Shown here: one piece after another, positions 1-64,000 of the stretch
How the letters are laid out: every line of letters starts with the position of its first letter
How positions within the stretch are numbered: the stretch's first letter is position 1
NCBI RefSeq assembly: GCF_024700885.2
Contig: NZ_CP117016.1
Direction: 5' to 3' (one strand)
Source: Escherichia coli
Lineage (GTDB): Bacteria; Pseudomonadota; Gammaproteobacteria; Enterobacterales; Enterobacteriaceae
Length of the DNA stretch: 64,000 nt
Notes under the pieces: model-generated
The model's database searches: none
What the model was told of the DNA's origin: nothing
The model's input: only the letters and a program-made list of their open reading frames with translations
Made by a program: the position numbers and the translations under genes

Positions 1-411
1 ACGGTGAGCGGCACCTGGAAAACCAACCTCACGCCGGACAAACTGGGCGTGGTGGCGCTGGACCCGGATGCACTCTCCATCAGTGGTTTGCACAACTACG
101 TGAAGTATCTGAAGTCGAGCGGTCAGGATGCCGGGCGTTATCAGCTCAACATGTGGAGCAAAATCTTCCAGCCGCTATCCGTGGCGGTGATGATGCTGAT
201 GGCGCTGTCGTTCATCTTTGGCCCACTGCGTAGCGTACCGATGGGTGTGCGTGTGGTCACCGGTATTAGCTTCGGTTTTGTCTTCTACGTACTGGACCAG
301 ATCTTCGGCCCGCTGACGTTGGTTTATGGCATCCCGCCGATCATCGGCGCACTGTTGCCAAGCGCTAGCTTCTTCTTAATCAGCCTGTGGCTGTTAATGA
401 GAAAATCGTAA
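1..411 (+). CDS. lptG: LPS export permease LptG, 3' portion (5' end outside window)
   Basis: 135-aa C-terminal translation is hydrophobic and matches my recollection of LptG (YjgQ); conserved neighbourhood with yjgR and ahr. Confidence 0.8.
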   Translation, partial: TVSGTWKTNLTPDKLGVVALDPDALSISGLHNYVKYLKSSGQDAGRYQLNMWSKIFQPLSVAVMMLMALSFIFGPLRSVPMGVRVVTGISFGFVFYVLDQIFGPLTLVYGIPPIIGALLPSASFFLISLWLLMRKS

Positions 412-425
412 CCGAATGAACGAAT

Positions 426-453
426 AAAGGGAGCGAAAGCTCCCTTTATTATT
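426..453 (+). terminator. Rho-independent terminator after lptG
   Basis: Hairpin aaagggagc-gaaa-gctcccttt followed by a T-rich tract, directly after the lptG stop. Confidence 0.55.
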
Positions 454-571
454 GTTAGCATAGTGTGCTTCGTTCATTTATGAAAAATCATTAAAATTCA
501 ATATATTGCAGTGGTGTGGGCATAATAAGACGCGCCAGCGTCGCATCAGGCAAAGACAAATCGCACCTGGC

Positions 572-2074
572 TTACCTTTTTCTCCCCCCCAGCAAACTCC
601 CCAACATTCCACGCACAATCTGATTCGTCACCTGGCGGGCGGCGCTTTTCGCCATTGTTTGCACAACACCATCTTTCTTCCCGCCGCGTGGTCCGGTAGT
701 GCCGAACAAAATATCCTTCAATCCACCAAGAATGCCGTCATCTACCGCTACCTCTTTCCCTTTCGCGGGGGGATTATTTTGCTGCTCGGTGCTTGCCTGT
801 ACGCCTTTTTGCAACATCTCATAGGCGGATTCCCGGTCCACGTCATCCTCGTACTTGCCATACACCGGAGAGTGATTAATCAAGCCATTACGCTCATCTT
901 CCGTCACCGGTCCCATCCGCGAACAAGGCGCAATCACCATCGCCCGTTCCACCACAGAAGGACTTCCTTTTGCATCGAGAAACGAGATTAACGCCTCGCC
1001 GGTCCCCAGTTCCTGGATTGCCTTTTCCGTATCAAATGCAGGGGTGGGGCGCATGGTTTGCGCCGCAGCTTTTACCGCTTTCTGATCTTTGGGCGTAAAA
1101 GCACGCAAAGCGTGTTGAACGCGATTACCGAGCTGGCCGAGCACATTATCTGGAATATCAGACGGGTTTTGCGAAACGAACCAGACGCCCACGCCTTTTG
1201 AGCGAATAAGCCTTATCACCTGCTCAATCTTATCCAGCAGTACCTGCGGGGCATCGTTAAATAGCAGATGTGCCTCGTCGAAGAAAAACACCAGTTTTGG
1301 TTTCTCCAGATCGCCCGCTTCCGGCAATTGTTCATACAACTCTGAAAGCATCCACAGCAGGCTGGCGGCGTACAGTTTCGGCATCTGATAAAGTTTCTCG
1401 GCGCTGAGGATATTGATAACGCCTTTACCGTTGGCATCGGTGCGCATCCAGTCTTTGATATCCAGCATCGGCTCACCAAAGAAGTGTGCTGCGCCTTGCT
1501 GTTCCAGCGACAACAGCCCGCGCTGGATGGCACCAACCGATGCGCTACTGATATTTCCGTACTGATTCTGGAAGGATTTGGCGTTATCGCCGATGTACTG
1601 GGTAATTGCCCGCAGATCTTTAAAGTCGAGCAGTAACAGCCCCTGATCGTCAGCAATGCGGAAAATGATATCCAGCACGCCAGATTGCACATCGTTGAGA
1701 TTCAACAGTCGCGCCAGCAACAGCGGTCCCAGATCCGAAACCGTCGCCCGCACCGGATGGCCTTTCTCGCCAAAGATATCCCACACCACCACCGGATTGG
1801 CATGCGGTTGCCAATCATTGACGCCGATATTTTTAAGCCTTGCGAGCAGTTTTTCCGACGCCGTTCCTGCCTGCGCGATACCGGTCAGATCGCCTTTCAC
1901 ATCAGCCATAAACACCGGCACGCCGATTTCCGACAATGACTCTGCCAGTTTTTGCAGCGTAACGGTTTTACCCGTCCCCGTTGCGCCGGTAATCAGCCCG
2001 TGACGGTTCGCCATTCCCGGCAGTAAAAACAGTTCTGTGTCCGGCGTGCGGGCAATTAACAGGGGTTCGCTCAT
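572..2074 (-). CDS. yjgR: YjgR, DUF853-family P-loop NTPase
   Basis: 516-aa ORF with Walker A (GATGTGKT); start moved to [11 protein letters not shown], which has an SD (ggagg) upstream. Confidence 0.8.
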
Positions 2075-2203
2075 GAGATTTCCTCCAGTTTCCTGCCTGG
2101 AGTATAGGCAACGGCTGCGCACTCTTCACCGCTAAATTCAGCAGATTGCGAGACGCCTTCCAAAGAGATTTAAGTGCCGGGCGACAGGCACCCGGCAAAG
2201 GGA

Positions 2204-3223
2204 TCAGAAGTCGGCTTTCAGGACCACTCGGTAGCGCGCTTTACCATCGCGTACATGCTGAATGGCGTCGTTAATTTTCGACATCGGGAACAATTCGGTA
2301 GTCGGCGCAACCTTGCTGCGGGCGGCAAAGCGCATCAGCTTACGCAACTCATAAGGCGTGCCGGTAGCAGAACCAGAGACGCTGCGGTCGCCCGCAATTA
2401 ACGTAAAGGCCGGAACAGACAGCGGCGTGAGAACCGCACCGACCGTATGGAAATTACCGCCGTACGTCAGCGCTTCAAAATAAGGCTGCCAGTCGAGGCT
2501 GACGTTGACGGTGTTGATAATGAGATCAAACTGCCCCGCCAGTGCTTTCAGTGCCTGCGGATCGCGGCTATTCACCACTTTATCGGCACCCATCGCCAGT
2601 ACTTCCTGCTCTTTCGCCGGATTCGAACTAAAGGCTGTCACCTCGCATCCCATTGCGTGCAGAAGTTTTATAGCGATATGCCCCAGCCCGCCAATACCAA
2701 TTACCCCAACGCGGCTGGTGGCAGTGATATGGTGCATTAACAGTGGTTTGAAGACCGTGATACCACCGCACAACAGCGGCCCGGCGGACTCGATATCAAT
2801 ATTTTCTGGCAGTGGAATCACCCATTGCCAGTCCGCACGCAACTTCTCGGCAAAGCCACCGCGATTCATAATCGTCGGCACCGCACCTTGCTCACAGTTG
2901 ATCTGATTACCGCTAATACAGGCATCGCAATGCCCGCAGCTACGCGCCGTCCAGCCAATCCCGACACGCTGACCGACCTGCAAACCTTTATCCTGCGCGG
3001 CGCTCCCGAGCGCCACCACGCGACCAATCACCTCATGCCCGGCAACCAGCGGATATTGTGAAAATCCCCATTCGTTATCGATCATCGACAGATCGGAATG
3101 GCAGATCCCGCAGTAATCCACCTGCACTTCAACATCTTGTGGCTTCAGTTCACCGGGATCGTACTCATAAACTTCCAGTTCGCCGCCTGCTTCTTTTGCG
3201 GCATAGCTTTTTATCATCGACAT
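2204..3223 (-). CDS. ahr: NADPH-dependent aldehyde reductase Ahr (Zn-dependent alcohol dehydrogenase family)
   Basis: Translation carries the zinc-ADH motifs ([22 protein letters not shown]); start chosen at MSMIKSY. Confidence 0.85.
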
Positions 3224-3418
3224 TTTTTGGTCCTTCTCTGGTGTTGTCTGGGAAGTGTAGAGCATGGCAGGGCGGGGTGCCTGGAGTGTGACAAAGGTTA
3301 CACATCGCTGTATGCAATGCTGAAAATTTCAGCACTTAGCGAGGTGCGAGCAAGCTGGCGCTTGCATGGTGGCGTGCGACAGGTATAATCCACAACGTTT
3401 TCCGCATACCTCTTCAGT

Positions 3419-3503
3419 GCCGAAGTGGCGAAATCGGTAGACGCAGTTGATTCAAAATCAACCGTAGAAATACGTGCCGGTTCGAGTCCGGCCTTCGGCA
3501 CCA
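3419..3503 (+). tRNA. leuX: tRNA-Leu (anticodon CAA)
   Basis: 85-nt sequence GCCGAAGTGG...TTCGAGTCCGGCCTTCGGCACCA with a CAA anticodon loop and long variable arm; genomic position after ahr. Confidence 0.9.
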
Positions 3504-4016
3504 AGTCACTAAATTCCTTACAATACAGGTAGTTAGACAATAAAATCTGTCTCTTTTGCCTGTAAGAAATGCTCTGTTATGTCCCTTGAAAAAGCCGCTG
3601 TGGTTGATAGTGGTAATTGGGATGTTAACTCATAGCGGCGTGTAGTTCCAAGCGTCAAACACGTACTGACTCAACTTGAAAGCTATGACGTAGCCACTGT
3701 CTCTAAACAATCCCAAAAACTTTTAGTGAAGCGCATTTTAGCCCGATGCCCCCGTTCTGCCGCTGTCGCGAGACGCCGCAGGGGATAAACAGGTTTATGG
3801 TGGTCACGGTACTTGCAGACCATATGCAAGCTCTGCCAGCGGTTCGGCCTCGCTCCCCTTGGGTACATGGTCATCCTGATAAGCCTCACTAACTGACATA
3901 ACTGTGATGTAGTCGCCAGAGGCTCCGCTTGTTGTCTTACCACCAACGGGGCTTTATGGATTCTATTGCGGTATGTTTGAAAGTGCGCGGGGGTTCATTC
4001 CCGCGCGTCCGGCGCT

Positions 4017-4931
4017 TTATGGTAAGTATTTAAGTATTTCTGCTGCCCAGTTTACACGGTGGATGACACGGGCATGGTGCAAGTTTCCGTCTAGTATTTC
4101 GGCTTTAGTTAGCTGGGATAACTGCTGCCAATTATTGTTAAGTATATAAGTTGCGTTATTACATTGTGAGCTTTCTAGCACGTAAATGTTTTGGCCTGTG
4201 AACCCAAATATCACGTAGCCTTGGAACCCAGCTTGCCCAACCGCTACGAAATCTGGTTTTTTACTATTGATAAGTTCAAGTCTGCCTTCAACAACAGCGG
4301 TATTGCCCTTTCCCCTGATCTTAATAGCTGAAAGGATTTTTGAGCCGATAGTACTCCAAGGCTGTTGACCCTGAGGCAGGAGGCTCCAGTTTAGTTTTAT
4401 AGATTTACTTTTAACGATGGTATTAAGTTGGTCGTCAACAGTTTCGCACAACCCAAAAAGCTCTAAAAAAAGATTAATGCAGTGAGCCACTAACTCTTTG
4501 TTGTTAGCTGTCAAACTTAGCTTTGGAGAGATGATCAACTTCTCCCCTTGAAGATTCTCTACAATCTTTAACTCTATGCTTGGTGGAGGGGTGAGGATTC
4601 TCTTGTAGCGCTTATACTCAATTTCACGAGTGTCAGTAACTTCTTGAGTTGCGCCCCCTCCGATCCATTGCTTTCTAGTCCATGAAATTTGTCTGTATGC
4701 AGTTTCTTTAGGTGCTGTTTTGTCAGGTACTGATTTGCCATTAGCATTGAATCTGGTTATTGGCCCTAAAATCTTGGGGAGGACTTCTTCACCTAAAGCT
4801 CTTTGACTTGAGAAACCAATAGAGTCCGTTTTCCCCGCATCTGGCAAAGAATGTGCAATGTAGATATCACGGCCATCAAAGTTAGGTATGTAATTATCAA
4901 TATTTCGAATACGCTTTTTCTGAATAAGCAT
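4017..4931 (-). CDS. Hypothetical protein, 304 aa, no family recognised
   Basis: Long ORF in AT-rich island DNA; no motif I can assign. Confidence 0.6.
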   Translation of the reverse strand: MLIQKKRIRNIDNYIPNFDGRDIYIAHSLPDAGKTDSIGFSSQRALGEEVLPKILGPITRFNANGKSVPDKTAPKETAYRQISWTRKQWIGGGATQEVTDTREIEYKRYKRILTPPPSIELKIVENLQGEKLIISPKLSLTANNKELVAHCINLFLELFGLCETVDDQLNTIVKSKSIKLNWSLLPQGQQPWSTIGSKILSAIKIRGKGNTAVVEGRLELINSKKPDFVAVGQAGFQGYVIFGFTGQNIYVLESSQCNNATYILNNNWQQLSQLTKAEILDGNLHHARVIHRVNWAAEILKYLP

Positions 4932-4994
4932 GGATCGTTCCTTTTGATTTTATCTTACTGTTTACATAACCAACCAAGCCGGGCACAATCGAGC

Positions 4995-5094
4995 CGTTAG
5001 AAACGATAGTGAGGCTAACAATCGTTATGAGTTTGCAGACTCATGGCGGTCATGCTTCATAGACCGGATTCACGCAGGTGACTCCGGTTTTTTT
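4995..5094 (+). ncRNA. Candidate small structured RNA with intrinsic terminator
   Basis: Three consecutive hairpins by eye (aacgat/atcgtt; atgagt/actcat; ccgga/tccgg) ending in a 7-T run at 5088-5094; possible sigma70-like promoter (tttaca-17 bp-cacaat) upstream. Confidence 0.3.
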
Positions 5095-5906
5095 ATGCCC
5101 ATCATTTATACATGAGCACAACATATAGGGTGTGTTAATAAGATTACCCCCTACATGTTCAGCATTCTAGTTAGGATTCTTTGCAGTACAAGGGGTGATT
5201 TTGAGGTTAAATTGAGGTTGTCAAAGGGAAATTTCGACCAACCCTACGTGCCGTAAGGCTTAGGCTGTATGTCAATGTTTCAGAAAAAAAATGAAAATTT
5301 GATCGAGTGCTGATTTCTTTAGCACGAGAACATGAGATCGAACCAAAATATTGCAAAGTTTTGAACAAAACTTGAGCTGCCTCGTGTCTCCATAGCCAAG
5401 ACGAATGCAGTTTAAATAAGCTAAGTCAGCTCTCAAAAGTCCTTTATGACCCGAACCAAAAATTGTACCTCTTAAACCCCCACCGCAAGCGGCTCTCCGG
5501 GGTTTGTGCGCGTGGAGTAATGCGATTGTACTGGGTATGTGCGCACAACCCTCTACAAGCCGCATTCTACCGTTAGCCTATAGCTGAATCCCCGGCTTGA
5601 AAAATTGCACGCTTATGGTTGCCCCTCCCTCAACTGTATAGCTCGCCCGCGCCCCCGTGCGCATGTGCGTGCCCGCGCGTCAGGGGTCGCTGAGAAAACC
5701 CTAAGATTTTGCTCATCCGAGACAACCGTTGCAGGCGCGCGTTGCCGGGGCACACTGTTAGTGTTTGATGGTGTCATCAATCGACCGTTTTCTGGCACCT
5801 CCCAATCGCACGCTTTCACACTGTTGGAAAAATAGCCTTGGCTTTTCTGGCAGGCCATCCTAATGTTGGCCTCGTTTTCTGGCAGGGGTCAGATGGGGAG
5901 ATAACA

Positions 5907-6467
5907 ATGGCAACTTTTGGCTACGGACGTGTTTCGACATCGCAGCAGGATACTGAGAACCAACGGCTGGAGCTTGGGCAGGCTGGGTGGCAAATTGATT
6001 ACTGGTTTGCCGATGTTGTTAGCGGGAAGGTTCCGGCAATGCAACGTAAAGCATTTTCTGAAATGCTCAATAAAATCCGCGATGGTGAAACGTTGGTGGT
6101 AGCGAAGCTTGATCGTCTGGGGCGTGATGCGATTGACGTCCTGCAAACGGTAAGGGCGCTGGCTGACCGTAATATCAAGGTTCTTGTCCACCAGCTTGGT
6201 AACACAGATCTCACTTCTGCCGCTGGGAAGTTGCTATTATCTATGCTCGCCGCGGTTGCGGAGATGGAGCGTGATCTGCTGATTGAGCGCACTCAGGCGG
6301 GACTATCACGAGCAAAAGCCGAAGGTAAGAAATTGGGCAGACCTCCTAAAATCGCGTCAGAAGCCCGTAGAGAGATTTTAGAGAAAAAGAATAGCGGTTT
6401 GAGTATCAGTGCGTTAGCGCGTCAATATGGCGTTTCAAGAGCGACTGTAGCAGCTATTACCGATTGA
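5907..6467 (+). CDS. Small serine recombinase (resolvase/invertase family)
   Basis: N-terminal GYGRVSTSQQ catalytic-serine motif and C-terminal HTH (LSISALARQYGVSRATV); start at MATFGYGRVS with SD ggggag. Confidence 0.85.
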   Translation: MATFGYGRVSTSQQDTENQRLELGQAGWQIDYWFADVVSGKVPAMQRKAFSEMLNKIRDGETLVVAKLDRLGRDAIDVLQTVRALADRNIKVLVHQLGNTDLTSAAGKLLLSMLAAVAEMERDLLIERTQAGLSRAKAEGKKLGRPPKIASEARREILEKKNSGLSISALARQYGVSRATVAAITD

Positions 6468-6480
6468 ATATGGAGAGTTT

Positions 6481-7326
6481 ATGGCTTACACAGCAACTGT
6501 TATCCCTGTAATGATTGCTTCTCCTGGTGATGTCGCTGAAGAGAGACAAGTCATTCGTGAAATGATCCATGAGTGGAATGATATAAATTCAGCTCGTTCA
6601 AAAGTAATGTTGACACCAATTGGATGGGAAACTCATACATCACCCGAATTAGGAGTTAGGCCTCAGAAGTTGATTAATCAAAGATTATTAGTAGATTGTG
6701 ATTTATTAATCGGTGTGTTTTGGACTCGTCTAGGCTCACCGACTGGGAACGAGGCCAGCGGAACAGTCGAAGAAATCCACCGTCATTTGAATGCGGGAAA
6801 ACCGGCAATGATTTACTTTTCCTCAAAGCCTGTTGCCCCTGAAAGCCTTGATAGAGAACAATATGAGTCTCTTAAATTGTTCAAAACTGAGTGCATGCAA
6901 AAGGGATTGATAGAGTCTTTTAATGACTTATCTGATTTCAAAGACAAAGTCCGTAGGCAACTTTCGATAATTATTTCTAGTAGCCCTTATTTGTCTTCTC
7001 TTATATCTACCATTAACAATTCTCCTGATGCGAATACAAGTCAATCTTTGCCAGAAAGTAATTTGTCCGCCGATGCACTCAGTTTGCTGAAATTGGCATG
7101 TGTCGATGATAGCGGAACAATTTATGTGATAAGGCATTTAGGTGGCACGGATATTCAAGCGGGAAATCAATCCTTTGGTGGAAGTTCGGCTAGAGAGGTA
7201 GCCCGTTGGGAGGGCGCACTTAACGAACTGTTATCCTTTGATTATGTGATTGAAAGAGGGGCAAAAGGACAAATGTATTATGTTACTCATAAAGGCTGGA
7301 CATTTCTTGAATCTTTAAATGAATAA
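6481..7326 (+). CDS. Hypothetical protein, 281 aa; N-terminal motif resembles DUF4062/TIR-like domains (tentative)
   Basis: Starts 13 bp after the recombinase stop with its own SD (ggagag); N-terminus VMIASPGDVAEERQVI fits a strand-SxxD-x-EER pattern; C-terminal half unassigned. Confidence 0.6.
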   Translation: MAYTATVIPVMIASPGDVAEERQVIREMIHEWNDINSARSKVMLTPIGWETHTSPELGVRPQKLINQRLLVDCDLLIGVFWTRLGSPTGNEASGTVEEIHRHLNAGKPAMIYFSSKPVAPESLDREQYESLKLFKTECMQKGLIESFNDLSDFKDKVRRQLSIIISSSPYLSSLISTINNSPDANTSQSLPESNLSADALSLLKLACVDDSGTIYVIRHLGGTDIQAGNQSFGGSSAREVARWEGALNELLSFDYVIERGAKGQMYYVTHKGWTFLESLNE

Positions 7327-7386
7327 TTAAATGCGAGGCCATTACATAAGTTTATTTTTGATGTGAGGGTGAATTCCCTCACATTT

Positions 7387-7881
7387 TTATTCGAAAGAGG
7401 CCGCAATGACTTCTCCTGTTTTTGCGTTGAAAACACAAAAGTATTGAAGCGGAGCTAGCATCCCCAAGCCGTTAACTACCTTAGCTTGTTGCCCAAATGC
7501 CTGAATAATCTTCGCATTCTCATCGTGCCAGAGATAAGTATTAAATACAGGCGCTTCGCTTTCTTGCCACACATGGCGAAACTTCGCTTTCTCATCCATT
7601 ACCTTTTTGCACTCCCTGACCGGGTTATGGTGCGTTTTCGCATAGCATTCCGGGTTGTCATCTGCACATACGATATCTTTTCGTGCTGTCTGATGCTCAG
7701 CACCTACAGCAGAAAAGGCGCATACGCCCAGCACCAATGAGAGAGTGCCCAGAGCACCCCATACAGTTGCGCGTAGCGTGCTGATGTGCTGCTTTGATAC
7801 AGCATGGGCAACTACACTATAACTGGCCCAGCTAATCGCGGCTCCCGCTGCAATCGGTAGTAAAAAGTCTGCTCCCGTCAT
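7387..7881 (-). CDS. Hypothetical membrane protein (two predicted TM helices plus Cys-containing soluble domain)
   Basis: ORF with hydrophobic N-terminal segments; start set at MTGADFLL with SD gaggga. Confidence 0.5.
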   Translation of the reverse strand: MTGADFLLPIAAGAAISWASYSVVAHAVSKQHISTLRATVWGALGTLSLVLGVCAFSAVGAEHQTARKDIVCADDNPECYAKTHHNPVRECKKVMDEKAKFRHVWQESEAPVFNTYLWHDENAKIIQAFGQQAKVVNGLGMLAPLQYFCVFNAKTGEVIAASFE

Positions 7882-8121
7882 GATTCCCTCACTTTCCAAA
7901 CCACATCGCGCCTGATAGCGAACGCTGGTGACGCCCAACCGATGATGATCATCATACTTGTTGGGTTTTAAATGTCACCATTGGTGTTTGTTTTGAATCA
8001 AAAAGGATTGTCATGATACAGCCGATGAATGCTAGTGACTAAGCTCGCTGACGTGAGATTGGATTCAAAATATCTCATATGGAGCGTGGCCTTACAGTGG
8101 TCAAAATTGCACATTCAGTGC

Positions 8122-8586
8122 ATGAAAAAATCCCTGAGAATACAGTTTGGCGAGCGGGTAAAAGAACTGCGCATTGCCACCGGATTGAGCCAGGAGGCCT
8201 TTGCCGATCGGTGCGGGTTTGCACGTAGTTATATGAGCAGAATTGAACGTGGTGGCTCTAATGCGTCTCTGGATGCGATTGAGGTGCTGGCTAACGCTCT
8301 GAGCGTTGAGCCGTGGCAGTTGTTAGCGCCTGGCCCATCTGAAGATAACGACTCGGAACTGTTGGTTCCATACGCAGCCGATGGTTCCTGTTTTCACCCC
8401 GGTTTGGCGAGCACCCGTGATGGCTCGTTTGGCGTAGGTGATAAAGCGGCTCAGAAGCGTTTTGGCACGTTTGCTGAAGCTCTTGAGTATCTTCGTAGCA
8501 TGGAGACAGCAAAATGGCGTAGGCCTAATCCTAGCGGCAACTGGGGTATCGTATCAGCGGTTCGGTGGGACAAACTGAGAAAGTAG
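8122..8586 (+). CDS. XRE-family HTH transcriptional regulator with unassigned C-terminal domain
   Basis: N-terminal HTH (LRIATGLSQEAFADRCGFARSYMSRIERG); start at MKKSLRIQ. Confidence 0.6.
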   Translation: MKKSLRIQFGERVKELRIATGLSQEAFADRCGFARSYMSRIERGGSNASLDAIEVLANALSVEPWQLLAPGPSEDNDSELLVPYAADGSCFHPGLASTRDGSFGVGDKAAQKRFGTFAEALEYLRSMETAKWRRPNPSGNWGIVSAVRWDKLRK

Positions 8587-9076
8587 CTCAAGTGTAAGTT
8601 TATGAATTTTCATGCTGTATGGATGAACAGTATTCATTAGATGCTGATAGTCTTATGTTTCATCAGCCCTTTGTTTCTATAAGAGTGAATAAAACAGCAA
8701 AATGCGGGTGCGTTACGTAGGCGTTACGGTGGCGTTTCGCTTTGGCTCTTAATGGCTTAATTCATATAAATAACATTGAGTTAAATAGTTATTCTGAACA
8801 AGGTCTGCCGGGGTCTAACTGGTTTCAAAATCCGAACGCAGTGGCGTTTATTCAACGTCCACATAGCTGACAAATGTTCTTTCCTCCCGACTCGGCAGAC
8901 CTCCAGAAACATTAAAAGGCAGGTATGGCACGTTGATGTTTTATGCCGCCACGAACACTCGGTTTGATTCCGTCCAGCGGATCAAACTTAATATGTAGCC
9001 CCTAGAACAAAAAGGTCCTACGATTGCTCTCTTAACAGCTAACAGGAACGTGATTACAGCAGGTTATAGAGACTTA

Positions 9077-9101
9077 GGTTCGAGTCCGGCCTTCGGCACC
9101 A
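9077..9101 (+). repeat. Direct repeat of leuX 3' end (att core copy)
   Basis: 25/25 identity to 3479-3503. Confidence 0.85.
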
Positions 9102-9115
9102 AAAGTATGTAAATA

Positions 9116-9138
9116 GACCTCAACTGAGGTCTTTTTTT
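9116..9138 (+). terminator. Native leuX Rho-independent terminator, displaced 5.6 kb from the tRNA
   Basis: Hairpin gacctc-aact-gaggtc followed by TTTTTTT, immediately after the second copy of the tRNA 3' end. Confidence 0.6.
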
Positions 9139-9287
9139 ATGCCTGAAATCCAGTGTTTATCTATCTTTCCCGCTATATTAACTCTCTCAAGGTCAACCGA
9201 TATCAACGTACATCTACCAACATATGTTGGTACAGATGATGGTATTTCCGGTTCGATAATGCTTGTACCAACAGGGAGGGAATACGC

Positions 9288-9878
9288 ATGGCATTAACAG
9301 ATATCAAAGTCAGAGCAGCCAAGCCAACGGATAAGCAATATAAGCTGACTGATGGTGGCGGTATGCATCTGCTTGTCCATCCAAATGGTTCTAAGTACTG
9401 GCGTTTGCAGTACCGTTATGAGGGAAAGCAAAAAATGCTGGCACTTGGGGTTTATCCTGAAATCACACTAGCGGATGCCAGAGTACGTCGTGACGAGGCG
9501 CGTAAGCTGCTTGCGAATGGCGTCGATCCGGGAGACAAAAAGAAAAATGATAAGGTTGAACAGAGTAAAGCACGAACCTTTAAAGAAGTCGCGATTGAGT
9601 GGCATGGCACCAATAAAAAGTGGTCTGAAGATCACGCCCATCGTGTGCTAAAAAGTCTTGAAGATAATCTTTTTGCAGCGCTTGGTGAACGTAATATCGC
9701 TGAGTTAAAAACTCGAGATTTATTAGCACCTATTGTTCCTTTAACCATCCGCAATGGCCAACGGTTTACAGAGCATAATACGAATAGCCGTAGAGCCAGC
9801 CAGTTACGGTGGTCGCGATGGTGTGTCCGCCAGAAAATCACCACGAATACCAGAATCGCGGCACTGACCAGAAAATGA
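9288..9878 (+). pseudogene. P4-type tyrosine integrase (IntB-like), N-terminal ~150 aa only
   Basis: MALTD.KVRAAKPTDK...YWRLQYRYEGKQKMLALGVYPE matches the P4-integrase N-terminal arm; similarity is lost near 9740 and the catalytic domain is absent. Confidence 0.75.
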
Positions 9879-10406
9879 TAAACAGGAAACACGGGGAGGT
9901 TCACTTTGCTTTCTCCTGTAGTATTTTCTGTAGGTTCTGAACCGGTTCGAGCGGGGTTGTGAGGCTGATGGCAATCCCCGGGCTCTTCCTGCATGTTACA
10001 CTGGTACTGCAACAGGGGGCCTTCGCTCCTATGACATTACTCAGTATTTTCACTACTACACCCCATCTGCCATCCATAACAACCGATTCACCCCCTCGGG
10101 AGGCGTTGTTGCCCGTCACCCGGACAGGCATCGTTATGGACTTCTCTTGTTGCACGATCGATCAATTGTTATGCATGCTGACACCACTACCCCGGTGGGT
10201 ATGACCGATGCCTTTCTCACTCTCTTCCCGGTCATCGTCGGCCTTCCCCGTTATTGTGGCGTGTCGGCACCATCGACGGCATTTCGATGGCTGCTCAGTG
10301 TTCACTCACGTTACGGCCCGCATAACCCATTGACTTCCTGAAGAAGTCGTTTCAGGGAGAGATTCAGCCCTTTTGTTACCTCCTGGACCGCTTCCTGTCC
10401 TTCCAG

Positions 10407-10681
10407 TTGGAGCGAGAGTTAGTCGGGGCGGACTTTCACCGACGGAAAGATCGTGCATTTCAAGGCACACACAACAATATCTGCGAGCGTGCTATCCGTC
10501 CGGTCGTTATGGGACGAAAGGCCTGGTTGTTCGCTGGTTCACTGATGGCCGGGAACCGAGCGGCACAGATAATGAGCCTTCTGGAAACAGCAGTCTGGAG
10601 CCACATGCTTGGCTGACGGACGTCCTAACGCGTCTGCCCGGAGTGGCCGGAGGAGAGGTTGGCAGAGTTACTGCCTCTTGA
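10407..10681 (+). pseudogene. IS66-family transposase (TnpC) C-terminal fragment
   Basis: ERAIRPVVMGRKAWLFAGS motif in one frame, continuation in another. Confidence 0.55.
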
Positions 10682-11045
10682 GGGCTTTACCTTCTTTGGG
10701 TAAGTGATACCTGCCGTCAGGTGTTTGTGCACCGGGCCATAACCTGCAGTTGGGAATTGAACGCCTGACAACAGGAAATGAGCTAGAGCAGTAAACACGC
10801 GGGCTGACAATGGGTCAGAATATGAGTCTGCCCGGCGTTATTCTTGGGGTCAGTACTTCAGATCCAGCCTCCGGTACCAGACTAGCTAGCCCCTACGCAA
10901 CCAAATAAATCAACCATCGTAAGAGTGCAATCGTTCATATACACTGCCGGTGATGGGCGGAAAAATGCGTTAATGTTGAGTTCCTCGAACCCTTACCAAT
11001 TAAGGGACATAGCCAGATACGCAACTGGCTGATGCAAGCAGTCTG

Positions 11046-11358
11046 ATGTCTTTAGATTCGCTGGCCTGCGGGCATGACAATGTCAAACAGTCAAAGATTG
11101 TGGCGTTGACGGTCAGTCTGGGTCGTAAAAACTTCCTGTTCTTCGGCTCTGACCATGGTGGTGAGCGGGGAGCGCTACTGTACAGCCTGATCGGGACGTG
11201 CAAACTGAATGACGTGGATCCAGAAAGCTACCTTCGCCATGTGCTTGGCGTCATAGCAGACTGGCCGGTCAACCGGGTCAGCGAACTGCTTCCGTGGCGT
11301 ATAGCACTGCCAGCTGAATAACACATCCCCGTCAATACGGCCCTCGCTGTACGCTTAC
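11046..11358 (+). mobile_element. IS66-family 3' remnant (TnpC C-terminus plus terminal repeat ending ...GTACGCTTAC)
   Basis: GRKNFLFFGSDHGGERGALLYSLIGTCKLNDVDPESYL; the same end sequence recurs at the other IS66 copies. Confidence 0.65.
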
Positions 11359-11434
11359 GATTAGTGGTGGTGTCTTCCAGTGCGAGGAGCAGCGGATGAG
11401 CCTCACATGCCCTTGCAGTGGCGGTAAATCCGGC

Positions 11435-11808
11435 TTAGGCAATGGCTTCCGGGGACACAGACGGGTTACGTATCAGGCGGTACGCACTTTCAACCTGAGC
11501 AGTGGAGTGGGATGATTTCACAATAGAAAGACCTGCATGCTGAGCGAGAGAAGAGGCCAGTGACACAAGGCGTCGTGTACGACGCGGATCACCGAGACGG
11601 GCATGTCCAAACTGCTCGTTATCCCATGAATAACAATCAGAAAGTACCATAACAGACCCGAAGAAAATGAAATATAAGAGAAGATCAACGGGTGAAGAAA
11701 AAGTTCAAAAAATCGCTGCCGGGGAGGAAGGAAACTACCGAATGGAAAGAGTCCCCCTAAAGCAGACTGACAGACATCACAAATCCCCGGGTGGGGATTT
11801 GTGTATAA
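11435..11808 (-). mobile_element. IS4-family (IS50-like) 5' remnant: transposase N-terminal fragment plus terminal inverted repeat
   Basis: ARLGDPRRTRRLV...AYRLIRNPSVSPEAI resembles the Tn5/IS50 transposase N-terminus; CTGTCTCTTATACACAAATCC end at ~11787-11808. Confidence 0.55.
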
Positions 11809-12113
11809 GAGACAGCCTGATAGGGGGGCGCATACATTATGCATACATACTCTCGGATATTGTAAAAGTTTTTTATATAATTACTAAGTTAGCTACCATC
11901 AATAAAATATTGACGTTAGCAGGTAACATCAACTTAATATATAAAAATATTCTTAGGTGAAAGTAACTGTTCAAGATAAAATAAAATCATCGCTTAAAAA
12001 GAAAAACACTCTCTTTGTTATATACGTACTCTGATAAATGCCAGATAAAACTATTAATTTTCATAAAAATATAATGCCATATATTATGATGCTATACATC
12101 TTACATATTCAAT

Positions 12114-12878
12114 TCAGATATATTTTAATTTTTCCGATAGTTCTTGACACGCATCAAGAACCAAAGTTGAATAATATTCAATTTTTTCTTTAGGTATCTG
12201 AATTTCCACGCCACTAATGCTGATAGCTGCAATTACTTCACGAGTCTGATTAAATACCGGAGCAGCAATACAATAAATTCCCGGTGAATCCTCTGCGTTA
12301 TCAAAAGCCCATCCACGTTCACGAATACGTGCAAATTCCTGTATTAGATCAGATTTACGAGTGATAGTTGTTTGCGTAAATCGTGGCAACGTTTCCTCAG
12401 GCAACAATGTGTCAATGACGTCTTGAGGTAACCACGCACATAAAGCCTTACCAACTCCAGAACTATGGAGTGGCAACTTCTTGCCTACCCACGTTCTGAT
12501 GCCAATTGGTTGTGTACTCTCGAGTTTCAAAATATAGATTGGAGCGACTTCATCGAGAATGCCCAGATGGCAGATAAGATCAGTACTGTCTCTCAGTTTT
12601 TCTAGAACCGGCCTCGCTACCTTACTGATGTCAAACTGCTCCAGAGATCGATTCCCCCATTCATACAATTTCAGCCCAAGAAAAAAACGCCCTCTTTCCT
12701 GACGTAACAGATGATGTTCGACAAGGGCATTCAGTAAAGATGATGTGCTGCTTTTTGGCAGATCCAGATCCTGCTGGATCTGGCTGAAGGTGGCGCCTGG
12801 AGAGCTAAAAAGGTAATTGCAGACTCTGACAGTTTTATCGAGTGCTGGTACCGATGTTCTGATGGTTTGATTATTCAT
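12114..12878 (-). CDS. IclR-family transcriptional regulator
   Basis: Family call from HTH-plus-ligand-domain organisation; start chosen at MNNQTIR (alternative upstream ATGs at 12920 and 12950). Confidence 0.7.
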   Translation of the reverse strand: MNNQTIRTSVPALDKTVRVCNYLFSSPGATFSQIQQDLDLPKSSTSSLLNALVEHHLLRQERGRFFLGLKLYEWGNRSLEQFDISKVARPVLEKLRDSTDLICHLGILDEVAPIYILKLESTQPIGIRTWVGKKLPLHSSGVGKALCAWLPQDVIDTLLPEETLPRFTQTTITRKSDLIQEFARIRERGWAFDNAEDSPGIYCIAAPVFNQTREVIAAISISGVEIQIPKEKIEYYSTLVLDACQELSEKLKYI

Positions 12879-13117
12879 AAAAAAATATGATTCCTTACAA
12901 TACTGAATAGTATACCCCATTCCCCCTTGATGCGCAGCGGCGCTTAGCACACATATTATACATGGCCTCCGCGTACCGGCATGCCTCTATAAACCTGACT
13001 TATTTCACACTTTTCATATCGCATTGTAAAAACATTTGACATGCAAAACCTGAATTTGATTCACTTTATTCAGCATAAAGAACTTATGTTCCATATACAG
13101 AACTTAGTGAGAGTGAT

Positions 13118-14017
13118 ATGTTGACAGCGTTTAGAGGTATTTTCCCGCCAGTTCCTACAATTGTTGACGCACAAGGGAAACTAGATAAGGCTGGCATGGC
13201 CCGGATGATCGACCATGTTTTAGAAAATGGTGCAAACGGGATGTTGATCCTTGGCAGTGGGGGAGAATTCTCACAATTTTCTTCCCAGCAACGAAAAGAG
13301 ATAGCTGCATTTTGCTTAAGTCATGTAGATGGCAAAGTGCCTGTTCTGGTGGGGATCGCCTGCGCGGGAACTGCAGAAACTATTGATTTAGGACATCATG
13401 CACAGGAGCACGGAGCTGATGGTGTGATGGTGGTGAATCCGTATTATGCAAAACTCAGCGATGATGCCCGGTTTATGCATTACAAATCTATTGCCGATTC
13501 ACTTAAAATTCCAGTGTTTCTCTATAACTTTCCTGATCTGACCGGTCAGGATATTGGGCTTGAGGTCATTACCCGGCTGGCCCGGGAAGTTCCAAATATC
13601 GTGGGTATCAAGGATACCATCGATAATATCAGCCATACCCGGGAAGTCATCAACCGTGTACATGCTTTTCGTCCGGATTTCATTATATTCAGCGGATATG
13701 ACGAATATATGCTGGATACCCTGTTACTGGGCGGCCATGGTGGTATTCCGGCGACATTCAATTTTGCTCCAAATATCACACGTGGTATTTATCAGGCCGT
13801 TATGGAAAATGATCTTGATAAAGCACGTTCTTTTCAGCAACAACTGGCAAAACTGTCTCCGTTATACACACTGGAGCAGCCTTTCTTTGGCGTGATAAAA
13901 ACTGCCATCAAACTGAGTGGACTGGACATATCTACTGCAGTTATGGCACCGGCTCTTCCGCTCAGTGATGACAAGGTCGCCAGGGTGAAAGCCATTCTGG
14001 AACACATTCACCAGTGA
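13118..14017 (+). CDS. DapA/DHDPS-family aldolase or dehydratase
   Basis: Family-level similarity (GSGGE, PVFLYNFP, KDT motifs) in the 299-aa translation. Confidence 0.7.
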   Translation: MLTAFRGIFPPVPTIVDAQGKLDKAGMARMIDHVLENGANGMLILGSGGEFSQFSSQQRKEIAAFCLSHVDGKVPVLVGIACAGTAETIDLGHHAQEHGADGVMVVNPYYAKLSDDARFMHYKSIADSLKIPVFLYNFPDLTGQDIGLEVITRLAREVPNIVGIKDTIDNISHTREVINRVHAFRPDFIIFSGYDEYMLDTLLLGGHGGIPATFNFAPNITRGIYQAVMENDLDKARSFQQQLAKLSPLYTLEQPFFGVIKTAIKLSGLDISTAVMAPALPLSDDKVARVKAILEHIHQ

Positions 14018-14033
14018 TTACGAGGATCGTAAG

Positions 14034-15551
14034 ATGAATAAGACTCCGATACTCAAATTAAATAACTCGGATGATGTCGTTATTGCCAGGACAGAACTTC
14101 CTGCCGGAAGCTGGCTGGAATCTGAAAGTATGGAAACACGTGACCTTATTCCGGCAGGGCACAAAATTGCTCTTCGGGATATTCCGGCCGGCAGTGCCGT
14201 TAAACGCTATGGACAGATAATCGGTTTTGCGACCCGTGACATCCGACAGGGCGAACATATTCATGTGCATAATCTCGGTATGGGGAGTTTTGAGCGTGAT
14301 TATGCCTGGGGGATAGACAGTCATCTTCCGGAAAAGGATGTTCATCAGGATACCTTTATGGGGATCCGCAGAAAAGACGGACGGGTGGCAACCCGTAATT
14401 ATATTGGTGTACTGAGTTCTGTAAACTGTAGTGCAACCGTAGTAAGGGCAATTGAAGATCATTTCCGTACCCGTGGTCTCAGTGATTACCCTAATGTGGA
14501 TGGTATTGTTGCCCTCCCACAAAGTTTTGGTTGTGCCTTTGGCTCTGACAGCGAAATGATGAAAGTCATGCGGAGGACAATGGCAGGCTATGCCACGCAC
14601 GCGAACTTTGCCGGGATCGTGATCGTGGGACTGGGATGTGAATCATTCCAGATTAAGGACATGATGAATGCCCACGGATTACATGAAAGTCCTGTATTCC
14701 ATACAATGACTATTCAGGAAAGCGGCGGAACACGTAACGCTATAGAAAAAGGTATTTCCTTCATTCTCGACATGCTCCCGGAAGCCAACAATGTCAAACG
14801 AGAACCAGTTCCGGTATCAGAAATCATTCTGGCTCTTGAGTGTGGCGGCTCTGATAGCTATTCAGGAATTTCCGCTAATCCGGCTCTCGGGTACGCAGTT
14901 GATCGCCTGGTTCGCCAGGGAGGAACGGCTATTCTGTCGGAAACATCGGAAATTTATGGAGCAGAACACCTTCTGACACGCCGTGCCATTAGTCGCGAAG
15001 TTGGCGAGAAACTAATCCGCAGAATTAAGTGGTGGGAAGAGTACTGTAAACGTACAGGGAGTGAAATGAATAACAACCCTTCTGCAGGTAATAAAGCGGG
15101 GGGACTGACCACTGTTCTGGAGAAATCGCTGGGAGGGATAGCAAAAGCTGGTACAACCAGCTTAATGGATGTATATGAATATGCTGAACCGGTGACAGCA
15201 AAAGGGCTTGTCTTTATGGATACCCCCGGATATGACCCGATGGCAGTAACCGGACAAATCGCCGGAGGAGCCAACCTGCTGTGTTTTACCACGGGCAGGG
15301 GATCTGCCTTTGGCGCAAAACCCACTCCTTGTCTGAAACTGTCAACCAATAACGCACTATGGCAACGGCAGCGCGACGACATGGATTTAAACTGTGGCAC
15401 GATTGTTGATGGCGAAGAAACAATAGAACAGGTTGGAGAACGTATTTATCAGAGAATTATTGAGCTGGCTTCAGGTCATCGTAGTCGAAGTGAAGAGCTG
15501 GGTTATGGGAGCCAGGAATTCGTTCCCTGGATAATGAACTCAATCATGTAA
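14034..15551 (+). CDS. UxaA/GarD-family sugar-acid dehydratase (SAF N-domain)
   Basis: 505-aa protein with altronate/galactarate dehydratase architecture. Confidence 0.7.
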   Translation: MNKTPILKLNNSDDVVIARTELPAGSWLESESMETRDLIPAGHKIALRDIPAGSAVKRYGQIIGFATRDIRQGEHIHVHNLGMGSFERDYAWGIDSHLPEKDVHQDTFMGIRRKDGRVATRNYIGVLSSVNCSATVVRAIEDHFRTRGLSDYPNVDGIVALPQSFGCAFGSDSEMMKVMRRTMAGYATHANFAGIVIVGLGCESFQIKDMMNAHGLHESPVFHTMTIQESGGTRNAIEKGISFILDMLPEANNVKREPVPVSEIILALECGGSDSYSGISANPALGYAVDRLVRQGGTAILSETSEIYGAEHLLTRRAISREVGEKLIRRIKWWEEYCKRTGSEMNNNPSAGNKAGGLTTVLEKSLGGIAKAGTTSLMDVYEYAEPVTAKGLVFMDTPGYDPMAVTGQIAGGANLLCFTTGRGSAFGAKPTPCLKLSTNNALWQRQRDDMDLNCGTIVDGEETIEQVGERIYQRIIELASGHRSRSEELGYGSQEFVPWIMNSIM

Positions 15552-15628
15552 TAACTACAGGCATAATTTGTTTTGCCCGGAAATAAGGAAACAAACTGAA
15601 TCCTGTTTTTGATAATTAGAGGTGAATA

Positions 15629-16636
15629 ATGGAACGTAAACCAGTACTGGGCATTTTTTTAGGTGAAGCTGCCGGCATTGGACCTGAACTGGTTGCCAAA
15701 GTCGTAGCTGATGGTACTGTCTATAAATATTGCAGACCTGTTCTGATTGGCGATGCCCGGGTACTTGCTCTTGGGCAAGAGATTGCTGGTGTGGATTTTC
15801 AGTGGGATGTCATCAGTGATCCCACTGAAGCTGACTGGACTACGGGAAATGTACCATTACTTGATTTGAAAAATTTTAATCCCGAAAAACTAACTATGGG
15901 CACCATTGACACTGCCTCAGGTTATGCAACAGGAGAATCACTGGTAACCTGTATGTCATTACTTAAATCAGGTAAAATTGACGGTTTTGTTTTCGCTCCA
16001 CTCAATAAAGAAGCGTTCAAGAAGGGGGGCTGGGATATTGAGGACGAACATTATCTCTTTGCTGAGCAGTTAGGATACTTGGATAAACCACGTGGCCTGT
16101 TGAATGTCCTTGATGACCTCTGGGTTTTTCGCGTGACGGGACATATTCCATTCAAAGATATTGCCAGCCATATTACACCAGAAAATGTCAGTCGTTCGAT
16201 TCAGTTATGCTACGATACATTAAAGATGGCGGGTTATAAATCACCTCGCATTGCAGTTGCGGCACTAAATCCTCATGCTGGTGATGGTGGTACATGTGGC
16301 ACTGAGGAAATAGATGTACTTATCCCTGTAATTGAAATGTTTCGGGAGAAAGGAATGGATATGTACGGTCCTGTCCCAGGGGACACCATCTTTATTCATG
16401 CATTTAATCATGAATATGATGCGATCGTTACCCTGTTCCATGATCAAGGACAAATTGCCACCAAGCTTCATTCCTTTGATGTGGGCATAACTGTAGCCGC
16501 CGGGCTTCCATTTGCTATAACAACACCGGAACATGGCACTGCATTTGATATTGCAGGTAAGGGGATCGCAAAAACAATGGCTACAGAGAGGGCTATTGCT
16601 GTTGCAGCCAGAATGGCATCAACAACACAGAAATAA
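15629..16636 (+). CDS. PdxA-family NAD-dependent dehydrogenase
   Basis: 335 aa; family-level match to 4-hydroxythreonine-4-phosphate dehydrogenase-like proteins. Confidence 0.65.
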   Translation: MERKPVLGIFLGEAAGIGPELVAKVVADGTVYKYCRPVLIGDARVLALGQEIAGVDFQWDVISDPTEADWTTGNVPLLDLKNFNPEKLTMGTIDTASGYATGESLVTCMSLLKSGKIDGFVFAPLNKEAFKKGGWDIEDEHYLFAEQLGYLDKPRGLLNVLDDLWVFRVTGHIPFKDIASHITPENVSRSIQLCYDTLKMAGYKSPRIAVAALNPHAGDGGTCGTEEIDVLIPVIEMFREKGMDMYGPVPGDTIFIHAFNHEYDAIVTLFHDQGQIATKLHSFDVGITVAAGLPFAITTPEHGTAFDIAGKGIAKTMATERAIAVAARMASTTQK

Positions 16637-16937
16637 TTTTTATAATAGCAGATAATAATACAATATATAACTTATATTGAGGGATATAGATATTATCTGC
16701 ATTAAAATGAGCTTTATAAAATGTCTTTATAAAGTTATCGCAAGTAATAGTGACTGTTTAAAATAGCAATAGACTATTTTATCTTCTAAGGAATACGATA
16801 CAGTCTATTGTTGGACTTATAGGAGCACTACTTCTCGGAACTATTCTTTGTTAGTAATTTCGCAATCAATATCCAGAAAGTAAAATCAAATTTTAACATA
16901 TTTAGTCTAATAGGTGTATTATTAAAGGAGAATAATT

Positions 16938-18203
16938 ATGTCCGCCTATGAGAAAGCAACAAATATAAGATGGAGAATATTTTTTGTACTTTTCCTTCTT
17001 GTTGTTGTCAGTATGATTGATCGAGCCTCAATATCTATAGCTATGCCTACTATTGCTAAAGATCTGGGATTAAGCGATACGATGCAAGGACTAATCTTGA
17101 GTGGTTTTTTCTGGACTTATGCATGCATGCAAATACCGGGTGGATTTTTAGCCGATAAATTTGGGGCAAGAATTATATTAGCATGCTCGGCAATACTTTG
17201 GGGAACTGCAGAAGCACTATTAGGGTTATGCCCAACAGGCTTTGCCTTACTTGCTGCTAATCTATTGCTTGGTGCAAGTGAAGCACCTGTATTTCCTTCT
17301 GGAGCCAGACTGAATGCAATCTGGCTTAACAAAAATGAAAGAGCTCGGGGAGCAACACTAATGGATGCAGGAGGGCCATTTGGTGCTGCAATTGGAGGAA
17401 TATTAGTAGCTGAAATGATGTTATATTTTACATCATGGCGGATTACCTTCATTATTTGTGGCATCGCAGCTATAACTCTGGGGCTAATCGCATACTGGGT
17501 TATTCGCGACAGGCCTGAAGATTCGCCAAGAGTGAATAACAAAGAACTGGGAATCATTAATCTCGATCGTGTTGTACAAGATACAGTAGAAGAAAATAAT
17601 GATCCCTTATTAAAAGTGATTCCACTACGTTCCTTCATCGGCATGCTTCTAGGCCGTTGTTCATGGGCTATGTGTTTCTTTGGTTTATTAACATGGGGGC
17701 CGGGATATCTTACACGAGCATTAAACCTGGATTTAAAAGCCGTTGGGTTTGCCACAATGATCGTTTTCTGTGCAGGTGGTTGTGGTAGCCTTTGTGGAGG
17801 ATGGCTCGCAGATAAACTTGCAAGTAAAGGGTTCGGACAGGCTAGATCATGTAAATTTCTATTAACAGTGTCAGGTATCTGCACGCTTATATCATTTGCT
17901 TTATTACCAAGTATTCCTGACGTAAAAACATCGATTATTTTACTGTCCTGCGCTGCATTTGTTTTAATGTGGGGAAGTATGTACTGGACATTCCCTCCTT
18001 TACTGGCACCCCGTTCTCGCGTAGCTACCGTCGGAGGAATGATGAATATGGCGGGAAGTGTTGGGGGCATTTGCATTCCTTTATTAGTAGGACTTATTTT
18101 AGATGTAACAAATTCATTCAATCCTGTACTCTATTTCTTTGCTGGTTGCGCAGTGATATTTATTTTAATGACAAACATTATTGATTTACGACACGTGCGA
18201 TAG
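16938..18203 (+). CDS. MFS transporter
   Basis: 421 aa, multi-pass hydrophobic; strong SD aaggag. Confidence 0.7.
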   Translation: MSAYEKATNIRWRIFFVLFLLVVVSMIDRASISIAMPTIAKDLGLSDTMQGLILSGFFWTYACMQIPGGFLADKFGARIILACSAILWGTAEALLGLCPTGFALLAANLLLGASEAPVFPSGARLNAIWLNKNERARGATLMDAGGPFGAAIGGILVAEMMLYFTSWRITFIICGIAAITLGLIAYWVIRDRPEDSPRVNNKELGIINLDRVVQDTVEENNDPLLKVIPLRSFIGMLLGRCSWAMCFFGLLTWGPGYLTRALNLDLKAVGFATMIVFCAGGCGSLCGGWLADKLASKGFGQARSCKFLLTVSGICTLISFALLPSIPDVKTSIILLSCAAFVLMWGSMYWTFPPLLAPRSRVATVGGMMNMAGSVGGICIPLLVGLILDVTNSFNPVLYFFAGCAVIFILMTNIIDLRHVR

Positions 18204-18212
18204 GAGATAAAT

Positions 18213-19169
18213 ATGAACATTAAGCCACTAAATTTATATGATGGTCCTGTAATCGATGCTCATCATCATTTCTGGGATCCGATAAAAAACGATCATCCTT
18301 GGTTGAAACCGGATGTTTTAATTCCTTTTAGATATGGTGATTATACAGCCATTAAGAGAAAATATTATCCAGAAGATTATTTTGCAGATGTAGGTGATAT
18401 TAATATTGTTGAAACATGTTATATGGAAACTGAATGGAATCCAACGGATCCATGTGGTGAAAGCGATTTCATTACATCAGTGGCAAAAATGACAGGTTAT
18501 CCAAATGCTGTTGTCGGTCAGGCTTGGTTAAACCATGATGATATAGATTCTGTATTAAAAATGCAGAGCTCATATAAGCTAATGCGAAGCATCAGACATA
18601 AACCTGAAGGCCCGGATAAACCAGAAGATGTTGGACAGTATACCACACTGATGAGTGATGAAAAATGGCGATATGGCTATTCGTTACTTTCGAAATATAA
18701 TTTAATGTTTGACCTTCAGACCCAGTGGTGGAACCTGCATGAAGCAGTAAAACTTGCAAATGATTTTCCAGATACAGTCATAATACTTAACCATACAGGA
18801 CTTCCTGCACAACGATCTGCTGAAGGGCTTGCCGGTTGGCATTCAGCAATGGCTTCTTTAGCTGAGTGTCAAAATGTTATGGTCAAAATTTCGGGAATAG
18901 GTTTAAAAGGAATCCCATGGACAATGGAGAATAATTTATGGATTATATCTGAAACCTTATCAATGTTTGGTCCTGACAGGGTAATGTTTGCAAGCAATTT
19001 CCCCGTAGATAGCCTTTGTGGCAGCTTTACTAATATATTCCATGGTTTTATGACAGTGTGTGAAATGAAAGGATATTCGCATGCCGCTCAGCGGAAGATG
19101 TTTCATGACAATTGTAAGAGAATTTATCGAACAATCCCACCACATAAATTGAAAGAAAAGCATAGCTAA
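18213..19169 (+). CDS. Amidohydrolase-2 family metal-dependent hydrolase (possible lactonase or lactone isomerase)
   Basis: 318 aa with N-terminal DAHHH motif typical of TIM-barrel amidohydrolases. Confidence 0.6.
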   Translation: MNIKPLNLYDGPVIDAHHHFWDPIKNDHPWLKPDVLIPFRYGDYTAIKRKYYPEDYFADVGDINIVETCYMETEWNPTDPCGESDFITSVAKMTGYPNAVVGQAWLNHDDIDSVLKMQSSYKLMRSIRHKPEGPDKPEDVGQYTTLMSDEKWRYGYSLLSKYNLMFDLQTQWWNLHEAVKLANDFPDTVIILNHTGLPAQRSAEGLAGWHSAMASLAECQNVMVKISGIGLKGIPWTMENNLWIISETLSMFGPDRVMFASNFPVDSLCGSFTNIFHGFMTVCEMKGYSHAAQRKMFHDNCKRIYRTIPPHKLKEKHS

Positions 19170-19676
19170 TAACCATACAACAAAACCTGATATTTATTGT
19201 GATATATAACGTATCAAACTTTATAACTTTTAAATATATGTTATGTTCATACTATGTCGAATGATAGTGCTCAAGTAGCACATCTAAAAAGACAATGCAA
19301 AACAGTAATAACCCCCCTTGCTAAAAAAAGGGGGGTATCATCCCTACACCGTCTCCAAAGGAGATGGAGATAGTTCCTATAAGGTCATAGCCTAAAAAAT
19401 ACCTATGACGGAATATCTCAACTTACTCACCACAATTAAAAAGAGACAAAATGACATGGAGTTTATGTGACCTCATCCCATTTTGCACAGCCTCCATTGT
19501 TCTGACATTGACGGCAGGTTGCCGCTTTATATCCGGCTTTATTGCAGCCATAAAGTTATGTGCCACTATATAATTCTCTGACTCACACTTCATTTACTGC
19601 ACGGGCTTCAAGCCCAAACCTCATGCAGGTTTAGTGAGTCCCAATCTTACCTGTCTTTATCATCTGTCACGAACGA

Positions 19677-21249
<1,573 letters not shown>

Positions 21250-21297
21250 TGAAATTCCTGAGAGAATAGTGGACACCAAATATGGTGGACGCTATCC

Positions 21298-21702
21298 ATG
21301 AAATCATTAACCGCAGTGCGTAAAAAAAGCCCTAATTATCCCGTTGAGTTCAAAATCAAAATGGTTGAACTCTCGCATCGACCAGAGATCTCCGTAGCGC
21401 AACTCGCTCGTGAGCATGGGATCAACGATAATTTGCTGTTCAAGTGGCGCCAGTACTGGCGCGAAGGAAAACTACGTCCTCCTTCAACAACAGAAAACAA
21501 CGTGCCTGAGCTGCTCCCGATAACACTTGATGCCGAAGATGTTGTCCCTACAACCTCCCCCCGGTCACAACCTGTAGCTGCTGCGACACCTGAATCACTC
21601 AATATCAGCTGTGAAGTGACGTTCCGGCACGGATCACTCCGTCTGAATGGTGCCATCAGCGAAAATATCCTGAACCTGCTGATACGGGAGCTCAAACGTT
21701 GA
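21298..21702 (+). CDS. IS66 OrfA
   Basis: 134 aa; IS66-family accessory protein motif AREHGINDNLLFKWRQ. Confidence 0.7.
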   Translation: MKSLTAVRKKSPNYPVEFKIKMVELSHRPEISVAQLAREHGINDNLLFKWRQYWREGKLRPPSTTENNVPELLPITLDAEDVVPTTSPRSQPVAAATPESLNISCEVTFRHGSLRLNGAISENILNLLIRELKR

Positions 21703-22046
21703 TCCCATTACCATCAGGGACAAAGATCTGGCTGGTCGCTGGCATCACCGATATGAGAAACGGCTTCAACGGCCTGGCGGCAAAGGTGCAGACGACGCTG
21801 AAAGACGATCCGATGTCAGGTCACGTTTTTATCTTCCGTGGGCGTAATGGCAGTCAGGTAAAGCTCCTCTGGTCTACCGGCGATGGACTGTGTCTGCTGA
21901 CCAAACGGCTGGAGCGCGGCCGCTTCGCCTGGCCGTCAGCCCGGGATGGCAAAGTGTTCCTCACACCGGCACAGCTGGCGATGCTGCTGGAAGGTATCGA
22001 CTGGCGGCAGCCTAAAAGACTACTTACGTCCCTGACTATGTTGTAA
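21699..22046 (+). CDS. IS66 OrfB (TnpB)
   Basis: 115 aa; overlaps orfA by 4 bp as is typical. Confidence 0.7.
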   Translation: MIPLPSGTKIWLVAGITDMRNGFNGLAAKVQTTLKDDPMSGHVFIFRGRNGSQVKLLWSTGDGLCLLTKRLERGRFAWPSARDGKVFLTPAQLAMLLEGIDWRQPKRLLTSLTML

Positions 22047-22094
22047 GCCTCTTTATCCTGGTCGACGCTGAATGAGCCTGGTAATATACCCGGT

Positions 22095-23519
22095 ATGAGC
22101 AGCTCACTTCCTGACGATATCAATGCACTGAAACGTCTCCTTGCCGAACAGGAGGCGCTGAACCGTGCCCTGCAGGAAAAGCTGAACGAGCGTGAACGCG
22201 AAATAGACCATCTGCAGGCACAGCTGGATAAGCTGCGCCGGATGAACTTCGGCAGCCGCTCGGAAAAAGTCTCCCGTCGTATCGCACAGATGGAAGCTGA
22301 CCTGAAGGCACTTCAGAAAGAAAGTGATACCCTTACCGGTCGGGTTGACGACCCGGCCGTGCAGCGCCCGCTGCGTCAAACCCGCACCCGCAAACCGTTC
22401 CCCGAATCACTCCCCCGCGATGAAAAACGGCTGCTGCCGGCAGCGTCATGCTGCCCGGAATGTGGAGGCTCGCTGAGCTATCTGGGTGAGGATGCCGCCG
22501 AACAGCTGGAGTTGATGCGCAGCGCCTTCCGGGTTATCCGGACTGTACGTGAAAAGCATGCCTGTACTCAGTGCGATGCCATCGTGCAGGCCCCCGCGCC
22601 TTCACGGCCCATCGAGCGGGGTATCGCAGGACCGGGGCTGCTGGCCCGCGTGCTGATCTCAAAGTATGCAGAGCACACCCCGCTGTACCGCCAGTCTGAA
22701 ATGTACGGCCGCCAGGGCGTGGAGCTGAGTCGTTCACTGCTGTCGGGCTGGGTGGATGCATGCTGCCGGCTACTGTCACCGCTGGAAGAAGCGCTTCAGG
22801 ACTATGTGCTGACTGACGGTAAGCTCCATGCTGATGACACGCCTGTCCCGGTGCTGTTGCCAGGCAATAAGAAAACGAAGACCGGGCGGTTATGGACCTA
22901 CGTTCGTGACGACCGTAACGCCGGGTCAACGCTGGCGCCGGCGGTGTGGTTCGCTTACAGCCCGGACAGAAAAGGCATCCATCCGCAGACCCATCTTGCG
23001 GGGTTCAGTGGTGTACTGCAGGCGGATGCATACGCCGGGTTCAACGAGCTGTACCGGGATGGCCGGATAACGGAAGCCGCCTGTTGGGCTCACGCCCGCC
23101 GTAAAATCCACGATGTGCACGTTCGCACCCCGTCAGCCCTGACGGAGGAAGCGCTGAAACGGATCGGCGAACTGTACGCCATCGAGGCAGAGATAAGGGG
23201 AATGACGGCGGAGCAGCGCCTTGCCGAACGTCAGTTGAAAACGAAACCGCTGCTGAAATCCCTGGAAAGCTGGCTGCGTGAAAAGATGAAAACCCTGTCG
23301 CGACACTCAGAACTGGCGAAAGCGTTCGCATACGCCCTGAACCAGTGGCCGGCGCTGACGTACTATGCAGATGATGGCTGGGCTGAGGCGGACAATAACA
23401 TCGCTGAAAATGCGTTGCGGATGGTCAGTCTGGGCCGCAAAAACTCTTATGACCTTTGTCAAATATTAAGCCCAAAAAGACCTACGCAGCTCCGGGAGCT
23501 TCGTTATATCGCGGATTAA
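22095..23519 (+). pseudogene. IS66 TnpC transposase, interrupted after codon GRKN (~23444) by IS110 insertion; C-terminus resumes at 24897-25079
   Basis: Homology ends at ...MVSLGRKN and resumes at GGERGALLYSLIGTCKLNGVEPESYL on the far side of the insertion. Confidence 0.75.
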
Positions 23520-24896
23520 AGAACCTGAAACAGTCAGACTGTATCTTGGATTTTACAAACTCTTATTCGGGGATTTTAGCCCCATGACGATTTACGCAGT
23601 GAGCTGGCCTCTTTCTACGTGCAGGTATTAGCGCATTCTGGCTTCCCTGAATTCTTTTTCGAGGATCACTCATTCCGTGTCTGACTGCTTCAGGGTTTAA
23701 TTTTGCTTCTGCTGACTGAATGATGATTGGGCAGCAAGTGCAATATCCCACATAAATCCAGTCAACTCACGAGCCACCGCCGTAATGGCTACTTGTGATT
23801 TTTTCCCTTTTGCTGTCAGAGTTCGGTAACGAGAACACAATCGTTGTTGAGCTTTCCATGCAATATCTTTGGAATATTGTGTTACAGAGTCCGGTCGGTA
23901 ATATATAAGCCATGCACCAACTTTTGCAGGTGTACGATAAGACCAGGCGGCTTCGTAAAGCAGACGTCTCAGTTCGCTGTTTCCAACTTTTGTTATTCCT
24001 CTGGGACGAATACTGTTTCCACTGGAATATTCACCTGGCACCAGTCCCAGAAAAGCCATGAGCTGTTTGGGATTGGAAAATCGCGAAAAATCACCCAGTT
24101 CAGCAACCAGGGTTATTGCAATTAGCTGACCAACACCTTTTAGAGCCTGCAACTGGCAGACCAGATTGCACAGAGACCACTCAGGTAACAGGCGAGATAT
24201 TTCCTGGTCGAGTTGAAGTATGCGATCTTCAATCTGCTCCAGACTTTGACAATAGTGTTGAAAAGCAATCTGCTGAGATGGCTGACTAAATGATTGATTA
24301 GCTAACCAGGTTCGATGTTTGCCGGTCCAGTGCTTCCCTGCATAACGTTTGTCTGTTCGCAATAGCATGCTCAGAATTCGCTGTCGGGCAACTCTGCTGT
24401 CTCGTTTAGCTGCTGCACGGGCTCTGATTAGATCCCGCATAGCTTCATGAGTCAGGTCAGGGATCCAGACAGGGGTAAGTTCACCAGCCCGCAGTAACCT
24501 GGCAAGAGAAATTGCGTCCCGATGATCATTTTTGATTCTGTCTGTCGGTGATTTTGGTATCCGGGAAGGGGCAATAACCTGGAATTTTATATTCATCGCT
24601 GTGAGTTGATGATATAGCCCAAAACCACAGGGGCCAGCCTCATAGCAGGAAAGAATGTTTCCGTAAAGTCCCTGCAATTTCTGAAATAATCGACGTACAG
24701 CCTGGGCTTCGTTGTTAATCGTACCATAATAACGAACTTCGCCAAGCCGTTCAGGTGCAGCAATAGCAACCGCCAACGTTTCTTTATGTACATCCAGCCC
24801 GATGTAAGCTGCAATATTTTCCGAATGCATAATGACCTCCTCTGGAATATCCCACCAATGCTATAGTGAGTATATAAAGGTCATACCATCTACCTG
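23445..24896 (-). mobile_element. IS110-family element (~1.45 kb) inserted in IS66 tnpC
   Basis: Boundaries inferred from where IS66 tnpC homology breaks and resumes; carries the 377-aa transposase. Confidence 0.65.
23697..24830 (-). CDS. IS110-family transposase
   Basis: 377 aa; N-terminal YIGLDVHK (DEDD-type) and C-terminal LKGVG.LIAITLVAELGDFSRF motif. Confidence 0.75.
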   Translation of the reverse strand: MHSENIAAYIGLDVHKETLAVAIAAPERLGEVRYYGTINNEAQAVRRLFQKLQGLYGNILSCYEAGPCGFGLYHQLTAMNIKFQVIAPSRIPKSPTDRIKNDHRDAISLARLLRAGELTPVWIPDLTHEAMRDLIRARAAAKRDSRVARQRILSMLLRTDKRYAGKHWTGKHRTWLANQSFSQPSQQIAFQHYCQSLEQIEDRILQLDQEISRLLPEWSLCNLVCQLQALKGVGQLIAITLVAELGDFSRFSNPKQLMAFLGLVPGEYSSGNSIRPRGITKVGNSELRRLLYEAAWSYRTPAKVGAWLIYYRPDSVTQYSKDIAWKAQQRLCSRYRTLTAKGKKSQVAITAVARELTGFMWDIALAAQSSFSQQKQN

Positions 24897-25124
24897 TTCT
24901 TCGGTTCGGATCATGGAGGAGAGCGGGGAGCGCTGCTGTACAGCCTGATCGGGACGTGCAAACTGAACGGAGTGGAGCCAGAAAGCTACCTCCGCTATGT
25001 CCTTGACGTCATAGCCGACTGGCCGATAAACCGGGTCGGCGAACTGCTCCCCTGGCGCGTAGCACTGCCGACTGAATAACACATCCCCGTCAATACGGTT
25101 CTTGCTGCACGCTTACAGTTCGTA

Positions 25125-25770
25125 AACGTCCGATAGCGATGATCTGAAGTGCACTATTTGCAGCACGCTCCCCACCCCGATTAAGTCGGTAACGGTTCAT
25201 TTTTTTAGAAGATACGGTAACCGAGTTGACACCACACAGCACCGCAAAACCTGATTCTATTCTTAGCCGTTGGGGATTATCTCCGGCAGTGATGAGCAAC
25301 TGCGAAGCGCTTTCGTATCCAACAGCATTACGTTTAATCAGTTCAGGTGCCAGTTCATCGACAATTGCCGCAATCATGACATCAAGGTCGGCGATTTCAT
25401 CATGTAACTCGAAATAGCGTCAGGCAAGTGATTTCAATGCAATGCGATAAACGTTGGTAACATTACGATATTCACTGGCACTAGGCTTCCAGGATCCCGG
25501 AGTCCTGATAAGTTGCATACGTGTCATATTTCTGAGTGGTTCGCGTAATTCATCCGGTGCAGAGATAATATAGGAATGGATAATCTGGAGAGCGACTCTG
25601 CAGGCTGATATTGCGGTTTTGCGGCAAGTTTTTGGCATCCGCTTCTACGCCAAATACCTGAAGTAGGAATGGATGCGTTAGCAGCATACATCCGGATCTG
25701 CGCGGGGAATAGCCGGAAACGGCTATCCCTACCACAATAGCTAACTTTGTAATAGTGCCCTTTTAGGCTC
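25125..25770 (-). pseudogene. Degenerate IS110-family transposase remnant
   Basis: Fragments in two frames with the IS110 C-terminal-domain pattern (FAVLCGVNSV..SSKKMNRYRLNRGGERAANSAL). Confidence 0.4.
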
Positions 25771-26800
25771 ATGTACTCTGACGTAATTCTATCTGGTAGT
25801 TGAATTGCACGATACGCGACTCTTCTGATTCATCATGATTATTATTCAATAGCCCAATCAGTAACTTACCCGTCTCTATCCCCATTTTTTTGTAGTCAAT
25901 ACGGATGGATGTCAAGGTTGGGTGTGTTTGATCGCAATTGTCTGAACCATCAAGACAAGCTACAGCGATATTTTCAGGAATTTTTAACAAACGCCGCTGG
26001 CACTCAAACATGATACCCAGCGCAATCTCTTCGTGGCTGCAAATCACAGCATCCAGCTCTGGTTGTCGCAGTAATATCTCGTTTAATGCGTAACGCCCCA
26101 ATTGCAGACTTGCGGCATCCGGCATGGTGATAACAAGATCAGAGTTCTGGTAATGGCTCAACATTGCTTTATGCCAGCCGTTCAGTTGCTGACGTTGCAG
26201 GCGGTTGTCCATATGCGCACCGATAAATCCGATATTCTTATAACCCTGTTCCAGCAGATGTTCGGTCAGTTTATGTGATGCTTCAAAAAATGCTGTTTCG
26301 ATGGTAATTTGAGCCGGACTGAAAGGGGAACCGACAACGTTAATGGTAGGTATATTTGTTTTCTCGAGTATCTGGTGAGTTTTATCAGCCAACTGAGAAC
26401 CAAAAATAACTAACGCCGCCGGGTTGCCTTGAAGAAGCGTCATCAGAATTTCAGCTTCTTTGAGCTGATTATACTCATGACACCCAAGCAGTAGCTGGAA
26501 TTCATTTTTATTAAGCACCTGCTGCAACGACTGCATAAAGCGGGAGCTGGCTTTATCTGTCAGGGAAGGAACCAGTACGGCGACTGTATCACTGTGACCA
26601 GATGCAAGGGCGCCAGCAGTTCTGTTGGGAATATAACCCAACTCTTCTACGGCCTGTTCTATCTTTTCCCTCAGCTTGTCAGATACCTGTTCCGGTGTTC
26701 TCAGCGCACGGGAAACGGTCATGGTTCCGACACCTGCAAAGTTAGCGACCTCCTGCAGCGTCACCCGTCCGGTACCACGGCGCTTACGTGTTTTTTCCAT
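25769..26800 (-). CDS. LacI-family transcriptional regulator
   Basis: N-terminal HTH VTLQEVANFAGVGTMTVSRAL plus periplasmic-binding-like domain. Confidence 0.8.
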   Translation of the reverse strand: MEKTRKRRGTGRVTLQEVANFAGVGTMTVSRALRTPEQVSDKLREKIEQAVEELGYIPNRTAGALASGHSDTVAVLVPSLTDKASSRFMQSLQQVLNKNEFQLLLGCHEYNQLKEAEILMTLLQGNPAALVIFGSQLADKTHQILEKTNIPTINVVGSPFSPAQITIETAFFEASHKLTEHLLEQGYKNIGFIGAHMDNRLQRQQLNGWHKAMLSHYQNSDLVITMPDAASLQLGRYALNEILLRQPELDAVICSHEEIALGIMFECQRRLLKIPENIAVACLDGSDNCDQTHPTLTSIRIDYKKMGIETGKLLIGLLNNNHDESEESRIVQFNYQIELRQST

Positions 26801-27070
26801 TTCGACTCCATGGATAATTACAACCAGCTGTTTTCATTACTTTTATTTCACCATTACTCTTTCCAGTTTTTGCCCACGGTAGCAAATATCCTGTTGCATT
26901 GTATATGCAGGAACCGAATATAGCCAAAGCATGGCGGCAGAGAAATGATAGCGCTATCACAAAGATTGATAGCGTTATCAGATAGCGCTATCAAATGCGA
27001 CAATCATCACATTAATTAATGCGTAAAATATCTACTCTCCTGTTAATTATCATCGGGAGTTATCAGTAGC

Positions 27071-27514
27071 ATGTTAAAAAATCTATTAAATACAGAGGTC
27101 GTTCAGGTCGTGGAACAGGCCAAAGACTGGCGGGAAGCCGTGGCGATTTCATGCCGGCCGTTGATTGAAAACGGTTCTATCGAACCGCGTTATGTTGATG
27201 CGATCTATCGCTCGCACGACACTATCGGTCCGTACTATGTGGTTGGCCCTGGTATTGCGATGCCTCATGCGCGCCCGGAAGAGGGAGCTAACAAGCTGTC
27301 ATTAGCACTGACCCTGATCCCTTCAGGTGTGAATTTTGATGCCGATGAAAACGATCCAGTGAAATTACTGATTGTGCTGGCTGCAACCGACAGTACCAGC
27401 CACATTGAAGCGATTTCTCAACTCGCCAAGTTATTCGATAACGAAAAAGACATACAGGCCATTTTGATGGCCAAAACGACGCAGGACATTTTGTCTGTTA
27501 TTGCGCGCTATTAA
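27071..27514 (+). CDS. PTS EIIA component (ascorbate/mannitol-type)
   Basis: 147 aa with GIAMPHAR phosphorylation-site motif. Confidence 0.75.
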   Translation: MLKNLLNTEVVQVVEQAKDWREAVAISCRPLIENGSIEPRYVDAIYRSHDTIGPYYVVGPGIAMPHARPEEGANKLSLALTLIPSGVNFDADENDPVKLLIVLAATDSTSHIEAISQLAKLFDNEKDIQAILMAKTTQDILSVIARY

Positions 27515-27529
27515 TCCAGAGGAACATTT

Positions 27530-27817
27530 ATGAAAATTACAGTGGTTTGCGGTAACGGCTTAGGCACCAGCCTGATGATGGAAATGAGCATTAAAAGCAT
27601 TTTGAAGGATTTGTCCGTCAGCGCTGATGTTGATCACGTCGACCTGGGCTCCGCGAAAGGGACGTCGAGTGATATCTATGTCGGCACCAAAGACATTGCC
27701 GAGCAGTTAGTCGCGCAGTCTGTCGCAGGCAAAATCGTCGCACTGGAAAATATGATTGATAAGAAAGCCATGAGAGAACGTTTATCCGTGGTATTAAACG
27801 AATTAGGCGCACTGTAA
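27530..27817 (+). CDS. PTS EIIB component
   Basis: 95 aa with N-terminal VVCGNGLGTS Cys motif. Confidence 0.75.
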   Translation: MKITVVCGNGLGTSLMMEMSIKSILKDLSVSADVDHVDLGSAKGTSSDIYVGTKDIAEQLVAQSVAGKIVALENMIDKKAMRERLSVVLNELGAL

Positions 27818-27829
27818 GCTGGGGGCGAT

Positions 27830-29086
27830 ATGGATTTCTTTCGTTTTTTGATGAGCGATGTACTTTCCGAACCCGCAGTGCTGGTCGGTTTAATCGCCCT
27901 GATTGGCCTGATTGCACAGAAAAAACCGGTAACCGAATGCATTAAAGGTACCGTCAAGACCATTATGGGGTTTGTGATTTTAGGCGCAGGGGCGGGTTTA
28001 GTTGTGTCGTCACTGGGTGACTTCGCAAACATTTTCCAGCATGCCTTTGGTATTCAGGGTGTAGTGCCGAACAATGAAGCCATTGTTTCCGTAGCGCAGA
28101 AAAGCTTCGGGAAAGAAATGGCGATGATTATGTTCTTTGCGATGGTTATCAACATTATGATTGCCCGTTTCACACCGTGGAAATTTATCTTCCTGACCGG
28201 TCATCACACGTTGTTTATGTCGATGATGGTAGCGGTAATTCTGGCAACAGCAGGCATGACCGGCATTACGCTTATAGCCGTTGGCTCTTTGGTTGTTGGC
28301 GTGGCAATGGTCTTTTTCCCGGCTATTGCGCATCCGTACATGAAGAAAGTGACCGGTTCTGATGACGTTGCCATCGGCCACTTCTCAACATTATCTTATG
28401 TATTGGCCGGTTTCATCGGCAGCAAGTTTGGTAATAAAGAGCACTCGACTGAAGACATGAATGTGCCGAAAAGTCTGCTGTTCTTGCGCGACACGCCGGT
28501 TGCTATCTCTTTTACCATGAGCATAATTTTCCTGGTGACGTGCCTGTTTGCGGGTGCAGATGCGGTGAAAGAGCTTAGCGGTGGTAAAAACTGGTTCATG
28601 TTCTCTATCATGCAATCCATTACCTTCGCAGCTGGCGTGTACATCATTCTGCAGGGTGTGCGCATGGTGATTGCGGAGATTGTCCCGGCATTCAAAGGTA
28701 TTTCAGACAAGCTGGTTCCGAATGCCAGACCTGCTCTCGATTGCCCGGTCGTCTTCCCTTACGCACCTAACGCTGTACTGGTTGGTTTCCTGAGTAGCTT
28801 TGCTGCAGGTTTAATCGGTATGTTCACGTTGTATCTGCTGAACATGATCGTGATTATTCCTGGTGTGGTGCCGCACTTCTTCGTAGGTGCAGCTGCAGGG
28901 GTATTCGGTAATGCAACGGGTGGACGTCGTGGTGCGATTTTGGGTGCCTTCGCTCAAGGCTTGCTTATTACCTTCCTGCCAGTATTCTTATTGCCGGTGC
29001 TGGGTGATATTGGTTTTGCTAACACCACCTTCAGTGATGCTGACTTTGGCGCACTGGGTATTTTGTTAGGGATTATCGTTCGCTAA
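27830..29086 (+). CDS. PTS EIIC permease (SgaT/UlaA family)
   Basis: 418 aa polytopic membrane protein immediately after IIA and IIB. Confidence 0.75.
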   Translation: MDFFRFLMSDVLSEPAVLVGLIALIGLIAQKKPVTECIKGTVKTIMGFVILGAGAGLVVSSLGDFANIFQHAFGIQGVVPNNEAIVSVAQKSFGKEMAMIMFFAMVINIMIARFTPWKFIFLTGHHTLFMSMMVAVILATAGMTGITLIAVGSLVVGVAMVFFPAIAHPYMKKVTGSDDVAIGHFSTLSYVLAGFIGSKFGNKEHSTEDMNVPKSLLFLRDTPVAISFTMSIIFLVTCLFAGADAVKELSGGKNWFMFSIMQSITFAAGVYIILQGVRMVIAEIVPAFKGISDKLVPNARPALDCPVVFPYAPNAVLVGFLSSFAAGLIGMFTLYLLNMIVIIPGVVPHFFVGAAAGVFGNATGGRRGAILGAFAQGLLITFLPVFLLPVLGDIGFANTTFSDADFGALGILLGIIVR

Positions 29087-29332
29087 TATTTTGATGACAT
29101 TAATATCCTCCAGGATTTCAGGAACGTGGAGGATATTAATTCCTCTTATTTTCTCCATTTTTCTTTCTTCCAGTCAGGACTGCATCCGATTAATCGTAAG
29201 CGCTCCGAGAAGTACGTAGCGTAAGGATTATTTTACAGCTGAGAAGTTTCAGTGCAGCAGTTCATGCACACGGTTCGACGGCTAGTCATTGATCTTCATA
29301 ATTACCTCGCGTAAAAAACGGGGTAAGGCCGC

Positions 29333-29524
29333 TCATCCCAGCGTCATCTCCACAGGTAATAATTCAACGCCAATGCCAGAAGAGTTCGTTAACGGAAGAC
29401 GCCGTGATATACGCCCTTTGATCAGCGAGAGCCTGAGCCATTTGAACAGAAGATTATCATTGATATCATGCTCCCGGGCAATACGGGCAACAGAACCCCT
29501 TGGTTGTAAAGCCAGTGTAACCAT
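29333..29524 (-). pseudogene. IS66-like OrfA fragment
   Basis: ARIAREHDINDNLLFKW motif. Confidence 0.4.
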
Positions 29525-30008
29525 TTGAAGTTTAAACTCATTTGAAAATGACCTGCGGGGTTCAGCTGATAATGTTTTTTGTTCTATAACAGGTGTCCAC
29601 TTGTTGAAAAGGTGGGTACCTATGTTACCAATACAGGCTTAATGGCTACATACAGCAGTCGGTTTACGCATACACTTTTATAGTGCACTCCGGCCTCATG
29701 AATATAACGGTGGATTACCGCCGAACGAATCGGAAAATAGATACTGGAAAAAATCTGAAATTGTGACCAGTTTTTGTTGACCACTACAAATAAATAAAAG
29801 AGTTGCAGTGCTTGCTCGGTAAGAAAACAATGGAAGTTGAGATCCTAAAAGAAGCTGTGGAGTACACCACTCTACAGTAGTTGCGCAAATTTGGAGTGGA
29901 CGATAATGTGATCGTCTATAAGGGCAACGCTATCATAGTATTGTCCTGGCGGGTAAAAAAACGCGCTTACATTAACGATAAGCGCGCCGCTGTTCAGGCC
30001 TTAAGTGG

Positions 30009-31022
30009 TTATTCAATTCCTGTGGTGACTGTAAAAGTGCGTGTTTGCTGCGGTGCAACCTGAATCAGCGTGCCATTACGTTGCGCGGCAAGATACCCCT
30101 CAGGCCGACAGGTTGCAGGTAATGCAAAGGCGGCTACCTGTTGCTCGCCGTTATAAAGGATCCAGCGTGTCACATAATTTAGTTCGGCACTGGAGAAACG
30201 AGTAACAAACGTAGTGCCATCGGGAGCGATCATGCGAAACTCTGGCTGATCTGTGTAAGCGTCCAGTTTGTCTGCAAAGAAGACTATTTCTGGATCATAA
30301 AATTCCGGTTGATTCAGCGTCGACAGAGAGGCTTCTCCCTGCATAATCCGTTGATTAAACGCCAGCCACTGAGCGGTGGGATTAACATGCGAAGGTACTG
30401 ATTCACGCAACCTTAATATTTCGTCCGGTATATTCTGGCTGAACGTAGCATTTGGTATATATGCATAATTCATGTGGCACATATATTGTAGTGGCATATC
30501 TACAGAAGCCAGATTGGTTACGGCCATCTTAATATCGAACAATGTAGAGGATTTGTGAAGGACCACTGTTGGCTGAGCCAGATAATGATGCCCGAACCCC
30601 ATTACATACTCGCAACGCCCGGTAAGGCGTAACATATCTCCCTCTAATTCCATCCATGCTTCATCCATCGCGGCACAGGCCATTTCACCGTGTAGCAGAT
30701 GAGTATCTTCCGCAGATGGGCAGCCATTAGCCAGCAAACCTGAATGAAAGGCAAAACAGCCATAGGTTTCTATCACCTCTGTCGCCGGTTTAGGCTGGCG
30801 AAACATATTGCACATGGTGAGACTGTGTCCATCAAATTGCGCATCCCAAATCATCTGCCCCATCCAGGGAAGAATAATTAAATGTCCACGACTGTTTGCA
30901 ATTTTAAGCCCCTCGACACCACTGTCATAGCGAAAAGACGTGACAGTAAAATCACTATTTTCCAGCAAGATACGAGGTTTTTCGCCAAAAAGCGCCCGCC
31001 ACAAATAAATACGCGTACTCAT
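30009..31022 (-). CDS. deoX: DeoX-like protein of the deoxyribose operon
   Basis: 337 aa; operon position after deoK and deoP as I recall for the Salmonella/ExPEC deoQKPX locus; SD aggag. Confidence 0.6.
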   Translation of the reverse strand: MSTRIYLWRALFGEKPRILLENSDFTVTSFRYDSGVEGLKIANSRGHLIILPWMGQMIWDAQFDGHSLTMCNMFRQPKPATEVIETYGCFAFHSGLLANGCPSAEDTHLLHGEMACAAMDEAWMELEGDMLRLTGRCEYVMGFGHHYLAQPTVVLHKSSTLFDIKMAVTNLASVDMPLQYMCHMNYAYIPNATFSQNIPDEILRLRESVPSHVNPTAQWLAFNQRIMQGEASLSTLNQPEFYDPEIVFFADKLDAYTDQPEFRMIAPDGTTFVTRFSSAELNYVTRWILYNGEQQVAAFALPATCRPEGYLAAQRNGTLIQVAPQQTRTFTVTTGIE

Positions 31023-31033
31023 AACGATTCTCC

Positions 31034-32350
31034 TCAGGACTCTGTGACTTCAGCCAGTGCATTACGTACTTTGCTTTCACGCCAGAAGTAGACTCCGACA
31101 TAGACAAAGCAGAGCATAGAAACCAGGAATGAAAGCTGAAGTGAGTGGAACATATCTGCAATATATCCCTGAATTGCCGGAACCACCGCGGCGCCGACAA
31201 TAGCCATAACAATGACTGCTCCTGCCATTTCTGTATGTTCGTTATCAACTGTATCCAGTGTTCCTGCATAGATCGTCGCCCAGCAAGGGCCAAACAAAAC
31301 ACTTACCAGGACGGCGACATAGACCGCGCTGAAACTTGGAGCCAGTGCAACATATGCCAGGAACAGCGCCCCTATAACGGAATAGAGAATCAATACTTTT
31401 TCCGGATTAAAACGCGTCATAAGGATGTTGGCTATAAACTTGCCAATAAAGAAGCAGGCAAAGCTATAGACCATGAAGTTTGAAGCATCACGTTCGTTGA
31501 TATCGCCCAACTCCAGTGCCAGACGGATGGTAAATGACCATACTGCGACCTGCATACCCACATAAAGGAATTGAGCCACAATACCACGACGAAAGCGCGA
31601 ATTTTTAGCCAGATAGCGCAGCGTATCCATTGCTGACGGGCGTTTATGGTGACTTGTCTGTGCCACTTTACAGGTTGGGAAGCGGGTTAAAAGGAACAAC
31701 ACCATGACCACAACCAGAATCATAATCATATACTTATACGGTTCAAGGGTGTTCTCTAACATCAGCACCTTAAAGTTGTGAATTTGCTCGGCGTTCATTC
31801 CGGACATCTGCTTCTCAAGGCTTTCCCCCTCGGAGAAAACCAGATATTTGCCCAATAAAATACCAGACGCAGCACCAATCGGATAAAAGGTCTGGCTGAT
31901 ATTGAGCCGCAATGTGGCATAGGCTTTTGGACCGATCATTGAACTGTATGTGTTCGCTGCAGTTTCAAGGAAACTCAGGCCAATCGCAATCGCAAAAATA
32001 GCTGCAAGGAACATAGTGTAGGTTGCCATATGCGAGGCAGGGAAAAAAAGTGTACAACCACCAATATACAGCGTCAGGCCAATTAAAATTGCCACCTTAT
32101 AACTGGTCTTTTTAATCACAAGGGATGCTGGTATTGCAATTAAAAAATAACCTCCATAAAATGCGCTCTGCACCAATGCTGAAGCAAAGTTACTTAGCGA
32201 AAATACACTTTTGAATTGAGTGATTAATATGTCATTTAATGCAGCTGCGCATCCCCATAGCGGGAATAAACACGATAACAAAATAAACTGGAACAAGGGA
32301 GTCTTATTCAGATATCCATCAGGCATCTGAATGATGTTTTTATCGTTCAT
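31034..32350 (-). CDS. deoP: Deoxyribose permease (FucP-type MFS)
   Basis: 438 aa MFS permease between deoK and deoX. Confidence 0.7.
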   Translation of the reverse strand: MNDKNIIQMPDGYLNKTPLFQFILLSCLFPLWGCAAALNDILITQFKSVFSLSNFASALVQSAFYGGYFLIAIPASLVIKKTSYKVAILIGLTLYIGGCTLFFPASHMATYTMFLAAIFAIAIGLSFLETAANTYSSMIGPKAYATLRLNISQTFYPIGAASGILLGKYLVFSEGESLEKQMSGMNAEQIHNFKVLMLENTLEPYKYMIMILVVVMVLFLLTRFPTCKVAQTSHHKRPSAMDTLRYLAKNSRFRRGIVAQFLYVGMQVAVWSFTIRLALELGDINERDASNFMVYSFACFFIGKFIANILMTRFNPEKVLILYSVIGALFLAYVALAPSFSAVYVAVLVSVLFGPCWATIYAGTLDTVDNEHTEMAGAVIVMAIVGAAVVPAIQGYIADMFHSLQLSFLVSMLCFVYVGVYFWRESKVRNALAEVTES

Positions 32351-32377
32351 AGTGCTACCTTTAACTGTGCAGGATGA

Positions 32378-33298
32378 TTATTCGTTTAAGGTTAAAAATT
32401 CATTAAATTGTTCAATACTCGGATAAGATGATTGCGTACCTTTCCCTGTGACGCTGAAAGCGGCAAAGAGAGCGGCTTTTTTCAAAGCGGCTTCAACATC
32501 ACCGCTTTGAACATAATAATGGGAAAAGCAACCAATAAATGCGTCACCAGCGCCACTAGTATCAACAGCATTTACTTTGAATGCAGGAACATGGACTTCC
32601 TGATCGCGGGTCATCCATAATGCGCCTTTTTCGCTCATGGTAACAATAATATTGTTCAGCCCTTTATCAACTAACGAACGTGCGGCCAAACGAATATGAT
32701 CATAAGTATCAACCGACATACCGGTTAATATTTCCAGTTCTGTTTCATTCGGGATAAAGAAATCACATTTGCAGGCATAAGACATATCTAACTCACGCAA
32801 TGCCGGAGCCGGATTTAATAACACTTCAATACCATTTATCTTACCAAACTCAATCGCGTGGTAAACTGTTTCCAGTTGAACTTCCAGTTGTAAAACGATC
32901 AATTTGCATTTTTTCAGATCTTCTGCAGCTCGATCGATATCTTCCGGGGAAAGAAATTTATTCGCTCCCTTAATTATTAATATACTATTGCTCGAGTTGG
33001 CATTAACAAAGATCGGTGCAACACCACTGCTGGTACAGGGGACCTTCTCAACATAAGTGGTATTAATTCCCCATGATTCAAGATTACGAATAGTATTATC
33101 CGCAAAAATATCATCACCTACTTTAGTCAGCATCAGGACTTTTGAATTCAATTTAGCCGCCGCCACCGCTTGATTAGCACCTTTCCCACCACATCCGATT
33201 TTGAAGGCAGGTGCTTCCAGAGTTTCTCCTTCTTTAGGCATCTGATTAGTGTAAGTAATGAGATCCACCATATTGGAACCAATAACTGCAATGTCCAT
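32378..33298 (-). CDS. deoK: Deoxyribokinase (ribokinase/PfkB family)
   Basis: PfkB signatures (GGKGANQA, DTSGAGDAF); start at MDIAVIG with SD agagg. Confidence 0.75.
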   Translation of the reverse strand: MDIAVIGSNMVDLITYTNQMPKEGETLEAPAFKIGCGGKGANQAVAAAKLNSKVLMLTKVGDDIFADNTIRNLESWGINTTYVEKVPCTSSGVAPIFVNANSSNSILIIKGANKFLSPEDIDRAAEDLKKCKLIVLQLEVQLETVYHAIEFGKINGIEVLLNPAPALRELDMSYACKCDFFIPNETELEILTGMSVDTYDHIRLAARSLVDKGLNNIIVTMSEKGALWMTRDQEVHVPAFKVNAVDTSGAGDAFIGCFSHYYVQSGDVEAALKKAALFAAFSVTGKGTQSSYPSIEQFNEFLTLNE

Positions 33299-33603
33299 TT
33301 CACTACCTCTTATAAACTTTCGCATAACAATGGTATTTAAATAACATTAGCATGTTACTTTTGCATCATTTGTGACTGAGATCGCGATTAGCACATCAAC
33401 CCGATGTTTATTTAATAGACTTCCAGTCTCATCACTCAGGCCAACACTATCTAATCATAAGCAACCTAACAAGATTAGTGCCCAAAACTCAGCAGCCTAT
33501 ACCCTTTTCATTTCAAAGGGTCGGTCGTATAGTATGGTAATGAAAACAATGTTTACTAACGCCAAAATGTTATTTTTATAACATTCTTACGGAGAGAGAG
33601 TTG

Positions 33604-34386
33604 ATGGAAACGAAGCAAAAAGAGCGTATCCGACGTTTGATGGAACTGCTTAAGAAAACTGACAGAATCCATTTGAAAGACGCAGCGCGAATGCTGGAAG
33701 TTTCTGTAATGACTATTCGTCGCGATCTCCATCAGGAAGATGAACCTCTGCCACTGACCCTACTGGGTGGCTATATTGTAATGGTGAATAAACCCGCGCC
33801 ATCCATGCCAGTAATCCATGACGTTCCAAAAAATCATCGTGATGACTTACCTATTGCAATTCTGGCTGCCGGAATGGTTAATGAAAATGATCTGATCTTC
33901 TTTGATAATGGCCAGGAGATACCACTCGTTATAAGCATGATCCCGGATGCAATCACCTTCACCGGCATCTGTTACTCACATCGCGTCTTTGTTGCGTTGA
34001 ATGAAAAGCCTAATGTAACAGCAATACTTTGTGGTGGTACGTATCGTGCCAGAAGTGATGCTTTTTACGATGCCAGTAACTCTTCGCCATTAGACTCTCT
34101 CAATCCGCGAAAAATATTTATTTCCGCCAGCGGTGTGCATAATCACTTTGGCGTCAGCTGGTTTAACCCTGAAGATCTTGCCACTAAGCGTAAAGCGATG
34201 AACCGTGGACTACGGAAAATTTTGCTCGCCCGCCACGCGTTGTTCGATGAAGTGGCCTCTGCCAGCCTTGCACCGATCTCTGCATTTGACGTTCTGATTA
34301 GCGATCGTCCGTTACCGGCAGATTATGTTACGCACTGCCAGAATGGTTCTGTAAAGATCATTACACCTGATTCAGAAGACGAATGA
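33604..34386 (+). CDS. deoQ: DeoR-family repressor
   Basis: N-terminal HTH and C-terminal sugar-phosphate-binding domain; divergent from deoK. Confidence 0.7.
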   Translation: METKQKERIRRLMELLKKTDRIHLKDAARMLEVSVMTIRRDLHQEDEPLPLTLLGGYIVMVNKPAPSMPVIHDVPKNHRDDLPIAILAAGMVNENDLIFFDNGQEIPLVISMIPDAITFTGICYSHRVFVALNEKPNVTAILCGGTYRARSDAFYDASNSSPLDSLNPRKIFISASGVHNHFGVSWFNPEDLATKRKAMNRGLRKILLARHALFDEVASASLAPISAFDVLISDRPLPADYVTHCQNGSVKIITPDSEDE

Positions 34387-35431
34387 CTTACTGAAAAAAC
34401 ACCACAATCTTGTTAAACATCGTCGGATTGGACTGATTACGTTGCACTTTCACCACATATTCCAGCTTATCTATTTGGCTTATCACCTACTCCAGACGCT
34501 GGTCATCCTTGACCAGTAGCCAGATATGGCTTTTGTCGCAGTCCTGAATCGGCAGGCAGAGAATGTCTTCAACGTTAAGAGCGCGACGGGCAAAAGCCCA
34601 CAAAGGTGAGTCATTACACCCGGATGGTAAACAGGCACTTCCTTGTTGTAGAAGCCGTTATATTGCCCATAATGTCTGGGTTTTTAATGCATACTGGGTA
34701 ACAACCGGACGAATCTTCGAATATCACTGGCGCTGCCAGCCGGTTTGAATTCATCTCACAACCCTGCATAGAGCGAATCTCCTGCCTGCACGTCACTCCA
34801 CTCCATGGTATCAACTTCACACTCTTTATCTGCGGCTAGCTTCAGCCACCAGATAAGCATCGACTATGAAAGATGAGCCATGACAACATAACGTTGGTAA
34901 CGCTCTGACGCCTTAATGGAAGATGCCTGCCACCATAGGGAATGTAAACGACTGAAGTGTGGCCTTTAATGCCGTGAACGGCTCATGGTCTCCTGGCACG
35001 GTTGCCGCCCCAACCTGTAACAACATTCCACAGTACAATGTCTGCCAGAGTCAGAGCCTCCCATGCTTGTTGTAGTAACTCTACCAGTTACGAACATCCT
35101 TCCTCAAAATTGTTGTCATATCTCGCATGGAAGAAAAGATCCTGGCTAAGGAGCAACACACAACGTATTGCGGAACTTGCATATTTTTCCTGTAACTAGT
35201 GTATTACCACATATGGTAATAGCTACCTGTGTGGTTTCGCTGGATAGCAAGGGGATTTATTCGCAAGTAAAATGCCTGATAAAATACACGAATCTAGTAA
35301 TCATCAATATTTACTCTGGTCGAATGACGCGTGAAAGTGGACGGCCAACAGACGCAGTCAGTGATCTACAGCCTGTTGAATAAAACCCCGGATGCTTCCC
35401 CCGATTCTGCAAGTAATACTTCGGTTATTTG

Positions 35432-35537
35432 CACTATTTTATCCCTGTTGAATTTGGTTAAGCCGGTGCAGACGCGCCGGGAAACGCACACCTGAACCGG
35501 CACAATAAAATACAATACAACCCCCTGTTACTGGAGA
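35432..35537 (+). repeat. 106-bp exact repeat (second copy at 49603-49708)
   Basis: Identical strings cactattttatccctgttgaatttggttaagccggtgcag...ccccctgttactggaga at both places. Confidence 0.8.
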
Positions 35538-35837
35538 AATGCCTGCGCCGGGGTCCGATATGGCAGTATTGTTGCAGCCTGCGGCATGGCTCAGGGGATG
35601 GATTTGATGGGCAATATGGCTCCGTTTATTCTGCGTGGTGTCACGCTGAAAGGGATTGATAGCGTCATGTTCGCGAAAGAGAAAAGAGCAGCAATCTGGC
35701 AACAGGCGGTATAGTATTTGCCAGAGTCCAGAATGGATAGTCTCACTACCGTTTATCCGCTCAGTGACGCCATCACTGTGGCTGAAAAACTTCTGAGTGG
35801 CGGAATTCGCGGTCGTGCAGTCATTCAATATAGCTAA
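35523..35837 (+). pseudogene. YhdH/AcuI-like quinone oxidoreductase, C-terminal remnant with frameshift
   Basis: ...PFILRGVTLKGIDSVM... then, in another frame, ...AEKLLSGGIRGRAVIQYS*. Confidence 0.5.
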
Positions 35838-35894
35838 TTAGATGGATGCCGAGCTCAGGCTTAGTATAATAAGTTTTAGGGGCTGCGGCCCCTT

Positions 35895-36551
35895 TTACTG
35901 GCCAGTTGTTGCTTCCTGAGAAGACTGATAGCGTACCGAGGTTTTGAAATAGCTCCAGAAGTCGTACACTGGCTCAGTAGAACAATATAGTTTGGAACGC
36001 ATTACCGCACCTTCCCAGCCACTCCAGAAAATAGCCGCCAGTTGTGTATTATTCATATTTGAACTTATTTCGCCTGAAGATAACGCGTCGGACAGGCAGG
36101 CCGCAACAAGTGCCTGCCAGCTCTCAAGAATATTCTGTAGTACTTTAATGAAGGATTGGGGAAGCCCCGGACTCTCCTGCATCATATTTCCAACCAGGCA
36201 GCCGCGGGTAAAATTGTATTTTTTAATCCCCTCACAGGCATCATTGATGAAATTTTCCAGACGTACCATTGGTGTGCAGGATGATTCATGTAGATGTTTT
36301 TTGAGTTTATGCTCGAAGAAACTGTCATAGGCGTTCAGAACGGTCTGAGCATAATCCTCTTTACTCTTAAAGTAGTAATAAAATGAGCCTTTAGGGACAT
36401 TGGCATTTTTAACAATGGCATCGACTCCCGTCGCAAGAAAACCATTCTGCGTCAGCAGTTCAAGGCCACTGCGGATCAGATCATTACGAGTATCTGCATA
36501 GGTACTTTCTGTCTTTCGCGGCCTTCCCCGGCCACGATTTTCGCCTGTCAT
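35895..36551 (-). CDS. TetR/AcrR-family transcriptional regulator
   Basis: HTH (LIRSGLELLTQNGFLATGVDAIVKNANVPKGSFYYYF); start at MTGENRG with SD aggag. Confidence 0.75.
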   Translation of the reverse strand: MTGENRGRGRPRKTESTYADTRNDLIRSGLELLTQNGFLATGVDAIVKNANVPKGSFYYYFKSKEDYAQTVLNAYDSFFEHKLKKHLHESSCTPMVRLENFINDACEGIKKYNFTRGCLVGNMMQESPGLPQSFIKVLQNILESWQALVAACLSDALSSGEISSNMNNTQLAAIFWSGWEGAVMRSKLYCSTEPVYDFWSYFKTSVRYQSSQEATTGQ

Positions 36552-36798
36552 GACCCATCTCCTACATTTTATTAACGCAAAAGAATAAGTGATTTTGCGC
36601 GAGAGCTTCAATCAGTTTATCCCCGCAGTGGCAAAGTGTTCGCTTTTGCCGACTGGACAGTGGCAGTGCCTGTCGCTACTGCGCCATCGCTGAACAGTGC
36701 AGAATTAGCAACGTTTGCTTTTGGCACAAAGCATACGCCCATTCTCACGCGAATGCTTTGCCCTTGACTTGCCAACAACCGAATCGCTTGCTCTGCAG

Positions 36799-38076
36799 CT
36801 ATGTTTTTTTATTAGAATATTCGCCACTAAATAAATTATAATAAGTTGATTTTATTAGATATCTATCAGAATCTATATGGTCAGCACGAGTTGCATGCTC
36901 TAATGTTTCAAATGCCAGGGTATGTGCGGCTTCAGCAAATATCCCTGGCCAACCTTTACTCAGCATCGACAGTCCTTTAAGGACTCTTATCTGAATCTCC
37001 CTCATACTGGCACCATCGCGCGCGACAGGTGAGAAAAAGTCTTCCAGTAGATCGTTATTCTGAAGTGGTGCAACATGTACTGAAGGATATTTCACTTCTA
37101 TTTCATCAGATTTATTCTGCGCGTAAGTGGAAAGTATACGAACACCTCTGCCAATGACATCAATGGCGGTTCCAGGATCGTTCACTGCAGGGGAAAGGGC
37201 CCGGCAGGCTATTTCGGCCATGACGCTAAGACAAAATCGAGGATCCTGAGCAAATGAACGTGCATCCGAGACAATAATCGTCTCAAGTAAATCGGTGCTG
37301 ATTGACGACTCCTGGCCCTGACTCAGGTACAAAACTGGCATGGACGGATGTATGAAACTGCCTGGCTGCGCCACGAGGTATACATGACGGGGATCATTGG
37401 TCAGCAGCTTGCTAAGTTTCACCATATCAATATATTCAACATAGCCAATCTTCTTCGGATAAACTGCAACCGTTCCTTTCGGCTGTTCATTGTTCTCAAG
37501 CCATGGATATCCGCCGAGACAGGGATTTCTTGCTCTCGCAATAAATGTTTCGATGGCCGCCTGTTCTACTTGTGCCGTTGTCTCACCAACCCTCCCCAGA
37601 GAGGTCAAATGCTGTATCCAGCGAAGCAATGTGATGAGGATTAAGGCAATGACAACCAGTGTGACAATGAATAAAATGACTCTCCCCCTTTCTCCATAAG
37701 CTCCCATATTGAGGGCAATAATCCCTACCAGACTGAAGAGAAAAGAACCGATGAAGGTGGCCAGTACATTTTGTGTGGTGACGTCTTCAACAACTAAACG
37801 CGTAGCTCTGGGAGTCACATTAGTAGTGGCTGAACCGTAGGCTGTGACCATGATACTCAGCGAAAATGTGGTCACTGCCAGCATACTCGATGCCAGTATG
37901 TTCAGAATGTTATCGACTGCTTCCGCACCAACCTTCACGGAAACCGACTCAGGTATCATTGATTTAAAAAGAATTGATAAAAGGGCCGTTATTATCGCGA
38001 CAATTGCGAATAACGTTGCCCTGAACCATAGTTTTTTAATTGTCTGCTTCAGCATCCATTTCCAGCGTGAAATCAT
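36799..38076 (-). CDS. DUF2254-family membrane protein
   Basis: Multi-TM N-terminal half plus soluble domain; start ambiguous (38091 or 38076). Confidence 0.55.
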   Translation of the reverse strand: MISRWKWMLKQTIKKLWFRATLFAIVAIITALLSILFKSMIPESVSVKVGAEAVDNILNILASSMLAVTTFSLSIMVTAYGSATTNVTPRATRLVVEDVTTQNVLATFIGSFLFSLVGIIALNMGAYGERGRVILFIVTLVVIALILITLLRWIQHLTSLGRVGETTAQVEQAAIETFIARARNPCLGGYPWLENNEQPKGTVAVYPKKIGYVEYIDMVKLSKLLTNDPRHVYLVAQPGSFIHPSMPVLYLSQGQESSISTDLLETIIVSDARSFAQDPRFCLSVMAEIACRALSPAVNDPGTAIDVIGRGVRILSTYAQNKSDEIEVKYPSVHVAPLQNNDLLEDFFSPVARDGASMREIQIRVLKGLSMLSKGWPGIFAEAAHTLAFETLEHATRADHIDSDRYLIKSTYYNLFSGEYSNKKT

Positions 38077-38138
38077 TCTGCATTCCCTCATATTGCGGCC
38101 GGGATAATAATTGCCGCCCCCAGGACGGCATGTTGCTA

Positions 38139-40142
38139 TTAACGAACCAGGTGCAGGAAGTGCAGATGTTTTTCGTACTGGTCCAGTATGTCATTAATCA
38201 GCTGTTCCTGGTTCCAGCCCATCACATCATAATTTTGACCGCCTTCTTTGAGATAAACCTCAGCGCGATAATATCGATGTTGTTCAGTCTGCTGCTCATC
38301 ATTATCCATTGCGGCGAGCGCGAAGGTCGGTGAGATATACCCGCGAAGCCTCACTTCATATATAAAATTCAGCTCGTTGCCCAAATCGACTTCAAGACGA
38401 ATACGATCGTCGACTGCATCACTAATGTGGCTTATCGTCCCCTGCTTGTTCAGTTCCTCCTGAACCAGCGTCATGGCGGGCTGGATAACGTCGTCCATAA
38501 AACGTTTCACAAGAGATCGCTTCGGCAGATACGCGATATTGCGTAACCTTCTCTGCCAAGGAATTGGGTTACGTGCAGCCGTAGGAGCAATTGTCGCCAT
38601 GCTCAGGCTTTCACGCTTGGTCAAATCCCGGCGCAAAGCTTTTAAAAGTCCGTATATAGATATTAGTAAGATCACTGAGAAGGGCAATGCACTCGCTATT
38701 GTCACCGTTTGCAGCGCACTTAGCCCTCCGGCAAGGAGAAGCGCAATTGCAACAATGCCCATGAGCGAGGCCCAGAATATTCGCTGCCAGACGGGTGTGT
38801 TTGCCACTCCACCTGATGCCAGAGTATCCACAACCATTGCCCCCGAATCAGCAGACGTTACAAAGAAGACGATGACCATCGCCATTGCAATGAATGACAG
38901 CACAGAAGAGAACGGGAAATGCTCCAGGAAATTAAACAGGGCCAGCGCCACATCCTGCTGAACAGTATTGGCGAGGTCTGTGGCCCCCTGGTTCATAATG
39001 AGATAGATCGCGCTGTTACCAAACACCGTCATCCACATTAGCGTAAAACCCGCGGGAACAAACAGCACGCCGGTGACAAACTCGCGAATGGTTCGCCCGC
39101 GGGAGACTCGTGCGATGAACATCCCCACAAACGGCGACCATGAAAGCCACCATCCCCAGTACAGTAATGTCCAGCCCCCCAGCCAGTTGCTCGACTTGGG
39201 CTCATACGCGTAAAGGTTGAACGTTTTACTCACCAGTTCCGAAAGATAACCGCCCGTATTTTCCACAAATGACTTCAGCAGAAGCACGGTTGGTCCCAGA
39301 CACAGGACCAGCGCCAGGAGCAACAAAGCCAGACCCAGATTGAGTTCAGACAGGATACGTATTCCCTTATCCAGACCGGACACCACTGAAATCGTCGCTA
39401 ACCCCGTGATGACCACGATCAGAATTACCTGCACCGTTTCATTGATGGGCACCCCGAAAAGATGGTTCAAACCGGCATTCACCTGCAAAACACCGTAACC
39501 CAGTGATGTCGCAACGCCAAAGACCGTGCCTATAACAGCGAAAATATCAACCGCATGTCCTACAGGTCCGTATATGCGATCGCCAATAATGGGATAGAGT
39601 GCGGAGCGCAGAGTTAAAGGCAGACCGTGACGGTAACTGAAGAACGCCAGAATCAGCGCCACAATGGCATAAATTGCCCATGCGTGCAGTCCCCAGTGGA
39701 AAAAGGTCAGACGCATTGCTTCCTTAGCTGCCGCAACGGTTTCTGGAGTGCCAACGGGTGGCGAAAGATAATGCATTACAGGTTCGGCAACGCCAAAGAA
39801 CATCAGGCCGATCCCCATCCCTGCCGAAAAAAGCATCGCAAACCAGGAGTGGTAGCTGAAATCAGGCTGCGCATGGTCCGGGCCCAGCTTGATATCACCG
39901 TAGCGTGAGAGTCCAAGGAACGTGACACTCAGTAAAATCAGGGCCACAGCAAGGATGTAGAACCAGCTGGCATTCGTGAAGATTTGTTGCTGAAGTAGTT
40001 TAAAATTTTTGTCGGCGACATCCGGGAATACGGCGGCAAAGGCGACAAGAAGGAAAATTAGCAAAGCAGATGTAAAGAATACCGCTTTGTTAATCTGACT
40101 TGTAGACTTCTTTGGGATTGTATCATTTTCACTCATAATCAT
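38139..40142 (-). CDS. BCCT-family betaine/carnitine/choline transporter
   Basis: 667 aa; BetT-like polytopic protein with long C-terminal cytoplasmic tail. Confidence 0.75.
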   Translation of the reverse strand: MIMSENDTIPKKSTSQINKAVFFTSALLIFLLVAFAAVFPDVADKNFKLLQQQIFTNASWFYILAVALILLSVTFLGLSRYGDIKLGPDHAQPDFSYHSWFAMLFSAGMGIGLMFFGVAEPVMHYLSPPVGTPETVAAAKEAMRLTFFHWGLHAWAIYAIVALILAFFSYRHGLPLTLRSALYPIIGDRIYGPVGHAVDIFAVIGTVFGVATSLGYGVLQVNAGLNHLFGVPINETVQVILIVVITGLATISVVSGLDKGIRILSELNLGLALLLLALVLCLGPTVLLLKSFVENTGGYLSELVSKTFNLYAYEPKSSNWLGGWTLLYWGWWLSWSPFVGMFIARVSRGRTIREFVTGVLFVPAGFTLMWMTVFGNSAIYLIMNQGATDLANTVQQDVALALFNFLEHFPFSSVLSFIAMAMVIVFFVTSADSGAMVVDTLASGGVANTPVWQRIFWASLMGIVAIALLLAGGLSALQTVTIASALPFSVILLISIYGLLKALRRDLTKRESLSMATIAPTAARNPIPWQRRLRNIAYLPKRSLVKRFMDDVIQPAMTLVQEELNKQGTISHISDAVDDRIRLEVDLGNELNFIYEVRLRGYISPTFALAAMDNDEQQTEQHRYYRAEVYLKEGGQNYDVMGWNQEQLINDILDQYEKHLHFLHLVR

Positions 40143-40246
40143 TTATTCCATTAATTAAATTCGCACTGGATAGAAGGTACTACCTCTCACAAAGTAGCAA
40201 AGTTCAACTGGCTATGCGGCGTTAATCGGAATGCATGGTGGAATGT

Positions 40247-41493
40247 TGAGGTGTACTGGCAATAGCGGACACTACCATTTGTTCTTTTTTTAAGCAGCCA
40301 TCTGATGATATTTTTCCCTGAAGGCTGCCGGGGAGATATTCCCCAGACGAGAGTGACGACGCTGACGATTGTAGAAAATCTCAATGTATTCCCGTATTAC
40401 TGAGATGGCTTCATCCCGGTTATTAAAACGATAGTGGCTCAGGCTCTCATTTTTCAGCGTTCCCCAGAAGCTTTCCATCGGAGCGTTGTCGTAACAGTTA
40501 CCTTTACGCGACATTGATGTTTTCAGACCAAACTGCTCCTGTATGACACGGTAATCGTATGCGCAGTACTGTGAACCTCGATCAGAGTGGTGGATTAGCC
40601 CGGCAGGTGGGCGCTGGCTCCTGAGCGCCATAAACAGGGCTTTACCTGTCAGCTCTTTTGTCATGCGCTCTCCCATGGCGTAGCCGACAATTTCGCACGT
40701 ATAAACATCTTTGATGCCAGCGAGGTACAACCATCCCTCCTGTGTGGCAACATACGTCAGGTCCGCCACCCAGACCTGATTTGGTGCTGTAGGAGCGAAC
40801 GTCTGGTTCAGCAGATTTGGCGCAACTGGCAGATTGTGGTTCGAGTTCGTAGTCGCTCTGAACTTGCGTTTCTGCTTACAGCGTAGCCTTAGCTCCTTAC
40901 GAAGACGTGCCAGTCGGTCACGACCAACGATGATGCCATTCTCTGCCAGCTCCGTCTGGAGCTGCCGGGTTCCATATGTTTCGCGAGTGCGGATATGCGC
41001 CACCTTAATCTCCAGTTTTAGCCGCTCATCACTTTGTTTTCTGTCTGAGGGTTCATGCTGTACCCAGTTGTAATAACCGCTCCTGGATACACCAAATACC
41101 TGACACATCGCTTCAATGGGAAATTGTTGTCGCCATTGTTCGATTAACGCGTATTTTTCAGCGACTCCTGTGCAATTTAATATATCTCGCTCAAGGCGAG
41201 CTTCATTTAACGCCTTACGCAGTTGCAGAATTTCAGATTCCAGTTCAGCCACCGTGCGGGAACCAGGAGTACCGAGCCCTTTTCTGGCGGCGGTAACCCA
41301 TTGTCCTAAAGTGCCTTCAGGAAGAGATAATCGGGAAGCACCTTCACTGATCGAAAGTTGATTTTCAAGAACCGTTCTGACAGCTTCGGCTTTGAACTCT
41401 TTAGAGTAACGTTGGGTTTTTCTGCTCATTATTAGCTCCTTCTGATGCCATTCTATTTCAGGAAGGAGTGTCCGTTAAACTCAGGCTACCTCA
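40247..41493 (-). mobile_element. IS3-family insertion sequence (1247 bp), imperfect terminal IRs TGAGGT...CGGACACT
   Basis: Terminal repeats at 40247-40276 and 41464-41493; internal transposase. Confidence 0.7.
40290..41429 (-). CDS. IS3-family transposase encoded as a single fused OrfAB reading frame (379 aa)
   Basis: N-terminal HTH and C-terminal DDE integrase core (ADLTYV, HHSDRGSQY, YDNAPMESFW) in one uninterrupted frame. Confidence 0.75.
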   Translation of the reverse strand: MSRKTQRYSKEFKAEAVRTVLENQLSISEGASRLSLPEGTLGQWVTAARKGLGTPGSRTVAELESEILQLRKALNEARLERDILNCTGVAEKYALIEQWRQQFPIEAMCQVFGVSRSGYYNWVQHEPSDRKQSDERLKLEIKVAHIRTRETYGTRQLQTELAENGIIVGRDRLARLRKELRLRCKQKRKFRATTNSNHNLPVAPNLLNQTFAPTAPNQVWVADLTYVATQEGWLYLAGIKDVYTCEIVGYAMGERMTKELTGKALFMALRSQRPPAGLIHHSDRGSQYCAYDYRVIQEQFGLKTSMSRKGNCYDNAPMESFWGTLKNESLSHYRFNNRDEAISVIREYIEIFYNRQRRHSRLGNISPAAFREKYHQMAA

Positions 41494-41575
41494 TTGGTTC
41501 CCACTACTTATTTGGTGGACACCACTTTGTCTAATTCGTCAGATTCTGACCAGACGGTTCAGGCTGTACGCTTAC
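41494..41575 (-). mobile_element. Orphan IS66-family terminal fragment (82 bp)
   Basis: Same 82-bp string as 49521-49602, the left end of the IS66 copy at 47315-49602, ending ...GTACGCTTAC. Confidence 0.7.
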
Positions 41576-41609
41576 AAACAACTAGTGGAAATACTTGTAC
41601 TTTATAATT

Positions 41610-42554
41610 TCAAGGGTACGGGTCCGCTTCGTTTGATTTGCGTGTTTTTAACAATTTTAAAACCCAGACATACTGTTCCGGATGTGGCCCCACCAAAATT
41701 TCCACTGTTTTGTTCATTTGTCGGGCAATCATTTTATTGTCCGCGCTGGCAATGCAAGCATCCATTGGTGGCCGAATTTCAATAGTCAGGAGATGTTTTT
41801 TTTCATCATAAACCGGGAAAAGTGGTATAATCATAGCCTGACTGATGTTCATCAGACGTCCAATGATTGGTAATGTCGCTTTATAGGTCGCAAAAAAATC
41901 AGCAAATTCACTGTATTCAGGACCATGATCCTGATCTGGGAGGTAATATCCCCAGTATCCCTGGCGTACTGACTGAATAAATGGTTTTATCCCATCCTCC
42001 CGGGCATGTAAGCGCCCCCCGAATTTACGCCGTACTGAATTCCAGACATAATCAATCACTGGATTTCGTTGCTGATGAAACATGGCGGCCATTTTTTTTC
42101 CCTGAGCTGCCAGCAACATTGCAGGAATATCCACGCTCCAGCCATGGGGAACCAGAAAAATCACATTTCTATTATTGTGTCGAATTTCCTCAAGAATTTC
42201 GAGGCCTTTCCAGAACACTCGTTTCTGGAACTTTTCCGGACCACGAATTGCCAGTTCTGCCATCATCACTATGGATTGCAATGCTGTGGCAAACATTTTG
42301 TCGACAATTATTTCCCGTTCTGTATCACTCTTTTCTGGGAAACAAAGCGATAAATTAATCGTCGCCCTGCGACGAGCTTTTTTGCTCAATCTGCCCACCC
42401 AACGCCCTATTTTTGCCAAGACAGGATCTCTGAATGAAGGGGGAAACATTGAAATACCTGCAATCATTCCCAAAAGGAACCATGTAGACCAGTAAACAGG
42501 GGAAAGGTAATTTTTCTTAAATTCAGGAATAAACTCAGATTTATATTTTTTCAT
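41610..42554 (-). CDS. Lipid A secondary acyltransferase (LpxL/LpxM family, MsbB2-like)
   Basis: 314 aa; LpxM-family call on overall similarity (acyltransferase H-box region around VPHGWS); adjacency to a virK-like gene as on Shigella virulence plasmids. Confidence 0.7.
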   Translation of the reverse strand: MKKYKSEFIPEFKKNYLSPVYWSTWFLLGMIAGISMFPPSFRDPVLAKIGRWVGRLSKKARRRATINLSLCFPEKSDTEREIIVDKMFATALQSIVMMAELAIRGPEKFQKRVFWKGLEILEEIRHNNRNVIFLVPHGWSVDIPAMLLAAQGKKMAAMFHQQRNPVIDYVWNSVRRKFGGRLHAREDGIKPFIQSVRQGYWGYYLPDQDHGPEYSEFADFFATYKATLPIIGRLMNISQAMIIPLFPVYDEKKHLLTIEIRPPMDACIASADNKMIARQMNKTVEILVGPHPEQYVWVLKLLKTRKSNEADPYP

Positions 42555-42618
42555 TATTTAGTGCGAATGCCTCTACCAAAATTATCATTACTGTTTTATT
42601 CAGAGAATACATCAAACC

Positions 42619-43233
42619 TTAATTTAAATTCTGATGTTCTGAGTGTACAGGATATGCATCCAAAGAGCGGATAGTAGTTTCATGGATATAATCCAGCAAA
42701 GCGTATCGTTTTCGGTACTCAGAGCGTTTTTTACTGGCTATATCGCTTAGCGGCTTTCGAATCACCTGGGTTGGTAATCTGTACCAGTCACCACAGGTTT
42801 TTCCTGCTACAGACTCCCAGAAATCACTATAGACCGCAACAAAGGTTTTGCGTTTCTGATACCAGTATCTCAATTGCCGGAAAACATGACTGTGCTCACT
42901 GACTGCCAGACACTCAGAGATATTGCAAGCTTTCATCAACGCACAAAATGCTTCAAAAATAATCCGTTTTGGGAAAATCCCATAACAGGCCCGGGTTGCG
43001 CACCGAATAACATCAGGTCCGGTATTTTTAGGGGCTCCCTGTAATCCGCCAATAAAAGCAATGTGTCCATTTTGAGTCAGAATGACTGAAAATGTTAACC
43101 GGGCAATAACTGTTTTATTGTAAAACAATGACAACATCAACTCTCCTTCCCGGTCAAAACCACTGGGAGAACACTGGATATCAAAATTCTCTCCATCTTT
43201 CCCGATGAATTGGACTAATGATACCGATTTTTG
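42619..43233 (-). pseudogene. VirK-like (DUF535) gene, 5'-truncated at the IS1 boundary
   Basis: C-terminal 173 aa (IGGLQG, ACYGIFPKRI, RKTFVAVYSDFW); ORF runs into the IS1 end at 43234. Confidence 0.55.
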
Positions 43234-43288
43234 GGTAATGCTGCCAACTTACTGATTTAGTGTATGATGGTGATTTTAAGGTGCTTGC

Positions 43289-43564
43289 GTGGCTTCCATT
43301 TCCATCAGATGTCCTTCCTGCTCCGCTACTGAAGGCGTGGTGCGTAACGGCAAAAGCACTGCCGGACATCAGCGCTATCTCTGCTCTCATTGCCGTAAAA
43401 CATGGCAACTACAGTTCACTTACACCGCCTCTCAGCCCGGTACGCACCAGAAAATCATTGATATGGCCATGAATGGCGTCGGATGTCGCGCCAGTGCACG
43501 CATTATGGGCGTTGGCCTCAACACGGTTTTACGTCACTTAAAAAACTCAGGTCGCAGTCGGTAA
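43289..43564 (+). CDS. insA: IS1 InsA
   Basis: [30 protein letters not shown]... Confidence 0.85.
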
Positions 43565-43986
43565 CCTCGCGCATACAACCGGGCAGTGATGTGATTGTCT
43601 GCGCTGAAATGGACGAACAGTGGGGCTACGTCGGTGCTAAATCACGTCAGCGCTGGCTGTTTTACGCGTATGACAGGATACGGAGGACGGTTGTGGCGCA
43701 CGTCTTCGGTGAACGCACTCTGGCCACACTGGAGCGTCTTCTGAGCCTGCTGTCGGCCTTTGAGGTCGTGGTATAGATGACGGATGGCTGGCCGCTGTAT
43801 GAATCACGCCTGAAGGGAAAGCTGCACGTTATCAGCAAGCGTTACACTCAGCGCATTGAGCGACATAATCTGAATCTGAGACAACATCTGGCAAGGCTGG
43901 GACGGAAGTCACTGTCGTTCTCAAAATCGGTGGAGCTGCATGACAAGGTCATCGGGCATTATCTGAACATAAAACACTATCAGTAA
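43483..43986 (+). pseudogene. insB: IS1 InsB with in-frame TAG stop at 43774-43776
   Basis: Translation reads ...[18 protein letters not shown] across the stop; canonical IS1 has W at this position as I recall it. Confidence 0.7.
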
Positions 43987-44071
43987 GTTGGAGTCATTAC
44001 CTCCTCCCGAACTCAAAGCTATCATACAGATAATTACTGGTTAACCCTATATAGGGCATTTTAAAGTGTTG

Positions 44072-44400
44072 TGATCTTACCCAGCAATAGTGGACACGCG
44101 GCTAAGTGAGTAAACTCTCAGTCAGAGGTGACTCACAAGACAAAACAGTTTCAACCAGTAAAAAAACGTAAACACCATTCGCATGAATTTCGTAGTTAAG
44201 ATCTGAAGCTTGCAGAATGCATCGGTGTTACTGCCGGAGTCCGTGAACTTAGTCTGCATGAATCACCACAGCTTTACATCTGTCGCAGTAAACAGCAAAA
44301 TCAGCAAACTTACTTAATTATATCGAGTGCGATTACAATCGCTGGCGATGGTACAGTTGGTGTGGCGGTCTCAGTCCGGAACAATTTGAAAATCAGAATC
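44072..44400 (+). mobile_element. IS3 internal-deletion relic (left IR, 5' of orfA, fused to the 3' end region)
   Basis: TGATCTTACCCAGCAATAGTGGACACGCGGCTAAGTGAG... followed by degenerate orfA 5' sequence and then orfB 3' sequence. Confidence 0.55.
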
Positions 44401-44710
44401 TCACTTAAAACGGCATCCATTTTACAAAAGATGGCCGTCTGTGTATTTATAATGAATACCTTCTACATGTTTAGAGTGCATAATCCACGACAAGGCGATA
44501 TCCTAAAAATTAGCTAGCAGGCAACTTTGATGGCATAGATAATGTTTTTAGTAAAAAAGAGTTGACTTAATATAATACAGCCTCTTCCTACATAAGAAGG
44601 AATGTGCTCACAAAAAAAAACATTAGTCTGCTTCCTGTTCTTACAATAATCAGTATTATGTATTTTATTTATATAGCAAAATATGCTTGTTACACCTGTC
44701 ATAATTAGGC

Positions 44711-45004
44711 ATGGTAAAATTATTGACTGAACCCTGGGGGAGAAAGATGCACAGTGATTATTATAATATGGTTTTTGGTGAAAAATTGGCCAATATTTTA
44801 TATGAAGCTAACTCTCAATTTTTTTACGAGAGAAATGTCATAGAAGAGGCAGTCAACGCTTTATTCTGTGAGCGTGAAATAATAAACAACAAGAACATAA
44901 TAAAGAAGCTGATGTTCTTTTTGTCAGATGTTAATCACACCAAGAAAGATGTTGTTCAGAGCGCACTTAATATTATCATTGACATTACATCAGGTGATAT
45001 TTGA
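44711..45004 (+). CDS. Hypothetical small protein (97 aa), AT-rich
   Basis: ORF only; no recognisable motif; weak support. Confidence 0.25.
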   Translation: MVKLLTEPWGRKMHSDYYNMVFGEKLANILYEANSQFFYERNVIEEAVNALFCEREIINNKNIIKKLMFFLSDVNHTKKDVVQSALNIIIDITSGDI

Positions 45005-45261
45005 GATTTTACATAAAAGATAATCTCTCAAGGAGTCTTATCTGAAAACGAAATATATAGTCCCTCTCGTTTTGTAATATCGATTGGCTTTGTTGAATCG
45101 GTTACGTACCCCGGAGCCGGTCATATTTTCAGGTAATACACACGCTTTCAGACATTTCGGCTTTCGTCATTTTGGTATCATGGGCATAGCTTCTGCTACC
45201 TGACCATCATAATCACGCAGCTTCAGTGAAGCAGTGACCACCTGTTTAACCCGGTGTATCG

Positions 45262-45486
45262 TTATGATCTTATCCAGCAATAATGGACACGCGGCTAAGT
45301 GAACCGCCCCGGGTTTCCTGGAGAGTGTTTTATCTGTGAACTCAGGCTGCCAGATCATCGTTTCCGATGGAAGCATAATAAGCTTTTTCTGCTTCTGCCG
45401 GTGGGATATGGCCCTGCCTTTCCAGCAATCGTCGATTGTTATACCAGTCCACCCACGTGAGTGTGGTCAGCTCATCATACTGACAC
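45262..45486 (-). mobile_element. IS3-family (IS629-like) 3' fragment abutting a second IS3 left-IR copy
   Basis: Minus-strand frame encodes ...WVDWYNNRRLLERQGHIPPAEAEKAYYASIGNDDLAA; end sequence TGAACCGCCCCGGGTTTCCTGGAGAG. Confidence 0.5.
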
Positions 45487-45754
45487 GTGCATTACCCCTA
45501 CCGCGATAATGCAACCGTACAATATAGGGCGTTTCCTAAACGCAGCCCTCATCACTCCAATCCAACAAGACACAGCATTTTTGATCACGAAGAAAGACAA
45601 ATAATTTCCGTAAATGTTTCCGTTGTTACAAATAACAACAGTGTTTTACATTTCTTTGGCCTCAGGCCCGCGCATGTTGCCATTCGATGTCATTTTCCTG
45701 ACTCGTTTCTTCTTTATGGTGTAGTGTGATCTTCACTTTATGGATGCTAACAAT

Positions 45755-47113
45755 ATGAAAAGAAAAATTATTCCCGTGCTAATCGGTTGTACGCTCTCTT
45801 TCTCTGCCCTGGCGGCACAACCTACGGCTGAGCGCTATGTCGTCAGTTTTCCAGAAGGCACGCACGTGAACTACGCCGGCGCATTTGCCAGTGCATTCCC
45901 GAACGGCCTTCCGGTTGGGATAGGTTCTGGCCTGCTGTTCACCGGTAAACAGGGCGATGCCCTGACATTCGCAACCATTACCGATCGCGGTCCGAACGCG
46001 GATTCACCGAAAGAGGGGAAAAACGAAACTAAAATTTTCGTTACGCCAGATTTCGCGCCGCTGCTGATGACGATTCGTGTACAAAACGGCAAAGCGGAGG
46101 CCATCGATCCCCGTCCTCTGCATGACGATAAAGGCGCGATCAACGGTCTGCCGCTGGCAAGCGACGTGATTGGCTCCACCAATGAAGTGGCCTTCAGCGA
46201 CACGTTACATAGACTGAAGGGGGATAATCGCGGGCTGGATACGGAAGGGATCACTCCGGATGGTAAAGGAGGTTACTGGCTGTGCGATGAGTATGGCCCG
46301 TTCCTGATTAACATCGACAGTAAAGGGAAAATCCTGGCAATCCACGGTCCGCAGGCGGCGGAAGAGGAAAAAGCGATTGCGGGCGGTTTGCCAAATATCC
46401 TCAAATGGCGTCAGGCGAACCGCGGCTTTGAAGGCCTCACCCGTATGCCGGACGGGCGTATTATTGTCGCCGTGCAAAGTACGCTGGATATCGACGCTAA
46501 GAGCAAGAAAAAGGCGCTGTTTACGCGTCTGGTGAGCTTCGATCCGGCAAGCGGAAAAACCGCGATGTACGGTTATCCCATCGACAGCGCGGCCTACAGC
46601 AAAAACAGCGACGCTAAAATCGGAGACATCGTGGCGCTCGATAACCAGCACATCCTGCTGATCGAACAGGGAAGAGATAAAAACAACAGAATGCGTAACC
46701 TGATTTACGAGGTCGATCTCAATAAGGCGAGCGACCTGTCAGGCTTCGACAAGCCGGGTGAGTATCCGGAGTTTGATGATGAGAAAACCCTGTCACAGCG
46801 CGGCATTACCCTTGCGCAGAAAACGCAGGTTGTTGATCTGCGCTCCTTGGGCTGGCAGCAGGAGAAGGCTGAAGGGTTGGCGCTGATCGACAGCAAAACG
46901 CTGGCGGTGGCGAACGATAACGACTTTGGCGTGAAGGTGGCGATGCAACATCCGGTCGAGGGCAAGACATTCAAGGATTATCGGGTGAACGCGGAAGGAA
47001 AGCTGACGCTTGACGACAAGCAGGTTGAAACGACCCTCAGAGTGAAGCCACTGGAGAAACCGGAGTCTGACAGTGAACTGTGGATTGTGACGCTGCCGGA
47101 AGCGTTGAAATAA
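45755..47113 (+). CDS. Secreted phytase-like esterase family protein (signal peptide)
   Basis: N-terminal signal sequence MKRKIIPVLIGCTLSFSALAA; family call is tentative. Confidence 0.55.
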   Translation: MKRKIIPVLIGCTLSFSALAAQPTAERYVVSFPEGTHVNYAGAFASAFPNGLPVGIGSGLLFTGKQGDALTFATITDRGPNADSPKEGKNETKIFVTPDFAPLLMTIRVQNGKAEAIDPRPLHDDKGAINGLPLASDVIGSTNEVAFSDTLHRLKGDNRGLDTEGITPDGKGGYWLCDEYGPFLINIDSKGKILAIHGPQAAEEEKAIAGGLPNILKWRQANRGFEGLTRMPDGRIIVAVQSTLDIDAKSKKKALFTRLVSFDPASGKTAMYGYPIDSAAYSKNSDAKIGDIVALDNQHILLIEQGRDKNNRMRNLIYEVDLNKASDLSGFDKPGEYPEFDDEKTLSQRGITLAQKTQVVDLRSLGWQQEKAEGLALIDSKTLAVANDNDFGVKVAMQHPVEGKTFKDYRVNAEGKLTLDDKQVETTLRVKPLEKPESDSELWIVTLPEALK

Positions 47114-47314
47114 GTTTATAAGGTACGGACAGCAGTATCGCTTAGTTTTTCAAATTCATGTATGTGAACAATATTGGGGTTCCGGCGTAGACCCCCAATG
47201 AAAGCGTCACCACGTGAAAACATGCCTGCACGGTTTACACGTCATCCCATGGTGGCAGCCGGTTAACTTTCCTGCGCCACCAGTGGAAAAAGGCCATAAG
47301 CAGTCCGAACAAAA

Positions 47315-49602
47315 GTAAGCGTACAGCGAGGGCCGTATTGACGGGGATGTGTTATTCAGCTGGCAGTGCTATGCGCCACGGAAGCAGTTCGCTGACCCGG
47401 TTGACCGGCCAGTCTGCTATGACGCCAGGCACATGGCGAAGGTAGCTTTCTGGATCCACGTCATTCAGTTTGCACGTCCCGATCAGGCTGTACAGTAGCG
47501 CTCCCCGCTCACCACCATGGCCAGAGCCGAAGAACAGGGTCTTCATCTTTTCACGCAACCAGCTTTCCAGGGATTTCAACAGCGGTTTCGTTTTTCGCTG
47601 ACGTTCAGCAAGCCGCTGCTCTGCCGGCATTCCCCTTATATCCGCCTCTATGGCGTACAACTGACCGATCTGCTCCAGGGCTTCTTCCGTCAGTGCTGAC
47701 GGGATGCGGACGTGCACATCGTGGATCTTTCGGCGGGCATGAGCCCAGCAGGCAGCTTCCGTTATCCCACCATTGCGATACAGCTCGTTGAACCCGGCGT
47801 ACGCATCCGCTTGCAGCACACCGCTGAAGCAAGCAAGATGAGTCTGCGGATGGATGCCTTTTCTGTCCGGGCTGTAAGCGAACCTCACTGCAGGTGCCAA
47901 CGCTGACCCGGCATTGCGGTCATCACGAACATACGCCCACAACCGCCCGGTCTTCGTCTTCTTATTACCCGGCAGCAGTACCTGGACCGGGGTATCATCG
48001 GCATGGAGTTTGCCGTCAGTCATGACATAGCCATGAAGCGCCTCTTCCAGCGGAGACAGCAGCCGGCAGCATGCATCCACCCAGCCCGACAGCAGTGAAC
48101 GGCTCAGCTCCACACCTTGCCGGCCGTATATTTCTGACTGGCAATACAGCGGGGTGTGCTCTGCATACTTCGAGGTCAGCACGCGGGCCAGCAGCCCCGG
48201 TCCGGCGATACCCCGCTCGATGGGCCGCGAAGGTGCAGGTGCCTGCACGATGGCATCGCACTGAGTACAGGCATGTTTTTCCCGTACCGTCCGGATAACC
48301 CGGAAGGCGCTACGCATCAACTCCAGCTGTTCGGCGGTATCCTCGCCCAGATAGCTCAGTGAACCGCCGCAGTTCGGGCAGCACGGCGCCGCAGGCAACA
48401 GTCGCTTTTCGTCACGGGGTAGTGATTCAGGGAACGGCTTACGGGTGCGGGTCTGACGCAACGGACGCTGTACTGCCGGGTCATACACCCTACCAGTCAG
48501 CGTATCGCTCTCTTTCTGAAGCCGGTTCAGATCGGCTTCCATTTGTGCGATACGGCGGGAGACTTTTTCGGAACGACTGCCGAAGTTCATCCGGCGGAGT
48601 TTATCCAGCTGCGCCTGCAGATGTCTATTTCGCGCTCCCGGTTGCTCAGCTTTTCCTGCAGGGCGTGGATCAGCGCTTCCTGTTCGGCCAGGCGCTGTTT
48701 CAGCAGGAAGATGTCGTCAGAAGAGATTTCGTTCATAAGCCCGTATTTTACCGGGCTTATTCTGTGACAACCAGGATAAAGAGATTTACAGCATGGTCAG
48801 GGAGGTCAGCAGCCGCTTGGGCTGTCGCCAGTCGATACCTTCCAGCAGCATCGCCAGCTGCGCCTGCGTAAGGAACACTTTGCCATCACGGGCTGACGGC
48901 CAGGCGAAGCGCCCACGCTCCAGCCGTTTGGTCAGGAGGCACAGTCCGTCACCGGTGGACCACAGCAGTTTAACCTGACTGCCGCTGCGGCCCCGGAAAA
49001 TGAAAACATGGCCGGACATGGGATCGTCTTTCAGCGCCGTCTGTACTTTCGCAGCCAGGCCGTTGAAGCCATTTCTCATATCGGTGATACCGGCAACCAG
49101 CCAAATTTTGGTCCCGGAAGGTAACGGGATCATCGCTTCAGTTCCTGTATCAGCAGAGTCAGGAGCTTTTCGCTGACATTGCCATTGAAGCGGAGCGTCC
49201 CGTGCCGGAACGTTACCTCACAGCTGATACTGAGGGTTTCCGGGTCCTCTGCGAGCGATTCTGGCTGTTCGGCAGCTGCATCGGGAGTCACAGGAAGTAG
49301 CTGGGGGCTCTCTGAAGAAGGTAATAGCAGCTTTCCCTCGCGCCATTGTTGTCGCCATTTGAACAACAGATTGGCGTTAATGCCATTTTCAAGAGCAAGT
49401 TTTGAGATGGATATCCCGGGTTCACAGGAGGCAGCAACGAGCTGCTGTTTAAATTCGGGAGGATAATTAGGGCAGCCTTTTCACCTGCCGGGAGTCACAT
49501 TTTTCTGCATATCTGACACTTTGGTTCCCACTACTTATTTGGTGGACACCACTTTGTCTAATTCGTCAGATTCTGACCAGACGGTTCAGGCTGTACGCTT
49601 AC
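47315..49602 (-). mobile_element. IS66-family element, degenerate (tnpC frameshifted with an internal deletion)
   Basis: Ends GTAAGCGTAC... and ...GTACGCTTAC; orfA 49130-49366, orfB 48786-49133, tnpC pieces 47352-48590 and ~48600-48760. Confidence 0.75.
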
Positions 49603-49708
49603 CACTATTTTATCCCTGTTGAATTTGGTTAAGCCGGTGCAGACGCGCCGGGAAACGCACACCTGAACCGGCACAATAAAATACAATACAACCCCCTGTT
49701 ACTGGAGA
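49603..49708 (+). repeat. Second copy of the 106-bp repeat, directly abutting the IS66 end
   Basis: Identical to 35432-35537. Confidence 0.8.
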
Positions 49709-49864
49709 TACGAATGGAATGACGAGGCAGCCTGTCAGTCACAGGGGGCTGTTGGCATAAAATCAACGGAAAGGCCACCAACACCGGAATTAAGCTCCAC
49801 AGTCCCCGCACTGGCAATCCATTCCCGGGAAAGGCATCACCGCAAACTGCTCCGGAGGCAACCA

Positions 49865-50299
49865 TTACAGCCTCTGTAACGGATTATCAGCCCTGGCATC
49901 TTCCGACGGCACCTCCTGCCGCCCCCACGCCCTGCTGTATACCCCGGTACCGCAGCGTGGGCAGCACTTTTCCCCCTCATAATCTTCGTCACACATCACA
50001 CAAAACCACTTTCTCACCTTCACCGTATAATCCGGAACCGTCATGCCCTGCAGATGCAAACGACGGGCCTCTTTCTCCGCCGGGTCAAGCCAGGTACATC
50101 GCAGCAGGATTTTTTCAGCGACAGTCATCTGGTCATGTTCAAACCACGGTGGTTGTCCGTCATTGCCCCGCTGAAGTGTTAACGGGCATCCACAGGACAC
50201 ACAGCACAAAACGTCCTGTCGGTTGTGCTTCGCAGCTTCTTTCGCCGTAACAAAATGGCCTTTGCTGTCATTCGCCATATAACAGTTCAGAATTCGCAT
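49865..50299 (-). CDS. Zinc-ribbon hypothetical protein (paralog 1)
   Basis: CxxC pairs (CCVSCGC, CVMCDEDYEGEKCCPRCG); start set at MRILNCYM. Confidence 0.5.
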   Translation of the reverse strand: MRILNCYMANDSKGHFVTAKEAAKHNRQDVLCCVSCGCPLTLQRGNDGQPPWFEHDQMTVAEKILLRCTWLDPAEKEARRLHLQGMTVPDYTVKVRKWFCVMCDEDYEGEKCCPRCGTGVYSRAWGRQEVPSEDARADNPLQRL

Positions 50300-50694
50300 A
50301 TTTCCTCCTGAGTTGTCCGGGGAATACTGAATCCTCCGGTCTGGCAGTGTGTGCAGTACTGCTCCCCATAATAATCGTGGTGACATTGTCTGCAGTGCCA
50401 GCTGGCTTTACGCACCACGGGTAAGGCATCCGATACGAATTGCTGCAGACGTTTAATCAACTGTATTTCTCTGCGCTCCGGCCTGACATAAGGGCACTGT
50501 TGACCGTGCTCTGTCAGCCTGTCGTCAGTGTGTTCAAACCAGGGAAGTTCAGTGTCGTATTGCGGATGGTATCTGAGTGCACTGCCACACAAGTGGCAGG
50601 TGTAGTTAGCATAAGGTGCGTCCTGTGCAGTACGGGCGCCCGTCAGACGTCCGTTGCCATCAAGAGCGATAAAGGATTTTGCGTACATAGTCAT
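50287..50694 (-). CDS. Zinc-ribbon hypothetical protein (paralog 2)
   Basis: CxxC pairs (CHLCGS, CRQCHHDYYGEQYCTHC); shares the WFEH motif with paralog 1. Confidence 0.55.
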   Translation of the reverse strand: MTMYAKSFIALDGNGRLTGARTAQDAPYANYTCHLCGSALRYHPQYDTELPWFEHTDDRLTEHGQQCPYVRPERREIQLIKRLQQFVSDALPVVRKASWHCRQCHHDYYGEQYCTHCQTGGFSIPRTTQEEICEF

Positions 50695-50947
50695 ATTCCT
50701 TAGCCGCCAGACGACACGCAGGCAACAGCCGTCCCGGTACGGGCAGCGTGGTCAGGGTGTGAATGGCGGTTCAGTTAAAATCTGGACTGGAGTTTGGGTA
50801 AAGCAGGCTGGTTGCTGTTACAGCACTGTGGTTGTCACACAATGGAACACTGACGTAAAAAACAGTCAGTGGGCGAGTGGATACATCGTTGCCGCCAGAC
50901 AACAACCCATACTTTTGGTTTGCCGGATATTGGCGCGCCAGTCGTGC

Positions 50948-51517
50948 TCAACTCCGGCTACAGCCAAAATTGCGCTCACCGGTGCAGTGAGCTTTGGTAT
51001 GCTCTTTCGCCAGATAGTCAGCACGTTCCAGCACTTGCTGAAAGCCGGTGTCATCATTACGCGCCAGCCACACCGCCGGCCAGGCCGGAAAATGCACCAG
51101 CGTGGCATGGCACCCGACATCCACTCCCAGGGCACTGCACCACGCCTGTTTAATCATCCCGGCCAGAGACTCCGGAGCGCGGTAATCACCGGCACGACAC
51201 CAGGTATCCCGGTTGACCAGCAGCATCAGGTGATAGTGTTTTTTACCTTTGAACTCCCCAAACTCCCGGGCCCAGACGTAATGCAGGGGGGTGGGATGCA
51301 CGCGTTTACCTTTCCGATGCTTACGTTTCTGGTAAGCGTCGATTCGGGCTTTCAGGGCATTGATGAAGCGGGATATCACAGCTGCGTCCGTTGCTGCCGG
51401 TACATCCGGGAGACGCAGGTCAACCCGCAATGCCGTCAGGCGGGGATGAACATTCAGTGCGTGCCGCACCGTCTCACGAATACGTTGCTGCCAGAAGGGG
51501 TTGTATTTGTAGGTCAT
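50948..51517 (-). CDS. YagK/YfjJ-family (inovirus Gp2-like) protein
   Basis: Start set at MTYKYNPFWQQRIRETV; prophage-remnant family. Confidence 0.6.
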   Translation of the reverse strand: MTYKYNPFWQQRIRETVRHALNVHPRLTALRVDLRLPDVPAATDAAVISRFINALKARIDAYQKRKHRKGKRVHPTPLHYVWAREFGEFKGKKHYHLMLLVNRDTWCRAGDYRAPESLAGMIKQAWCSALGVDVGCHATLVHFPAWPAVWLARNDDTGFQQVLERADYLAKEHTKAHCTGERNFGCSRS

Positions 51518-51712
51518 GGTTAAATCTCCGTATGGTTCATACGGAATAGCCACGTCGTAAAAAATGCGCAGAGTCCCTGAAGTGACCTCCGGCAGGACAC
51601 TGTCTCAGGCACTCTGTGATAACCCGAACGGTCGTCTCCGGACTGACGGTTGAATTTTCAGCGTCGTTTTTTAATGTAAAAAACCGGTTACGGGTAAGGC
51701 TGTGAGGAGGGA

Positions 51713-51916
51713 GTGATGGTGATACGCAAAAAGAAGTGCAGGGATTGTGGAAACGCGATTACTCATAATACAGTGTGTTGCCCGTATTGTGGTTCTGTCG
51801 ACCCCTTCGGCTACTACCGGAATACAGACCGTATCGTTACCATACTGCTGGCGCTGATTATTGTGGTCCTGCTGACTACTGTCAGCGTCAGTGTGTGTAT
51901 ACTGTGTAGCTGGTGA
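51713..51916 (+). CDS. Small zinc-ribbon plus TM protein (67 aa), hypothetical
   Basis: CRDCGN...CCPYCGS followed by a hydrophobic tail. Confidence 0.3.
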   Translation: MMVIRKKKCRDCGNAITHNTVCCPYCGSVDPFGYYRNTDRIVTILLALIIVVLLTTVSVSVCILCSW

Positions 51917-53144
51917 GATAACGGTTCATGTATCCCCTGAGCTGACAGTGTACCGTGTATATTAAGCGTAACCGACAGGTTCTCCTTCATACCATATTAA
52001 ATTTTCCAGGGATTGCCGCTGCCTTATTTCGTCTCATACAGGAAAACTCATCTGGGTTTCTGACAAATACGCGAAACTCACAGCCCCTCAATATCAACCA
52101 CACGTTGTAAGCCGGTAATACCTGAAAATCAGCCTATTACCGCCCACGCCTCCGGCACCATTCCCTTTTGATTTCGAATTCTTTGTTGTCGCTATACCGC
52201 TTAATGTTCCCGGTCCTCCGGTGCAGATAACACCGGAGTCATCGTAGCGCTGCTTCAATATTCAGGTGACATATTTCCAGACGGAAGCCGGCGCGCGATC
52301 GTAAAGTTTGTTCATTGTCAGTTCTGCCAGCCGGTTGTCAACGGCAGAGTTAAAGGCTTCCAGCTCCGCAAGGGTAAGTTTATAACGCGTGTGGGAATTC
52401 ACTTTTCCCGCGTCTCCTGACGTATTACGGGCTGCCACTTACCTGGTGTCCCGCAATACAGCCTTAGTGTTCCGTTATCGGGGATCCGGACGCACCGCAA
52501 CAACCGGGGAAGTATTTCTGGTTTAGAGCATTGTCAAGAGGGATTTCTCAGCCCCTCACTCACCGCTCAGTCTCAGGGCAGGAGCATTAATACGCTCAGT
52601 TCATGTCTTATACAGGAATGGGCACAGGGGGAGCTGGCGTGTCACTGCTGATTTTACGCATCAGCGTTCATGTATCTGCACTCTGATACATGAACGATTC
52701 ACAGCGCTCTGTTACCGGAGAGATTTACTCTCTTAGCTTACTCTGGCAAATCCTTTACGTTACTCTCTGATGACTTCTTATATTTATAATACCAATCAGA
52801 CAGCCTTATCCCATCGGTGATATCAGTCTCCTCCTCGCCAGGAACGGGCTGACTCACTGTAACCACCTCCGAAAACAACTCTGCAATTATCAGAACGCCT
52901 GCTTCTCTCCCTGTCCTCACGAAAACTATCCCCTCTTTATCGCGCGTGCGTGCGGAAGCATCTTTTCGCAACAACCACCCGGTATACCGGTACGGCTCAG
53001 CCACCGCAACCTCCCCGTTTATCTCCTGGCGGTCACATTCCCGATTATTTTTTACGTTTCTCCCCGGTTGTTATGCCGGTGAAGGTGGCGCGCTGTTTTC
53101 ATGACCACACCGGCTGGTTTAACAACATCCGGAGGAACATTCTC

Positions 53145-53351
53145 ATGGCTACCCCAGTTTCACTGATGGATGACCAGATGGTCGACATGGCATTTATCAC
53201 TCAACTGAACGGCCTGACAGATAAGTGGTTTTACAGGCTCATCAGGGATGGGGCCTTTCCGGCTCCCATCAAGCTGGGCCGCAGCTCCCGCTGGCTGAAA
53301 AGTGAAGTGGAAGCCTGGCTACAGGCGCGTATTGCACAGCCCCGCCCGTAA
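53145..53351 (+). CDS. alpA: AlpA-family phage transcriptional regulator
   Basis: AFITQLNGLTDKWFYRLIRDGAFPAPIKLGRSSRWLKSEVEAWL; SD ggagga. Confidence 0.75.
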   Translation: MATPVSLMDDQMVDMAFITQLNGLTDKWFYRLIRDGAFPAPIKLGRSSRWLKSEVEAWLQARIAQPRP

Positions 53352-53445
53352 TTTCTGACCGTTATCCGTTCACCCGCAGCAGACGTAATCCCCGGCCTGC
53401 CGGCGGCATTCTGCTGCCTGTTATATCCCCGTGAGGAATATGAAA

Positions 53446-54048
53446 ATGAAACAACAGTATCAGACCCGCTACGAATGGCTCCACGAAAGCTACCAGAAAT
53501 GGCTGACCGGCTTCACCCGGCACGCCGTATCCTGGGGCGTGTGTCATCCGAATATCTACTACTTCCATAATCTGACGCCCGGTTGGGTGTCATTCAATGG
53601 TGAAAAACCGGAGATTGCCATCGTACCCCAGAGCCTGCACCGGCTGATTTATGGCCCTGACAAACGGGCCACGCCGCCCCTGGATGATGATCTGATTGTG
53701 AATTTATGCACCAGTGAACATCTGCTGGTTCATCATCCGATGCTGGAAGGCATTCTCCTGTCTGAATGTGAACGTCTGAGGCAGCGTTCTCTGGCAAATA
53801 AACTGATCAGCCTCTTCCGTCAGTTTGGTGGCACGGAGTTGCGCCTCAAACTGGTCTGGCTTTGCTGGCTTGATTTAATGACCGGAAACAGCCTTGAAGA
53901 CTGGAAAGAGAACCTGAAACGGAAATCAGAAAAAGAGCTGGAGGAATGGATCATCAACCGTCAGAGGCAGAGCGCAGCACTGACGGATCTGATGGATCAG
54001 TACGTGCTCCTGGCATACCGCACAACGGTTGACGATAGCCGCAACTGA
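53446..54048 (+). CDS. Hypothetical protein (~200 aa)
   Basis: ORF after alpA; start ambiguous (53431, 53440 or 53446). Confidence 0.45.
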   Translation: MKQQYQTRYEWLHESYQKWLTGFTRHAVSWGVCHPNIYYFHNLTPGWVSFNGEKPEIAIVPQSLHRLIYGPDKRATPPLDDDLIVNLCTSEHLLVHHPMLEGILLSECERLRQRSLANKLISLFRQFGGTELRLKLVWLCWLDLMTGNSLEDWKENLKRKSEKELEEWIINRQRQSAALTDLMDQYVLLAYRTTVDDSRN

Positions 54049-55233
54049 TGCCGGTTGCTTCCGGAAGGTGTGACAAAATACGGAAATGATGATGCTCCCG
54101 GCCCCGCATGCTCACCTGCAGAGCGTGTTCGTCGTCATCATACTGAGCCATGACGGGCGTCTTAAGGGCATCCTGTCATTGCTGAGCAGGCAACACCACC
54201 AGAGGAGCCACGGACAGGGATGTTCTTTACAGCCCGATACACGCCAGGTTCTCAGCAGACTGAATGTGCAGGTGCGGTTATTCACCAGAAATGGCATGCT
54301 GCGGTACATACCCATCCTGGTGACAATATGTACGTGGCGACAGCGATCCCGGCACTGTGGAAGAGACTCACTCAGCCTGCAGGATATTCTTTCCGGCATC
54401 CGGGAATGTCCGCCTGAATGCAAACAGGATGATATTTGAATCCGTAATACTGTTCTTTCATCATAAATAATTTATGCAGATACAGTTAACCGTTACAGTA
54501 GCCGGTTTGTTTTACCGGGAAATAATATCCGTCAGACTGATGCCGGAACATATCTGAAACACGTTATGATGTTTTGTTATCAGAAATGTTGTATATTCTT
54601 ATCCGTGGCGACAGTTTAATGCCCTCTGGTATCACCTTGGATTTGCCCCTATATTTACGGGACACGCCTCTTTTCATTGTGCTCCTTTTCAGACTTCATT
54701 TTCCGTAAGTGTTCCCCGGCATAAAGGAGGTACCTTTCTGGCGTTTATAACTCTCTTTATCGGTGACGCCGGTAATACAGGGAATACCACACCGACAAAC
54801 GAGGTATTAACAGACGATATTTCAGTGTCCATAATTTTTCTGTCCGGTTAAATAACGTCAGTCTGCTGCCCTCTGACTGTAATCATCAAAGCCGGAATGC
54901 ATACCGGGTTACAACGTAAAAAAAGTGATGCTGGCCCCCGGTGCAGCTGGCGGGCGAAACATGTTTACCTTTCAATACCCCCTGTCTGCAGTCTCCACTC
55001 TTCCATCCTCTTAAGCTACGTCGGCCACATGAGTGCACTTCCATGATAACAGGTATTCCTGTCAGCATAACGAAGCCGGTTACCTTCCCTTCCTCCTGCA
55101 TTTCCTGTCAGAATGACTGTACAGCGCGCAGATTGCCTTTTTATTGACCACCTTAATATACCATTATAAACTTCTTTTTATCATGTTATTATCACCTTAT
55201 TATGTTTAATTTTTAAGCAACCGGAGAAAGAGG

Positions 55234-56151
55234 ATGGTTCAGAAAATTTTGTCGGATAAGGTTATGAATGAAAGAACAAATGCGTATTACTCTTATTATC
55301 TTGGAGAGCGTAATATCTCCGTACTGCCCCTTAATGTTTATGATCCCCCGGAACGTTTTATCGCTTACATAAAAAAAAACAGAGAAAATCTGAACATCAC
55401 ACTTTCAGATTTTGAACTTGAACAAATCATTTCTGGTATGCGTCTGAAGGCACTGGCCTCCCTGGTGCCCCTGGAAAAAATATCCTGGATCGCGGGCAGT
55501 GAACGTGCATGCTTATTTTCCTGGTATCTGTTGATGCAGTTTATCCAGAATAACAGGACAAAAATAAGCGCAGACTTGCTTCAAAAGAATAAACTGTATC
55601 TTAAAGAAGAGTATTTAGAAGGGAATGCCTTCCCGTCGGACTCATCGACACAGTTCAGACAAATACTCAGAGTTCTCGATATTCTTTCTGATAAGAATTT
55701 GCGGGATGAGTGGATAATCCAGACCAAAGACAGATGGATGCGGGCATTTAAATCAAAGAGTCCTTTCAGTTACCTCCTCCCGGAGAACGAACATGAATGC
55801 ATATGGACATGGAATTATTTGAAGGGAAAAAATATTGCACTGGAAAAACTGGCCAGTTTTCCTGGTTCTGCTGATATTTACCACGCAATTCACCTTTCAT
55901 TTGACATATGGGTTACCTGTCCACTCACCTCACCTGACGATATAAAAAATTTCAGAAACAGTTTCAATAAGGCCAAGGCGCAGCGCAAGTACAAAAAAAT
56001 GCAGGAAGATAAAGTCAATGTACAGTTTTTTCTTGACGCAGAAACCAGGGCGCAGCTCAAAGAATTATCGAGGGTCAGAAGACTCAGTACCGGCGAAATG
56101 CTGCATGACCTGATTGTTGAAGAGTATAAAAGGTACCGACATTCCAGATAA
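55234..56151 (+). CDS. Hypothetical protein, 305 aa, AT-rich, C-terminal ribbon-helix-helix-like segment
   Basis: Strong SD (gagaaagagg); C-terminus VNVQFFLDAETRAQLKELSRVRRLSTGEMLHDLI looks like strand-helix. Confidence 0.55.
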   Translation: MVQKILSDKVMNERTNAYYSYYLGERNISVLPLNVYDPPERFIAYIKKNRENLNITLSDFELEQIISGMRLKALASLVPLEKISWIAGSERACLFSWYLLMQFIQNNRTKISADLLQKNKLYLKEEYLEGNAFPSDSSTQFRQILRVLDILSDKNLRDEWIIQTKDRWMRAFKSKSPFSYLLPENEHECIWTWNYLKGKNIALEKLASFPGSADIYHAIHLSFDIWVTCPLTSPDDIKNFRNSFNKAKAQRKYKKMQEDKVNVQFFLDAETRAQLKELSRVRRLSTGEMLHDLIVEEYKRYRHSR

Positions 56152-56235
56152 TTTCAGACATATATTATCTCCGTGAGTCCCCCACCACCTTTCCGGTGTG
56201 CGGGGGTTTTGTCTTTTTTCACCGGGAATACATGT

Positions 56236-57108
56236 ATGAATCCGTCTGATGCCATTGAGGCAATTGAAAAACCGCTCTCCTCCCTGCCTTACTCACTTTC
56301 CCGTCACATCCTGGAACATCTGCGCAAACTCACCAGTCACGAACCCGTGATTGGCATTATGGGTAAAAGCGGGGCCGGTAAATCCTCACTCTGTAATGCA
56401 CTGTTTCAGGGGGAGGTCACCCCGGTCAGTGATGTTCACGCCGGCACCCGGGAAGTGCGGCGCTTCCGTCTGAGTGGCCACGGTCACAGCATGATTATCA
56501 CTGACCTGCCCGGGGTGGGCGAGAGCCGGGACAGGGATGCAGAGTATGAAGCCCTGTACCGTGACATTCTGCCTGAACTTGACCTGGTACTGTGGCTGAT
56601 TAAAGCCGATGACCGTGCCCTGTCTGTGGATGAGTATTTCTGGCGACACATCCTGCACCGGGGACATCAGCAGGTGCTGTTTGTGGTGACGCAGGCCGAC
56701 AAAACGGAGCCCTGCCATGAATGGGATATGGCCGGCATTCAGCCTTCTCCCGCACAGGCACAGAACATTCGTGAGAAAACAGATGCGGTATTCCGGCTGT
56801 TCCGGCCCGTACATCCGGTTGTGGCCGTATCGGCCTGCACCGGCTGGGAACTGGATACGCTGGTCAGTGCGCTCATGACAGCGCTTCCCGACCATGCCGC
56901 CAGTCCCCTGATGACCCGCCTGCAGGACGAGCTGCGCACGGAATCTGTCCGGTCTCAGGCCCGTGAACAGTTTACCGGTGCGGTGGACCGGATATTTGAC
57001 ACGGCGGAGAGCGTCTGTATTGCCTCTGTTGCACGCACGGTTCTGCGTGCCGTCCGTGACTCGGTGGTCTCTGTTGCCCGCGCTGTATGGAACTGGATTT
57101 TCTTCTGA
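56236..57108 (+). CDS. yeeP: YeeP/YkfA-family GTPase (50S ribosome-binding GTPase fold), apparently intact
   Basis: G1 motif GIMGKSGAGKSS and G3 DLPG; start set at MNPSDAIEA. Confidence 0.7.
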   Translation: MNPSDAIEAIEKPLSSLPYSLSRHILEHLRKLTSHEPVIGIMGKSGAGKSSLCNALFQGEVTPVSDVHAGTREVRRFRLSGHGHSMIITDLPGVGESRDRDAEYEALYRDILPELDLVLWLIKADDRALSVDEYFWRHILHRGHQQVLFVVTQADKTEPCHEWDMAGIQPSPAQAQNIREKTDAVFRLFRPVHPVVAVSACTGWELDTLVSALMTALPDHAASPLMTRLQDELRTESVRSQAREQFTGAVDRIFDTAESVCIASVARTVLRAVRDSVVSVARAVWNWIFF

Positions 57109-57227
57109 ACACTCTGCCAGGGGAAATGCCTGATTACATTGCGTTAACCAACTGAAAACATGACACAAACACCTCATGCCCCTCCTGTTTCTCTTGCGTG
57201 ACTGCTCTGCTGTTAATAGAATAAAAC

Positions 57228-57263
57228 GATCGATAAAACAGGTATCGATCGTTACTATCGATC
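57228..57263. promoter_or_regulatory. agn43 phase-variation switch: three GATC Dam sites in the OxyR-binding region
   Basis: GATC at 57228, 57247 and 57260 within cgatcgataaaacaggtatcgatcgttactatcgatcg, upstream of flu. Confidence 0.75.
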
Positions 57264-57422
57264 GTTTATAGTGGTTAATGGTCTGCGAAAAGGCAGCTGA
57301 ATCTCTTCATCATGCAGAACGGAATTGCACACAACGGACTGATACTTCTCTGGCGGATGAGAGAGGGGAAGCATTTATGTCCGGGAAAAACCACTTTATC
57401 TGACCATGCTGTTTTGTACCTG

Positions 57423-57457
57423 CCGGTATCCACATTTGTGGGTACCGGCTTTTTTAT
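57423..57457 (+). terminator. Rho-independent terminator-like hairpin in the agn43 leader
   Basis: 11-bp stem ccggtatccac...gtgggtaccgg with one G-U pair, then CTTTTTTATT, 24 bp upstream of the flu ATG. Confidence 0.6.
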
Positions 57458-57480
57458 TCACCCTCTGTAAGGAAAAGCTG

Positions 57481-60327
57481 ATGAAACGACATCTGAACAC
57501 CAGCTACAGGCTGGTATGGAATCACATTACGGGCACCCTGGTGGTGGCTTCCGAACTGGCGCGCTCACGGGGAAAACGCACCGGTGTGGCGGTTGCGCTG
57601 TCTCTTGCTGCTGTCACGTCAGTCCCGGTACTGGCTGCTGACACGGTCGTACAGGCGGGAGAAACCGTGAGCGGCGGAACACTGACAAATCATGACAACC
57701 AGATTGTCTTCGGTACGGCCAACGGAATGACCATCAGTACCGGTCTGGAGTATGGGCCGGATAACGAGGCCAATACCGGCGGACAATGGATACAAAATGG
57801 CGGTATCGCCAACAACACTACTGTCACCGGTGGTGGTCTTCAGAGAGTGAATGCCGGAGGAAGCGTTTCAGACACGGTTATCAGTGCCGGAGGCGGACAG
57901 AGCCTTCAGGGGCAGGCAGTGAACACCACTCTGAACGGCGGTGAGCAGTGGGTACATGAAGGCGGGATTGCAACGGGTACCGTCATTAATGAGAAGGGCT
58001 GGCAGGCCGTCAAATCCGGCGCAATGGCAACCGACACGGTTGTGAATACCGGCGCGGAAGGGGGACCGGATGCAGAAAATGGTGATACCGGGCAGTTTGT
58101 TCGCGGAAATGCCGTACGTACCACTATCAATGAAAATGGTCGTCAGATTGTGGCTGCTGAAGGAACAGCAAATACCACTGTGGTTTATGCCGGCGGCGAC
58201 CAGACGGTACACGGGCATGCGCTGGATACCACACTGAATGGCGGTTACCAGTATGTGCACAACGGAGGCACAGCCTCTGACACGGTTGTAAACAGTGACG
58301 GCTGGCAGATTGTCAAGGAAGGTGGTCTGGCGGATTTCACCACCGTTAACCAGAAAGGCAAACTGCAGGTGAACGCCGGTGGTACAGCCACGAATGTCAC
58401 CCTGAAGCAGGGAGGCGCACTGGTCACCAGTACGGCGGCAACCGTCACCGGCAGCAACCGTCTGGGCAATTTCACTGTGGAAAACGGTAATGCTGACGGT
58501 GTTGTTCTGGAGTCCGGTGGTCGCCTGGATGTACTGGAGGGCCATTCAGCCTGGAAAACACTGGTGGATGACGGCGGAACCCTGGCAGTGTCTGCCGGTG
58601 GTAAGGCAACAGATGTCACCATGACATCCGGTAGTGCCCTGATTGCAGACAGTGGTGCCACTGTTGAGGGGACCAATGCCAGCGGTAAGTTCAGTATTGA
58701 TGGCACATCCGGTCAGGCCAGCGGACTGCTGCTGGAAAATGGCGGCAGCTTTACGGTTAATGCCGGAGGACTGGCCAGCAACACCACTGTCGGACATCGT
58801 GGAACACTGACGCTGGCTGCCGGGGGAAGTCTGAGTGGCAGAACACAGCTCAGTAAAGGTGCCAGCATGGTACTGAATGGCGATGTGGTCAGTACCGGCG
58901 ATATTGTTAACGCAGGGGAGATTCGCTTTGATAATCAGACGACACCGGATGCCGCGCTGAGCCGTGCTGTTGCAAAAGGCGACTCCCCGGTAACGTTCCA
59001 TAAACTGACCACCAGTAACCTCACCGGTCAGGGTGGCACCATCAATATGCGTGTTCGCCTTGATGGCAGCAATACCTCTGACCAGCTGGTGATTAATGGT
59101 GGTCAGGCAACCGGCAAAACCTGGCTTGCGTTTACAAATGTCGGAAACAGTAACCTCGGGGTGGCAACCTCCGGACAGGGTATCCGGGTTGTGGATGCAC
59201 AGAATGGCGCCACCACAGAAGAAGGTGCGTTTGCCCTGAGTCGCCCGCTTCAGGCCGGCGCCTTTAACTACACCCTGAACCGTGACAGCGATGAAGACTG
59301 GTACCTGCGCAGTGAAAATGCTTATCGTGCTGAAGTCCCCCTGTATACATCCATGCTGACACAGGCAATGGACTATGACCGGATTCTGGCAGGCTCCCGC
59401 AGCCATCAGACCGGTGTAAACGGTGAAAATAACAGCGTCCGTCTCAGCATTCAGGGCGGTCATCTCGGTCACGATAACAACGGCGGTATTGCCCGTGGAG
59501 CCACGCCGGAAAGCAGCGGCAGCTATGGCTTCGTCCGTCTGGAGGGTGACCTGCTCAGAACAGAGGTTGCCGGTATGTCTCTGACGACAGGGGTGCATGG
59601 TGCCGCAGGCCATTCTTCCGTTGATGTTAAGGATGATGACGGTTCCCGCGCCGGCACGGTCCGGGATGATGCCGGCAGCCTGGGCGGATACCTGAATCTG
59701 ACACACACGTCCTCCGGCCTGTGGGCTGACATTGTGGCACAGGGAACCCGCCACAGCATGAAAGCGTCATCGGACAATAACGACTTCCGCGCCCGCGGCT
59801 GGGGCTGGCTGGGCTCACTGGAAACCGGTCTGCCCTTCAGTATCACTGACAACCTGATGCTGGAGCCACAACTGCAGTATACCTGGCAGGGACTTTCCCT
59901 GGATGACGGCCAGGATAACGCCGGTTATGTGAAGTTCGGGCATGGCAGTGCACAACATGTGCGTGCCGGTTTCCGTCTGGGCAGCCACAACGATATGAGC
60001 TTTGGTGAAGGCACCTCATCCCGTGACACCCTGCGCGACAGTGCAAAACACCGTGTGCGTGAACTGCCGGTGAACTGGTGGGTACAGCCTTCTGTTATCC
60101 GCACCTTCAGTTCCCGGGGTGACATGAGCATGGGGACAGCCGCCGCCGGCAGTAACATGACGTTCTCACCGTCCCGGAATGGCACGTCACTGGACCTGCA
60201 GGCCGGACTGGAAGCCCGTGTCCGGGAAAATATCACCCTGGGCGTTCAGGCCGGTTATGCCCACAGTGTCAGCGGCAGCAGCGCTGAAGGTTATAACGGT
60301 CAGGCCACGCTGAATGTGACTTTCTGA
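57481..60327 (+). CDS. flu: Antigen 43 autotransporter adhesin (948 aa)
   Basis: Signal peptide, repetitive beta-helix passenger (TVxNxGG repeats), C-terminal beta-barrel ending ...TLNVTF. Confidence 0.85.
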
Positions 60328-60361
60328 TAATCAGGTCACTCTCCTTCAGGCCCCGGTCATC

Positions 60362-60556
60362 ATGACCGGGGCTTTTTACTTTCAGGGAGCAACAGATATG
60401 CCGGGTTGTACATCACGTTTATTGCCCGAAGGCCCTTTCTCACGCGAACAGGCTGTTGCCGTCAAAACAGCTTACCGCAATGTATTTACTGAAGATGACC
60501 AGGGAACATATTCCCGGCTGGTTATCCGTAATGCTGAAGGTCAGTTGCGCTGGTGA
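60362..60556 (+). CDS. Small hypothetical protein (64 aa)
   Basis: ORF only, downstream of flu. Confidence 0.3.
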
Positions 60557-60710
60557 TGCCGGAACACAGCTTAATACTCAGCTCGCCAGTTAAGGGCTTC
60601 TCAGACAATAAACGTCATTCATTTCATCTGTCAGGCCGCGTCTTCTCCGGGAGACGCAGCTTTTTCATTTATTACACCAGTAAATCGTAACCACCGATAA
60701 GGAGCAAATT

Positions 60711-61529
60711 ATGCGACTAGCCAGTCGTTTTGGTTATGCGAACCAGATACGCCGTGACCGTCCGCTGACACACGAAGAACTGATGCACTATGTTCCCAGT
60801 ATTTTCGGTGAAGACCGGCATACTTCCCGCAGTAAACGATATGCGTACATTCCCACCATCACCGTACTGGAAAGCCTGCAGCAGGAAGGTTTTCAGCCAT
60901 TCTTCGCCTGCCAGACCCGCGTGCGCGACCCGGGCCGCCGGGGATACACAAAACACATGCTGCGTCTGCGGCGGGCCGGAGAGATAAACGGAGAACATGT
61001 CCCTGAAATTATTCTGCTCAACTCTCATGACGGTACCTCCAGCTACCAGATGCTGCCGGGTTACTTCAGATTCGTCTGCCAGAATGGCTGCGTCTGCGGT
61101 CAGTCTCTGGGGGAAGTGCGTGTTCCACACCGGGGAAATGTGGTGGAGAAAGTTATCGAAGGGGCTTACGAAGTGGTGGGGGTTTTTGACCGGATTGAGG
61201 AAAAGCGTGATGCCATGCAGTCGCTGGTCCTGCCGCCACCGGCACGCCAGGCGCTGGCACAGGCGGCACTGACTTACCGTTATGGTGACGAACATCAGCC
61301 AGTCACCACCGCTGACATTCTGACGCCACGACGCCGGGAGGATTACGGTAAGGACCTGTGGAGTACTTATCAGACCATCCAGGAGAATATGCTGAAAGGC
61401 GGGATTTCCGGCCGCAGTGCAAAAGGAAAACGTATCCACACCCGTGCCATTCACAACATCGACACCGATATTAAGCTCAACCGCGCATTGTGGGTAATGG
61501 CAGAAACGCTGCTGGAGAGCCTGCGCTGA
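60711..61529 (+). CDS. DUF932-family protein (YafZ/YfjQ-like)
   Basis: 272 aa; strong SD aaggag; conserved CP4-type module position. Confidence 0.7.
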   Translation: MRLASRFGYANQIRRDRPLTHEELMHYVPSIFGEDRHTSRSKRYAYIPTITVLESLQQEGFQPFFACQTRVRDPGRRGYTKHMLRLRRAGEINGEHVPEIILLNSHDGTSSYQMLPGYFRFVCQNGCVCGQSLGEVRVPHRGNVVEKVIEGAYEVVGVFDRIEEKRDAMQSLVLPPPARQALAQAALTYRYGDEHQPVTTADILTPRRREDYGKDLWSTYQTIQENMLKGGISGRSAKGKRIHTRAIHNIDTDIKLNRALWVMAETLLESLR

Positions 61530-61870
61530 TGCAGCATGTCCCTGAAGGCGTGATTCAGGCACCAGAATCACCCGACGCCCCGGAGGCGCTGCCGGGGTGT
61601 CGTTCCATTTCTGATGATGACCTGTGCGCCTGGTGTACCCGTCTGCTTTACCGTCCCGGAGAAATCAGTCTGTGCAGACTGAGTATACAGGCAATGGCAT
61701 CTGGCCATCCGTCTGTGACCGGAACGGTTACGCGTACGGCTGTCCGGAATTTCAGCCGAATATCATTCATCCCTGATATTACCGGGTCATCACGGTCAGT
61801 GATGAACGTGATGTTGCCAGGTCCCGACCTTTACTCCCTCTCATTTATTCACATTACAAGGATTTCATAC

Positions 61871-62344
61871 ATGAAAACATTGTCTCAGAACACCACCTCT
61901 TCGGCCTGTGCACCGGAGACTGACCTGCAACAACTGGTTGCCACCCTCGTCCCTGATGAACAGCGCATCAGCTTCTGGCCGCAGCACTTTGGCCTCATTC
62001 CACAGTGGGTGACCCTGGAGCCCCGTGTCTTCGGCTGGATGGACCGTCTGTGCGAAGACTACTGCGGTGGTATCTGGAATCTGTACACCCTGAACAACGG
62101 CGGGGCATTTATGGCACCCGAACCGGATGACGATGATGACGAAACATGGGTACTGTTCAATGCCATGAACGGTAACCGCGCTGAAATGAGTCCGGAAGCT
62201 GCCGGCATTGCTGCCTGTCTGATGACGTACAGTCATCATGCCTGTCGTACGGAGTGTTATGCCATGACGGTCCATTATTACCGGCTGCGGGATTACGCCC
62301 TGCAGCATCCGGAATGCAGCGCCATTATGCGCATCATCGACTGA
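61871..62344 (+). CDS. Antirestriction protein (KlcA/ArdB-like, YfjX/YafX family)
   Basis: ...AAGIAACLMTYSHHACR...YYRLRDYALQHPECSAIMRIID; start at MKTLSQNT (the frame is open upstream to 61490). Confidence 0.7.
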   Translation: MKTLSQNTTSSACAPETDLQQLVATLVPDEQRISFWPQHFGLIPQWVTLEPRVFGWMDRLCEDYCGGIWNLYTLNNGGAFMAPEPDDDDDETWVLFNAMNGNRAEMSPEAAGIAACLMTYSHHACRTECYAMTVHYYRLRDYALQHPECSAIMRIID

Positions 62345-62359
62345 ATGGAGAGAAGTACA

Positions 62360-62836
62360 ATGCAACAGCTTTCCTTTCTGCCCGGAGAGATGACGCCCGG
62401 CGAGCGCAGCCTCATTCAACGGGCCCTGAAAACCCTGGACCGCCATCTTCATGAACCCGGCGTGGCCTTCACCTCCACCCGTGCGGCACGAGAATGGCTG
62501 ATTCTGAACATGGCGGGACTGGAGCGTGAAGAGTTCCGGGTGCTGTATCTGAACAACCAGAATCAGCTGATTGCCGGTGAAACCCTCTTCACCGGCACCA
62601 TCAACCGCACGGAAGTCCATCCCCGTGAAGTGATTAAACGCGCCCTGTATCACAATGCCGCTGCTGTGGTGCTGGCACACAATCACCCGTCCGGTGAAGT
62701 CACACCCAGCAAGGCAGACCGCCTTATCACGGAACGTCTGGTACAGGCACTGGGCCTGGTGGATATCCGGGTGCCGGACCATCTGATAGTCGGTGGCAGC
62801 CAGGTTTTCTCCTTTGCCGAATATGGTCTGCTTTAA
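62360..62836 (+). CDS. RadC-like JAB-domain protein (YeeS/YkfG family)
   Basis: JAMM motif HNHPSGEVTPSKAD; start at MQQLSFLPGE with SD ggagagaag. Confidence 0.8.
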   Translation: MQQLSFLPGEMTPGERSLIQRALKTLDRHLHEPGVAFTSTRAAREWLILNMAGLEREEFRVLYLNNQNQLIAGETLFTGTINRTEVHPREVIKRALYHNAAAVVLAHNHPSGEVTPSKADRLITERLVQALGLVDIRVPDHLIVGGSQVFSFAEYGLL

Positions 62837-62898
62837 CCCGTCACAACCACATCACACCTGTTTTCACTTTTATCTTCTGTCTTCAGAGGTATCCCACT

Positions 62899-63120
62899 AT
62901 GAAAATCATCACCCGTGGCGAAGCCATGCGTATTCACCGTCAGCATCCGGCATCCCGTCTTTTTCCGTTCTGTACCGGCAAATACCGCTGGCACGGCAGT
63001 GCTGAAGCGTATACCGGTCGTGAAGTGCAGGATATTCCCGGTGTGCTGGCCGTGTTTGCAGAACGCCGTAAGGACAGTTTTGGTCCGTATGTCCGGCTGA
63101 TGAGCGTCACCCTGAACTGA
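62899..63120 (+). CDS. DUF987-family protein (YeeT-like)
   Basis: 73 aa; conserved position between the RadC-like gene and cbeA. Confidence 0.65.
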   Translation: MKIITRGEAMRIHRQHPASRLFPFCTGKYRWHGSAEAYTGREVQDIPGVLAVFAERRKDSFGPYVRLMSVTLN

Positions 63121-63282
63121 TGTTCCGTCACCCGGAAAACGAGTACGACTGGCTGAGCTCAGACGCCGCTGTGGATGAGGCCCTGCTCATCAACGAATAC
63201 ACCTTCACCGAAGCCGGTCTGTGCACCGGCTGACCCGTCATCGTTAAACTATCATTCACCGATTTTCTGTGAGGATTTTATC

Positions 63283-63651
63283 GTGTCAGACACACTTTCC
63301 GGGACAACGCATCCCGATGACAATGACGACCATCCCTGGTGGGGACTACCCTGCACAGTGACGCCCTGTTTCGGCGCCCGTCTGGTGCAGGAGGGTAACC
63401 GGTTGCATTACCTTGCCGACCGTGCCGGTATCAGAGGCCGGTTCAGAGATGCGGATGCGTACCCTCTGGACCAGGCCTTTCCGCTGCTGATGAAACAACT
63501 GAAATTAATGCTCACCAGTGGTGAACTGAATCCCCGCCATCAGCATACCGTGACACTGTATGCGAAGGGGCTGACCTGTGAAGCCGACACCCTCGGCTCC
63601 TGTGGTTACGTTTATCTGGCTGTTTATCCGACACCTGAAACGAAAAAGTAA
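63283..63651 (+). CDS. cbeA: CbeA/YeeU-family type IV antitoxin
   Basis: GTG start with SD gaggat; ...[33 protein letters not shown]...[31 protein letters not shown]. Confidence 0.8.
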
Positions 63652-63740
63652 ACCACCAGAATAACCTTCTGCTCCGGCCTGGTGTTTTCACCACGCCACT
63701 GTCCCATTTTTTATCTCTGCATATCAGGAAAATCTTCAGT

Positions 63741-64000
63741 ATGAAAACATTACCCGACACGCATGTACGGGAGGTATCGTGCTGCCCGTCTCCCGTCACC
63801 ATCTGGCAGACACTGCTCACCCGGTTACTGGACCAGCATTACAGCCTTACGCTGAATGACACACCGTTCGTGGATGAACGCGTGATTGAGCAGCATATTG
63901 AGGCAGGCATTTCACTGTGTGATGCAGTGAACTTTCTCGTGGAAAAATACGCACTGGTACGAACTGACCAGCCGGGATTCAGCGCAGGAGCCTCGTCGCA
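63741..64000 (+). CDS. cbtA: CbtA/YeeV-family toxin, 5' portion (runs off window end)
   Basis: [11 protein letters not shown]...[43 protein letters not shown]. Confidence 0.8.

Follow-up and report, generated by a model that had tools for sequence, protein, structure and literature searches.

Three adjoining genes on the minus strand, read from the sequence and its list of open reading frames, make up the locus studied here: a YagK/YfjJ-family gene, called Gp2-like below, and two small genes, ZnR-A and ZnR-B. The whole stretch of DNA that was analysed (the window) is 64,000 nucleotides long and matches E. coli MLI114. The features that matter for the trio are listed below.

50948-51517, minus strand: YagK/YfjJ-family gene for an 'inovirus Gp2 family' protein of 189 aa, pI 9.9; predicted HUH Rep-type single-tyrosine nickase
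50287-50688, minus strand: ZnR-A, named 'putative zinc ribbon protein'; 133 aa when read from the start used by PGAP
49865-50299, minus strand: ZnR-B, a 144-aa 'zinc-ribbon domain-containing protein' and paralog of ZnR-A
50287-50299, minus strand: overlap of the ZnR-A stop and the ZnR-B start, exactly 13 nt, with GGAGG directly upstream
50695-50777, minus strand: conserved non-coding leader of about 83 nt, abutting the 5' side of ZnR-A; identified by sequence conservation across genera
51518-51715, no strand assigned: intergenic stretch from which the Gp2-like gene and a small plus-strand ORF diverge; presumed from the gene layout to contain the operon promoter
53145-53351, plus strand: AlpA-family HTH gene, by PGAP annotation and 66% identity to the AlpA of the Klebsiella operon

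Although the open reading frame of ZnR-A reaches position 50694, 50688 is likely the true start, since it is the PGAP start, its ATG stands 8 nt after AAGGA and the homologs begin with MYAKSF. The Shine-Dalgarno sequence of ZnR-B is GGAGG. A preliminary description of this locus had put the overlap of the two genes at about 13 bp, which agrees with the exact value, and an identical 13-nt overlap is found in Serratia (L002), Hafnia (L009) and a Klebsiella plasmid (L023). ZnR-A and ZnR-B are probably translationally coupled.

Island context, abundance and selection

The trio is part of a CP4-like island. One side of it holds the small plus-strand ORF, an Hha-like gene, the AlpA-family HTH gene, a YeeP-like GTPase and Ag43, together with DUF905, DUF932, an antirestriction gene, a RadC-like JAB gene, DUF987 and YeeU/CbtA. 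The opposite flank has IS66 downstream of ZnR-B, with annotated genes from about 450 bp past the ZnR-B stop, followed by mosaic cargo. The CP4-type setting that had been proposed for the locus is borne out. Such islands carry adhesins, toxin-antitoxin pairs and anti-restriction genes, with many anti-phage systems in their variable region, and are present in most E. coli genomes, often in several copies.

The wide conservation previously suggested for the module could be put into numbers. Of 5426 complete E. coli genomes, 2695 have the contiguous trio (at least 80% of a 2.1-kb query matched) and 3837 (about 70%) have at least some part of it, with a median of 2 copies, nearly always chromosomal; the ZnR pair alone was located at 8204 places in 3787 E. 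coli genomes. The ZnR family is small: a search of 1.84 billion representative proteins gave 264 clusters at E ≤ 1e-3. Frameshifted copies also exist, as in the ZnR-B gene of UPEC 536.

The three genes are under purifying selection: against an E. coli copy of 92-96% identity, in one pairwise comparison with few substitutions (92% identity in the case of ZnR-A), omega is 0.07 for ZnR-B, 0.17 for ZnR-A and 0.27 for the Gp2-like gene.

ZnR has no tblastn match in 50,697 phage records and no PHROG. For the Gp2-like protein, phage data yield PHROG 25019, of unknown function, and a single unverified record of 4.5 kb. None of the three proteins matched a PADLOC-DB v2 model at E ≤ 0.01, and none matched NCBIfam. 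The sequence families themselves are already catalogued, as Pfam DUFs and PGAP names, and the copy in the window is an ordinary member of them. In the full-text literature we found annotations only and no functional study of any gene of the trio. In this respect the earlier statement that the three genes lack a defined function stands, but it does not extend fully to the YagK-like gene, which has the motifs and the predicted fold of a Rep nickase.

Predicted domains of the Gp2-like and zinc-ribbon proteins

The Gp2-like protein scores 162.6 bits with PF11726 (YagK/YfjJ; cut-off 25.8) and spans the full profile, positions 1-170 of 170, in accordance with the family assignment made in the preliminary description. 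PGAP names the gene 'inovirus Gp2 family protein'. The match to PF23343 (REP_ORF2-G2P), the family of inovirus gpII proper, is partial and at 26.2 bits falls under the cut-off of 27.8 bits; the likeness to gpII is one at family level only.

Among homologs from many Enterobacterales, three features show conservation of at least 90% or are invariant: E85; H94-Y-H96, with hydrophobic residues after it; and Y168-L-A-K171 together with T174-K175. In the structural model, the HUH motif H94-Y95-H96 opens the strand 94-102, the invariant E85 is the predicted third metal ligand, and Y168-L-A-K171 (at least 90% conserved) stands at the end of the helix 156-170, C-terminal to HUH. The predicted structure has an HUH nuclease fold, and the fold comparison gave figures of 8.4 for the SIRV1 ORF119 Rep, 7.8 for MVM NS1, 7.0 for Helraiser, 6.6 for RepB of pMV158, 6.2 for TnpA-REP and 5.5 for AAV5 Rep. 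HUH motif, tyrosine motif and predicted fold together support a Rep-type nickase; both the HUH fold and catalytic competence are predicted properties.

ZnR-A and ZnR-B are paralogs, with 30% identity over 125 aa (BLASTP, E 1e-14), well past chance. Both consist of DUF7828 followed by Zn_ribbon_11, with Pfam scores of 106.7 bits (E 5e-31) and 35.3 bits (E 9e-9) in ZnR-A and of 105.8 bits (E 9e-31) and 66.4 bits (E 2e-18) in ZnR-B, all above the gathering cut-offs of 25.7 bits for DUF7828 and 24 bits for Zn_ribbon_11. Their description as tandem paralogous zinc-ribbon genes is therefore confirmed, except that the number of CxxC pairs per protein is three and not two.

Across 37 aligned, diverse members of the family, C33, C36, F53, H55, C100, C103, C113 and C116 are invariant and C68 (at least 90%), W98, G109 and G119 nearly so. 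This conserved set of cysteines and histidine implies two metal sites per protein, with predicted zinc binding: an N-terminal C2HC site formed by C33, C36, H55 and C68, and a C-terminal C4 ribbon formed by the two CxxC pairs C100, C103 and C113, C116. H55 is the histidine of the WFEH motif, whose presence in both proteins had been recognised before and whose histidine is invariant across the 37 members. Orthologs of ZnR-A in Hafnia, Superficieibacter, Yokenella and Serratia share 56-63% identity with it. Unlike the basic Gp2-like protein (pI 9.9), ZnR proteins are near-neutral, with a median pI of 7.6.

The AlphaFold2 model of ZnR-B is confident (pLDDT 88.7), and structural comparison of the ZnR model gave no informative neighbour. 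A profile search of the PDB returned a marginal match to Rpb9 (E 0.015). CoiA_N, the zinc domain at the N-terminus of CoiA, is weakly matched by 12 of the 37 family members (best E 7e-5) and DUF7830 by 9 of the 37, in both cases with scores below the Pfam cut-offs. CoiA itself resolves D-loops as a structure-specific DNA nuclease (bioRxiv 10.1101/2024.02.06.579203).

Operon organisation across genera and the conserved leader

Wherever the upstream sequence is readable, a Gp2-like gene lies within about 1.5 kb upstream of ZnR, usually with AlpA in between. This holds for loci of Serratia (L002), Klebsiella (L003/L004), Hafnia (L009), Superficieibacter (L010), Yokenella (L011), E. coli and Lelliottia (L012), for the three divergent lineages L015/L016, L017 and L018/L019, for L006 and for the Klebsiella plasmid (L023). 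The co-occurrence is a matter of about 12 independent lineages and not of statistics, because the scan of the genome collection found 7 loci only. The synteny is one-way: Pectobacterium (L005) has Gp2 and AlpA without ZnR, and this pattern is the one expected of an accessory factor.

A fuller operon, in which Gp2 and AlpA are followed by a mini zinc ribbon of 44 aa, then ZnR-A and ZnR-B, another Gp2-like gene, DUF2913 and cargo, is carried by Hafnia, Superficieibacter, Yokenella and the Klebsiella plasmid pRWS291.s3. The second Gp2-like gene (Gp2'), directly after ZnR-B, is labelled by PGAP as an inovirus-type Gp2 protein and has lost both HUH, which reads 'ECKMVLLLN', and the tyrosine motif. 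A related arrangement occurs on a single metagenomic contig (L006), where the 454-aa protein P0303 joins ZnR to an inactive Gp2-like domain, with HUH and tyrosine both gone. The C-terminal portion of P0303 aligns with E 8e-24 to the intact Gp2-like protein of 350 aa that is encoded next to it.

The E. coli trio, stable in its arrangement across E. coli island variants, has no AlpA between its genes, no mini ribbon and no inactive Gp2 paralog, and is therefore a reduced derivative of the fuller operon. No AlpA remnant was detected by tblastn in the 253-bp gap between the Gp2-like gene and ZnR-A, and no homolog of Gp2' or of the mini zinc ribbon within the 64-kb window. Judged by its sequence, the AlpA-family gene at 53145-53351 is a displaced homolog of the operon AlpA of other genera. 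As for the ZnR genes, A- and B-type orthologs are both kept in several genera; chromosomal copies in Klebsiella and Lelliottia have one ZnR gene and L018 has two. In Yokenella the Gp2 subtype is swapped beside conserved ZnR genes.

Downstream of ZnR-B the cargo is variable, and at other loci it is rich in restriction-modification, TIR and further conflict systems. Since ZnR is conserved while the cargo varies, we regard the ZnR genes as island core at the edge of a cargo hotspot and not as cargo. To our reading of the searchable literature, this operon-level picture, the pair of active and inactive Gp2, the ZnR-Gp2' fusion and the conserved leader are not described there.

The leader at 50695-50777 contains CCGCCA...CCGGGACGG...TGTCGTCTGGCGG, followed by the Shine-Dalgarno sequence. 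It has 75-87% identity to its counterparts in Serratia, Hafnia, Superficieibacter and Yokenella, where it is conserved at least as well as the adjacent coding sequence, and is more distant in Klebsiella L003/L004 (60%) and Serratia oryzae L008 (51%). The homology ends abruptly at the 5' side. Its indels are not multiples of 3, which marks it as non-coding. A structured RNA is not supported, in view of a minimum free energy z of -1.2, no Rfam match even at E ≤ 1, a positive (unfavourable) RNAalifold covariation term and compensatory changes in 1 of 18 pairs. Folded as single-stranded DNA, the leader has a marginal advantage over shuffled sequence (z -2.2). It may serve as a promoter, an operator or a site of protein recognition or nicking; as a nick site it has candidate status only. 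Promoter and terminator scans stayed at background level, with no strong sigma-70 consensus in 51518-51715.

A putative island nickase with proposed zinc-ribbon partners

These findings allow us to put forward, with a rough probability of 0.45, a tentative reading in which ZnR-A and ZnR-B are accessory subunits of an island nickase and act in replication or mobilisation. The trio would represent the core operon, as reduced in E. coli, of CP4-like genomic islands with a tyrosine integrase. The Gp2-like protein would be a small, basic Rep-class HUH endonuclease, distantly like inovirus gpII, with a metal site formed by E85, H94 and H96 and with Y168 as the catalytic residue. It would cut one strand of the island site-specifically and become covalently attached there, which in turn would lead to rolling-circle-type replication or to single-strand transfer of the excised island. 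AlpA is an activator of island excision, and the nickase would be co-expressed with it, in cis in other genera. ZnR-A and ZnR-B, anciently duplicated, would act jointly, probably as a hetero-oligomer, each with two structural zinc sites in a remotely CoiA-like N-terminal C2HC module and a C-terminal C4 ribbon. By binding the nickase (or its dead paralog where present), the DNA substrate or both, they may target or regulate nicking.

We infer the physical partnership of ZnR and nickase, as well as the role in island replication or mobilisation, from several lines of evidence. The tie to the nickase is suggested by the one-way synteny, by the fusion in P0303, by the fact that both paralogs are kept and their overlap does not vary, and by the distant likeness to CoiA_N. 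Further support comes from the location of AlpA inside the operon in other genera and from the core of Gp2-like and AlpA genes in mobile Pseudomonas islands, and omega values of 0.07-0.27 are in line with a functional role. There are precedents for HUH enzymes in integrated elements, such as the relaxase-driven rolling-circle replication of ICEBs1 and the Rep-like relaxases of integrative mobilisable elements. On the other hand, the non-basic character of ZnR, the swapped Gp2 of Yokenella and the restriction of the fusion to one contig count against this reading.

A more far-reaching version, which we consider unlikely, would have Gp2, ZnR-A and ZnR-B, with the dead Gp2' where it occurs, form a new nickase holoenzyme that uses the leader as its recognition or nick site and drives replication after AlpA-triggered excision or the exit of single-stranded DNA. 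Such exit might take place by hitch-hiking on conjugative plasmids or phages, and the holoenzyme would serve CP4-like islands, which have no recognisable relaxase, primase or packaging genes.

The rival explanations, in order of falling plausibility, are Ogr/Delta-like factors, anti-defence or defence factors and a toxin-antitoxin pair or remnants. That ZnR-A and ZnR-B are zinc-finger transcription factors in the manner of P2 Ogr and P4 Delta, activating island, cargo or helper genes, seems doubtful to us, even though these small, Cys-rich, duplicated proteins come from genes beside that of the regulator AlpA, in a cryptic P4-like element. The conserved non-coding leader upstream of ZnR-A would then be an operator for the ZnR proteins or for AlpA, and the two-ribbon architecture bears a marginal resemblance to Rpb9 (E 0.015). 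Against this, Ogr_Delta is not among the matches listed (25 of 40 Pfam families, for the 37 members at E ≤ 0.1), and both the joining of ZnR to a Gp2-like domain in P0303 and its strict dependence on a Gp2-like neighbour point toward the nickase rather than RNA polymerase.

The position of ZnR-B, abutting variable cargo that is rich in conflict systems at other loci, and the antirestriction, RadC and DUF932 genes of the islands would also suit an anti-defence or defence factor that inhibits or senses nucleic-acid enzymes of host or phage and is merely co-transcribed with Gp2. We regard this as improbable, considering the lack of a PADLOC match for the three proteins at E ≤ 0.01, the conservation of ZnR against variable cargo, which places it in the island core, its absence from the 50,697 phage records and its fusion to a Gp2-like domain in P0303. 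The role in toxicity or phage exclusion to which the preliminary description had pointed has no support, with no PADLOC match and with ZnR always after the Gp2-like gene, at the conserved edge of the cargo region. Least credible is an addiction pair of the toxin-antitoxin type, or a set of non-functional remnants of a decayed prophage. Two small overlapping genes in a cryptic element that also bears CbtA/YeeU might call such a pair to mind, and some copies (ZnR-B of UPEC 536) are frameshifted; yet the ZnR genes are paralogs of one another, unlike toxin-antitoxin pairs, match no toxin-antitoxin family, show omega of 0.07-0.17 and are conserved across genera. The paralogy established by BLASTP and the omega values led us to reject both the pair and the pseudogene readings.

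If the nickase-partner reading is true, an HUH nickase with zinc-ribbon partners at the boundary of core and cargo would offer a testable handle on island mobility, and two Pfam domains of unknown function would gain a first biochemical context. The holoenzyme, if real, would account for the spread of defence and virulence cargo by an island type that is among the commonest in Enterobacterales.

Among known systems, inovirus gpII (REP_ORF2-G2P) and the HUH Reps share with the Gp2-like protein the predicted fold, the order of HUH on a central strand followed by Yxx[K] on a C-terminal helix, a metal site of one Glu and two His, and a small basic character. SIRV1 ORF119 is structurally closest, and RepB of pMV158, parvovirus NS1/Rep, TnpA-REP and Helraiser are further relatives. 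In contrast to them, the Gp2-like protein has only 189 aa and a single tyrosine, without helicase or oligomerisation domain, its system pairs it with an inactive paralog and zinc-ribbon proteins, and the sequence similarity is marginal. It also differs from inovirus gpII in residing in an integrase-bearing chromosomal island without inovirus structural genes.

The zinc-ribbon proteins have a weak, recurrent similarity to CoiA_N/DUF7830 around the first CxxC...H site, and in CoiA this zinc domain is attached to a structure-specific DNA nuclease. ZnR differs in having no PD-(D/E)XK domain and an extra C4 ribbon. P2 Ogr and P4 Delta are small Cys4-type zinc proteins of P2/P4-type elements, Delta being a tandem duplication. 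No sequence relationship between them and ZnR appears among the matches listed, and ZnR differs in domain make-up and in its link to a nickase.

As for the islands, YfjJ of CP4-57 and YagK of CP4-6 in E. coli K-12 have PF11726 in common with the Gp2-like protein of the window, whose subfamily is 189 aa long. We take these K-12 elements to be islands of the same kind, with the order alpA-yfjI-yfjJ, AlpA nearby and defence cargo downstream, and presumably without adjoining ZnR genes. In Pseudomonas, the tmRNA islands I23, I44 and I55, which are transduced by a jumbo phage, have a core of tyrosine integrase, AlpA, inovirus Gp2-like and RadC genes and carry defence cargo (PNAS 2025, PMC12595487). 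Integrase, AlpA, Gp2-like and RadC genes and defence cargo are common to both island types; ZnR is not reported for the Pseudomonas islands (PMC12595487).

Second Gp2-like paralog and the placement of AlpA

In other genera, the trio formed by the Gp2-like gene (a predicted HUH Rep-type nickase) and the overlapping zinc-ribbon paralogs ZnR-A and ZnR-B is accompanied by further genes. Particularly, a second Gp2-like paralog (Gp2') is found directly 3' of ZnR-B in Hafnia (L009, 7426-8061), Superficieibacter (L010), Yokenella (L011) and the Klebsiella plasmid pRWS291.s3 (L023, 9493-10059), where a DUF2913 gene comes next, and it is fused to ZnR in a metagenomic contig (L006, 3217-4161). Since its HUH and Tyr motifs are both lost, Gp2' looks, as judged from sequence, like a pseudo-nuclease partner.

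Additionally, a 44-aa "mini" zinc-ribbon ORF (WTCPRCQRRYCGIKPCPVC), whose match within the ZnR profile is the C-terminal ribbon, is located between AlpA and ZnR-A in Hafnia (L009, 6318-6452), and is also present in Superficieibacter, Yokenella, Klebsiella (L003/L004) and Serratia oryzae (L008); none was found in the window. AlpA, the island excision activator, is placed within the Gp2-ZnR operon in other genera but outside it in the window, in the interval that separates the trio from the YeeP/Ag43 module; the E. coli islands have thus undergone rearrangement.

Sequences flanking the zinc-ribbon genes

50695-50777, minus strand: non-coding leader of ~83 nt, 5' of ZnR-A
47352-49414, minus strand: IS66 copy with frameshifted tnpC, tnpB and truncated tnpA

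The leader, which contains both CCGCCA...TGGCGG and CCGGGACGG, is 75-87% identical to its counterparts in Serratia, Hafnia, Superficieibacter and Yokenella, with lower identity in Klebsiella (60%) and Serratia oryzae (51%). No support for an RNA structure was obtained for this leader, and its fold as ssDNA is marginal (z -2.2).

Close 3' of ZnR-B, 49688-49752 contains an inverted repeat whose 17-nt arms are 88% complementary and enclose a 31-nt loop, together with a minus-strand hairpin resembling a terminator; this stretch may mark the operon end. The IS66 insertion lies about 450 bp 3' of ZnR-B, and the numerous overlapping ORFs listed in this region are spurious.

Neighboring genes and possible island integration site

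51716-51916, plus strand: hypothetical 66-aa ORF (WP_001297219.1), divergent from the Gp2-like gene
52262-52438, minus strand: Hha/YmoA-family gene, with the trio on one side and the YeeP/Ag43 module on the other
53145-53351, plus strand: AlpA-family HTH gene, same region
~55233-56150, plus strand: 305-aa hypothetical
3419-3500, plus strand: tRNA gene, left part of the window
10306-10445, minus strand: group II intron D1-D4 domain match, left part of the window

The 66-aa ORF, kept at the equivalent position in UPEC 536 and one further E. coli island variant, combines a CxxC...CxxC zinc ribbon with a hydrophobic tail that is probably transmembrane. Two perfectly complementary 12-nt arms (CGTTCATGTATC / GATACATGAACG), 8 nt apart, form an inverted repeat at 52665-52696, flanked by the Hha-like gene and an 88-aa ORF. 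An IS102 sRNA match (Rfam, 74.6 bits; 57226-57462, plus strand) occupies intergenic sequence that separates Ag43 from the gene for the YeeP-like GTPase.

The 305-aa hypothetical occupies the position equivalent to that of a divergent hypothetical protein of 290-410 aa encoded upstream of the Gp2 operon in Serratia (L002, 3828-4712) and in a divergent ZnR lineage (L018, 437-1666). In two loci, that divergent protein weakly matches (precomputed) RepB-RCR_reg, which regulates how rolling-circle plasmids replicate. The tRNA gene is possibly the integration site of the island.

Plasmid-borne modules

The complete Gp2-AlpA-ZnR-A-ZnR-B-Gp2' module is carried by pRWS291.s3 and about 20 similar large plasmids (210-480 kb) of Klebsiella, Citrobacter and Raoultella, where it keeps its DUF932/WYL neighbors and adjoins an RND efflux cluster. 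Its presence there indicates, therefore, that such islands insert into plasmids too.

Follow-up and report, generated by a model that had tools for sequence, protein, structure and literature searches.

The gene at positions 55234–56151 of the window (the whole 64,000-nucleotide stretch of Escherichia coli DNA analysed here) encodes a 305-aa protein that is probably the islands' own regulator and not a dedicated partner of the GTPase encoded next to it. The family to which it belongs is part of the backbone of a widespread class of gammaproteobacterial genomic islands that carry an integrase, an AlpA-family gene, a YfjJ/YagK-type gene of the 'inovirus Gp2 family' (hereafter, Gp2-like gene), and RadC, and it stands at the regulatory junction of these islands. 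Its members combine three tandem helical repeats with a C-terminal tail that is predicted to form a ribbon-helix-helix (RHH) fold, and candidate binding sites lie immediately upstream of the gene.

The ORF list and the RefSeq CDS agree on the extent of the gene and on its ATG start, and the RefSeq entry with identical coordinates (WP_000250236.1) bears the name "hypothetical protein".

55234–56151, plus strand: gene of the 305-aa family protein (three helical repeats and a C-terminal RHH domain), based on the ORF, the RefSeq CDS, and homologue alignments

Strain DETEC-P80 has a 100% identical copy of the surrounding 3.15 kb, in which the same CDS is annotated. At a GC content of 40.6%, the gene is more AT-rich than the window (48.5%) and the GTPase gene (58.2%), and its Shine-Dalgarno sequence (GGAG at −11 to −8) is located 7 nt 5′ of the ATG. 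Because full-length homologues exist at identities down to ~17%, the ORF is a real gene. The preliminary description had called an AT-rich, 305-aa ORF with a strong Shine-Dalgarno sequence at this position; the RefSeq CDS, the full-length homologues, and the base composition all agree with it, and the Shine-Dalgarno sequence is a good one.

Using an exhaustive profile search, we identified 272 cluster representatives of the family at E ≤ 1e-3, which are 285–340 aa long almost throughout and match end to end. A word-indexed search with the 305-aa protein returned only 28 proteins, from Enterobacterales; no Pfam domain was on record for any family member in that search, and all of the names that we read were "hypothetical" or "uncharacterised". 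The 305-aa protein had no match in Pfam, NCBIfam, or PADLOC, a PDB sequence search gave no match either with the protein or with an alignment of its close homologues, and PHROGs returned only an Arc-like repressor (E = 0.13). In the searches made here the family was found only in Gammaproteobacteria, including a 23%-identical member on 16 large plasmids of Klebsiella, Citrobacter, Raoultella, and E. coli, and it occurred in none of 50,697 phage records. YagJ and YagM, encoded in CP4-6 of strain K-12, were rejected as family members (no family HMM match in that region), and the 'YtfE' names found inside the 90% cluster of the 305-aa protein are a clustering artefact. The family, its architecture, and its helical repeat are undescribed and have no Pfam or NCBIfam model; the RHH fold class is known.

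Based on profile comparisons, the N-terminal ~250 aa are built from a single type of undescribed helical repeat of ~75–90 aa that occurs three times in tandem. The similarity detected with hhalign was highest between residues 60–175 and 176–250 (98.7% probability, E = 2e-16), followed by residues 1–75 and 176–250 (94.6%, E = 7e-8) and residues 1–75 and 76–175 (83.1%, E = 9e-6); eight column-shuffled controls reached a maximum of 2.1%. Each unit comprises about three helices and carries the motifs F.W / C.W.W.Y / FD.W / W.Q. The three copies, delimited by hhalign against one another, are as follows.

55255–55458, plus strand: helical repeat 1 (aa ~8–75)
55480–55752, plus strand: helical repeat 2 (aa ~83–173), with F.W..RAC.W.W ... 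PSDS..R..I..FD ... W
55765–55983, plus strand: helical repeat 3 (aa ~178–250), with PF.YL..E..C.W.W.YL ... Y.AI..SFD.W ... F...FNKAKAQ

In the fused-dimer model described below, repeat 3 folds into three helices (pLDDT 74–90). The repeats are all-helical and unrelated to RHH, they have no relative in sequence or structure that points to a function, and the best hit of a Foldseek comparison against viral structures had an E-value of 0.41. This region had previously been left unassigned and can now be resolved into three tandem repeats.

The repeats are followed by the tail of the protein.

56011–56148, plus strand: RHH domain (aa 260–305), consisting of strand KVNVQFFLD, helix A (269–281), and helix B (286–305), preceded by the basic segment KAQRKYKK

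The consensus of 82 members shows a basic KAW.QKK.R segment, a short alternating strand, a helix, a turn with an N-cap residue, and a second helix. When these members were scanned singly, weak Pfam matches appeared in the tail, to RepB-RCR_reg in 37 of 82 (best E-value 1.5e-4) and to RHH_1 in 18 of 82 (best E-value 5e-4), together with scattered matches to MatP_C (two members), RHH_7, HicB, and CopG_antitoxin. RepB-RCR_reg is a family of replication regulators of rolling-circle plasmids. These matches are recurrent and co-located, and all are sub-threshold in that no single one reaches a curated RHH-family threshold. Compared to the PDB, the family profile matched 2kel ("Uncharacterized protein 56B"; E = 0.0017, profile positions 254–299), which we take to be the SIRV1 regulator SvtR, an RHH protein, and it matched CopG at positions 259–295. 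The AlphaFold2 model of the monomer has a low-confidence helix over the putative strand, as expected, since the ribbon exists only in a dimer. When residues 176–305 were submitted as an artificial tandem fusion, with the family alignment built likewise, both copies were modelled with a strand (260–268) and two helices (269–281 and 286–305) at pLDDT 73–90; in this model, the N-terminal strands of the tails pair into an antiparallel ribbon, and the chains are intertwined. Profile matches and model together support the assignment of the tail to RHH at the level of a model, and the RHH-like tail proposed in the preliminary description, for which structure prediction had been suggested as the check, was called correctly.

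We also compared the neighbours of the gene across loci. The island of the window lies at the CP4-44 position, between cobU and yeeA/sbmC, and its cargo includes Ag43, DUF932, antirestriction, YeeS, YeeT, and CbeA/CbtA genes. Two of its genes recur in the comparison.

50948–51517, minus strand: YfjJ/YagK 'inovirus Gp2 family' gene (YagK_YfjJ_C, E = 1e-47; REP_ORF2-G2P, 26.3 bits against a cut-off of 27.8)
53145–53351, plus strand: island AlpA-family HTH gene (domain search, RefSeq)

The loci examined comprise 16 species-representative loci, found with an alignment subset biased towards marine subfamilies, six non-redundant ones (contig look-ups and E. coli), and one plasmid locus. The family gene is directly divergent from the Gp2-like gene in 14 loci, and in three more the AlpA gene lies between them; where the two are divergent, the spacer is 380–1000 bp long with a GC content of 25–40%. 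In every locus examined, the Gp2-like gene is on the strand opposite to the family gene. The YfjJ-like neighbours are strong YagK_YfjJ_C proteins; against REP_ORF2-G2P of Pfam they score 17.3–28.8 bits, and one of the five compared passes the cut-off of 27.8. The family gene heads a rightward block in Serratia, Edwardsiella, Providencia, Proteus, Budvicia, and the Klebsiella plasmid, and in these enteric and plasmid loci the block consists of DUF932/antirestriction/RadC/CbtA genes. Integrase, AlpA, Gp2-like, and RadC genes are all present in the marine loci. In four loci, marine or metagenomic, the family gene is the last gene of the island and convergent with a tyrosine integrase; these islands adjoin ORFs that fit yicC-rph-pyrE by size and order, among which only the YicC-like one (locus L007) has a Pfam match.

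Within the window, the Gp2-like gene is ~3.7 kb away from the 305-aa gene, displaced by Hha, AlpA, and 200-aa genes. The E. coli gene is not at a divergent junction, with the AlpA gene and the 200-aa gene on its own strand and 1.2 kb of DNA of unexplained nature on its 5′ side, an arrangement that speaks against the regulator reading.

The same core of Int, AlpA, RadC, and Gp2-like genes defines an island class in Pseudomonas, one member of which (I55) is transduced by a jumbo phage; a protein of the 305-aa family is not mentioned there (10.1101/2024.08.29.610337). PICMI satellites have a core of integrase, AlpA, and DUF3987/DUF5906 primase and are integrated beside fis (PMC10803314). Identity with PICMI appears unlikely and was set aside, as core and integration site seem to differ; the reference proteins for labelling included neither a primase nor Fis.

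The DNA upstream of the gene contains the following features.

54049–55148, no strand: stretch without a recognisable gene, co-inherited with the 305-aa gene (genome counts, tblastn)
55149–55159 and 55193–55203, plus strand: two direct repeats CACCTTA[AT]TAT with 44-nt spacing, candidate sites
55169–55208, plus strand: candidate promoter/operator, the most conserved non-coding block (−65 to −26), from comparison with Serratia and Edwardsiella

We found the region from 54049 to 55233 in 1,285 genomes (coverage ≥80%), compared to 1,349 genomes with the 305-aa gene. We considered whether this 1.2 kb is a decayed YfjJ-like or other island gene and rejected the idea, because tblastn with all island proteins found no remnant and the positive controls worked. 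The region had been described as AT-rich and non-coding. The second part agrees with the lack of a gene remnant; the first holds only for the last ~150 nt (36% GC), as the GC content is 46.4% overall and up to 55% in the first 300 nt.

In the clade of E. coli, Serratia, and Edwardsiella, no other 40 nt of the locus are as conserved as the −65 to −26 block. E. coli and Serratia share 97% identity in it, compared to 72% for the coding sequence and 55% for third codon positions, and between E. coli and Edwardsiella the corresponding values are 78%, 58%, and 39%. The exact sequence CACCTTAWTAT occurs in the window only at 55149 and 55193, and the two copies flank a promoter-like TTGACC-17-TAAACT (55144–55172). 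In other members, a palindrome is found at a similar place: an exact TACT[TA]AGTA is present once per 10–17-kb locus in six loci, always 10–64 nt 5′ of the family gene, and one to three palindrome copies lie between −55 and −17 in Morganellaceae loci. Of 13 loci, 8 have TAC-N2-4-GTA in the final 60 nt before the gene (0.83 expected; maximum of 5 in 1000 shuffles), and [CT]TAC-N0-4-GTA[AG] is found within 90 nt 5′ of the family gene in 15 of 22 loci, with 7 of 22 lacking it; the pattern was chosen after viewing the data, so that these statistics are indicative only. An unbiased k-mer enrichment of the upstream regions was not significant alone, because these sequences are AT-rich, and the palindrome signal is positional. 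Some palindromes are so close to the predicted start that they could act on translation, or the starts could be mis-set. In the clade of E. coli, Serratia, and Edwardsiella, the palindrome is absent, with the conserved 40-nt block in its place, and the strand residues predicted to face the DNA are K-N-Q-F, not K-x-N-Y.

Our preferred reading, which we hold with moderate confidence, is that an RHH dimer of the 305-aa protein binds sites 5′ of its own gene and regulates both that gene and the island block, with the repeats acting in assembly or signal reception. The C-terminal tails of two chains would intertwine into the RHH dimer, and the ribbon is predicted to offer K260, N262, Q264, and F266 to the major groove of the DNA. 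The sites of the E. coli dimer would be the two CACCTTA[AT]TAT repeats and the 55169–55208 block around the promoter, whereas the site in most other members would be the TAC..GTA palindrome. Binding there would autoregulate the gene, presumably by repression, and set the transcription level of the rightward block that the family gene heads in most loci, i.e., the GTPase gene where present, then DUF932, antirestriction, RadC, and CbeA/CbtA genes. The three N-terminal repeats may mediate higher-order assembly or receive a signal.

A rival reading is that of an origin or relaxosome accessory factor. Here, by analogy with TraY for TraI and CopG for RepB, the RHH dimer would bind the AT-rich spacer and aid or limit the Gp2-like, Rep-like enzyme at an island origin, with transcription control being secondary. 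The constant YagK_YfjJ_C neighbour, which scores at the Pfam threshold for REP_ORF2-G2P, is consistent with such a role, as are the rank of RepB-RCR_reg as the commonest Pfam match of the tail (37 of 82) and the very low GC content of the spacers (25–40%). However, TraY owes its first rank mainly to having two RHH units in a single chain, as the fused construct does. The motifs adjoin the start of the family gene and not that of the Gp2-like gene, and in E. coli both protein and upstream block show good conservation despite a distance of 3.7 kb to the Gp2-like gene; neither an origin nor a nick site was identified. We regard this role as rather unlikely.

A variant of the repressor idea, modelled on Stl, is a more speculative suggestion and a little less probable still. 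The RHH dimer would shut down the divergent region of Int/AlpA/Gp2-like/RadC islands until a protein of a helper (phage or conjugative element) binds the Trp-rich repeats, which would form a sensor, and lifts repression, upon which excision, replication, and transfer would start. If true, the 305-aa family would be the RHH-based counterpart of SaPI Stl and the master repressor of a large class of 'hitcher' islands, including the CP4-44/CP4-57-type islands of E. coli with Ag43 and CbtA/CbeA.

The preliminary description had proposed that the 305-aa protein and the adjacent GTPase form a regulator or effector pair, with conservation of the gene pair as a check. The neighbouring features are listed below.

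56130–56235, plus strand: GTPase leader with a hairpin and T-run (56179–56220), common to GTPase loci without the 305-aa gene
56236–57108, plus strand: YeeP/YkfA-type GTPase gene (MMR_HSR1; domain search, RefSeq), a neighbour and not an obligate partner

The annotated GTPase start is the ATG at 56236, and a GTG-extended ORF from 56173 would run across the hairpin. This hairpin lies 3′ of the 305-aa stop codon and was considered as the terminator of the 305-aa gene; it was rejected as such, being also present in GTPase loci without that gene. In E. coli, the GTPase gene was found at 9,723 places in 4,538 genomes and the 305-aa gene at 1,547 places in 1,408 genomes; with these counts, no more than 16% of the GTPase loci of E. 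coli can carry the 305-aa gene. In GTPase loci without it, similarity to the window starts only at 56130–56141, showing that the ~100-nt leader with the hairpin belongs to the GTPase and marks a module boundary. Further 5′, the DNA next to the GTPase is variable elsewhere and contains a type I R-M system, a YfjI-family gene, or an IS/mcr-1 insertion.

The reverse comparison gave a similar picture. A GTPase gene 3′ of the family gene was found only in Enterobacterales (E. coli, Serratia, Edwardsiella, a Morganella/Yersinia-type contig, Providencia, and Proteus), where the two are adjacent in 8 of the 10 loci examined. It is absent from 12 of the 16 loci of other species and from the Klebsiella plasmid locus. 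Family genes without a GTPase were seen in Amphritea, Alteromonadaceae, Pseudoalteromonas, Ferrimonas, two Vibrio, and Marinobacterium, as well as in Shewanella, Psychromonas, Acinetobacter, Photobacterium, Budvicia, a metagenomic contig, and the plasmid.

A dedicated two-gene module, in which the 305-aa RHH protein would be the regulator, antitoxin, or effector partner of the YeeP-like GTPase, is therefore very unlikely. The closeness of the two genes speaks for it: only 20–90 bp separate the family gene from the GTPase start 3′ of it in E. coli, Serratia, Edwardsiella, Providencia, and Proteus, the two genes share 17 nt in a 21%-identical member, and the whole stretch from gene to GTPase is present in ~93% of the E. 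coli genomes that have the gene (1,256 of 1,349). However, most GTPase loci lack the 305-aa gene and keep the leader, with variable DNA beyond it, most loci of other species lack the GTPase, and PADLOC gives no match for the 305-aa protein. The adjacency is better explained by position, as the family gene heads the rightward block in most loci, and the proposed pair was not borne out.

Least probable of all, to the point of being very doubtful, is a MatP-like or partition-type organiser that uses a helical bundle and RHH to bridge or condense island DNA without controlling a promoter: the profile aligns with the bundle and RHH of MatP over 194–301 (HMMER E = 0.15; hhalign E = 6e-4) and MatP_C matches two members, but the hhalign probability is only 28%, MatP is absent among the 60 matches listed for the dimer model, the 305-aa protein ends right after helix B with no MatP-type coiled coil, and each locus has a single motif cluster in place of dispersed sites.

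CP4-type islands are found in most E. coli genomes and carry Ag43/Cah biofilm adhesins, CbtA/CbeA toxin-antitoxin pairs, and antirestriction genes, and their region 5′ of the GTPase gene differs between strains. The 305-aa protein is a candidate regulator of some of these islands, with a candidate binding site at 55149–55208. Not only does the analysis correct the tempting but wrong assumption of a functional pair of the 305-aa gene and the GTPase gene, but it also adds an undescribed helical repeat of ~75–90 aa and a family of 272 representatives that lacks a Pfam or NCBIfam model.

Among known systems, the alternating polar/hydrophobic strand of the 305-aa protein (K-V-N-V-Q-F-F-L) resembles that of the P22 proteins Arc and Mnt (Q-F-N-L-R-W in Arc). 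There is no significant pairwise similarity to these or to the RHH superfamily, the RHH here is C-terminal on a 250-aa repeat region, and the 305-aa family is absent from the phage records searched. TraY of the F plasmid has two RHH units per chain; the 305-aa protein has one and would need to form a homodimer, and neither a relaxase nor an oriT was identified for it. MatP likewise has a helical bundle followed by RHH, and a weak alignment covers ~106 columns including the W.W.YL motif, but MatP has one bundle and a C-terminal coiled coil, whereas the 305-aa family has three repeats and no coiled coil.

The likeness to Stl-type PICI repressors is one of working principle: a domain for DNA binding, predicted in the present case, is attached to a large domain without that role, and the gene lies at the divergent junction of an integrated island without its own transfer machinery. 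The DNA-binding domain of Stl is an HTH and not an RHH, and the two proteins have no sequence or fold relationship. CopG of pMV158 and the RepB-RCR_reg family share with the 305-aa family the RHH dimer, a weak recurrent profile similarity in the tail, a Rep-like (Gp2/G2P-type) gene nearby, and a pseudo-palindromic or repeated candidate promoter site. However, they are 45–80 aa long and consist of RHH alone, whereas the 305-aa protein has its RHH only at 260–305, behind three repeats; they are encoded upstream of rep and co-transcribed with it, whereas the family gene is divergent from the Rep-like gene; and they reside on small plasmids, whereas the 305-aa family is found in integrated islands.

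Three further features, two of them upstream of the gene for the 305-aa protein and its ribbon-helix-helix tail and one downstream of it, were located in the window:

52262-52438, minus strand: Hha/YmoA-family gene, between the YfjJ-like and AlpA-family genes of the island
53446-54048, plus strand: gene for a 200-aa protein, adjoining the AlpA-family gene
57226-57462, plus strand: IsrC/IS102 small RNA (Rfam RF00124, 74.6 bits, E 1.5e-11)

The 200-aa protein has no match in Pfam, NCBIfam, PADLOC or PHROGs. An orthologue with 61% identity adjoins AlpA in the Serratia fonticola locus (L002, 8692-9288), where the orientation of the pair is inverted compared to E. coli. The following stretch of about 1.1 kb (54049-55148) contains neither a recognisable gene nor a gene remnant and in ~1,285 genomes of E. 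coli, it and the 305-aa gene were inherited together; other contexts share only its initial ~320 nt. The presence of a Hha/YmoA-family gene, combined with the AT-richness of the 305-aa gene, is a hint that this part of the island may be silenced by an H-NS/Hha-type mechanism.

The longest open reading frame of the downstream YeeP-like GTPase gene begins at a GTG (56173) and spans a hairpin and T-run (56179-56220), and the RefSeq start is an ATG at 56236. A leader of ~100 nt, beginning at ~56130, is conserved (89-93% identity) at GTPase loci without the 305-aa gene, which suggests that it may have a regulatory role as the leader of the GTPase gene. The GTPase itself showed weak matches to the PADLOC LeoBC and LeoA models. 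Dynamin-like proteins are encoded closely 3' of the YeeP-like GTPase gene or of the Ag43/Cah gene. The Edwardsiella tarda locus (L005, 12697-15938) encodes a 770-aa protein with HTH_3 and Dynamin_N domains and then a 310-aa protein, and a region of the E. coli O157:H7 locus (L027, 10519-10873) is annotated as 'dynamin family protein'.

Among the marine and metagenomic islands that carry homologues of the 305-aa protein, six (L007, L010, L012, L014, L018, and L019) share a conserved 186-aa integrase-like ORF, and L007 and L010 also encode a tyrosine integrase of ~405 aa. Four loci (L007, L010, L011, and L013) adjoin ORFs that are consistent in size and order with yicC-rph-pyrE. With regard to database records, YtfE proteins in the 90%-identity cluster of the 305-aa query were rejected as a clustering artefact (no similarity by BLASTP), and two PLSDB 'plasmids' (NZ_CP141089.1, 4.9 Mb; CP054241.1, 834 kb) appear to be chromosomal.

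The IsrC/IS102 RNA is flanked in the window by the GTPase and Ag43 genes, and its span includes a strong terminator-like hairpin (57422-57449). IsrC has the same position in CP4-44 of K-12, likewise between the GTPase and Ag43 genes.

Follow-up and report, generated by a model that had tools for sequence, protein, structure and literature searches.

The DNA analysed here is a stretch of 64,000 nucleotides from Escherichia coli (contig NZ_CP117016.1), referred to as the window. A tRNA-Leu(CAA) gene, leuX (3419–3503), lies near its start, which identifies the stretch as the leuX genomic island of a strain resembling EAEC 042 and places the agn43 locus on that island. Over 24 kb, MLI114 DNA is 100% identical to the window, and the DNA of EAEC 042 is 99.4% identical; in the agn43 region, EAEC 042 and the window share 99.7% DNA identity over 3.3 kb. 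The CP4-44 site next to cobUST, which is the site of flu in K-12, was suggested as an alternative location by DETEC-P80 (100% over 421 nt), and was ruled out because the window corresponds to the leuX island of an EAEC-042-like strain. The island also contains a match to group II intron domains D1–D4, located on the minus strand at 10306–10445 (Rfam RF02003, 66.3 bits; cut-off 49).

The conserved module around agn43 is composed of genes for a GTPase, agn43 itself, DUF905, DUF932, an antirestriction protein, YeeS, YeeT, YeeU and CbtA. The gene that precedes agn43 (56236–57108, plus strand) belongs to a YeeP-like GTPase family, as indicated by the RefSeq annotation of 100%-identical strains and by weak matches to GTPase families, and its stop codon lies 120 nt upstream of the first GATC site described below. 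The agn43 leader region, which occupies the interval between this gene and the agn43 coding sequence, was found in 4,019 of 5,426 complete E. coli genomes.

The agn43 allele (57481–60327, plus strand) encodes an autotransporter of the Ag43/Cah family, 948 residues in length, and contains no GATC. The protein scores 1,991 bits against the NCBIfam model NF033177 (Ag43/Cah adhesin, cut-off 1,200), with positions 1–948 of 948 covered; proteins of this family have an extended signal peptide, a β-helical passenger domain and a C-terminal barrel. Its alignment with the 1,039-residue Flu of K-12 runs through both termini with 74% identity, and the approximately 91 residues missing relative to K-12 Flu are all in the passenger domain, between residues ~420 and 505. 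Matches to α-domain structures in the PDB comprise 7KO9 (the best), 7KOH and 4KH3, of which 7KO9 is the α-domain (α43) of Ag43 from UTI89, class C4 (PMC8993888). The original prediction had singled out the length of 948 residues as short compared with the 1,039 of K-12; the protein is indeed shorter, and its length is no oddity. Of 97 distinct full-length agn43 coding sequences, 45 encode 948 residues, 4 encode 949 and 47 encode 1,039 or 1,040, and the short allele is therefore an ordinary one, 948 residues being the commonest class as well as the length of the NF033177 model. Its RefSeq accession, WP_000820595.1, is that of the protein in strains 100% identical to the window and in EAEC 042, whose allele with a smaller passenger domain was shown to undergo processing and to cause autoaggregation and biofilm formation (Chaudhuri et al. 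2010). Judging from gene order and from the remark on the smaller passenger domain in that study, the 948-residue allele of EAEC 042 is probably Ec042-4803.

Upstream of the coding sequence lie three GATC sites, the positions of which (57228, 57247 and 57260) had been given exactly in the original prediction. GATC-I (57228–57231) is located at the predicted transcription start, where the homologous G in K-12 is the annotated start of isrC; GATC-II (57247–57250) lies at +19 relative to GATC-I, and GATC-III (57260–57263) at +13 relative to GATC-II. K-12 flu and all 10 of the intact E. coli alleles retrieved show the same 19 + 13 nt spacing, which is also kept in 82 of 89 distinct metagenomic agn43 leaders, which were recovered from 120 metagenome contigs; among these 89 leaders, one site is missing in five and none is left in two. 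Leaders with one lost GATC, together with those disrupted by insertion sequences, are candidate cases of a phase state that is locked or altered. In two of the complete-genome leaders, L006 (3501–3637, IS1) and L007 (3501–3550, IS66), the promoter and leader are replaced up to or past the terminator.

The window holds four clusters of three GATC sites within 40 bp, the agn43 cluster included, so clustering alone is not special. The other three are found at 3080–3107, 12761–12780 and 32897–32935. The cluster at 32897, which lies inside the rbsK coding sequence by coordinate conversion, has AAAACGATCAAT in common with the context of GATC-I in K-12, a resemblance that is probably due to chance.

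A simple consensus promoter scan found no agn43 promoter, since the −35 element matches the consensus at only 3 of 6 positions, and the promoter was instead assigned from conservation. Alleles were compared by ungapped alignments anchored on GATC-I (MAFFT misplaced the GATC box relative to K-12). The putative −35 hexamer, TTGCGT (57194–57199, plus strand), was read from the sequence and its conservation, and the putative −10 hexamer, TAGAAT (57217–57222, plus strand), sits 5 nt before the base that corresponds to the annotated isrC start in K-12. In these alignments three blocks are nearly invariant: CTCTTG at the −35 element, which is invariant in 81 allele sequences, AATAGAATAAAACGATC, which spans the −10 element and GATC-I, and ATCGATCG, which spans GATC-II and GATC-III. 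The variable parts are the 17-nt promoter spacer, the interval from GATC-I to GATC-II and the 5 nt between GATC-II and GATC-III. The spacer (57200–57216) differs strongly among alleles that are otherwise 95–99% identical. Such a pattern of blocks is the one expected of a promoter combined with a protein-binding and methylation box and is consistent with that assignment; it is homology to K-12 that places the GATC box at, or just downstream of, the start of a σ70 promoter.

The predicted OxyR-binding region (57226–57270) overlaps all three GATC sites. Against the consensus ATAGnTnnnAnCTAT-N7-ATAGnTnnnAnCTAT the region scores 13 of 20. Of ~64,000 positions in the window, 11 fall into this highest-scoring class, and because three registers tie at this value the site cannot be placed by score. 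The half-site ATCGTTACTATCGAT (57248–57262), reaching from GATC-II to GATC-III, matches at 8 of 10 positions, is the best conserved and is kept in K-12. The upstream half-site, between GATC-I and GATC-II, matches in the register of K-12 at approximately 2 of 10 positions by our own count, the same register giving a total of 14 of 20 in K-12. Here the arms around GATC-I and GATC-II form a perfect 11-bp inverted repeat (57225–57253), which is due to the 14-nt GATC-I/GATC-II interval of the window.

The Dam/OxyR mechanism of agn43 phase variation is known in K-12 (PMC3764049, PMC13076061), and phase variation has been suggested for the allele group to which the window belongs (PMC2808357). By analogy with K-12, OxyR binding and phase variation may be expected for the leader type of the window as well. 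The K-12 spacing, the position relative to the −10 element and the isrC start, and the Ag43/Cah gene downstream all point to the triplet being the agn43 Dam/OxyR switch, as had been proposed.

Between the switch and the start codon, the leader ends in a stem-loop, GCCGGUAUCCAC-AUUU-GUGGGUACCGGC (57422–57449, plus strand), with a stem of 12 pairs, of which 8 are G–C and one is G·U, and a 4-nt loop (AUUU). The U-tract TTTTTTATT (57450–57458, plus strand) follows directly after the stem, with T6 at 57450–57455; a G+C-rich stem, a short loop and an immediate U-tract are the features of an intrinsic terminator. The predicted free energy of the hairpin is −23.5 kcal/mol, compared with −9 on average for shuffled sequences (z = −6.71; none of 200 as stable), and three terminator-like sites were found where 0.3 are expected in shuffles. 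The end of T6 is separated by 25 nt from the agn43 ATG (57481), and a Shine–Dalgarno sequence, AAGGA (57469–57473, plus strand), identical in K-12, is located 7 nt before the ATG. A hairpin with a U-tract had been predicted at 57423–57457, which is right to within 1 nt.

The same region corresponds to a known RNA family. The Rfam model RF00124 (IS102 RNA) matches 57226–57462 on the plus strand with 74.6 bits (gathering threshold 46, E = 1.2e-11) over the full model, positions 1–206 of 206. In K-12, the isrC annotation (2071317–2071511) extends from the G of GATC-I to the last U of the U-tract, directly upstream of flu, and IsrC is therefore the agn43 leader transcript terminated at the hairpin. 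The corresponding leader RNA of the window, of the IsrC/IS102 type, would be approximately 228 nt long (57228–57455, plus strand), as indicated by the RF00124 match and the K-12 isrC annotation. The near-identity of the K-12 hairpin suggests that termination would also occur at the hairpin of the window in vivo.

The Wallecha 2014 study reportedly described a Rho-independent terminator that lies 28 bp ahead of the agn43 start codon and works in vitro; by our own measurement the T-run of K-12 lies approximately 27–28 nt before the flu ATG, in agreement with that distance. Termination is said there to increase towards stationary phase, antitermination is said to be of unidentified mechanism, and translation from an upstream in-frame start codon reportedly raises agn43 expression. 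A passage in PMC5389530, citing Wallecha 2014, presents termination and antitermination in the agn43/flu leader as controlling flu, and an entry in PMC5811629 reads ‘IsrC sRNA (flu gene attenuation)’. With the hairpin forming the 3′ end of the RF00124 RNA, these statements bear out the proposal of premature-termination control in the leader.

Two types of leader occur among the 5,426 complete genomes: that of the window, at a coverage of at least 80%, in 3,432, and that of K-12 in 1,889. Both have in common the promoter and GATC box, the last ~100 nt (terminator, U-tract and Shine–Dalgarno sequence) and the signal peptide, and the central ~150 nt of the leader cannot be aligned between them. 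The stem of the terminator is the same in both types, and across alleles its loop is AUUU, GUUU, UUUU or AUCU; a single variable pair in the stem is U·G, U–A or C–G, and is never broken. This pattern of conservation argues for a function of the leader RNA in the terminator rather than in a trans-acting seed. Any general antitermination must therefore act through the parts in common (promoter, GATC box, terminator and Shine–Dalgarno sequence) or through translation.

Taken with high confidence, the region is the regulatory region of an agn43 allele (flu/cah family) on the leuX island, in which a Dam/OxyR switch is combined with a leader terminator. This reading is built on the sequence anatomy, homology, conservation, Rfam and NCBIfam membership and thermodynamics obtained here; OxyR binding, phase variation and termination and antitermination in vivo are taken over from work on K-12. 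Transcription from the σ70 promoter (−35 at 57194, −10 at 57217) would start at or next to GATC-I (57228), with the GATC sites at approximately +1, +20 and +33, within the region bound by OxyR in K-12. OxyR on unmethylated GATC sites would block transcription and shield the sites from Dam, giving the OFF state, whereas methylation by Dam first after replication would prevent OxyR binding, giving the ON state; both states would be heritable. Transcripts would then pass through a leader of 253 nt, in which the terminator (57422–57458) would stop a fraction of them, freeing the IsrC/IS102-type RNA of ~228 nt, and read-through transcripts only would carry the Shine–Dalgarno sequence and the open reading frame of the 948-residue Ag43.

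How much transcription passes the hairpin may be set by translation. A ribosome on an upstream open reading frame, starting from ATG 57312 or 57406, would trail RNA polymerase over 57422–57449 and block the hairpin, so that termination would report on translation of the leader. This possibility, which we hold tentatively and at less than even chances, would refine the switch-and-terminator explanation rather than replace it, and translation across the hairpin is the leading candidate for what sets read-through. None of the three reading frames has a stop codon within the hairpin. A 52-codon upstream open reading frame of speculative function (57312–57470, plus strand) crosses the terminator, and its TAA (57468–57470) overlaps the Shine–Dalgarno sequence, an arrangement that would suit translational coupling; an alternative upstream ATG in frame with agn43 (57406–57480, plus strand), also speculative, would add a 25-codon extension through the terminator. 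Over the hairpin, the 52-codon frame (LYLPVSTFVGTGFFIHP) coincides with the frame used by the in-frame extension of K-12 Flu, in which an ATG at −156 gives an open reading frame of 1,091 residues. Because of a 2-nt deletion relative to K-12, the upstream frame of the window is unfused from Ag43 and stops inside the Shine–Dalgarno sequence. The cah leader of O157:H7 has yet another arrangement, in which an upstream ATG is again in frame.

An open reading frame that starts with ATG and crosses the terminator is present in 89 of 89 distinct leaders, and it either runs into agn43 as a fusion or stops at −17, −13 or −2. Against translation-set read-through, such a frame is also present in 43–86% of dinucleotide shuffles of the leader, which makes its occurrence not significant, and its presence was rejected as comparative evidence, being at the level of chance. 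Start position, frame and peptide show no conservation among the alleles compared, and neither ATG 57312 nor ATG 57406 is preceded by a Shine–Dalgarno sequence. With the comparative data not beyond chance, the idea rests on experiments in K-12.

The leader departs from a classical attenuator of the trp/his type, which has a conserved leader peptide with regulatory codons and mutually exclusive antiterminator and terminator structures: its upstream peptide is not conserved and, in folds of the nascent RNA, the two leader types were not found to have an antiterminator in common. In these folds of the window’s leader, the 5′ arm of the terminator (57422–57433) pairs with 57271–57282 (GUGGUUAAUGGU, just after GATC-III) with a probability of approximately 0.9. 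The same pairing of the 5′ arm is predicted in the O157 cah leader, and different partners are predicted in leaders of the K-12 type. The terminator is the more stable structure, by 17–20 kcal/mol, and the arm, invariant and fixed by the search pattern, leaves no covariation to test. The predicted pairing is a weak lead to an antiterminator specific to the leader type of the window. As a minor possibility, read-through in this commoner leader type could be governed by the unfused 52-codon frame, by the pairing with 57271–57282, or by both.

Alternatively, the hairpin may serve mainly as an insulator, stopping transcription that enters from the GTPase gene and other island genes, so that agn43 would respond to its own switch and the OFF state would be tight. 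The arrangement of genes would suit such a role: the GTPase gene is co-oriented with agn43, no terminator-like site is found in the 120 nt that separate its end from GATC-I, and the terminator, positioned after the switch and just before the Shine–Dalgarno sequence, is the last stopping point for upstream transcripts. However, the annotated RNA of K-12 starts at the agn43 promoter, and it is the termination of transcripts from that promoter that the literature describes. Insulation as the main role is unlikely, and in any case it would add to attenuation rather than exclude it.

It is highly improbable that the ~228-nt RNA is primarily a trans-acting small RNA (IsrC) with targets of its own, the control of agn43 being secondary. 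Rfam lists the family as a small RNA, K-12 carries an ncRNA annotation for isrC, and cyoD has been speculated to be a target from an IntaRNA prediction alone (PMC13168525). Against this, the middle 150 nt that cannot be aligned between leader types speak against a conserved seed, what is conserved is only the GATC box, the terminator and the Shine–Dalgarno sequence, and the function of the RNA is called unknown or uncharacterized in the literature. The last alternative, that the GATC cluster is a chance occurrence or a purely structural palindrome and that there is no Dam/OxyR switching in alleles of the window’s type, can draw on the three other triple clusters and on a GATC-I/GATC-II half-site unlike that of K-12, but has next to no probability given a spacing that is invariant across divergent leader types, invariant flanks and the position of these sites as the only GATCs in 8.5 kb.

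The surroundings of the switch, read above as a Dam/OxyR switch followed by a leader terminator, are depleted of GATC. Between 55489 and 64000 (8.5 kb) no GATC occurs apart from the three switch sites; the stretch 57264–64000 contains none where 22.1 are expected from a maximal-order Markov model, and of the 16 palindromic 4-mers GATC is the only one so depleted. In a strain 100% identical to the window (L135), the GATC-free stretch continues to the end of the DUF957 gene (L135:37721), and the next GATC occurs 7,559 nt after GATC-III. The maxima given for a 1.6-Mb segment of K-12 where PMC4659465 cites Hénaut 1996 are shorter, at 2.3–4.1 kb. GATC is absent from 84 of the 97 distinct agn43 coding sequences, against ~7.8 expected, and when synonymous codons were shuffled in the genes of the window, K-12 and O157, 6.3–8.6 GATC sites were expected and none of 500 shuffles reached zero, so that the avoidance acts at synonymous positions.

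A homologous module in CP4-57 that lacks agn43 is also depleted (2 GATC sites against 9.2 expected), and GATC avoidance is for this reason probably a property of the island module, which is the simplest reading. K-12 yeeR, which is inserted downstream of flu, is undepleted, with 12 sites against 7.7 expected. Mobile elements are described, without reference to particular loci, as having regions free of GATC (PMC4659465, PMC6602927), and no mention of the agn43 case was found in the literature searched. That the lack of GATC in the agn43 coding sequence and the 7.5 kb downstream is part of the design of the switch, beyond avoidance by a mobile element, appears doubtful, and we consider it unlikely. 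If it were so, the isolation would keep processive Dam, SeqA and MutH from reaching the promoter sites via neighbouring GATCs, and would leave the choice between ON and OFF to local competition between OxyR and Dam alone. The GATC-free neighbourhood is the sole item at this locus that might repay further work.

The agn43 switch and its leader terminator are already known, and the finding adds nothing new to biology. The Dam/OxyR switch is a textbook example of epigenetic phase variation; the terminator, published by Wallecha et al. in 2014, is curated in Rfam and in the annotation of K-12, and the short allele is common and has been functionally tested in EAEC 042. A reading made from the sequence alone nevertheless located and interpreted the GATC switch, the terminator and the open reading frame to within 1 nt.

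Among the closest known systems is the flu/agn43 switch of K-12 (Haagmans & van der Woude 2000, Waldron 2002, Wallecha 2002). It has the same three GATC sites with 19 + 13 nt spacing, in the same position relative to the start of the transcript, the same −10 and GATC-I context (AATAGAATAAAACGATC) and the same conserved ATCGATCGTTnnTATCGATCG core. It differs in the 14 nt from GATC-I to GATC-II, which are GATAAAACAGGTAT in the window and AATATCTATTTTAT in K-12, and in the promoter spacer; judged from the aligned sequence, K-12 is without the 11-bp inverted repeat of the window. The IsrC RNA of K-12 shares the U-tract, the Shine–Dalgarno sequence and the stem, with one base of the loop different (A in the window, G in K-12), whereas its length is 195 nt compared with the ~228 nt expected for the RNA of the window. 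The distance from the U-tract to the ATG is 25 nt in the window and 27 nt in K-12, owing to the 2-nt deletion beside the Shine–Dalgarno sequence of the window (~57466).

The Dam/Lrp switch of pap likewise produces heritable ON and OFF states, with Dam and a DNA-binding protein competing for GATC sites in the promoter. In pap, however, two GATC sites lie approximately 100 bp apart and Lrp with PapI moves between them, unlike agn43, in which three close GATC sites lie inside one repressor site. The 948-residue allele of EAEC 042 has the same protein accession as that of the window, with no noteworthy difference between the two.

Follow-up and report, generated by a model that had tools for sequence, protein, structure and literature searches.

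A 114-codon open frame upstream of ardB in an Escherichia coli island as the probable remnant of a frameshifted small cysteine-rich gene

Among described systems, the antirestriction protein ArdB of Escherichia coli CFT073 is near-identical to the antirestriction protein encoded at the locus considered here. In its 157-aa form this protein relieves restriction in vivo 710-fold for EcoKI, 54-fold for EcoAI, 199-fold for EcoR124I and 1174-fold for StySBLI, so that the relief covers types IA-ID at 54- to 1174-fold (PMC2836571). Since the 157-aa protein is active in vivo, the short form is sufficient. Genes of this type also belong to modules of E. coli K-12 (yafZ...yafX and yfjQ...yfjX/lfgA), where other small genes or pseudogenes (ykfK, ykfL, ypjI) are found between the DUF932 gene and the antirestriction gene. 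The different small genes of the K-12 modules mean that the spacer content of the module is variable.

We analysed 64,000 nucleotides of E. coli DNA, referred to below as the window, in which the frame of an ardB gene stays open far upstream of the ardB start codon. A preliminary description of this DNA had read the extra 114 codons either as an N-terminal extension, unusual for the antirestriction protein, or as a frame kept open by chance in GC-rich DNA. Neither reading fits, and what lies there is a frameshifted copy of a conserved small gene. We put a probability of about 0.85 on the reading that the 114-codon stretch represents the pseudogene remains of a small, conserved, cysteine-rich gene and that the long frame is a by-product of two indels. 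In integrated islands and plasmids of this family, the small gene normally separates the DUF932 gene from ardB. The features of the locus, all on the plus strand, are as follows.

60711..61529, plus strand: DUF932 gene, 272 aa (ORF; Pfam PF06067, E=2.6e-52; annotated by PGAP in the identical DA33133 locus).
61490..62344, plus strand: uninterrupted frame, 284 codons from a GTG and 271 from the ATG at 61529 (ORF listing).
61529..61684, plus strand: codons 1-52 of the probably decayed small gene, its 5' part, still in their original frame (tblastn with the 81-aa protein of NU14, 100% identity).
61684..61687, plus strand: site of a 2-bp insertion, TATA here and TA in intact alleles (DNA alignment).
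61687..61776, plus strand: 3' part of the small gene with codons 53-81 and the original stop (TGA, 61774-61776), shifted to frame +2 with respect to the 5' part (tblastn).
61777..61870, plus strand: non-coding spacer of 94 nt from the ancestral small-gene stop to ardB (sequence and allele comparison).
61789, plus strand: 1-bp insertion of A, GGGTCATCACGG here and GGGTCTCACGG in intact alleles (alignments).
61871..62344, plus strand: antirestriction gene of the ardB/klcA type with a separate start codon, 157 aa (Pfam PF03230, E=7.6e-37; 2WJ9; PGAP start).

The frame that is terminated by the TGA at 62342-62344 has its nearest in-frame stop on the 5' side at 61472-61474 (TAA). Its first ATG, 61529-61531, shares its A with the stop codon of the DUF932 gene (TGA, 61527-61529), and from this ATG to that of ardB (61871-61873) there are exactly 342 nt, or 114 codons, in the same frame and with no stop. 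The ORF listing and a stop check both agree with the preliminary description that the 114-codon frame is open, continues upstream to 61490 and is in phase with the antirestriction gene. The listing likewise confirms that no independent ORF of 60 aa or more is present within 61529-61870 in any frame; the longest others have 50 aa (61624..61776, plus strand), 46 aa and 40 aa, and the first of these is the displaced 3' half of the small gene. At 53.5% G+C the region 61529-61870 is moderately GC-rich only, and 1.0% of 20,000 mononucleotide shuffles of its 342 nt are free of stops in this frame. It is unlikely that chance alone keeps the 342 nt open; they are open because real coding sequence accounts for 52 of the codons, which leaves a short remainder. 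The 271-aa product that begins at 61529 has been deposited as a protein, CBG37629.1 of E. coli 042 ('putative plasmid-related antirestriction protein'), and is encoded on 98 contigs, compared with at least 1000 contigs for the 157-aa form of ArdB.

All 81 residues of the intact NU14 protein are present in the window at 100% identity, distributed over two frames, with residues 53-81 at 61687-61773 (tblastn of the intact protein against the window). The two insertions were placed by aligning the window with the intact alleles of NU14 and UTME-2. The extra TA at 61684-61687 comes after codon 52 of the small gene (GAGTATACAGG here, GAGTACAGG in the intact alleles), and the extra A at 61789 is found 13 nt 3' of the small-gene stop and 105 nt beyond the 2-bp insertion. 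The consequences for the protein can be read from the residues that are conserved in its family. The frame from 61529 encodes the invariant residues D29-D31, C33, C36, S47 and C49; W58, P59, G66, Y67 and the fourth invariant cysteine, C71, are encoded solely in the +2 frame. A product starting at 61529 keeps three of the four invariant cysteines and loses W58-P59, G66-Y67 and C71, and 62 of the 114 residues of the extension are out-of-frame or spacer sequence, placed ahead of the ArdB sequence. With these losses the small protein is most probably inactive, and its function has, to judge from the residues missing, most probably been lost in the allele of the window. Compared with members of the small family, which have an uninterrupted ORF of about 80-88 codons with its own stop, the window copy has codons 1-52 and 53-81 in different frames. 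Nor are the invariant D29-D30-D31, C33, C36, S47, C49 and C71 joined in one polypeptide here, C71 being out of frame. The third family feature, a start that overlaps the DUF932 stop with ardB downstream, is present in the window (TGATG at 61527-61531).

The most economical order of events would start with an intact gene, which acquired the 2-bp insertion and to which the 1-bp insertion was added later. The TA inserted after codon 52 puts the last 29 codons and their TGA out of frame. Alleles with the 2-bp insertion alone do exist, in strain AREA_502 and in two protein clusters (P0042 and P0050); they have 90 codons and end in ...ITGSHGQ* at a TGA that corresponds to window positions 61800-61802. 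The A at 61789 lies four codons before this TGA and bypasses it. The 1-bp insertion takes this next stop out of frame and brings in the phase of ardB. Since the two insertions, of 2 bp and 1 bp, add up to a shift of three bases, the frame then coincides with that of ardB, and in the ardB phase the 94-nt spacer is by happenstance free of stops. One further E. coli allele is worth mentioning separately. In protein P0006 (ABN773_09460), whose gene is homologous to window positions 61529-61776, the 2-bp frameshift is followed 13 codons later by a compensating shift, and the native C-terminus is back in an 82-aa protein ending in ...CRLSIQAMASGHPSVTGNGYAYGCPEFQPNIIHP. This double shift may be either a second-site restoration or a sequencing error.

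What would happen to ribosomes on such an allele? The one-nucleotide overlap of stop and start is kept in all genera, which suggests translational coupling of the small gene to DUF932. Ribosomes that finish DUF932 would probably still re-initiate at 61529. Meeting no stop, they would then read through the ribosome-binding site of ardB and produce some 271-aa fusion of junk to ArdB; such a fusion may thus be translated to some extent. Functional 157-aa ArdB would be made from its own Shine-Dalgarno sequence and the ATG at 61871. We infer that the 271-aa fusion has no selected function and that the long open frame arose neutrally as a gene decayed in a cryptic island; it would then be no N-terminal extension shaped by evolution.

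The small gene itself is real and conserved. The preliminary description had stated that related elements hold additional small genes between the DUF932 gene and the antirestriction gene, and this is true in E. coli NU14 and UTME-2 as well as in Klebsiella, Yersinia and Mixta. In NU14 and UTME-2, where the locus copies are 3 nt shorter, PGAP annotates an 81-aa 'hypothetical protein' with the same overlapping ATG (WP_001164966 and WP_000680587, respectively); in copies identical or nearly identical to the window locus it leaves the interval from the DUF932 gene to the antirestriction gene unannotated. Among about 5.8 billion proteins searched there were 184 homologues, the full-length ones consistently of 79-88 aa, from Escherichia, Klebsiella, Enterobacter, Citrobacter, Salmonella, Yersinia and Mixta, with 52-65% identity outside E. 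coli. The gene has 81 codons in E. coli, and its orthologues in the other six genera encode 84-87 aa. On contigs of Klebsiella, Yersinia and Mixta the small gene has the same location, with TGATG or TAATG at the overlap of its ATG and the DUF932 stop, and downstream of it come ardB, radC, a DUF987 gene and cbeA/cbtA; in Klebsiella the locus with the small gene is also found on an IncFIB/IncHI1B plasmid. By tblastn, the small gene is carried by 1170 plasmids, 1128 of them typed as conjugative. Pairwise dN/dS between genera is 0.16-0.31 (Nei-Gojobori), substitution ratios that show purifying selection on a conserved gene.

Eight residues are invariant in an alignment of 107 diverse members (D29, D30, D31, C33, C36, S47, C49 and C71), and nine more are almost invariant (I27, S28, Y41, P43, G44, W58, P59, G66 and Y67). 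The conserved core has the pattern DDD...C-x2-C...C...C, and the arrangement CxxC...C...C suggests a Cys4 metal site, which probably binds zinc. An AlphaFold2 model built on the 107-sequence alignment is confident (pLDDT 85.6, pTM 0.74); an earlier run on 66 close homologues (pLDDT 62.5) was set aside. The model has no significant match in PDB or BFVD, and scans of the small protein and its distant relatives against Pfam, NCBIfam, PHROGs and PADLOC assign them to no family, the only profile matches being sub-threshold zinc-finger noise such as RecR_ZnF (E=0.064). Literature searches for the motif SISDDDLC found nothing relevant, and those for DUF932, antirestriction and RadC found no description of the small gene. 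A profile search of 1.84 billion cluster representatives gave 312 clusters (50% identity) at E<=0.001, which include stand-alone proteins of 55-115 aa as well as a core of about 55 residues fused to larger proteins. This SISDDD-Cys4 core is also seen far outside Enterobacterales (metagenome contigs L019 and L021; proteins P0157-P0286). The stand-alone core proteins of 55-115 aa are encoded among arrayed small genes of mobile elements, in the neighbourhood of DUF2786/DUF7168, DUF6908, DUF5983 and DUF3150; the larger proteins within which the core is fused have 150-290 aa, one of them with DUF3846.

The doubly mutated allele is by no means rare. The region 61480-61900 is present in 2837 of 5426 complete E. 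coli genomes (megablast). Its alleles were counted with allele-specific probes in which every 28-nt word spans the indel, so that there is no seeding on the alternative allele. With a 52-nt probe the 2-bp insertion was found in 1570 of the 5426 genomes, at 1781 places; the intact junction was found in 1812 genomes, at 2328 places; and the 1-bp A insertion, with a 49-nt probe, in 1567 genomes, at 1818 places. The doubly mutated allele is thus present in about 29% of complete E. coli genomes, in about 1800 copies, its two indels being almost always together, and a genome may have up to three copies of the locus. The wide distribution of this allele probably reflects the spread of one island lineage, on which it could have hitch-hiked; selection for the fusion is a less likely cause.

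At least five other disrupted alleles of the small gene are known in E. coli, where the gene has decayed recurrently and independently. Besides the 2-bp insertion alone (AREA_502), these are two 1-bp deletions, one close to the 3' end (C21) and one that leads to a 66-aa product (LB858871), a 38-bp deletion equivalent to window positions 61546-61583 (GPEC1222), and a 76-bp deletion equivalent to 61576-61651 combined with a change of the start codon from ATG to ATA (PS2Canimalfeces12). As a separate observation, window positions 61573-61602, inside the small gene, form a GC-rich hairpin with an 11-bp stem that has nine G-C pairs; it was flagged as terminator-like, a resemblance that we regard as fortuitous in a coding part. 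The deletions of GPEC1222 and PS2Canimalfeces12 each have an endpoint in or near the left arm of this hairpin, which hints that it promoted the two independent deletions.

The downstream gene is an ordinary ardB. Its PF03230 (Antirestrict) match scores 125.8 bits against a cut-off of 25 and spans residues 176-271 of the fused frame, which are residues 62-157 of the 157-aa protein. That protein is near-identical to residues 25-181 of PDB 2WJ9 (E=2.7e-110). A Shine-Dalgarno sequence, AAGGA, is situated at 61858-61862, 8 nt before the ATG at 61871; a promoter/terminator scan found no sigma-70-like promoter inside 61529-61870. Six ArdB homologues (from NU14, Klebsiella, Mixta and Yersinia, together with YafX and YfjX/LfgA of K-12) have their first residue at the alignment position of 61871 or close to it, and in all six aligned homologues a counterpart of the 114-codon extension is absent. 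PGAP also chose the equivalent of 61871 in the identical DA33133 genome. A start at 61871 alone, which the preliminary description had named as the refuting result, would agree with the homologue starts, with the PGAP start and with the active 157-aa form. The small-gene stop precedes the ardB ATG by 17 nt in both Klebsiella and Mixta, and by 128 nt in Yersinia. Among E. coli alleles, spacer differences read in the ardB frame are mostly non-synonymous (V/G, P/S, D/G, Y/L), and one allele has a 1-bp insertion; such changes indicate that the spacer is without coding constraint.

An upstream start has been assumed for ardB before. The chain in PDB 2WJ9 has 181 aa, and its first 24 residues, MMNVMLPAPDLYSLSFIHITRISY, are what the spacer encodes when read from the GTG that corresponds to 61799. 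As the allele comparison suggests a non-coding spacer, the deposited sequence probably has a non-native N-terminal extension. Since the protein crystallised with the 24-residue addition, N-terminal additions to ArdB can be tolerated.

Several other readings of the open frame have been considered. That the 271-aa fusion is a genuine, selected, N-terminally extended ArdB, in which the first 52 residues of the small protein or the entire extension add a function or regulate ArdB, we regard as improbable. The frame is fully open and its ATG is probably coupled in translation to DUF932, the allele is abundant, the second indel restores the phase of ardB exactly, the product is on deposit as a protein in E. 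coli 042, and the 24-aa addition in 2WJ9 is tolerated. Yet the extension holds part of the conserved domain only, without C71, W58-P59 and G66-Y67, more than half of it (62 of 114 residues) is out-of-frame or spacer sequence, and no such fusion is seen in the homologues of the other genera compared; E. coli harbours many other alleles in which the small gene is destroyed, the 157-aa protein is enough for activity (PMC2836571), and PGAP does not call the longer form. A bolder suggestion, and a long shot, is that the allele has been selected through a 271-aa ArdB isoform and, separately, that the intact small protein, widespread on mobile elements and tightly associated with DUF932 and ArdB, serves in establishment or anti-defence in a role so far unrecognised. 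If correct, the uninterrupted frame would hard-wire ardB translation to DUF932, and the N-terminal half-domain (DDD, CxxC, C) would alter the activity, stability or partner binding of ArdB.

Three more readings, namely a chance frame, programmed frameshifting and sequencing error, are very unlikely even when taken together. A chance open frame in non-coding GC-rich intergenic DNA might be suggested by the lack of a Pfam match of the region's own and by the silence of PGAP there in identical genomes. It is scarcely credible when the stretch encodes a conserved protein in full (81 of 81 residues, 100% identity), when just 1% of shuffles stay free of stops and when the G+C content is no higher than 53.5%; the alignments, tblastn, the homologues and dN/dS refute it. 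Scarcely better is the idea that the small gene still works, with programmed ribosomal frameshifting at the TATA site yielding the normal 81-aa protein. Both halves are indeed 100% identical to the intact protein, which is equally expected if the mutation is recent. To restore the frame, however, the ribosome would have to shift by +1 or -2 at AGT-ATA-CAG, a site without a slippery motif; relatives with an intact gene have the whole protein in a single frame and need no shift, other alleles destroy the gene by deletions, and an Rfam scan has no match in this region. Finally, the frameshifts might be sequencing or assembly errors in the window, and odd double frameshifts confined to single genomes do occur in databases (P0006, P0010, P0012). 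This is hardly conceivable for the present allele: allele-specific probes detect the same 2-bp and 1-bp insertions in about 1570 complete genomes that are independent of one another, and these counts refute it.

With the alternatives weighed in this way, the pseudogene reading has direct consequences for annotation. The ORF of 271 or 284 aa should not be called an extended antirestriction protein, as was done in E. coli 042 (CBG37629.1); the region is better described as a small gene disrupted by frameshifts, with a 157-aa ardB downstream. A read-through fusion created by frameshifts in a decaying island is a familiar and ordinary event. What it exposes is a conserved, unnamed small Cys4 family, probably coupled in translation to DUF932 and located beside ArdB, RadC and CbtA/CbeA in islands and conjugative plasmids. 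This family, repeatedly lost in E. coli chromosomal islands, is a more interesting by-product of the analysis than the fused frame, and the small Cys4 protein is a reasonable candidate for work on how plasmids and islands become established.

Two neighbouring features of the window may be mentioned. 5' of the DUF932 gene, a DUF905 gene (60398-60593; ORFs 60362..60556 and 60456..60593) appears frameshifted: its Pfam match covers profile positions 2-46 of 70 only, in a 64-aa ORF, and PGAP labels the identical DA33133 copy 'DUF905 family protein, frameshifted'. By these signs it appears to be a second decayed small gene of the same module. Further upstream, an IsrC / IS102 RNA at 57226-57462 (Rfam RF00124, 74.6 bits) is located directly 5' of an Ag43-family autotransporter ORF (57406..60327) and overlaps its start, an arrangement that is CP4-44-like. 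This RNA is the only match in an Rfam scan of 56000-64000, with nothing in 61529-61870.

How does the locus compare with known systems? It shares with WP_001164966/WP_000680587 and their orthologues the position, the overlap of the ATG with the DUF932 stop, and 81 residues at 100% identity to the NU14 protein. It differs from them in that the window gene is split after codon 52, has its stop out of frame and reads on into ardB. In comparison with ArdB/KlcA (PF03230; PDB 2WJ9, ArdB of CFT073; 2KMG, KlcA), the downstream 157 codons are a bona fide ArdB, whereas the 114 upstream codons are unmatched in the homologues examined and derive from a different gene and a spacer. Gene fusions that arise through a frameshift or the loss of a stop in decaying prophages and islands are a further comparison. 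The pseudogenes ykfK, ykfL and ypjI of K-12 CP4-6 and CP4-57 provide a similar picture of a cryptic-island context with several small genes that annotation lists as pseudogenes or as frameshifted, although those islands are without a homologue of the window's small gene (tblastn). Another parallel is offered by the polyvalent anti-defence proteins of plasmids and phages, where ArdB-type and other domains are combined in one polypeptide (Iyer et al. 2017, PMC5512222). On paper, the window likewise has a small mobile-element domain N-terminal to an antirestriction domain. The upstream domain of the window is, however, truncated and continued by out-of-frame sequence, and intact modules are therefore not what is fused here; in its intact form, the small Cys4 domain does occur fused to larger proteins elsewhere.

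Follow-up and report, generated by a model that had tools for sequence, protein, structure and literature searches.

The right-hand end of the DNA examined here, a window of 64,000 nt (the whole stretch that was analysed), carries a toxin-antitoxin pair of the CbeA/CbtA type. A complete antitoxin gene of the CbeA/YeeU family is followed on the same strand by a gene of the CbtA/YeeV toxin family that reaches the window edge, and the two stand behind a row of genes with the same orientation. The features of this region are:

60711-61529, plus strand: DUF932 gene (YfjQ/YafZ-like); PF06067, E 2.6e-52
61871-62344, plus strand: antirestriction protein gene; PF03230, E 2.2e-37
62360-62836, plus strand: RadC-like JAB domain gene (YeeS-like); PF04002, E 3.4e-44
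62899-63120, plus strand: DUF987 gene (YeeT-like), directly 5' of the pair; PF06174, E 1.5e-40
63120-63233, plus strand: gene remnant of 37 codons between the DUF987 and antitoxin genes, recognized by alignment to strain L008
63271-63275, plus strand: Shine-Dalgarno sequence GAGGA, 7 nt 5' of the antitoxin GTG
63283-63651, plus strand: antitoxin gene, CbeA/YeeU family, complete; 122 aa, GTG start, PF06154
63652-63740, plus strand: antitoxin-toxin spacer of 89 nt, with AGGA 11 nt 5' of the toxin ATG
63741-64000, plus strand: toxin gene, CbtA/YeeV family, running off the window edge; codons 1-86 plus 2 nt of codon 87, PF06755

The antitoxin and toxin genes

The antitoxin ORF, as read from the sequence, extends over 122 codons from a GTG at 63283 to a TAA at 63649-63651, and its product matches PF06154 (CbeA_antitoxin) over positions 1-100 of the 101 in the model (E 3.8e-53; 178.7 bits, cutoff 27). 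This full-length match above the gathering score places it in the family, as does the position of the gene directly 5' of a CbtA-family toxin gene on the same strand, with the toxin ATG at 63741. RefSeq gives the same coordinates and GTG start to WP_001295723.1 (YeeU family) in E24377A and MLI114. The initial annotation had proposed a GTG start with a good Shine-Dalgarno sequence, and both parts of this proposal are borne out: GAGGA lies 7 nt upstream, the 24 nt 5' of the GTG are conserved relative to K-12 cbeA (TGAGGA here, TAAGGA in K-12), and the annotated start of K-12 cbeA is a GTG as well, which can thus be regarded as a standard feature of the family. We rejected a longer antitoxin ORF beginning at an ATG at 63175, since the part similar to K-12 reaches just some 24 nt upstream of the GTG, and the YeeU sequences of the PDB entries align from residue 1. 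The YeeU structures 2H28 (E. coli) and 2INW (Shigella) match at E ~1e-75 and are near-identical to the antitoxin over residues 1-119/121, with a few substitutions, so that its fold can be taken as known; a PDB search for a solved relative of the CbtA-family toxin found none.

The toxin ORF begins with the ATG at 63741 and has reached no stop when the window ends, after 86 codons and 2 nt, as the initial annotation had noted. Those 86 residues match PF06755 (CbtA_toxin) with an E value of 1.1e-47 (161 bits, cutoff 25) over model positions 1-84 of 112, and the match therefore extends essentially to the window edge. Both Pfam matches are far beyond chance. Scanned against NCBIfam, neither these two proteins nor the K-12 proteins or the neighbours matched any model, and equivalog and family level are not separable on that basis.

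Identical DNA in other genomes provides a view of the 38 toxin codons that lie outside the window. The last 1.2 kb of the window are 100% identical in six complete E. coli chromosomes, including those of E24377A and MLI114; identity to MLI114 is complete over the final 19,389 nt, and the whole window equals the MLI114 chromosome (NZ_CP117013.1) save for one A9/A10 homopolymer difference at 44621. MLI114 is a human stool isolate from Mali. In MLI114 and E24377A the toxin is WP_000854765.1, a RefSeq CDS of 375 nt and 124 aa (CbtA family) that carries no pseudogene flag, and the 86 residues encoded in the window are 100% identical to it. The ORF of 124 aa lies within the family range of approximately 109-127 aa, and the predicted end of the toxin gene corresponds to window position 64115. 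A truncation just past the window would have undermined the initial annotation, and none was seen in any of the identical genomes examined, the CDS in MLI114 being intact.

The 89-nt spacer between the genes is about 93% conserved relative to the cbeA-cbtA spacer of K-12, which is 88 nt long. A small hairpin at about 63676-63697 was considered as a regulatory structure and ruled out, its fold z-score of -1.18 not being significant, and Rfam gave no matches in the toxin-antitoxin region. In a scan of 60300-64000, promoter and terminator counts were close to the shuffled expectation, with no sigma-70-like site on the plus strand near or just 5' of the antitoxin gene.

Island context and relation to the K-12 systems

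The window begins in core genes (lptG, yjgR and ahr) and passes through tRNA-Leu(caa) at 3419-3503; the remainder is a large, IS-rich leuX island, a mosaic of PTS and sugar-acid clusters and many IS fragments that also includes lpxM and what remains of virK. The island exceeds 60 kb and is heavily IS-rearranged, and the only annotated integrase near the tRNA gene is a truncated tyrosine recombinase about 6 kb away. Near the site at which this recombinase is annotated in MLI114, in the left part of the island, Rfam finds a group II intron domain D1-D4 (10306-10445, minus strand, 66.3 bits). Farther upstream of the right-hand genes are a DUF905 gene with a frameshift, the gene for the Ag43 autotransporter (57406-60327) and a GTPase gene whose LeoBC/LeoA-like matches in PADLOC were only weak. 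A full-length Rfam match to the IS102/IsrC sRNA (57226-57462, plus strand, 74.6 bits) lies just 5' of Ag43, and isrC likewise precedes flu in K-12 CP4-44. The DUF905 gene (60362-60593), 3' of Ag43, covers only positions 2-46 of the 70 in its Pfam model, and RefSeq treats it as a pseudogene in the identical genomes.

The genes from DUF932 onwards stand in the order DUF932, antirestriction, RadC/JAB, DUF987, antitoxin and toxin, each assigned by Pfam, which is the order of a CP4-like right-hand module. The same order is seen in K-12 in CP4-6 (yafZ ... yafX, ykfG, ykfH, yafW, ykfI) and CP4-57 (yfjQ ... lfgA, lfgB, ypjJ, yfjZ, ypjF), and in this respect the description of the region as a typical CP4-type right-hand module stands. 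The further claim that the pair completes the module does not, because further conserved genes come after the toxin, namely DUF5983 and DUF957, with DUF4942 in certain strains. In MLI114, E24377A and five other sampled strains the toxin is followed by a DUF5983 gene that overlaps its stop by 4 nt (partial in L008); DUF957 comes next, and often DUF4942 too in the same sample. In MLI114 (L002 34114-44002), DUF5983 and DUF957 are succeeded by genes for an SNF2-related protein, a DNA methyltransferase of 1040 aa and a DEAD/DEAH helicase, a cluster that looks like a defence system. No PADLOC defence-system model matched the toxin-antitoxin pair or its neighbours.

Two intervals within the module are of some note. 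Between the DUF987 and antitoxin genes, the start of a 37-codon ORF overlaps the stop of DUF987 (ATGA), and its peptide matches the C-terminus of hypothetical proteins of strains L008 and L011, in which the intact counterpart is a gene of 214-227 aa situated between DUF987 and the antitoxin (L008 807-1451, L011 807-1490). Window positions 63121-63300 align at 94% to L008 1339-1518. The deletion here amounts to about 550 bp and accounts for the 162 nt that separate DUF987 from the antitoxin; K-12 CP4-44 has lost still more of the interval and has a gap of 73 nt. Between the DUF932 and antirestriction genes, 341 nt (61530-61870) are unannotated, with no Pfam or NCBIfam match; they are open in the antirestriction frame (ORF 61490-62344) and include a hairpin rich in GC at 61573-61602. 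In strain L009 the corresponding genes lie only 91 nt apart.

The closest of the K-12 systems is CbeA/CbtA (YeeU/YeeV) of the cryptic prophage CP4-44. The antitoxin is 89.3% identical to CbeA, compared with 65.7% to YfjZ and 60.0% to YafW, and the full toxin is 85.5% identical to CbtA, compared with 62.4% to YpjF and 59.3% to YkfI; with the Pfam matches, these values uphold the assignment of a CbeA/CbtA-type pair at the window edge. CP4-44 has the same antitoxin-toxin order, GTG antitoxin start and lengths (122 and 124 aa), and shares with the window pair the upstream neighbours YeeS (RadC) and YeeT (DUF987), the toxin residue F65 and the spacer. The two differ in chromosomal site (here the leuX island, in K-12 the CP4-44 locus), in the DUF987-antitoxin gap, and in the toxin sequence, where residues 6-15 diverge from the VLPGQAASSR of K-12, ending in C15 instead of R15, and further differences are S35, V44, GASS at 83-86 and H107. 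YafW/YkfI (CP4-6) and YfjZ/YpjF (CP4-57) belong to the same Pfam families, and their toxins have both C15 and F65, but they are more distant (59-66% identity): their antitoxins are 105 aa long and do not have the 14-residue N-terminal extension, their toxins are shorter (109-113 aa), and their spacers are 20 nt rather than 89 nt.

Such pairs are widespread. DNA of the full pair was matched in 4926 of 5426 complete E. coli genomes (approximately 90%), at a median of three places per genome and a maximum of 12, and the pair is present at 99% identity or more in 334 complete-genome records. A published E. coli survey likewise describes CbtA_toxin as multi-copy, with CbeA upstream (PMC10790755). 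The pair is thus an ordinary toxin-antitoxin system of the cbeA/cbtA family, one that is already known and nearly ubiquitous in E. coli.

Mode of action and alternative readings

With its genes identified and intact, in the arrangement described and with F65 conserved, we read the locus as one copy of the cbeA-cbtA (yeeU-yeeV) family toxin-antitoxin operon within the conserved right-hand block of a CP4-like island at tRNA-Leu (leuX), probably acting as in K-12; we put the probability of this reading at about 0.9. Overproduction of K-12 CbtA gives lemon-shaped, non-growing cells (Heller et al., 2017, PMC5624674). In that protein F65S abolishes binding to FtsZ, at the H6/H7 loop, and R15C abolishes binding to MreB, at the flat double-protofilament face; each interaction is independent of the other, and toxicity is lost only in the double mutant (PMC5624674). 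The antitoxin CbeA is reported not to bind the toxin but to bind FtsZ and MreB and stabilize bundles of their filaments, which makes the system type IV (PMC5624674). YkfI and YpjF act similarly and are neutralized by YafW and YfjZ (Wen et al., 2017, PMC5371832).

By homology to these systems we infer the toxicity, targets and mode of neutralization of the window pair. In excess, the toxin (~124 aa) would bind the H6/H7 loop of FtsZ through a surface that includes F65, a determinant of FtsZ interaction that is conserved in CbtA, YkfI and YpjF and present here. It would also bind the flat double-protofilament face of MreB, and with both division and elongation blocked the cells would become swollen, lemon-shaped and non-growing. 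The antitoxin, co-expressed from upstream, would not sequester the toxin, as in the K-12 work, and would instead itself bind FtsZ and MreB and promote bundling of their filaments, offsetting the toxin in type IV fashion; this neutralizing role is suggested by its 89% identity to K-12 CbeA. Membership of the family is no guarantee of the same targets, given that an Erwinia homologue with 63% identity that keeps both R15 and F65 bound neither FtsZ nor MreB in yeast two-hybrid assays (PMC6521040); at 85% identity within E. coli, the same targets are likely.

The functional unit could be larger than two genes, with the downstream DUF5983 protein serving as a third partner that modulates or neutralizes the toxin. 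The overlap of its gene with the toxin stop is an ATGA in MLI114, the gene is 3' of the toxin in that strain and in 5/5 other sampled strains (partial in L008), and in the survey cited above DUF5983 is listed among the partners that recur downstream of CbtA_toxin (PMC10790755). We nevertheless think this unlikely, because in the K-12 work CbeA alone neutralizes CbtA (PMC5371832, PMC5624674), and K-12 yeeW is a short fragment only and the pair still functions.

A second alternative concerns the N-terminus of the toxin. Were Cys15 and the divergent residues 6-15 to restrict this allele to FtsZ, it would produce filamentation rather than lemon-shaped cells, and the K-12 R15C substitution, which specifically abolished the two-hybrid interaction with MreB and gave filaments (PMC5624674), offers a precedent for a protein that, like this one, carries C15. 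The effect of residue 15 is evidently dependent on context, however, as YpjF, in which C15 is natural, still interacts with MreB, and the C15R substitution made no difference in either YpjF or YkfI (PMC5624674). The N-terminal sequence DTHVRE(V/A)S(C/R/S)C with Cys15 (window 63741-63785, residues 1-15) is moreover common to 5/5 other sampled E. coli CbtA-like alleles, and Cys15 is found in YkfI and YpjF as well. Taken together, the distribution of Cys15, the binding of MreB by YpjF and the absence of an effect of C15R mean that Cys15 does not point to a loss of function and that R15 does not define the family; among the CbtA-like alleles compared, it is K-12 CbtA, the experimentally studied protein, whose Arg15 is the outlying, minority state. 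An FtsZ-only toxin accordingly strikes us as improbable, slightly more so than a DUF5983 partner.

Least credible is the proposal that a cryptic element has decayed and left the pair as a non-functional remnant, unexpressed or with an inactive toxin, which we consider very unlikely: the island is indeed degraded (the frameshifted DUF905 gene, the deletion in the 214-aa gene just upstream, IS debris and the truncated integrase) and the antitoxin gene has no promoter-like site just 5' of it, but both ORFs are intact and of canonical length with full Pfam coverage, F65 is conserved, and the pair recurs at the near-identity noted above in several hundred genome records.

For this particular copy the consequences are small, in that the analysis confirms the RefSeq annotation of identical DNA and shows the toxin to be intact past the window edge, while adding nothing new. 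There is a slim chance that the DTHVRExSxC/Cys15 class of alleles has another target spectrum (for example, a weakened or altered binding to MreB), or that the overlapping DUF5983 gene encodes a functional third component; if either were true, the picture of the family derived from K-12 would undergo a modest revision. The general interest of the family lies in a dual inhibitor of FtsZ and MreB that is also a marker of CP4-like islands, several of which are present per E. coli genome.
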